Assembly (NCBI GenBank): GCA_950072105.1
Contig: CATMOE010000052.1
Span: 1 to 26,002 of the forward strand
Length of the DNA: 26,002 nt
Source: an uncultured Dehalococcoidia bacterium
GTDB taxonomy: Bacteria > Chloroflexota > Dehalococcoidia > Lucifugimonadales > UBA3495
Direction of reading: 5' to 3'
Within the stretch, counting starts at the first letter, position 1. The number at the start of each line of letters is the position of its first letter. The notes beneath the pieces are model-generated. The model had not been told where the DNA came from. It saw only the letters and a program-made list of their open reading frames with translations, and did not search any database. Below are positions 1-26,002 of this stretch, in pieces. A program made the translations under genes and the position numbers.

Positions 1-831
1 AATATGATCACTCCGGAAAAACGCGCCGCCGCTGCCCGGTTGGTCAAATCCGGCCGCGCCGTGTCGTTGAGCCGCGAATTCCCGAAAACCCCGGCGGCAA
101 ACAATCCCACCCCAGCCATCCACTTCATGAAGCGTGGCGTTCGGGAGGAGGGCGGCGGCTCGGCCACCGATTTCTACGGCATCTCCTATCACGGCCAAGC
201 GACCACCCACCTGGATGCTCTATGCCACGTCTGGGACCATAACGGGATGTGGAACGGCCGCAACGCCGACGACGTCATAACCTTCGACGGCGCGACTTGG
301 GGCTCGGTGGAGCACTGGAAGGAAGGAATCATTACCCGGGGAGTGCTTTTGGACGTTCCCAAGTTCCGGGGACAGCCCTTCGTAAAATTGGATGAGCCGA
401 TCCACGGATGGGACCTGGAAGACGTCGCCAAGGCTCAAGGGGTCACCATGGAGCCGGGTGACGCGCTGATCGTCTACGGCGGCCGAGACGCTTGGAACGA
501 GGTCAATCCACAATGGGGGTCCCTTCCGGAGCCCGGCCAGCCCCGCCAACGGGCGGGCCTGCATGCTTCATGCCTCAAGTTCATCCGGGAGTCGGACTGC
601 TCCCTGCTAGTCTGGGACATGATGGATTTCGAGCCCAACGGATACGACATTCCCTGGTCGGTGCACGGCTCAATCTTCGCCTACGGCATCGGTCTGCTGG
701 ACAACGCGCTGCTGCAGCCACTAGCTGAGGCCTGCGCCGAGGAAGGCCGTTACGAGTTCATGCTCACCGTCAACCCGCTCCGGGTCGTGGGAGGGACCGG
801 CTCCCCGGTTAATCCCATAGCGCTGTTTTAA
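1..831 (+). CDS. Cyclase-family (kynurenine formamidase-like) metal-dependent hydrolase, probably 5'-truncated by the window edge
   Basis: Metal motif HGQATTHLDALCH, TRGVLLDV and C-terminal GGTGSPVNPIA are typical of the putative cyclase family. The frame is open from base 1 (N-M-I-T-P), so the real start is probably upstream. Confidence 0.85.
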   Translation, partial: NMITPEKRAAAARLVKSGRAVSLSREFPKTPAANNPTPAIHFMKRGVREEGGGSATDFYGISYHGQATTHLDALCHVWDHNGMWNGRNADDVITFDGATWGSVEHWKEGIITRGVLLDVPKFRGQPFVKLDEPIHGWDLEDVAKAQGVTMEPGDALIVYGGRDAWNEVNPQWGSLPEPGQPRQRAGLHASCLKFIRESDCSLLVWDMMDFEPNGYDIPWSVHGSIFAYGIGLLDNALLQPLAEACAEEGRYEFMLTVNPLRVVGGTGSPVNPIALF

Positions 832-912
832 GGGGAGATCACCCGGGCATGCTTATTTTCCCCGGTATTGTTAGGGCCACGCTTCGCGGTGGAAAACTTC
901 CGCCGGACCAAG

Positions 913-942
913 AAAAAAGCAGAGGCTAAATCATCTCTGCTT
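913..942 (-). terminator. Intrinsic terminator between convergent genes
   Basis: Stem AAGCAGAG (917-924) / CTCTGCTT (935-942). The A-run at 913-918 gives a U-tract on the minus strand, downstream of dppC. A second hairpin CCTGCGG/CCGCAGG lies at 961-983. Confidence 0.6.
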
Positions 943-1005
943 AACTTTTCCCTATTCGAACCTGCGGCTTCGATGACCGCAGGCGCCAGCTAGTCAAACG
1001 GCCTT

Positions 1006-2046
1006 TTACTCCATCTGTCGCAAACGGGGATCCAAAGTGTCGCGGAGCCAGTCGCCTAATAGGTTCAGGGCCACCACTGTCATCATTATCGCCAATCCGG
1101 GGAAAGTGGATGACCACCAGATGCCGCCGGCCAGCTTGTCGCGGCCTTCGGCGATCATAGATCCCCAGGCGGGCGTGGGTGGCGGAACGCCCGCACCCAG
1201 GAAGCTTAGGGTGGATTCCAGCAAGATCACGATGCCAACTTGTAAAGTGGCCACTACGATCAACGTGTTGATCGTGCCTGGAAAGATGTGGATGAACATT
1301 ATCCGCGCCGTGGAAGCCCCGGAAATCTTAGCTAACGCCACGTAATCCGAGTGTTTCAGTTGCAGAACTTCACCCCGCACCTGCCGGGCGAATCGAGGCC
1401 AGATAAAGATGGCCAGCACTGTTAGGATGACCCCAAAGGATTGACCCAGGGTAATCACCAGCACAAGGGCTATAAGGATGAGCGGGATAGATAATTTGAT
1501 GTCCACCAAACGCATCAGGACCTCGTCTACCCAGCCGCCGTACCAGCCGGCCGCCAATCCAACCACAACACCAAATGTCCCACCGATCCCCAGCGTCACC
1601 ACCGCCACGATCACGGAGATACGGGCCCCGTAGATAATTCTAGAGAGCACGTCCCGGCCCAAGCTGTCCGACCCCAAAATGTATCTTGCGCTGCCGCCGG
1701 GTTTGGTCAAAATCTCTAACTTATCTCCCAATTCGGCTTCAGGGTCTACCTTTTTCGCTTTCCTCAGGTCGATCTGGGTCAACCTGCCGTCAATGGTCAC
1801 CCGGTCCACCACGGTCTTGATGCCGTACTCCGGGCTGTACCAGAAAGGCGGGATGTGCCTTTCCTGCAAATTTCCCTTCTCTGGATCGTGGGGAGAGATC
1901 AAGGGCGCCGTCAACCCGGACAACACGACTACGGTCAAAATGACAACCGGAATGATCGGCAAACGCCGCAACTTGCGGTAGATCCCGTTTAGTTGAGTTA
2001 GCCGCCCTGCGGGACTTGGGGCTATGCCAGTGATTTCAACAGCCAT
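1006..2046 (-). CDS. dppC: Peptide/nickel ABC transporter permease, DppC/OppC type, with a ~45-aa loop insertion
   Basis: LGSDSLGRDVLSRIIYGARIS, EAA-like loop DYVALAKISGAST, LSFLGAGVPPPTPAWG, C-terminal GDWLRDTLDPR. Confidence 0.93.
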   Translation of the reverse strand: MAVEITGIAPSPAGRLTQLNGIYRKLRRLPIIPVVILTVVVLSGLTAPLISPHDPEKGNLQERHIPPFWYSPEYGIKTVVDRVTIDGRLTQIDLRKAKKVDPEAELGDKLEILTKPGGSARYILGSDSLGRDVLSRIIYGARISVIVAVVTLGIGGTFGVVVGLAAGWYGGWVDEVLMRLVDIKLSIPLILIALVLVITLGQSFGVILTVLAIFIWPRFARQVRGEVLQLKHSDYVALAKISGASTARIMFIHIFPGTINTLIVVATLQVGIVILLESTLSFLGAGVPPPTPAWGSMIAEGRDKLAGGIWWSSTFPGLAIMMTVVALNLLGDWLRDTLDPRLRQME

Positions 2047-2061
2047 ATCTTATCCAACCAT

Positions 2062-2979
2062 CTAGGCATAACGAATACGGGGGTCAACGTATGCATATAG
2101 GACGTCTACCAAGACCGCGACGGTGACATACATGAGGGTGAAGGTGATTACTACACCCTGTAGGAGAGGATAATCGAAGGCAAACAGGGCATCGACGGCT
2201 AGGCGGCCCAGACCGGGCCAGGCAAATACCGTTTCGACCACCAGCGAACCGGTGACCAGGGCTCCCAAGGTCACCCCGGCAAATGTCAGGGGTGGAATCA
2301 ATGCGTTTCGTAAGCCGTGCTTCAGAATGACCCCAGTGTTACTCACCCCCTTAGCCCGGGCAAGTTTGACATACTCGGAGTCCAACACGTCTAGCATGGC
2401 CGAACGTATCAAGCGCAGATTAGCTGCCGCGTAGTACCAGCCCAGTGTTATGGCGGGCAGCAAGATACTGTTCCAATCTTCTCTGCCGTAAGGCGGAACC
2501 CAGCGTAATTTAACCGCGAATAAAAACATTAGCATTATGCCCAGCCAGAATGGCGGGGCCGATTGACCGATGAGTGCAACCATCTTACCAAACCGGTCGA
2601 GGATCGCCCCCCTTGTCACCGCGGACAAAATGCCCAAAGGCACTCCCACGAGCAACGAAATCGAGAAGGCGACGAATCCCAGTAACAGTGTGGCCGGCGC
2701 GCGCTCCAGAATGACATCCATCACCGGACGCCCCTCTTTAACAGACCTGCCAAAATCCCCTCGGACCGCGCCCGAGACGAAGAGACCGTATTGCTGCCAA
2801 TAGGGCTTGTCCAAGCCCAAAACCTCTCCCATACGATCCCAGTCTTCCTGGGTCGAATAATCGTCCAGGTAGATGTGTCTGGGGTCACCGGAAACCCGGC
2901 CCAAGATGAAAATAATCACCGATACTGACAGTAACGTGACGAACGCCAGCACGATCCGGCGAGCCAAGAACTTTTGCAT
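2062..2979 (-). CDS. dppB: Peptide/nickel ABC transporter permease, DppB/OppB type
   Basis: GDP...GLDKP...GDFGRS, EYVKLARAKG, VETVFAWPGLG, C-terminal DPRIRY. Confidence 0.95.
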   Translation of the reverse strand: MQKFLARRIVLAFVTLLSVSVIIFILGRVSGDPRHIYLDDYSTQEDWDRMGEVLGLDKPYWQQYGLFVSGAVRGDFGRSVKEGRPVMDVILERAPATLLLGFVAFSISLLVGVPLGILSAVTRGAILDRFGKMVALIGQSAPPFWLGIMLMFLFAVKLRWVPPYGREDWNSILLPAITLGWYYAAANLRLIRSAMLDVLDSEYVKLARAKGVSNTGVILKHGLRNALIPPLTFAGVTLGALVTGSLVVETVFAWPGLGRLAVDALFAFDYPLLQGVVITFTLMYVTVAVLVDVLYAYVDPRIRYA

Positions 2980-2980
2980 A

Positions 2981-3529
2981 TTAAATAACCGTTACCCGGC
3001 GCCGTCTCTTTTCAACATTTTCCCGGAACAGCGATATGGTAATCACCGTTAAGTTAGCACCCAGTGTTGCGCCCAGCGCGGCGTAATAAACCGGCGTATC
3101 TGTGCGCATCGCACAACATTCAATCTCCCGGTTTGAACCGTAAGCATACCCTATTCCGGCGCTCAGCGTGCCGATCGCTACGACGGTTACCGCCGTGGCA
3201 ACGCGCCTTAGGTTGTTCCCGCCATCTAACTGCAGCCAAGCTAACAGACTGCCGGCCGCCGCGCCAACGCCAGCGCTAAACATCAGGGTCGCGGTCCAGA
3301 CGGCCAGCGACTGAGACCCCGAAAATATGAAGATGCCCCAGGCTACGGCTATGCTAATTATTGTTGATACTAGCCCTAGACCGGCGCCCAAGGCGACTCG
3401 GCCGGCAAAGAGCAACGCCGGCCCTAACTGATCTCGAATTTTTTCGCCGTAAGATATCTGCAATTGTAGCCGAGGCGGCTTTGGGGGCTCCAGACCAATC
3501 TGTTCTAACAGCGTAGACCGGTAGGCCAT
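2981..3529 (-). CDS. Hypothetical membrane protein (about 4 TM segments) within the ABC operon
   Basis: 182-aa ORF with Gly/Ala-rich hydrophobic stretches and a basic C-terminus. It fills the gap between the SBP and dppB, and its stop is 1 nt from the dppB ATG. Confidence 0.75.
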   Translation of the reverse strand: MAYRSTLLEQIGLEPPKPPRLQLQISYGEKIRDQLGPALLFAGRVALGAGLGLVSTIISIAVAWGIFIFSGSQSLAVWTATLMFSAGVGAAAGSLLAWLQLDGGNNLRRVATAVTVVAIGTLSAGIGYAYGSNREIECCAMRTDTPVYYAALGATLGANLTVITISLFRENVEKRRRRVTVI

Positions 3530-3578
3530 GAGCGAAATACATCATGGTCTACCGGTCTTGGTTGAGCCCCAGTATTCT

Positions 3579-5429
3579 TTATCTGTGTTTGATGTACTCG
3601 AATCCAGACGGAGACCTGACCTCACTGAAACCGAACGGAGTCCATTCCGGATCCAATGCGGGTCCAACCGGCCAGATGCCGTCGTGGGCGTAGAGCGCGA
3701 AGGACATTACGTTGTCGTACATCCAACCGTAGACTTCCTTTTCCTTCTGCGCCAGCTTTACCGGGTCAACTTCCGACAGAGCATCGGTGATGTGCTCCTC
3801 CATCCATGGGTGCTCGGTCCCGTAGCTGAAGGTGGACTTCTTAACGTAGTTGGAAGCTCCGATAACCGGGGTCAGCCTTTGGCTAACGGTGTGACAGGTA
3901 ACTCCCTGGTACTTCCGGGTGATCAACTCAGGCCGGATCGTGGCGTAGGGAACCTTCTGAATCTTTACATCGATACCGATGTCTTCCCAGTACTGAGCAA
4001 CCGCTTCGCAAGCCTCGACTTCGGCGGGTGCCCCCCGGATTGCCGGAGTCAGCGTGATGGAGAACCCATCGGGATAGCCGGCTTCAGCCAGCAATACCCT
4101 GGCTGCGTCCGGATCGAACGGGAATGTCCACCGGGGATCGGCCTTGGCTTCATGGCCCATCCAGTCTCGCATAAACAGAGGTTTTCCGAATCCAGACAAC
4201 AGCGTGTCCACGATGACCTCGCGGTCGATGGAGATAGCCATCGCCCTTTTTACCTTGACGGCCCGCGCCCATTCCTCTGATTCCGGGTCAGGATCGGCCG
4301 AGATCCATGCATTGTTCGAGTCTAAGTGTTTGTAAGGATTGCCGTCCTTATCTGTTCCATAGGTTTGGCCATATATGTTCAGGCCGGCTTGTCCCGCGTT
4401 TGGCCACGCGACGATCTTGGCGCCCTCAACGGCCTCCACAGTCGGCAGGGAGTCGAAGGACATCTCAAATATATCCAGTTTGCCGGTTTGGAATCCGGCT
4501 ACCCGGGCGGCCTCTTCGGGTATCGACCACAGGGTCAGCTCCTGGAAGTACGGGGTCTGACGCCAATGGTTCTCGACGGCCTCGAACCGCCAAAACTCGC
4601 CGCTGGAGTGTTCCTTAATCTCCCAAGGACCTGTCGCGGCAATGTCCTTGCTGGCAACTTCGGGAGTCAATTCATCGGATTGTTTCTTGCTGACTACCGA
4701 GGTGCTGACACCTCCCAGGTGACGCATCATCTCGTATGCCCGCGCCGGGACCCAAGGGGTGCCGGTGTCGAGTTTGATGGTGTAGTCGTCAACGAATTCC
4801 TGGGAGCCGCCATCGTTGCCCAGCCAGAAGTCGCCAATGATTCCGGCCCTGGCCAGGAGAGCGCCCTCGTGGTAATTCTTGTAGGTGTAGAAGACGTCTT
4901 CCATAGTCATCTTGCCATAGCCCTTGTGGAACTCTACATCCTCCCTAATCCTGATGGTCCAGGTAAGGAAGTCGTCGGAAATGCTCCACTCGGTGGCCAG
5001 CATCGGGCCAGGGGAAAGATCCTTCTGGATGGCGAACATCGATTCACCGAAAGTGACGGCTGAATACTGAACTCGCGGGCTGGAAATGAACCTGGGATGC
5101 CCTTCGAATATCCCGGTTTCCTTTACTCCGTAGTTAATGGAGCCCGCAGGTTTCATTAACTCTCCGGAGGACATCGCAGCCGAAACCGGAGTAGCCACAA
5201 CTTCCTTTATTACTTCCTTGATAACCTCTTTTTCAACTATAACCTCTACGGGAACTTCCTTGATGACCTCTTTTTCAACCACTACCTCTTTAGTTATTTC
5301 CTTGACTACTTCCCTTTCCACCACGATCGGCGTGGCGGCCGCGCCGCCACAAGCGGCAGCTATCGCAAGAATCAAAATCAAGGGAATCCAAATGATTGCT
5401 TTAGACACCGGGATCCTAGGGTAAACCAA
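3579..5429 (-). CDS. ABC transporter substrate-binding lipoprotein, family 5 (DppA/OppA-like)
   Basis: Lipobox-like IAAAC, LATEWSISDDFLTWTIRIREDVEFH, ATGPW, DPDAARVLLAEAGYPDGF. GGAGG is well spaced to a TTG at 5429, whereas the track's GTG at 5435 abuts the SD. Confidence 0.92.
   Translation of the reverse strand: MVYPRIPVSKAIIWIPLILILAIAAACGGAAATPIVVEREVVKEITKEVVVEKEVIKEVPVEVIVEKEVIKEVIKEVVATPVSAAMSSGELMKPAGSINYGVKETGIFEGHPRFISSPRVQYSAVTFGESMFAIQKDLSPGPMLATEWSISDDFLTWTIRIREDVEFHKGYGKMTMEDVFYTYKNYHEGALLARAGIIGDFWLGNDGGSQEFVDDYTIKLDTGTPWVPARAYEMMRHLGGVSTSVVSKKQSDELTPEVASKDIAATGPWEIKEHSSGEFWRFEAVENHWRQTPYFQELTLWSIPEEAARVAGFQTGKLDIFEMSFDSLPTVEAVEGAKIVAWPNAGQAGLNIYGQTYGTDKDGNPYKHLDSNNAWISADPDPESEEWARAVKVKRAMAISIDREVIVDTLLSGFGKPLFMRDWMGHEAKADPRWTFPFDPDAARVLLAEAGYPDGFSITLTPAIRGAPAEVEACEAVAQYWEDIGIDVKIQKVPYATIRPELITRKYQGVTCHTVSQRLTPVIGASNYVKKSTFSYGTEHPWMEEHITDALSEVDPVKLAQKEKEVYGWMYDNVMSFALYAHDGIWPVGPALDPEWTPFGFSEVRSPSGFEYIKHR
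5196..5327 (-). repeat. Low-complexity V/I-E-K coding repeat (VEKEVIKEV) in the SBP tether
   Basis: IVVEREVVKEITKEVVVEKEVIKEVPVEVIVEKEVIKEVIKEVV follows shortly after the lipidated Cys. Confidence 0.85.
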
Positions 5430-5732
5430 GATCACACCTCCAAAAATTATGGTCCAGGGAATTCAATTGCTCAATTCCAAGGTCAGTCGGCCACGACATC
5501 AGAAGAAACTACAGGAACTACGTTGGAGTAGGGTCTACGGATTTATCCGTTGATTATTCGATACAAATAACAAGAATAAATACATATGACGCTTTCCGCT
5601 AAAGGTTATTGTTAAGAGATCCTACATACGCCATGTTATCATGAAAGTCAATACTATAGGGCACCCTTTCTACCTGTAGACAAGCGTTCGGAGGGACTGC
5701 ACCAAAGGAGCGGAAACAACGAAAGTAACCAG

Positions 5733-5809
5733 TGGTGGGCCTGGATGGACTCGAACCATCGACCTCGGTCTTATCAGGACCGCGCTCTAGCCGCCTGAGC
5801 TACAGGCCC
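5733..5809 (-). tRNA. tRNA-Ile (anticodon GAT) with encoded CCA
   Basis: Reverse complement is GGGCCTGTAGCTCAGGCGGCTAGAGCGCGGTCCTGATAAGACCGAGGTCGATGGTTCGAGTCCATCCAGGCCCACCA (77 nt). Full cloverleaf: anticodon stem CGGTC/GACCG, loop CT-GAT-AA, T-arm GATGG-TTCGAGT-CCATC. Confidence 0.98.
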
Positions 5810-5831
5810 AGTCAGGGATGATACCGACTAA

Positions 5832-5860
5832 ATTATAGCTACTGCCCACTCAGGTAGCAA
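5832..5860 (-). promoter_or_regulatory. Sigma70-type promoter of tRNA-Ile
   Basis: Minus strand reads TTGCTA-N17-TATAAT, ending about 22 nt upstream of the tRNA. Confidence 0.75.
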
Positions 5861-5934
5861 GGAGCGGGATTCTTTCACTGTTTTATAGACCGTCAGTAGG
5901 GTACCGATTCCAGGTGGCCCCGTGGTCGAAGCGT

Positions 5935-7170
5935 CTACGCTGCGCCGGGTCTGGACACATCACCACCGTTGCCGTCATCATGGGGTACGAAAACGTCACG
6001 AGCCATCCGCCGCCGCCGTCGTCGTATGGCAGCTCTGCCGTTCGGACGCGCGGCCTGGCGGTATCCGGGTAATTGGGGCGGTCCGTCGACTGGCCAGTTC
6101 TTCGGAAACTCCAGGCTCCGCATCGGGTAGTTGATGACGATGCCTTCTTTTTTGAAACTCCGGTGCAAGTGCTGTATCAGGGCCGTCTGCAGATCGTAGC
6201 CGGCCAACCGGTCCTTGGCCTGGACGAACAACCAGAAATTCACGTTGGATTCCCCGAATTTATCGAACCCGAACCATCCACCATATTCTTTGACAGCGGC
6301 GGGTGATGTCTCCAGCACCTCGTCCATCACCTGCCGGCAAACCTCCTCCACCCGGTAGAGGTCTGAGTCGTAACTTACGCCGCAGGGCAACCACACGTTG
6401 ACCGCCGGTATCGGCCTTTGGTAGTTGGTAATGATGGTCTCCGCGAACTTGCTGTTGGGCACCACCACCAAGTTATTTCCCCAGGTGCGTACCCGGGTGC
6501 TACGCCAGCCAACCTCAACCACATAGCCAGCGATGCTTCCTTCAAGTTGAACATAATCCCCCGGGCTGACAACGCCCTCCGTCATGACATAGGTCCCGGC
6601 AAACAGGTTGGCCAGCGTGGGCTGAATCGCCAGAGCTACGGCCAGACCTCCCAACCCCAAACCGGCGATCAAGGGACTGATGCTTATTCCCAGCAGGTCC
6701 AGGATGAGAAGGCCGCCGATACCGTAGATCAAAGCCACGGCGCCACGCCGCAACAGGGGGATAAGCTTGACGTCGATCACTTGTTGGGTGTGCGATGCCA
6801 GGGTTTCCAAATACCAATCGATTCCCCGGGACAATGCCCCTACCAACGCGAAAATCCCGAGAACGATGCCAAGAAGGCCAAATACTTTATCCGCGGACCC
6901 TTGTTGAGGGCCGGTCAATTCAAACGCCGTGGTTACGGCCAGATAAGACCCAAGAACCAATATTCCCAAGGTGAGAGGCCAACGGGTCGCGCGCATCATC
7001 CTGGAGGCCAGGTCCGAGGGGGTCCGTTGAGAGATGTGGAGCGCTAAGCGAAATATCAGCTTGTGGAAAATCCAAGCCGCGAGCAACGAAACCAGCAGAA
7101 TCGCTCCGAACATCGCCGGGGCCAACCATACTTGGTCTTCCAATCCAAAACGAGCCAGGAACGAGTACAT
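5935..7170 (-). CDS. mscS: Small-conductance mechanosensitive channel (MscS family, extra N-terminal TMs)
   Basis: LIAGLGLGGLAVALAIQPTLANLFAG, GDYV, VVEVGWRSTRVRT, VVPNS, GVSYDSD, GIVINYP. Confidence 0.93.
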   Translation of the reverse strand: MYSFLARFGLEDQVWLAPAMFGAILLVSLLAAWIFHKLIFRLALHISQRTPSDLASRMMRATRWPLTLGILVLGSYLAVTTAFELTGPQQGSADKVFGLLGIVLGIFALVGALSRGIDWYLETLASHTQQVIDVKLIPLLRRGAVALIYGIGGLLILDLLGISISPLIAGLGLGGLAVALAIQPTLANLFAGTYVMTEGVVSPGDYVQLEGSIAGYVVEVGWRSTRVRTWGNNLVVVPNSKFAETIITNYQRPIPAVNVWLPCGVSYDSDLYRVEEVCRQVMDEVLETSPAAVKEYGGWFGFDKFGESNVNFWLFVQAKDRLAGYDLQTALIQHLHRSFKKEGIVINYPMRSLEFPKNWPVDGPPQLPGYRQAARPNGRAAIRRRRRRMARDVFVPHDDGNGGDVSRPGAA

Positions 7171-7242
7171 CTTGTGATGCTACTCCGGTTAGTAGCGGTC
7201 GTCGCTAAGATTAGGCACGATCAGGTACGTGCCACACCTAGG

Positions 7243-7251
7243 ATTATATCA
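7243..7251 (-). promoter_or_regulatory. Extended -10 promoter upstream of mscS
   Basis: Minus strand TG-A-TATAAT about 70 nt upstream of the mscS ATG. Confidence 0.6.
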
Positions 7252-7495
7252 CCGGGGACCTCCCTCTCCAGGCTTAAACTTAGACCGATTAGGCTCACTT
7301 TGCGGCATTTTATCCATCTCCATCACCAACTGCTCGCCGAGCCACGGGACTGATTGTTCTGAGCAGTGCAGTTGGAGAACCGGGCAGCCCCCAAAAGTCA
7401 CATCACAGAACCTAAAACCGGACGATCATCAAGTTTGCGGATCGATCGAACTGTTGATGTCAAACCCGAGTGGTTAACCGTCCGGCGCGGGCGTC

Positions 7496-8146
7496 TTAGG
7501 GCTGGGGAAAGGCTTCCGCCCCTAGTAGTGGGACGAACCTGCAGGGACCCAGCACGCGCAACGACAACCCTTCATCCGTGCGGCGGGCCTGAACCAATTC
7601 TTGTTGGGACAATGTCCCTACCGGAATCACCAATCGCCCGCCGATCGCCAGTTGGGAGATCAAGGATTTGGGCAGTCGAGGCGCCGCGGCGGTTACGATG
7701 ATGGCATCATATGGGCCTTTGGAAGGGCAGCCCAGCGAGGAGCCGGCCAATTGCACTTCCACGTTGCGATAGCCCAACTCTTCAAGCCTCTGGCGAGCCT
7801 GTTGCATCAGGGCTGGAACTCTTTCCATGGTGACTACCCGCCCTCTGGGCGTCAGCGCCGAAAGAATCGCTGTTTGATAGCCGCTGCCCGTTCCAATCTC
7901 CAGCACTCTGTCGCCGCCGGAGAGTTCCATGGCCTCGGTCATCATGGCCACGATATAGGGTTGGGAGATCGTCTGCCCTTCTCCGATACTCAGGGGCAAG
8001 TCCAGATAGGCCATGTGGCGGCTGTCCTGAGGCACGAACCGCTCTCGGGGCACCTGCTCCATGGCGCGTATTACTGTTTCTGACGATATATTCCGCAGCA
8101 ATTTACGGAATAGCTCTCGCTTCGAATCAACCTGGCTTCTATCCAT
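7496..8146 (-). CDS. pcm: Protein-L-isoaspartate O-methyltransferase
   Basis: VPRERFVP, IGEGQTISQPYIVA, VLEIGTGSGYQTAIL, PYDAIIVTAAAP, GGRLVIPVG, CRFVPL. Start is ATG 8146 or GTG 8161. Confidence 0.96.
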   Translation of the reverse strand: MDRSQVDSKRELFRKLLRNISSETVIRAMEQVPRERFVPQDSRHMAYLDLPLSIGEGQTISQPYIVAMMTEAMELSGGDRVLEIGTGSGYQTAILSALTPRGRVVTMERVPALMQQARQRLEELGYRNVEVQLAGSSLGCPSKGPYDAIIVTAAAPRLPKSLISQLAIGGRLVIPVGTLSQQELVQARRTDEGLSLRVLGPCRFVPLLGAEAFPQP

Positions 8147-8170
8147 GCGAAAACATCTCACGATATATCC

Positions 8171-8179
8171 ACTATAGCA
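8171..8179 (-). promoter_or_regulatory. Extended -10 promoter for pcm
   Basis: Minus strand TG-C-TATAGT just upstream of pcm. Confidence 0.5.
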
Positions 8180-8245
8180 CGAGACTCCATTCCCAACGAT
8201 AAAGGCACTGCCGGCGGGGCCCAGCGACTTGCATGAGTCCTCGCA

Positions 8246-8274
8246 TTGACGCTAATCTATCCCTATGATAGTCT
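8246..8274 (+). promoter_or_regulatory. Sigma70-type promoter for the HTH regulator / heme cluster
   Basis: TTGACG (8246-8251)-N17-TAGTCT (8269-8274), with TG at the extended -10 position. Confidence 0.7.
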
Positions 8275-8300
8275 CAAAACGTCTCGGCTTTGCTTTGTAA

Positions 8301-8320
8301 GTTTCTATAGGTTTCTATAG
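8301..8320 (+). repeat. Perfect 10-bp tandem direct repeat (GTTTCTATAG x2), candidate operator
   Basis: Seen directly. It is in 10-bp phase with GTCTC at 8271 and 8281. Confidence 0.8.
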
Positions 8321-8326
8321 ATTTTG

Positions 8327-8944
8327 ATGCTTGAATCTCCACAAGAAAAATCCAAATGGCTCACCATGCGCAACGCCTGCCGTCTGTTGGACGTGAATGA
8401 GGCGACGCTCCGCCAATGGGCCGATAACGGTCACCTGCGAGTGTACCGCACGCCCGGAGGCCATCGCCGCTTCTTGAGCGAAGATGTTATGTCTTTCACC
8501 AACACCGCCCGGACGGACGCCGGCCGCGCGCCGGAATACGAGGTGGAAGGGTCGGCGTTACGGCTGATACGCCGGCGTTTGCAGGGGGAGTCGGTGACCC
8601 GGCAGCCTTGGTACCAGAGTGTACAAGAGGACGGACGGGACCGTATGCGTCTATTTGGACGCCGGATGCTCACCCTGCTGGTTCACGAGCCGCAAGTTCG
8701 CCGCCAACGCCAGGAAGCTCTGGCCGAGTCTAATGTCTTAGGCCGGGAATACGGCGCCGAGATGTCGGAGAAAGGAGTTTCTCTGAAGGACACCCTGGAA
8801 GCTTTGGTGTTCTTTCGTTCCATGGTGCTGGACTCGTCCAACCCTAAGTCCTGGAGCCACATTCTTGAGCTCGCCGACCGGGTCATGGTGGGAGTCGCCG
8901 AATCTTACGAGACTCAATCGGTTCAAACAGGATCAGGGCCTTAA
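8327..8944 (+). CDS. BldC/Xis/MerR-like winged-HTH (HTH_17) DNA-binding protein with an uncharacterised helical C-terminal domain
   Basis: N-terminal WLTMRNACRLLDVNEATLRQWADNGHLRVYRTPGGHRRF. The C-terminal ~140 aa look all-helical. Start is ATG 8327 or TTG 8324. Confidence 0.85.
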   Translation: MLESPQEKSKWLTMRNACRLLDVNEATLRQWADNGHLRVYRTPGGHRRFLSEDVMSFTNTARTDAGRAPEYEVEGSALRLIRRRLQGESVTRQPWYQSVQEDGRDRMRLFGRRMLTLLVHEPQVRRQRQEALAESNVLGREYGAEMSEKGVSLKDTLEALVFFRSMVLDSSNPKSWSHILELADRVMVGVAESYETQSVQTGSGP

Positions 8945-9025
8945 TTTTTCTCAGGAACTTAGCTCACGATATTTCGTTCCCCATATCTCCGTTCACGATC
9001 TTTCAAGGAGGTCTTAACCAAAGCC

Positions 9026-10084
9026 ATGGACCTAACCGACCGGAAGCTGCTTAACATTATTCAGAGCAAATTTCCTCTCGTCGACCGTCCCTACTTGGAA
9101 CTGGGCAATGAGCTGGGCATCGACGAAGGCGAGATAATAGATAGGCTGGCCGACTTGAAAAAGAAGAACGTGCTGCGCCAGCTCAGCGCCATCTTCGACA
9201 CCCGACGCTTGGGCTACAAAACGACTTTGGTGGCCATGGCCTTTGAACCGGACCAACTGAATAAGGGCGCCCTGCGCATCAATAAGCATCCCGGTGTCAG
9301 TCATAATTATGCCCGGGATGGCTCTTATTTCAACCTGTGGTTCACCCTGGCGGTCCCGCACGACCACGACCTGGAGTCCACCGTGCAACGGATGGGTCAA
9401 GATACCAAAGCCCTCAGCTATCGCATGATGCCCACGATCCGTTTCTTCAAGATTGGCGTCAACTTCGACATGGTCAAACAGAAGGGATCGTCGGTCAACT
9501 ACAGCCCCGACGGCTACTCCGGGTCGGAAAGAACAGGCTGGAACGAAGCCGTTCCGATAACAGAAGACGACAAGGCCGCGATTCGAGAACTCCAGGAAGA
9601 CCTCGCCTTGATCCCCCGGCCTTTCGACGATATGGCCCAGCGATTGGGTAAAACTACTGATGAGCTGTTCGCCACCGTCCAGGATTTCCAAGACCGGAGG
9701 TTCATGCGCCGGTTCAGCGCGGTCCTACACCATCGGCGGTCCGGATTCAGCGCCAATGCCATGATCGTGTGGAAGGTGCCCGAAGAGCGGGCCGAAGAGG
9801 TGGGCATGACCATGGCCCAAAACACCGCCGTTACCCACTGCTACGAGAGACCCACCTTCCCTGACTGGCCCTACACTCATTTCACCATGGTCCACGCCAC
9901 CTCAACAGAGGGTTGTGAGGAGATTGAGCGGGAGATCAGCGAGGCCACCGGGATCACCGAGCGGTTGCTGCTTTACAGCAGCCGCGAATACAAGAAAACT
10001 CGAGTGCGTTACTTCGTGCCCGAGTACGACCAATACCAGGATGCCGTGATTTCCGCGCCTACCCCCCTGGCGCAAAGAGGTTAG
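9026..10084 (+). CDS. ahbAB: Fused siroheme decarboxylase AhbA-AhbB (NirDL/NirGH-like, Lrp/AsnC fold)
   Basis: Two tandem halves: FPLVDRPY...HPGVSHNYAR...NLWFTL and RPFDDMA...HHRRSGFSANAM...VTHCYERP...WPYTHFTMVHA. AAGGAGG SD upstream; sits at the head of the hem genes. Confidence 0.9.
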   Translation: MDLTDRKLLNIIQSKFPLVDRPYLELGNELGIDEGEIIDRLADLKKKNVLRQLSAIFDTRRLGYKTTLVAMAFEPDQLNKGALRINKHPGVSHNYARDGSYFNLWFTLAVPHDHDLESTVQRMGQDTKALSYRMMPTIRFFKIGVNFDMVKQKGSSVNYSPDGYSGSERTGWNEAVPITEDDKAAIRELQEDLALIPRPFDDMAQRLGKTTDELFATVQDFQDRRFMRRFSAVLHHRRSGFSANAMIVWKVPEERAEEVGMTMAQNTAVTHCYERPTFPDWPYTHFTMVHATSTEGCEEIEREISEATGITERLLLYSSREYKKTRVRYFVPEYDQYQDAVISAPTPLAQRG

Positions 10085-10087
10085 AAC

Positions 10088-10828
10088 GTGCCGGCTTACT
10101 ATCCCGTTTATCTAAATCTAACCGGCAAGAAATGCCTGGTATTCGGCGGCGGTCCCATCGCCGAGGATAAAATCGCCAAATTGCAGAGCAGCGGGGCGCG
10201 AATCACAATCGTCAGCCCAACTGTCACACCAAACCTTCAAGCCTGGGCTAATAGGGGCGACTTCCAATGGCAGCCCCGTGAATACCAAGCCGGGGATCTG
10301 GAGGGCGCTTTCCTGAGCATCGCCGCCACCAACGATCGGCAAGTGAACCACGAAATATTCCAAGAAGCTGAACGTCTGGGTGTCCTGATGAACGTGGTGG
10401 ACGCCCCGGAACAGTGCACCTTCATCGCTCCCGCCATCGTGCAGCGCGGTCAGGTTACTCTGGCCATTTCCACCGGGGGCGCCAGCCCGGCCCTTGCCCG
10501 CAAACTGCGGGAGGCCCTGACCGAAGACCCAGTGCTGGAGTGGGCTGACCTAGCCGGTGTACTCTCGTTGGCCAGAAAAGAAGTGAAAAAGCGGAGGCTG
10601 ACCATCGACCCCCAACGATGGCAGTGTTGTATCACCACCGAACTGCTGCGATTGGCCCAAACAGGTCACGAAGACCAGGCGTTATCAAGCCTACTCTTCC
10701 GCCTGACCGATCCAAACGCGCCGGGATTATGCCAGAACCTGGAAAGCTGCAGCGCCAAGAGATGCGGCGCCGGTTCCGAAGTGCTTTCTGGCATATCCTC
10801 CGGCGTATCTAGTATGGAACAAGCTTAG
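10088..10828 (+). CDS. sirC: Precorrin-2 dehydrogenase / sirohydrochlorin ferrochelatase (SirC/Met8/CysG-N type) with Cys-rich tail
   Basis: YPVYLNL, GGGPIA NAD-binding motif, AATND, NVVDAP..CTF, AISTGGASPALARKLRE. GTG start. Confidence 0.92.
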   Translation: MPAYYPVYLNLTGKKCLVFGGGPIAEDKIAKLQSSGARITIVSPTVTPNLQAWANRGDFQWQPREYQAGDLEGAFLSIAATNDRQVNHEIFQEAERLGVLMNVVDAPEQCTFIAPAIVQRGQVTLAISTGGASPALARKLREALTEDPVLEWADLAGVLSLARKEVKKRRLTIDPQRWQCCITTELLRLAQTGHEDQALSSLLFRLTDPNAPGLCQNLESCSAKRCGAGSEVLSGISSGVSSMEQA

Positions 10829-11767
10829 TTGGTCTCCAGCAAAGTCATAAAGGTCGGCAGCCGGGGCAGCAAACTGGCATTGATTCAGGCCGAACAGGTG
10901 CTCGTCCGGCTTCGTCAGCTATACCCTGATCGAGAATTCGAGGTTGTCATCGTCCGAACACAGGGGGACATCAACAAAGAAGCTCCCCTGCAAGGGATGG
11001 GCCTTGGCATATTCGTCAAAGAGATTGAACGTTTGCTTTTGGACGGCGAATTGGACATGGCGGTCCATAGCCTGAAAGACCTGCCGACCACCCTTCCGGA
11101 TGGCCTAGTCCTGGGCGCCATGCTACGCCGGGAAGACCCCCGGGACGTCCTGGTGAACCGCTGGAACTGCCCGTTGGCCCAATTGCCCGAAGGGGCCCGC
11201 ATCGGCACCAGCAGTCCCCGGCGCCGTGTGTTGCTGAATACCTTGTGCCCCCAGGCCACCGTCCTACCCATCCGCGGCAACGTAGACACCAGGCTCAGTA
11301 AAGCCCAGGGAGACGACTACGACGGCGCCGTTCTGGCCGCGGCCGGTTTGATCCGGTTGGGCTTGACCGAGCACATCTCCGAATACTTGTCCCCCCAACG
11401 GTTCGTGCCTCCGCCCGGCCAGGGGGTTCTGGCAGTGGAGATACGCGCTGAAGACTACCGCATGCAGGATATGCTACGCGCCATAGAGCACACCACTACT
11501 CGGCTGGCGGTCACCGCGGAACGGGCATTTTTGGAAAAATTGGGGGGCGGTTGCCAGTTACCCATGGGCGCTTACGCCAGAGACGAGGGAGATATCCTCT
11601 ACATGACCATCTTCCTCAGCTCGCCCGATGGCAAAAAAGCCTTTCGCGCCAAGATTGACGGCCTAACCATGGACCCACTGCAACTGGCCACCGATGCCCA
11701 TCTGGCGGTGGTGGAACGCGGCGGCGGACCGCTTCTGGAGATCGAATGGTCCGAGGTAGAACCCTAA
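10829..11767 (+). CDS. hemC: Hydroxymethylbilane synthase (porphobilinogen deaminase)
   Basis: GSRGSKLALIQA, AVHSLKDLP, GTSSPRR, IRGNVDTRL, LGGGCQLP (cofactor Cys). TTG start directly after the sirC stop. Confidence 0.97.
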   Translation: MVSSKVIKVGSRGSKLALIQAEQVLVRLRQLYPDREFEVVIVRTQGDINKEAPLQGMGLGIFVKEIERLLLDGELDMAVHSLKDLPTTLPDGLVLGAMLRREDPRDVLVNRWNCPLAQLPEGARIGTSSPRRRVLLNTLCPQATVLPIRGNVDTRLSKAQGDDYDGAVLAAAGLIRLGLTEHISEYLSPQRFVPPPGQGVLAVEIRAEDYRMQDMLRAIEHTTTRLAVTAERAFLEKLGGGCQLPMGAYARDEGDILYMTIFLSSPDGKKAFRAKIDGLTMDPLQLATDAHLAVVERGGGPLLEIEWSEVEP

Positions 11768-11778
11768 GGTAAGCGTTA

Positions 11779-11881
11779 TCCCTTCCCCCTCGATGGGGAA
11801 AGCCTAGAGCCTGCCCTGAGCGCAGCCGAAGGGATGGGGGTAATACCACTCTCCTCAATCCGCTTCCAAATGGAGAGAGGA
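11779..11881. repeat. Composite REP-like palindromic element
   Basis: Hairpin TTCCCC-CTCGAT-GGGGAA, an embedded GAGCCTGCCCTGAGCGCAGCCGAAGG unit, a GGATGGGGGT tail and a degenerate CTCTCC...GGAGAG partner, all in the hemC-cobA spacer. Confidence 0.6.
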
Positions 11882-11906
11882 GCTAACCGAAGCTCAATTC
11901 GGAGGC

Positions 11907-13469
11907 TTGAAAATCTCGACTAAGTCACTTGGGAAAGTATTTCTGGTGGGAGCCGGTCCCGGCGACCCTGGTCTGATCACACTGAAGGGATTGCGGTGTT
12001 TGGAGAAAGCCCAGGTGGTCATCTACGACCGGTTGCTGGATTCGTCTTTGCTAGAGTCGGCCCCTGCTTCGGCCGAGCGGATCTTCGTCGGCAAGGAACG
12101 GGGCCGTCAAGAGCTGAACCAAGACCAGATCAACGAACTGCTGATCGACCGGGCATCCGAGGGAAAAGTTGTCGTACGCCTCAAAGGCGGCGACCCCTTC
12201 GTCTTTGGCCGGGGAGGAGAAGAAGCCCTAGCCTTAACCGGAATGGACATTCCATTTGAGGTGGTGCCCGGAATCACTTCGGCCATCGCCGCGGCCGCCT
12301 ATGCCGGAATCCCTCTGACCCATCGGGGAATATCCACGTGTTTTACCGTGGTCAGCGGTAGCGAAGATCCCGCCAAACCGGAAACCTCGGTCAATTGGCA
12401 AGCCCTGGCCCGCACCGGGGGCACCCTGGTGGTGTTGATGGGCTGGTCTGCCTTGGAGTCTATCCTAGACACCTTGGGGAAAGAGGGTGTGCCCGTCGAT
12501 ACCCCGGTGGCGTTGGTGCAGTGGGGCACCTGGCCGGCTCAAGCCACCGTCACCGGATGCCTGGAAGACATCTTGGAACGGGGCCGAGAGGCCGGGATCC
12601 AACCGCCGGTTATCGCGGTCATCGGCCCGGTGGTATCCCTGCGGAGTGAGCTTGCCTGGTTCGACCGCCGGCCTCTGTTCGGCAAGAAGGTGCTCATAAC
12701 CCGCTCCCGTACCCAAGCGTCAAAGTTACGTTCGCTACTGGAAAATTTGGGCGCCCAAGCCTTTGAGATTCCCGCCATACAGACGGCGCCCCTGGAAGAT
12801 TACGCCCAACTGGACGAGGCTGTCGCCAAGCTAAAGGATTACCGATGGGTAATCTTCGCCAGCAGTAACGCCGTCGACGCCGTGTTTGGCCGGCTGTACC
12901 ATCAAGGTCTGGACACCCGGGCCCTGGGAGGCGTTAAGGTGGGCGCGATCGGCCCCGCTACCGCCGATGCTCTGGCCCTCCGGGGTATCGCCGCCGATTT
13001 CGTTCCAACACGGCCCATATCCGAAGTCGTTGTCCAAGAGTTGTCAAGTTTTGACTGGACCGGCGTGCCGGTATTGCTGCCGGTGGCGGATATCGGCCGG
13101 GACGCGCTGGCCACGGGGCTCACACAGGCCGGAGCTCTGGTGGACCGGGTCGACGCCTATCGCACAGTCCCCACCACCGGAGTCGACGCCAAGGCCCGTG
13201 AAGCCCTTTCCCAAGGGATGGACGTGGTGACATTCACCAGTTCGTCCACGGTACGCAATCTGGTGGAGATGCTGAACGGTGACCGGGCCTCCCTGGACGC
13301 TACCAGCATCGCCTGTATCGGTCCCACCACCGCCGCCACCGCCCGGGAATTGGGACTGCGCGTCGATCTGGTAGCCGCCGAACACACCGTAGAGGGCCTG
13401 GTTAGCGCCCTGGTAACCCATTTTGCCGAAGCCAAAAACGTTGAAGAAGGAAGCCCTACAAATGGTTAG
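11907..13469 (+). CDS. cobA-hemD: Fused uroporphyrinogen-III C-methyltransferase / uroporphyrinogen-III synthase
   Basis: VGAGPGDPGLIT, RLKGGDPFVFGRGGEE, VVPGITS, then a HemD half with VLITRS, AIGPATA, FTSSSTV, CIGPTTA. GGAGG lies just upstream of the TTG. Confidence 0.96.
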   Translation: MKISTKSLGKVFLVGAGPGDPGLITLKGLRCLEKAQVVIYDRLLDSSLLESAPASAERIFVGKERGRQELNQDQINELLIDRASEGKVVVRLKGGDPFVFGRGGEEALALTGMDIPFEVVPGITSAIAAAAYAGIPLTHRGISTCFTVVSGSEDPAKPETSVNWQALARTGGTLVVLMGWSALESILDTLGKEGVPVDTPVALVQWGTWPAQATVTGCLEDILERGREAGIQPPVIAVIGPVVSLRSELAWFDRRPLFGKKVLITRSRTQASKLRSLLENLGAQAFEIPAIQTAPLEDYAQLDEAVAKLKDYRWVIFASSNAVDAVFGRLYHQGLDTRALGGVKVGAIGPATADALALRGIAADFVPTRPISEVVVQELSSFDWTGVPVLLPVADIGRDALATGLTQAGALVDRVDAYRTVPTTGVDAKAREALSQGMDVVTFTSSSTVRNLVEMLNGDRASLDATSIACIGPTTAATARELGLRVDLVAAEHTVEGLVSALVTHFAEAKNVEEGSPTNG

Positions 13470-14445
13470 CTATCCAGATCTACGATTACGCCGGGTCCGC
13501 GAGCACGAACCTCTCCGGAGAATGGTCCGTGAAACCACCCTGTCGCCGTCCAACTTTATCTACCCGATGTTCGTTACCCACGGTCAGGGATTGCGCCTGC
13601 CCATAGAACCCATGCCCGGCTGCTTTCACTTCTCCATCGATCAACTGGTACTCGACGTTGCCGAGGCGGCCGCCTTGGGGATTCCCGGCGTACTGCTCTT
13701 TGGATTGCCCGCGGAAAAGGACCCGATGGGCACCGAAGGATACGATCCGGAAGGAATAATCCAGGAAGCGGTGCGGGCCATCAAGAAAGAAGTACCCGGC
13801 ATGATGGTTATAACCGACGTGTGCATGTGCGAGTACACCGACCACGGCCACTGCGGCATCATCGACAACGGTAAGGTGGACAACGACGCCACGCTGGAAT
13901 TGCTGGCCAGAACGGCCGTAACACAGGTACAGGCCGGCGCCGACATGGTTGCGCCATCGGCCATGATGGACGGTCAGGTAAAAGCCATCCGAGACTCCCT
14001 GAACGACCACGGTTACAAAGATGTGCCGGTCATGGGTTACGCCGCCAAATACGCTTCGGCCTTCTACGGACCCTTCCGGGTAGCGGCCGGTTCGACCCCC
14101 CAGTTCGGCGACCGCCGTAGCTACCAGATGGACCCGGCCAACGCCCGGGAAGCGATGCGTGAGATTGAAAGCGACATCGCCGAGGGCGCCGACATCGTCA
14201 TGGTCAAACCGGCCATGTCCTACATGGACGTGATTCGCCGGGCCCGAGAGAAGTTCGACCATCCCCTAGCCGCCTACAACGTCAGCGGCGAGTACTCCAT
14301 GGTCAAGGCCGCCGGAGCCCTAGGCTGGATCGACGAAAAGCGGATCACCCTAGAGATCCTGACCTCCATAAGAAGAGCCGGCGCCGACTTTATCCTCAGC
14401 TACCACGCCAAAGAGGTGTCTCAGTGGCTGAGGGACGCGGAGTAA
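13462..14445 (+). CDS. hemB: Porphobilinogen synthase (Zn-dependent ALA dehydratase)
   Basis: RLRR, DVCMCEYTDHGHCG (Zn-binding Cys triad), APSAMMDG, SAFYGPFR, MVKPA, AYNVSGEY. The ATG at 13462 overlaps the end of cobA-hemD and is preferred over 13423. Confidence 0.97.
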   Translation: MVSYPDLRLRRVREHEPLRRMVRETTLSPSNFIYPMFVTHGQGLRLPIEPMPGCFHFSIDQLVLDVAEAAALGIPGVLLFGLPAEKDPMGTEGYDPEGIIQEAVRAIKKEVPGMMVITDVCMCEYTDHGHCGIIDNGKVDNDATLELLARTAVTQVQAGADMVAPSAMMDGQVKAIRDSLNDHGYKDVPVMGYAAKYASAFYGPFRVAAGSTPQFGDRRSYQMDPANAREAMREIESDIAEGADIVMVKPAMSYMDVIRRAREKFDHPLAAYNVSGEYSMVKAAGALGWIDEKRITLEILTSIRRAGADFILSYHAKEVSQWLRDAE

Positions 14446-14553
14446 GCGCCCTTTCGCTATGAAGGCGCTGCGGTTCAGGCTTCATGATTAGTCCTATTTA
14501 TCAGCCTACAAGGCAAGCGGCTTCCCGGCAGATATTTTAAAACAGGAACGTAA

Positions 14554-15831
14554 ATGCAACAGGCTAAATCAGAAGAACTTTTCGCCAAGGCCCAAAAGTA
14601 CATCCCCGGCGGGGTCAATTCGCCGGTTCGTTCTTTCCGCGCCGTTGGCGGTACGCCTCCCTTCATCGCCAGGGGCAGCGGTTCCCACATCTGGGATGCC
14701 GACGGCAACGAATACATCGACTATCTGGGGTCGTGGGGACCCTTGGTGTTGGGCCACGCCCATCCAGCGGTGGTGGATGCTCTGATAAAAGCCGCGGAAG
14801 GAGGCACAAGTTTCGGCGCGCCGGTGGCCCAAGAGGTGGACTTGGCCCGTTTTATCTGCACTTCCATGCCTTCGATCAACATGATCCGTTTGGTCAACTC
14901 CGGCACGGAAGCCTGCATGAGCGCTATCCGGCTGGCCCGTGCCCATACCGGAAGGGACAAAATCATCAAGTTCGCCGGTTGCTACCACGGCCACGCCGAC
15001 GGCCTGCTGGTGAAGGCCGGCTCCGGGGCCATGACGCATGGTATTCCTACCAGCGCCGGTGTTCCCGAGTCTTATGCCAGCGAAACCCTGGTTGCCGACT
15101 ACAACGATTTATCCTCGGTTGAAGAGGCGTTCGCCGCCTTTCCGGAAGACATAGCGGCGATCATCGTGGAGCCCGTGGCAGGAAACATGGGAGTGGTCCC
15201 ACCTGCGCCCGGCTTTCTAGAGGGACTGCGCCGTATCACCCAGGAGCACGGAGCGCTGCTGATCTTTGACGAGGTTATCACCGGTTTTAGGCTGAACGCT
15301 GGCGGCGCTCAGGCCCTGTTCGGCATAACTCCCGACCTGACAACTCTGGGCAAAATCATCGGCGGCGGTCTTCCGGTGGGGGCTTACGGAGGCAGACAAG
15401 AGATCATGGAGTTGGTGGCGCCTTTGGGGCCCATGTACCAGGCGGGCACTCTCTCCGGCAACCCCTTGGCGGTCGCCGCCGGATTGGCAACTCTGCAAGA
15501 GTTAACGCGCCCCGGGACCTATGAACAGCTGGAGTCCATGGCTGCCCGGTTGACCCAAGGGTTGACCGAAGTCTTCGATCGCAAAGAGGTGCCCTCGACC
15601 ATCAACCGGGTCGGCTCCATGTTCACCGGTTTCTTCAACGACGGTCCCGTGGCCAGCCTGGCCCAAGTGGAGCAGTCCGACGTTCCCGGCCACGCCCGGT
15701 TCTTCCACGGCATGCTGGAGAACGGGGTATACCTGGCTCCTTCCCAATTTGAAGCCGGATTCATCTCCCTGGCCCATACCGAGGAAGATATCGACCGCAC
15801 GATCGAGGCGGCAGAGGCAGCCTTGGCGTAG
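14554..15831 (+). CDS. hemL: Glutamate-1-semialdehyde 2,1-aminomutase
   Basis: [63 protein letters not shown]. Confidence 0.97.
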
Positions 15832-15843
15832 CTCCATTTAGGG

Positions 15844-16484
15844 CTACTGCTTTTTCCGCCGCTCAAGTTCTTCGGTAGGTGGTAGCCTCGCTGGCGGCGC
15901 GTTGGATGGAGTAAACACCCCGGTCTGGCCGTCCACGAAGCCACCAACGACTCCTCGGGGTAGCCCGCAAAACACGTGCCAAATCAACTCGCTGCCTTTA
16001 CCGGACAGCCCCAACCCCGTAGCGTTACACTCTCCCCAATACTTAGCCGCAGTCTCGACGGCCGAACTAGGACCGATCTTTAGGCCGTGAAGTAACATTC
16101 CCGGCCTAGGGCGCCCGGTCAGAGGCGAGATCCCGATGTGGACTTGCCATTGGTCCGGCGCGCTAGAGGCGCTGGCAACGGTTATCGAGATTACCAGTGG
16201 GTGGCCGCCGCATCGGTGAAACGGAAAATCTGCCGCCCATCCTTCGTGTTGACACCCACCTGCTTGAGCACAGCATCCGCGGCGGTCTCGCGTGCCCGGA
16301 CAACCACCTTATCGGCCAACACCGCCAAGGCTATCGCATCTCCGTCAGACTGGATAACCGCAGCGCCGGTAGTTCCTGTTTCGTTGTCCGCCAGACCCGT
16401 GGATGTCACAGAGCAAGCAACAATCAACAGCAAGACCGAAATGCAAAGGATTGTCGTTAATACTGCCTTTATATCTCTTCGCAA
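15844..16484 (-). pseudogene. Putative lipoprotein split by a single frameshift (pseudogene or sequencing error)
   Basis: The first ORF (16191-16484) has a signal peptide and lipobox LIVAC. An overlapping frame is open from about 16308 through the 15844-16098 ORF, so one indel would join them into about 213 aa. Confidence 0.6.
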
Positions 16485-16542
16485 TTCGATTGAATCGGCC
16501 GATCAGACGGAGTCCACTCACCACCGCTGCGCCATGAAAGCG

Positions 16543-16575
16543 TAAGGGCGCCCCGATTGCATCGGGGCGCCCTTA
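16543..16575 (-). terminator. Strong hairpin downstream of sodN (probable terminator)
   Basis: Perfect 15-bp inverted repeat TAAGGGCGCCCCGAT-TGC-ATCGGGGCGCCCTTA, 25 nt after the sodN stop. Confidence 0.75.
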
Positions 16576-16600
16576 AAAGGTCCAGTAACTAAACGGCTCT

Positions 16601-17074
16601 TTAAGAACCGTAGCGGGCAGCGGCGTTGGGGTCACTGTATTCCACGTTCTTGGTGGCCCAAAAGGCCGTGGCAACGGCGTCTACCGCAGCTACGAGTTCT
16701 TCGCAGGCGGCCATGTCCACGTTCTGCTTGCAGCGTCCGGCCAGCTTTAACGCGGCGTTAAAGCTACCGTGCAGGTCGAAGCCTGCCGGCATGTTTGGCC
16801 AGGCGTAGTCGGCCCATAGGATGCTCAGTTCTTTCTTGCATATCTCCGCGTGCTCTTCTTTGACGGTAACGTACCGGGCAATCTTGTTGACATAGTCTTG
16901 GCGGGCCGCGGCTTCCCCACTGGGGCCGGGGGATTCAAGGGCCTGGATCCGCAATACCATTTTTTGTACCGTCTGCGCAGCTATCTTCGCGGATATCGGG
17001 TCATATATCCCACAAGGGATATCACAATGGGCTTGAGCCCTCGGAACCCTCAACCATGTTAGCGGGTTAAACAT
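16601..17074 (-). CDS. sodN: Nickel superoxide dismutase precursor
   Basis: Ni-hook [11 protein letters not shown] after a 15-aa leader ending AQA; KEEHAE..K.EL..LW.DY; FWATK. Confidence 0.96.
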
Positions 17075-17214
17075 AGCGTCCTACCTCATGCTGGATTTGG
17101 AATCAGGCCAAAGAGTACAAGAAAAAGGAGTGCTCCGCAACCCCCGGCGCACTTAGCCGGAGCCCACCGGCGACCGGCATTAGCCAAACGCTCTAAGCAT
17201 CGTTTTAATGAACC

Positions 17215-17244
17215 TTGTGCCGCATCAGTATCGCCGATTATAAT
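17215..17244 (+). promoter_or_regulatory. Sigma70-type promoter for ilvD, embedded in a dyad
   Basis: TTGTGC (17215-17220)-N18-TATAAT (17239-17244). Confidence 0.55.
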
Positions 17245-17302
17245 AATATCTTCCGATGCGGGGATGTCCCCCGCGTGGGTTCGGAAAGTCAGGAGGCCTC
17301 CG

Positions 17303-18988
17303 ATGGCAACCACCAGCCAATTAAGACTCAAGCACCGCAGCAGAGAGATAACCGAGGGCCCAGACCGGGCCCCGGCCCGGGCCATGCTCAGGGCCATGGG
17401 CTTGACCTCGGCCGACATGGACAAACCCTTCGTGGCCGTCGCTAACCTGGCCAGCGACGTCACGCCGTGCAACGTTCATCTGGACAAGTTGGCCGACGCC
17501 GCCAAGGAAGGGATCCGCCAAGCCGACGGAGTGCCCTTCAAGTTCGGGACTATCACCATCAGCGACGGCATCTCCATGGGGACGGAGGGCATGAAAGCCT
17601 CCCTAGTCAGCCGGGAAGTCATCGCGGACTCCATCGAGGTCGTTACTTTCGGAGAGCGGATGGACGCCCTCATCACCGTCGCCGGCTGCGACAAAAACAT
17701 GCCCGGCTGCATGATGGCCATCGCCCGTCTTAACGTCCCTTCGATCTTTGTCTATGGCGGCACCATCATGGCCGGCAACTACCTGGGCGAGGACGTAAAC
17801 ATCCAAGATGTCTTCGAGGCCGTGGGCGCTTACGCCAGTGGCGACATGACTCTGGATCAACTCCACGATTTGGAATGCGTCGCTTGCCCCGGCGAGGGCT
17901 CCTGCGCCGGTTTGTTTACCGCCAACACCATGTCCACCGCCATCGAGGTCATGGGCATGTCTCTACCCGGTGACGCTTCCATCCCGGCCACCGACCCCCG
18001 TAAAAAAGCTGAAACCCACTTGGCCGGGCAAACCTTGATGCGGCTCTTGGAAGAAGACCTCCGGCCAAGAGACATACTCACCCGCCAAGCATTCGAGAAT
18101 GCCATCACTGTAGTGGTGTCCATGGGTGGTTCGACCAACTCGGTACTGCACTTGATGGCCATCGCCCACGAGGCTCAAGTTGACCTAAGCTTGCAAGACT
18201 TCGACCGTATCAGCCGCAGCACTCCCTATATCGCCGACATGCGCCCGGCGGGCCGGTTCGTAATGGCCGACCTAGACGGTTACGGCGGAGTGTCGTTGGT
18301 TATGAAACGGCTGCTCAAAGCCGGTCTGCTGCATGGCGACGCGATGACCGTAACCAGCAAGACGCTTCAACAAAACATCGAGGGCATCGAGACCATAGAA
18401 GACCAAGAAGTGGTGGTGCCCATCGACCAACCTCGCAGCCCCACCGGGGGTCTGGTCATTCTCTACGGCAACCTTGCTCCGGAAGGGGCGGTCATCAAGG
18501 TGGCCGGGCAACAGGAAAGAGTCTATCAAGGGCCCGCTCGGGTCTTCGACCAAGAACACGCCGCTTTCCAAGCCATCCAGCGGCGGGAGATCAAGCCGGG
18601 AGATATAGTGGTTATCCGCTACGAAGGTCCCAAAGGCGGCCCTGGGATGCAGGAGATGTTGGGGGTTACCGGCGCTTTGATCGGGCAGGGTTTAGGAGAC
18701 GAGGTGGCTCTTGTTACCGACGGACGGTTTTCCGGCGCCTCCCACGGTCCCATGGTCGGTCACGTTACGCCCGAGGCAGCCGTCGGCGGCCCCATCGGCT
18801 TGCTGCAGGAAGGGGACATCATAACTCTGGACATCCCGGCGCGGAGCCTGAATGTAAAGCTAACCGAAGAGGAGTTCACCGACCGGCGGGCAAAGTTCCA
18901 GCCAATCCCGCCAAACTACACGTCTGGTGTTCTTGCCAAATACGCTAAACTGGTTTCGTCCGCCTCCGAAGGCGCGGTTACTGGCTAG
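17303..18988 (+). CDS. ilvD: Dihydroxy-acid dehydratase
   Basis: [68 protein letters not shown] at 17291-17296 supports ATG 17303. Confidence 0.97.
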
Positions 18989-19082
18989 TCTCAAACAAGC
19001 TCAAAGGGTTCAAGCTCGTATTCGGCGAAAATCACGAAACTCTGGGTACCTGTAAATTCTCAGCCGGGCAAAGTGGAGAAAT

Positions 19083-20240
19083 ATGGACTACGATTCTGAA
19101 GCAATCAGGCGCCACCGGGAAACCCGGGGCAAGGTCAGTATAGCCCCAAAGATGTCGGTGAAAACGATGGAGGACCTATCCATCGCCTACACACCCGGCG
19201 TCGCTGCGGTGAGCATGGCTATCGCCAATGACAAGTCGGAATCCTTCAACCTGACCAACCGCGCAAACATGGTGGCGGTGGTCAGCGATGGCTCAGCCGT
19301 CCTAGGCCTGGGCAACGTGGGGCCCGAGGCGGCGATGCCGGTGATGGAAGGTAAATCCATCCTATTTAAAGGCCTCGCCGACATCGACGCATTCCCCATT
19401 TGTTTGGGCACCCAGGACTCCGCGTCAATCATCCAAACCGTGCGAAACCTTGCTCCCACATTTGGGGGCATCAACCTGGAAGACATTTCCGCTCCCCGCT
19501 GCTTCGAGATCGAAGACAGCCTGCAAGACCTGGGCATTCCGGTGTTCCACGACGATCAGCACGGCACCTCGATCGCGGTGCTGGCCGCATTGATCAACGC
19601 CATAGAGCTGACTGGGAAAAAATTTGAAGACGCCAAGTTCGTATTCTGCGGCGCCGGCGCAGGTGGTATCGCCAGCACCAAGCTCTTGTTGGACCACGGC
19701 GCGAAAAACGTTACGCTGGTTGACAGCACCGGGATCATCCACCGTGGCCGAACCGACCTGACCCCTGTTAAGTTGTCCATGCTGGCCATGACCAATCCGG
19801 ACGACACCCAGGGTGGCCTTGCCGAAGCTATGCAAGGCGCCGATGTGTTCGTCGGGCTTGCGGTTGCCGGGGCGTTAACACCCCAGATGGTGAGTTCAAT
19901 GGCCAAAGACGCCATCGTCTTCGCCATGGCCAATCCGATTCCCGAGATAATGCCCGACTTAGCCAGCGCCGCCGGAGCCGCGGTCGTGGGCACAGGGCGG
20001 AGCGACTTTCCCAACCAGATCAACAATAGCTTGGTGTTCCCCGGCGTGTTCCGGGGCGCTCTGGATATCAAAGCTACCCGGATAACCACTGGAATGAAGC
20101 TGGCCGCCGCCAAGGCGTTGGCAGCCCTAATAACCGAACCCACGACCGAGCGTGTAATACCCTGGTCACTCGACCCCACCGTAAGCCCGGCGGTAGCCCA
20201 GGCCACGGCTTCGGCTTGGACGGCAGAAAATACGGGATAA
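19083..20240 (+). CDS. NAD(P)-dependent malic enzyme (short, non-PTA-fused type)
   Basis: AYTPGVA, DGSAVLGLGN, VMEGK, GGINLEDI, FHDDQHGT, GAGAGG, AMANP.PEI, TGRSDFPNQINN. Confidence 0.96.
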   Translation: MDYDSEAIRRHRETRGKVSIAPKMSVKTMEDLSIAYTPGVAAVSMAIANDKSESFNLTNRANMVAVVSDGSAVLGLGNVGPEAAMPVMEGKSILFKGLADIDAFPICLGTQDSASIIQTVRNLAPTFGGINLEDISAPRCFEIEDSLQDLGIPVFHDDQHGTSIAVLAALINAIELTGKKFEDAKFVFCGAGAGGIASTKLLLDHGAKNVTLVDSTGIIHRGRTDLTPVKLSMLAMTNPDDTQGGLAEAMQGADVFVGLAVAGALTPQMVSSMAKDAIVFAMANPIPEIMPDLASAAGAAVVGTGRSDFPNQINNSLVFPGVFRGALDIKATRITTGMKLAAAKALAALITEPTTERVIPWSLDPTVSPAVAQATASAWTAENTG

Positions 20241-20269
20241 CGTATCCCCCCGGTTCACAAGGCTATAAG

Positions 20270-20306
20270 AATAAAGCAGCCCCCGTTACATGGGGGCTAC
20301 TTTATT
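20270..20306 (+). terminator. Intrinsic terminator after malic enzyme (possibly bidirectional)
   Basis: AATAAAGCAGCCCCC-GTTACAT-GGGGGCTACTTTATT hairpin with A/T-rich flanks. Confidence 0.75.
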
Positions 20307-20369
20307 ATCTAGCCGGATCAGAATTGAATGGCGAGGCTCGCGTCATTTTCTTGAATCCTCTTGAGAAAT

Positions 20370-20400
20370 TTGTCATACTTTAGTATGAAGTTGGTATGAT
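20370..20400 (+). promoter_or_regulatory. TA operon promoter with overlapping palindromic operator
   Basis: TTGTCA at 20370, extended -10 TG-G-TATGAT (20392-20400), inverted repeat TCATACT-TT-AGTATGA (20373-20388) and an extra GTATGA half-site (20394-20399). Confidence 0.7.
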
Positions 20401-20414
20401 AATAAGGTGGCATC

Positions 20415-20690
20415 ATGGCCAAAATAGCGATCAGTCTACCAGAGGAAACTCTACAAGCGGTTGAGAAAGAGCGGCTGGCCGCCGGGCTGAACCGCAGCGA
20501 GTTTTTCCGGAGGGCGGTGGAGGAACATCTGCGCCGGGTAAAAGAACGGGAAGACGTTGAGCAGTACATCCAAGGCTATCTAAAATACCCGGAAACGAAG
20601 GAAGAGATTGCCCTTGCGGGGGCTACCCAACATTACGCCTTCGACGATGACGATTGGGAAGAAGATTGGAAAAAAGCATCTAAGAAATGA
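20415..20690 (+). CDS. Ribbon-helix-helix antitoxin (CopG/MazE-like)
   Basis: RHH pattern KIAISLP...NRSEFFRRAV, acidic C-terminus, ATGA overlap with the toxin. Confidence 0.88.
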   Translation: MAKIAISLPEETLQAVEKERLAAGLNRSEFFRRAVEEHLRRVKEREDVEQYIQGYLKYPETKEEIALAGATQHYAFDDDDWEEDWKKASKK

Positions 20691-21004
20691 AGCGAGGCGA
20701 GATATGGTGGGCTGACCTACCTCCTCCCACTGGTCACCGGCCGGTAGTCTTAATCTCTAGAGACGAAGCCTATATCTATCGAGATTTTGTTACCGTTGCC
20801 CCTGTGTCGAGGCGAGTCAGAGCCATACGGGCGGAGGTGCCCTTGGGACCGGAAGATGGCTTACCCAGAAATTGTGCGGTGAACCTCGACAGCATGACCA
20901 CGGTCCCCAAAACCTCGCTTCAGCGTTATATCGCCGATTTGGGCATCGAGAAGCTTCGGGCCGTGGACTCCGCCATATATTTTGCCCTAGGGTTGGAGGG
21001 TTAA
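20687..21004 (+). CDS. mazF: MazF/PemK-family endoribonuclease toxin
   Basis: MKRGEIWWADL...RPVVLIS, VTVAPVS, EDGLPRNCAVNLD, A..FALG. Confidence 0.92.
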   Translation: MKRGEIWWADLPPPTGHRPVVLISRDEAYIYRDFVTVAPVSRRVRAIRAEVPLGPEDGLPRNCAVNLDSMTTVPKTSLQRYIADLGIEKLRAVDSAIYFALGLEG

Positions 21005-21013
21005 AGACAGGCG

Positions 21014-21502
21014 ATGGCAAAGCGTTCAGGCATTCTCATCGGCACCGCCGGTGTTTATCACGTGGCCTCCCAATTGGCGCAGCAGGGGTTTCATGCGGCA
21101 GTGACTTTCGGCAATGCACCTTCCGTAGACATTCTAGTAGCGTCTCCAAATGGCTCATCGACCATTTCCCTTCAAGTAAAGACTTCTCACTGGGCATTGA
21201 GGACAAGAGGACGGGGTAGCAAGAAGCAGCCTCATCATTACGAGTGGGACGTTGGTCAAAAGTCAGCTTACCTGAATCAGACAGACTTGTTTTTTGCCTT
21301 TGTTGACTTGAAGTTGGGTAAATGCGAATTACCTGAAGTATTCATCGTTCCTTCACAACGAGTCTTTGATGCCTTTGACAAACCGTATTTCAAGTCTGGG
21401 ACATCGAGGCGCTGGCGCTGGCACCCTGGATTAAAAGAGATAGAAGAATACAAAACTGCTTGGGCCACCTTGCATAATCGCTTGAATAAAACTGACAACT
21501 GA
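21014..21502 (+). CDS. Putative PD-(D/E)XK-superfamily nuclease
   Basis: Helix GTAGVYHVASQLAQQGF, then VDILV...SLQVKTS (D...QxK), then FFAFVDL and FIVPS. Starts 9 nt after mazF and is AT-richer than the flanking genes. Confidence 0.65.
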   Translation: MAKRSGILIGTAGVYHVASQLAQQGFHAAVTFGNAPSVDILVASPNGSSTISLQVKTSHWALRTRGRGSKKQPHHYEWDVGQKSAYLNQTDLFFAFVDLKLGKCELPEVFIVPSQRVFDAFDKPYFKSGTSRRWRWHPGLKEIEEYKTAWATLHNRLNKTDN

Positions 21503-21521
21503 TAGCTATCAAGGACCCACC

Positions 21522-23090
21522 ATGCCCCGACCCGTAACCGTAGACATCTTGGACCGAATGCGTCCCAACCTGGCATCGCTGGTCATGGAGCGGGCCAAAC
21601 GGTTGCCGGGAATGGTCTACTGCGATCTGCGCCTCCAAGTGAAAGAAGAGAAGAGCGCCGTGGCGGAGAACGGCTATGCCAAGGCCAGCGGCGAGGATTA
21701 TGTGTTCGATTTCGGCGTCCGGGTGATCGCCGGAGCCAGGCTCAGCGCTCCCGGCTACTACGGGAGAATCTTGGGGGCAGCCGACACGGCGAACATCGAG
21801 GAAGTGGTCTGGGACGGAATCCGCCAGGCCCATCAGCGGGCCAGGACCAACGCCCGCCTCAAGTCCCAGGCCAAGGGACGATTTAGCAGTTTGGGCGGCA
21901 GTCTCGGGGGAACGGACCTAGCTCCGGTCGCCGTTGTTCAGGACTCGGCTCCGGCCACTTACACCGTAGACCCTCGCGGCGTTCCCTTATCTGAGACGGT
22001 CAGGATGGCGGTGGATGGGTGCAAAGCGGCCCAAGGTCAGAGTGGCAACATCGCTTACGCCGCCGCTTCAACCAGCACTTTCCTACTCCGGGAGTTATTT
22101 CTCAGCTCCGACGGGGCGGACATAGACCAGAGTTTCGCCCAGACCGAGGGATTCGCTATCGTCATCTGCCGGAGCGAGCACGGCAATTTCGAGCATTACG
22201 ATTGCACCGGGCACCAGCGGGGTTGGGAGGTCCTTGCCGACGGGTATGACAACGGTCCCATCGTGCTACCCAATTTCATCGACTTCTGCTCCAACTTAGG
22301 CGCCGATGCCGCCGAAGTGGCCGCCGCGCCTCCGTTGAAGCCTCCCGGTCACGACGTTGTGGTAGTCACCAACCCCCACTTCAACACCCTGCTGGTGCAC
22401 GAGGTGGTTGGTCATCCGTCGGAACTGGACCGCGCCCTGAAGTACGAAACGGCCTACGCCGGCCGCTCTTGGTTCCTGAAGAACCTAGAAGAGAACCAAC
22501 TAGGCCGGCAGATCGCGTCGCCATTGGTCACTGCCTACTCCGACCCCCTCATGGAGGGTTACGGCTCCTTCCGCTACGACCATGAAGGCACTCCACCCAA
22601 GCGGGCCTACATCATCCGCGACGGCGTGCTTGAAGAGTTCCTCAACAACCGCCAGACCGCCGCCATCATGGGCGTGGCGCCCAACGGTTCCTCCAGAGCC
22701 ACTGAAGCTTCCCTTATACCCTTGATCCGAATGACCAACACCGTGTTCGCTCCCGGACAGCAAGACCCCCAAGACATCATCTCTGAAGTAGACTCCGGCT
22801 ACTATGTCGCCGGGCACCGCACCCCATCCATCGCCGAATCTCGAGAAAACTTCCGGATCACCGCAGTGAAAGTTTACGAGATCAAGAACGGCCAGCTAGG
22901 GCAACTCTACCGGGACGGCGGAATCACGTCGGACTCCCGGGATTATTTCATGTCCATCGACGCGGTGGGCAACGATCTGCGGGTCAACCCCATCCCCAAT
23001 TGCGGCAAAGGTCAGCCCATGCAGGCCAAGCGCATGAGCAACGGCGGCCCCACCATGCGGGGCATCGCCCGGCTGACCGGCCCGGGATGA
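21522..23090 (+). CDS. tldD: TldD metalloprotease subunit
   Basis: HEVVGHPSE (HExxxH), YDHEG, IRMTNT, NCGKGQP, GGP. Confidence 0.93.
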   Translation: MPRPVTVDILDRMRPNLASLVMERAKRLPGMVYCDLRLQVKEEKSAVAENGYAKASGEDYVFDFGVRVIAGARLSAPGYYGRILGAADTANIEEVVWDGIRQAHQRARTNARLKSQAKGRFSSLGGSLGGTDLAPVAVVQDSAPATYTVDPRGVPLSETVRMAVDGCKAAQGQSGNIAYAAASTSTFLLRELFLSSDGADIDQSFAQTEGFAIVICRSEHGNFEHYDCTGHQRGWEVLADGYDNGPIVLPNFIDFCSNLGADAAEVAAAPPLKPPGHDVVVVTNPHFNTLLVHEVVGHPSELDRALKYETAYAGRSWFLKNLEENQLGRQIASPLVTAYSDPLMEGYGSFRYDHEGTPPKRAYIIRDGVLEEFLNNRQTAAIMGVAPNGSSRATEASLIPLIRMTNTVFAPGQQDPQDIISEVDSGYYVAGHRTPSIAESRENFRITAVKVYEIKNGQLGQLYRDGGITSDSRDYFMSIDAVGNDLRVNPIPNCGKGQPMQAKRMSNGGPTMRGIARLTGPG

Positions 23091-23111
23091 ATTCCGTCTG
23101 AAGGGGGAACC

Positions 23112-24164
23112 ATGGAATCATTGATAATCATAATCCTGGCCGTTCTTGCCCTCGTTCTCGCGGGGGCGTTGGTCGCCGCTATGCGACGGGGTTCGGCGGG
23201 CCGGGAAACATTGGACCCCCACGTTTTGGAATTGAAGTCCGAGCTAGACAAAGTAACTGATTTGGTCCGGGAACTGGAAAAGGACCGGGAAAACAAATTC
23301 GGCGAACTAACCAGTCAGCTCAAGAGCGTGGGTGAGAATACCAACGCCCTGGCCGCGACCACCGGCCAGTTGAAGGAGGCCTTGGCCAACACCCGTGTCA
23401 GAGGACAATGGGGAGAGCGTATGGCCGAGGACGTTCTCCGGCTGGTGGGGTTCGTTCAAGGCGTCAACTACAAGAAGCAAACAACTTTGGAAGGAAGCGG
23501 CTCCAGACCCGACTTCACTTTCCTGCTGCCTAAGGACCTTACGTTAAACATGGACGTAAAGTTCCCGCTGGATAACTACTTAAAGTGCGTTGAAGCCAGG
23601 GACGCGGAGGAGGAAAACCGGTATCGCCACCAGTTCATTCGAGACGTCCGAGCCCGATTGAAGGAAGTCGTAACTCGAGACTATATCGACCCTGGCCGGA
23701 AAACTCTGGACTATGTACTGGTTTTTATCCCCAACGAGCAGATCTACCAGTACATTCACGAGCATGACAGTGCGCTTATCGACGATGCCCTTGCCAGTAA
23801 GGTAGTGTTGTGCTCGCCTGTCTCGCTCTTCGCTATCCTGGTAGTAATCCGTCAGGCCGTAGATAACTTCAGCGTTGAACAAAGCTCCAACGAAATAATA
23901 TCGGAGTTGGGAAAGTTCGAGGACCAATGGGACCGGTTCATAAAGCAAATGGATACGCTGGGGAAACGCATCGATGATGCCCAAAAGGACTTCGGAGTTC
24001 TGGTAGGGACCCGCCGCCGGGCGTTGGAACGTCCTCTCGGCCGCATCCACGGGATCAGACAACAGCGCGGCTTGGCTATATCCGAAGATACCGGACAAGA
24101 GAACTTGCCGGAGCTTAACGAGGCTTTTGTCGAGTCAACAGAGTCCTTCAGCGATGACCAATAG
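23112..24164 (+). CDS. rmuC: DNA recombination protein RmuC
   Basis: N-terminal TM and coiled coil, RGQWGE, RPD...LP...DVKFP, DYVLVFIPNE, V.LCSP.SL. Confidence 0.93.
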   Translation: MESLIIIILAVLALVLAGALVAAMRRGSAGRETLDPHVLELKSELDKVTDLVRELEKDRENKFGELTSQLKSVGENTNALAATTGQLKEALANTRVRGQWGERMAEDVLRLVGFVQGVNYKKQTTLEGSGSRPDFTFLLPKDLTLNMDVKFPLDNYLKCVEARDAEEENRYRHQFIRDVRARLKEVVTRDYIDPGRKTLDYVLVFIPNEQIYQYIHEHDSALIDDALASKVVLCSPVSLFAILVVIRQAVDNFSVEQSSNEIISELGKFEDQWDRFIKQMDTLGKRIDDAQKDFGVLVGTRRRALERPLGRIHGIRQQRGLAISEDTGQENLPELNEAFVESTESFSDDQ

Positions 24165-24205
24165 GCCCAGCATAGCCAATCAGCCTGAAAAAGAGAAGCA
24201 GCCGA

Positions 24206-25768
24206 TTGATACCGCTAGCTAAATTACGCGCCGCTGCCCGGGACGCCCTGGCTTACGCATCGGCCCAGCCCGGCGTGGCCGAAGCCGAAGTCTTTGCCTC
24301 GGCCAACGGCAACTTGACAGTTCGCCTCAATTACACCTCACACATACCCAGCAACGGCGTGGAAGAGCCCAAGTCGTTGGAATCTCATGGCCTGGGACTA
24401 CGGGTAGCTTTTAATAGCCCGGAGGGCTTGAAGATTGGCTTCGGCAGCGAACCCACGGACCTGTCCCTGGAGGGCGTAAGGAGAGCCTTGGAAAAAGCTC
24501 GTCTGGGGGCTGTTTTAGACCCTGACTTCGTGTCGTTGCCCAAAGGCCCATCCGGCTCTCATTCGGTAAACAGGGGAAAAGGGCATTCCGACCCTGCCAT
24601 CATGCGCATGGGCGCCACCGGTATGGTTCGGACCGGCTGGAGCATGATGAACCGGGCTCTGGACGTTTTCCAGTCGTCGGAAGACCTGTTGAACCTGGTG
24701 GGCTCACCTGAAAGACTTACCGGCCTGGGATTGATATTAGGCGGAGACTTGGTACTACTTCAGGAACGCATGGCCATCGTATCCACACACATGCCACGGG
24801 TTCAATCCGACGAATCCACCCTGGTCATGTCATTCGCCACCGCCATGGTGGAGGAGCGAGCGGCCAAAGGCAGCGGATGGTCGGTGGGGAACCACCTTTC
24901 CGGATTCGACGGAGACTCGGCGGCTGAGGCAGCCCGCAACGCCATCCGCTCCATGGACGGTGTTCGAATCCCAGGAGGCGCTTACTCCGTGATCCTGGGA
25001 CCCCAACCGCTGACGGAGATCCTGGAATGGGTGCTTATGCCAGGCCTGCAATTGGACATGTTCTACGCCGGGGCCACTCCTTTCTCGGGAAAGATGGGCC
25101 GGCAGGTCGCTTCCCCCGAGCTCTACCTCTACGACGACGGCGCCGATCCGGGCCGGGCTGCTTCTAAAGCGATCACCGACGAAGGACAGCCCACCGGGCG
25201 GACCGACCTCATCCGGGACGGAGTTCTGTCCGGTTTGTTGTCCAACCATTACAACTATCAGCGTATGCTTCGTGACCCGCATGGCCGCGATAAGCTTGGG
25301 GTCGATCCTAGCCAGGCACTCCAGGCCATCGCTCCCCGCAACGGTTTTCGCCCCGGCGTCGGCGGCGGCCGGGACTTTTCCTCGCCTCCGTCCATCGCTT
25401 CCACCAATCTGGTAGTTGAAGGAAAAAGTGGCCTCTCCCATGAAGAACTGCTGCGCCAGGTGAAGGACGGGGTCTACATCGGCCGCATCTGGTATACCTA
25501 TCCGGTGAACGGTATCAACGCGGGAGACTTCAGCGGTACCGTGGTAGGAGACTCCTACGTCATAAGGGATGGAAAGCTAGCCGAGCCCATCCGCCCCAAC
25601 ACCCTCCGCATGAACGACAACATCCTGCGAGTTATCAACAGCATACTTGGCATCGGCGGAACACCGCGGGCCACTGTGCGCTGGTCTTCGGGCCAGGTAA
25701 CTTGGGCCCCGGAATTGGCCGTATCGGGCTTCCATCTGGAAGAGATTGGTGAGCACCTGGAAAGCTAA
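24206..25768 (+). CDS. tldE: TldE/PmbA subunit
   Basis: AEVF, GLRV, YSVILGP, TDEG.PT...LIRDGVL, TNLVV, GDFSG, YVIRDGKL.EPI. No HExxH motif. TTG start is uncertain. Confidence 0.88.
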   Translation: MIPLAKLRAAARDALAYASAQPGVAEAEVFASANGNLTVRLNYTSHIPSNGVEEPKSLESHGLGLRVAFNSPEGLKIGFGSEPTDLSLEGVRRALEKARLGAVLDPDFVSLPKGPSGSHSVNRGKGHSDPAIMRMGATGMVRTGWSMMNRALDVFQSSEDLLNLVGSPERLTGLGLILGGDLVLLQERMAIVSTHMPRVQSDESTLVMSFATAMVEERAAKGSGWSVGNHLSGFDGDSAAEAARNAIRSMDGVRIPGGAYSVILGPQPLTEILEWVLMPGLQLDMFYAGATPFSGKMGRQVASPELYLYDDGADPGRAASKAITDEGQPTGRTDLIRDGVLSGLLSNHYNYQRMLRDPHGRDKLGVDPSQALQAIAPRNGFRPGVGGGRDFSSPPSIASTNLVVEGKSGLSHEELLRQVKDGVYIGRIWYTYPVNGINAGDFSGTVVGDSYVIRDGKLAEPIRPNTLRMNDNILRVINSILGIGGTPRATVRWSSGQVTWAPELAVSGFHLEEIGEHLES

Positions 25769-25800
25769 TATTAGGCGTTTCTTCTGCAACAGTGACACAT

Positions 25801-25850
25801 AGAGCGCAGAGATAAAAAACGGGGTTTTCTCCGTTTTCTCTGCGTCTCTG
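25801..25850. repeat. Imperfect inverted repeat / REP-like hairpin
   Basis: AGAGCGCAGAGA...TCTCTGCGTCTCT encloses AAAACGGGG-TTTT-CTCCGTTTT, between tldE and the next gene. Confidence 0.5.
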
Positions 25851-25878
25851 TAGCTGATTCAACTTAAAGGAGCTAGGC

Positions 25879-26002
25879 ATGGCTGGCGAATTGGTAAACC
25901 TAAATAGCATAGGCGCGGTGGGCATCATAACCCTGAACCGGCCCGAAGCCCGAAACGCCCTCAATCCGAAAATGTTCCAAGAGCTTGGCAGCGCGATTCA
26001 AG
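25879..26002 (+). CDS. Enoyl-CoA hydratase/isomerase family protein, 3'-truncated
   Basis: Not in the ORF track. AAGGAG SD, then MAGELVNLNSIGAVGIITLNRPEARNALNPKMFQELGSAIQ; ITLNRP..RNA is the crotonase N-terminal signature. Confidence 0.88.
   Translation, partial: MAGELVNLNSIGAVGIITLNRPEARNALNPKMFQELGSAIQ

Follow-up and report, generated by a model that had tools for sequence, protein, structure and literature searches.

CarH represses transcription at direct repeats and carries two B12-binding motifs, W-x9-EH and E/D-x-H-x-x-G. In BldC, DNA binding and head-to-tail contact involve residues V23, T27, W31, T42, G44, H46, R47 and R48 (PMC5859096). As for heme feedback in coproporphyrin-route bacteria, section 2.1 of a review names only HemX and two-component systems (PMC10991733). 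Here we describe a gene, hereafter the regulator, at the head of a heme-synthesis gene run in an uncultured Dehalococcoidia bacterium. Its product is a new combination of two known modules, a BldC-type HTH and a predicted globin, with a well-supported predicted operator, and it is a real protein, conserved across Chloroflexota and apparently uncharacterised. The window, i.e., the whole stretch of DNA that was analysed, is 26,002 nucleotides long and contains the following features.

8246..8274, + strand: predicted sigma-70-type promoter, with -35 element TTGACG (8246-8251), 17-bp spacer and TG-extended -10 element TAGTCT (8269-8274), from the sequence and its relatives
8281..8282, + strand: likely transcription start, 7 nt after the -10 element and at RNA-library contig ends
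8297..8326, + strand: predicted operator of three 10-bp direct-repeat units, GTAAGTTTCT, ATAGGTTTCT and ATAGATTTTG, ending at the ATG start codon
8327..8944, + strand: regulator gene, an ORF of 205 aa
8357..8500, + strand: BldC/Xis-type winged HTH, residues 11-58 (Pfam HTH_17, E 2.5e-9; superposition on BldC 6amk)
8528..8923, + strand: predicted non-heme-type sensor globin domain, residues 68-199 (AlphaFold2 model, fold matches, conservation)
9026..10084, + strand: ahbAB, fused siroheme decarboxylase (NF040708 and NF040707 both over cut-off)
10088..10828, + strand: sirC / CysG N-terminal type precorrin-2 dehydrogenase (TIGR01470 over cut-off)
10829..11767, + strand: hemC (TIGR00212 over cut-off)
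11907..13469, + strand: cobA-hemD fusion (TIGR01469 and Pfam HEM4)
13423..14445, + strand: hemB (NF006762 over cut-off), its start codon probably some codons further in
14554..15831, + strand: hemL (TIGR00713 over cut-off)

An earlier note on this DNA had placed an ORF at 8327-8944 ahead of a co-oriented run ahbAB-sirC-hemC-cobA/hemD-hemB-hemL; the ORF was confirmed, and family scans identified each gene of the run. In the RNA libraries of two studies, contigs start at 8281 and 8282, a weak hint at the start site, as these are strandless contigs only, with no DNA control. One such contig spans 8281 to 10248, from the regulator through ahbAB into sirC, which agrees with a shared transcript of these genes. 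The RNA runs containing the stretch are marine or vent metagenomes. On the upstream side, pcm (isoaspartate methyltransferase; window 7496-8161, - strand) is the divergent neighbour of the regulator, and it lies near the regulator in 19 of the best 80 GTDB loci, probably as synteny. A nickel superoxide dismutase gene (TIGR02753 over cut-off; window 16601-17074, - strand) converges on the operon end. Between hemC and cobA-hemD lies a palindromic repeated element of about 64 bp (window 11778-11841), REP- or MITE-like. BLAST gave 14 further matches to it elsewhere in the genome (up to 94% identity), and contigs from the RNA runs contain many partial ones. The hemA gene lies apart from the run (G000:C8:31459-32772, - strand), directly ahead of a cobalamin-type gene cluster, and has its own promoter-like sequence without the repeat; many relatives keep hemA inside the operon.

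The N-terminal domain of the regulator matched Pfam HTH_17 and MerR above their cut-offs, and it scored 48.5 bits against the NCBIfam BldC model (NF033787), below the cut-off of 77. The likeness to BldC claimed in the earlier note was borne out: the BldC stretch it quoted is present in PDB 6ama/6amk, and the regulator HTH aligns to it gap-free and in the same numbering. In addition, the HTH model superposed on BldC 6amk with Z 8.0 and an rmsd of 1.3 Å over 52 residues. T27, W31, T42, G44, H46, R47 and R48 were invariant in 41 members of the regulator family, and V23 was nearly so. Having a second domain within its 205 aa, the regulator falls outside the HTH-only definition of the BldC family. 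Its best sequence match in the PDB was 8jbs, confined to the HTH. The score against the CarH/LitR model NF052513 was 17.7 bits (cut-off 400), no B12 Pfam match was found in the regulator, and both CarH B12 motifs are absent from the protein, as the note had said. A B12 or bilin photoreceptor was rejected as a reading because the corresponding motifs are absent.

Relatives of the regulator numbered 1392 at E<=0.001 among 1759 candidates, and the family comprises 423 clusters (50% identity, E<=1e-30). The whole protein matched 195 of 401 Chloroflexota genomes, and the C-terminal domain profile alone matched 183 of the 401, mostly once and with up to four copies. Where source records name these relatives, the names are excisionase-family or HTH protein; three family records carry Bacteroidota or Rhodothermales labels, given here as in the records. 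Among proteins of 290-2000 aa, none matched the sensor domain at E<=1e-5, which is weak evidence, and an atlas search gave a best cosine of 0.83, to be taken as a lead only. Full-text searches of the open literature listed no paper on the family. Note that family f53 often has two to four regulator copies, and that at one locus (L177, G088:C90) two family matches lie on opposite strands with about 1 kb between them; one of them leads to chdC, and hemA is on the other side.

Gene neighbourhoods were examined in a phylum sample of 99 loci, at most 7 per family, among the 149 matches listed (74 further matches lay beyond), where neighbour genes were labelled by profiles checked against Pfam and NCBIfam. 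Among the matches listed, a same-strand tetrapyrrole gene adjoins the regulator at 52 of the 99 loci (one short hemD was added by hand), a convergent hemH at 1 and a PUCC-type transporter at 6, and 40 have no tetrapyrrole neighbour (2 cut by contig ends); the tetrapyrrole gene often overlaps the regulator stop codon. By family, again among the matches listed, at least one hem-linked locus occurred in 26 of the 37 sampled and the regulator was detached from hem genes in 11, with all sampled loci of f29, f31, f42 and f63 lacking a tetrapyrrole neighbour. The best 80 GTDB loci were hem-linked in 70 cases, 49 of them with ahbAB (three loci repeat phylum-sample genomes). Among 80 metagenome loci, of unassigned taxonomy and from a different subfamily alignment, a hem gene was present at 30, a PUCC-type gene at 5 and neither at 45, and 20 of these 45 have less than 1 kb downstream. 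Linkage to tetrapyrrole genes, on which the earlier reading depended, is therefore conserved in the phylum sample and in the best GTDB loci. The first gene after the regulator varies (ahbAB, sirC, hemA, ahbC/D, hemY or chdC), so that the link to hem genes survives rearrangement.

On the other hand, the family is not specific to the Ahb/siroheme route in which the note had placed the regulator. The 52 linked loci among the matches listed comprise 9 with ahbAB, 19 with hemE/hemH/hemY and 24 with early genes only, so that the regulator also heads coproporphyrin-route operons. An Ahb-specific regulator was ruled out by these neighbours of both routes and by an ahbD-like gene in one genome without the early pathway. 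The link of the regulator is to tetrapyrrole synthesis as a whole and is not confined to the Ahb branch. In terms of genomes, 28 of 176 with the regulator had no hemC match, and 139 with hemC had no regulator match.

Several further neighbours were recorded. PUCC-family MFS transporters stand beside the regulator or beside hemA/hemY at L135, L147, L148, L168, L174, L179, L409 and L235-L244 (f33, f29), and also in G258, a genome without a hemB or hemC match; they are candidate tetrapyrrole transporters. At L140, L167, L183 and L197 the regulator heads a family-5 ABC transporter, with hemY between in two, a candidate for porphyrin or aminolevulinate uptake. At eight Dehalococcoidia loci (L060, L073, L082, L089, L093, L095, L346 and L350) the regulator is placed after a riboflavin operon and dinB and before a HAD hydrolase and dnaN; hem genes stand in between at some of them and not at others.

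De novo counting and a tandem-repeat matrix on the upstream regions gave a repeat unit RYAGRTTT with a period of 10. A predicted site was present in 95 of 120 hem-linked upstream regions; its period was 10 in 82 and 9 in 13, matching the BldC-like direct-repeat period of 9-10 bp. AGATT at 9-11 bp spacing occurred in 25 of the 120 regions, whereas none of 20 shuffled sets had it in more than 3. The three operator units of the window scored 7.7, 13.1 and 14.2 in order, and the two-unit score was 27.3 against a shuffle 99th percentile of 11.4, a score that is in-sample because near relatives trained the matrix. The site at 8297-8326 was the best in the 4.08-Mb genome, the next scoring 21.3 and 8 sites reaching 19 or more. 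GTCTC at 8272 and 8282 was considered as extra repeat units and discarded on matrix scores of -5.9 (8277) and -20.2 (8287); since the units at 8277 and 8287 score negative, the operator comprises three. This predicted operator is a direct repeat like those to which BldC binds, and it lies inside the region that the note put forward for EMSA (8240-8330).

An out-of-sample test was provided by regions upstream of hemC in 40 regulator-positive and 20 regulator-negative genomes, from which six loci were dropped: L237 and L253 because they were cut short, and L245-L248 because the regulator heads the operon there (three of these four have a site). A site was counted when it scored >=15 within 300 bp of the first hem gene, a gene assigned from labels that may be wrong in places. 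Such a site preceded the hem operon in 18 of 35 detached-regulator genomes versus 0 of 19 genomes without the regulator; in the latter, the best score anywhere upstream on that strand was 14.9, and one of them (G359) has a weak domain match. Given that genomes within a family are not independent, the count by family was 4 of 9 with a detached regulator against 0 of 17 control families. Specifically, the site was present in f42 (7/7), f33 (7/9), f63 (3/4) and f66 (1/1), and none was found before the hem genes of f29 (0/8), f49 (0/2), f14 (0/2), f38 (0/1) and f20 (0/1). One genome scored as a miss (G043) has a divergent regulator and a site of 23.2 located 1 kb further up. Most detached regulators of f42 and f63 have no repeat before them, yet the hem operon does have one; the repeat therefore follows the hem genes. 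The repeat at detached hem operons is the best evidence for a DNA-level regulon, and on these sequence comparisons we consider it very probable that the regulator controls hem genes through the repeat.

Strict-pattern scans were also run genome-wide. In one genome (G138) a match lies directly before an unlinked hemE. Scans of ten genomes returned 31 matches, most of them within ORFs or beside unrelated genes. Two sites, one divergent from a gene for cytochrome c assembly (G258) and the other from a Tet-like MFS gene (G263), may be chance. No repeat was found before hemA and chdC of the present genome, where the scores were 4.6 and 7.1, and this counts against a master role of the regulator in this genome.

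For the C-terminal domain, the note had quoted a residue pattern (GREYG...AESY), present as quoted, and had proposed a globin-like fold of RsbRD-N type, which AlphaFold2 fold matches and weak RsbRD_N profile alignments support. AlphaFold2 gave a confident two-domain model of the whole regulator (mean pLDDT 86.4) with a flexible linker at 62-68, and the C-terminal domain alone reached a mean pLDDT of 90.3. Its best fold match was pXO2-61 (Z 11.2, rmsd 3.2 Å, 121 residues), and further matches were a 3zta stressosome chain (Z 9.1), RsbR-N (8.1), MabR-N (8.0), a cyanobacterial globin domain and allophycocyanin (8.4), and globin-coupled sensors (7.3-8.4). Z alone is not decisive, because a designed bundle (Z 10.9) and two membrane proteins (9.6 and 8.8) rank among the matches and the values are moderate for a helical domain. 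The globin matches span the whole domain (residues 68-199), and nearly all Foldseek rows were globins, with nothing at E<=0.001. As for sequence, a PDB search with the sensor-domain profile gave a best E of 0.58. RsbRD_N and Rsbr_N matched weakly in 7 and 5 of 93 members, far below the Pfam cut-off (best E against PF14361/PF08678 0.0018, in 7 of 93). Profile-profile alignment to RsbRD_N gave E 0.003 at a probability of 9.6% against 11 sequences, and alignment to protoglobins was not significant (E 0.21). Note that the genome also encodes a protoglobin-family protein (G000:C38:14801-15295), unrelated in sequence to the regulator.

Conservation over 93 sequences was high at W95 (92%), R104 (77%), R108 (89%), G111 (98%), G139 (80%), G143 (81%), G150 (83%), A159 (84%), F163 (91%), R164 (96%) and D184 (84%). 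The domain has no conserved His, Cys or Met in these sequences, and no alignment column has His in more than 16 of the 93 rows. Helix-F/G motifs were read against protoglobin and RsbRD_N alignments, of which only the RsbRD_N alignment approached significance. By this motif mapping, the proximal-His position would fall at residue 146, which is Ala, Leu, Met or Ser and His in 0 of 93. By its modelled fold, the C-terminal domain is a predicted non-heme-type sensor globin, in which small residues take the places of the His and the bulky contacts of heme globins.

One alternative accepts that hem genes are regulated through the repeat and supposes that the globin domain senses something other than a tetrapyrrole, such as a fatty acid, another hydrophobic metabolite or a partner protein. 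Signals of this kind have been proposed for RsbR-type and pXO-type non-heme globins, and the best fold matches of the domain are pXO2-61, 3zta, RsbR-N and MabR-N, with weak RsbRD_N and Rsbr_N profile matches in addition. It has no conserved axial ligand, and RsbR-family globins bind fatty acid through an Arg (PMC8717448 section 3.2). However, the proximal-position Arg of RsbRD_N is not kept at position 146, and the genes found beside the regulator and at repeat sites belong to both tetrapyrrole routes or encode PUCC-type transporters. We judge this reading unlikely, though by no means negligible.

A second alternative is that a holo-protein with a Tyr-ligated heme cofactor reports oxygen or redox state, so that heme synthesis would be matched to respiration rather than to heme level. 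The globin fold agrees with it, Y142 is present in 81 of 93 sequences (87%) with His instead in 6, and the conserved Arg104 and Arg108 could hold propionates. On the other hand, Y142 maps by the same motif reading one turn before the canonical proximal site and corresponds, in our reading, to a His of non-heme RsbRD_N domains, and there is no conserved distal His or Cys. We therefore regard a heme-cofactor sensor as improbable.

The arrangement of the promoter bears on the direction of control. The same arrangement (TTGAC-17 bp-TG.TAG..) occurs in most close relatives; a consensus promoter scanner reported no + strand site at its threshold, and the prediction rests on the comparison with relatives. 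In the window and most relatives, the predicted sites lie downstream of the -10 element, which is a repressor position. MerR-activated promoters have a 19-20 bp spacer (PMC5859096). In the classical activator layout a palindromic operator is placed within that spacer, and the 17-bp spacer with repeats downstream of the -10 element departs from this layout. These features speak against the protein being an activator, or a ligand-free factor whose globin domain only dimerises and whose repeat sets a fixed autoregulatory level. The conserved glycines, R164 and D184 could indeed be purely structural, as such a factor would have them, but we give this reading a little less credit still than the heme cofactor. 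Repression is inferred over activation because the site lies at about +17 to +46, and from this predicted layout we consider that the regulator probably represses.

The repeat contains AGG, and in many cases it runs up to the start codon. Sites are also found 120-160 bp upstream, opposite-strand copies occur near the promoter in 5 loci, and no RNA structure was detected in the leader (z 0.87); the opposite-strand copies and the structureless leader favour a DNA site. A role of the repeat in translation initiation or as an RNA element, with the gene position at hem operons being inherited synteny without regulatory meaning, might be suggested by the AGG at start codons and by the families with a detached regulator. 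This reading is very improbable given the absence of the repeat from the hem operons of the sampled regulator-free genomes, the distant and opposite-strand sites, and a link that survives changes of the first downstream gene.

We thus propose that the regulator is a one-component repressor dedicated to the genes of tetrapyrrole (heme) synthesis, and that it also represses its own gene. By analogy with BldC (PMC5859096), its protomers would bind successive 10-bp units head-to-tail, and the bound site would block early transcription of the operon and the regulator gene. The globin domain would bind a late tetrapyrrole, most likely heme b or coproheme, and thereby change assembly on DNA; end-product co-repression is the simplest logic, and induction by an intermediate is also possible. 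Taken as a whole, a one-component hem repressor with BldC-type binding on repeats, tuned by a late pathway product, is the best explanation and one we favour by a modest degree. A tetrapyrrole as the signal, bound in the globin domain, is a more tentative proposal, to which we give slightly less than even weight, with heme b or coproheme as our best guess for the ligand.

One genome is informative about the signal. In G057 (a single contig, 99% complete), which has no hemB or hemC match, the repeat and the regulator head an AhbD-like radical SAM gene (473 bits, cut-off 500) and a TRAP transporter (L425:1793-7694), and a CbiX-type chelatase gene is divergent from this unit. This locus, from one genome, points to a late or imported tetrapyrrole as the signal, not an early intermediate, and it is in keeping with a signal that all routes and salvage share, i.e., coproheme or heme b. 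The unit is itself a candidate for porphyrin salvage. On the other side, the regulator is retained in three f31 genomes that have neither hemB nor hemC, where it stands beside peptidase-like genes, and these genomes, together with the repeat-free hemA and chdC here, count against a late-tetrapyrrole signal.

The pathway downstream of ahbAB appears to have a gap. The known scheme requires AhbC to get from didecarboxysiroheme to coproheme. None of ahbC, ahbD, hemE and hemH was found in this genome (92% complete). Among 61 genomes of the order, 26 have ahbAB; hemE and hemH were found in 0 of these 26, a ChdC-family gene in 25 and a strong AhbC-like match (E<1e-100) in only 4, and the TIGR04546 cut-off was reached by 0 of the 61. 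With the models used, 22 of the 26, this one included, show a ChdC-family gene but none of ahbC, hemE and hemH in recognisable form, and the 22 ahbC-less ahbAB genomes include four single-contig ones (G419, G436, G445 and G446). Since the AhbC step is needed and ahbC was not recognised, these Dehalococcoidia may have a missing heme-synthesis step carried out by a new deacetylase, or another end product.

The most far-reaching form of our proposal joins these strands. It holds that an undescribed, phylum-wide, one-component heme-feedback repressor would read heme b or coproheme through a His-less globin with a conserved Tyr/Arg pocket, that its BldC-type filament would be assembled or released on hem-operon repeats for either terminal route, and that marine Dehalococcoidia without a known AhbC would imply a new enzyme or end product; as a complete statement, we hold this to be speculative and rather unlikely to be right in every part. 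With a conserved single protein as the regulator and a predicted operator, the transcriptional control of heme synthesis becomes open to direct test across Chloroflexota, in cultured genera as well as in marine Dehalococcoidia. If true, the proposal would mean that ligand-gated proteins with a globin sensor also use the BldC mode of binding, and the non-heme sensor globins, which are mostly orphans, could gain a ligand. The operator matrix can also serve to find unannotated tetrapyrrole genes, for example the adjoining PUCC-type and TRAP transporters.

Among known systems, HrrSA and ChrSA of Corynebacterium, for which section 2.1 of the review describes heme-responsive repression of hemA and late hem genes (PMC10991733), are alike in the proposed logic, but they are two-component systems, and the regulator is one cytoplasmic protein with unrelated domains. 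BldC of Streptomyces shares the winged HTH, with DNA-contact and head-to-tail residues in the same register, and its target, an AT-rich direct repeat of about one helical turn, resembles the predicted site of the regulator (PMC5859096). In contrast, BldC is a 68-residue HTH without an effector domain, and the regulator has a 130-residue globin domain after the HTH. The base-reading Arg30 of BldC is Gln in the regulator (Arg29 is invariant), the repeat is RYAGRTTT rather than AATTXXXXC, and the predicted targets are hem genes. CarH/LitR and the photocobilins (PDB 5c8d, 8jbs, 8j2w) likewise fuse a MerR-like HTH to a sensor, which in their case binds a tetrapyrrole; the regulator differs from CarH/LitR in its lone globin sensor without a B12-binding domain and in its predicted hem-gene targets. 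The closest predicted fold (Z 8.0-11.2) is that of pXO1-118/pXO2-61 (3pmd, 3pmc), RsbR-N (2bnl), RsbRD_N (PF14361) and MabR-N (9fb1). These non-heme sensor globins share with the regulator a G/H-helix pattern, including an Arg matching R164, and the lack of a proximal His, yet none is fused to a BldC-type HTH, and MabR has the order globin-GGDEF-HTH and controls mycolic acid genes (PMC11617747). Photoglobins and phycobiliprotein globins share the globin fold, and theirs can hold a linear tetrapyrrole (PMC8717448); photoglobins also occur fused to MerR/HTH_17, as in the regulator. The photoglobin criteria in section 3.2 of that paper are a distal Asp, often with Cys, Ser or Thr three residues before, and association with a B12 domain (PMC8717448), whereas helix 101-119 of the regulator has no conserved Asp or Cys, and the protein is a stand-alone HTH-globin without a B12 domain.
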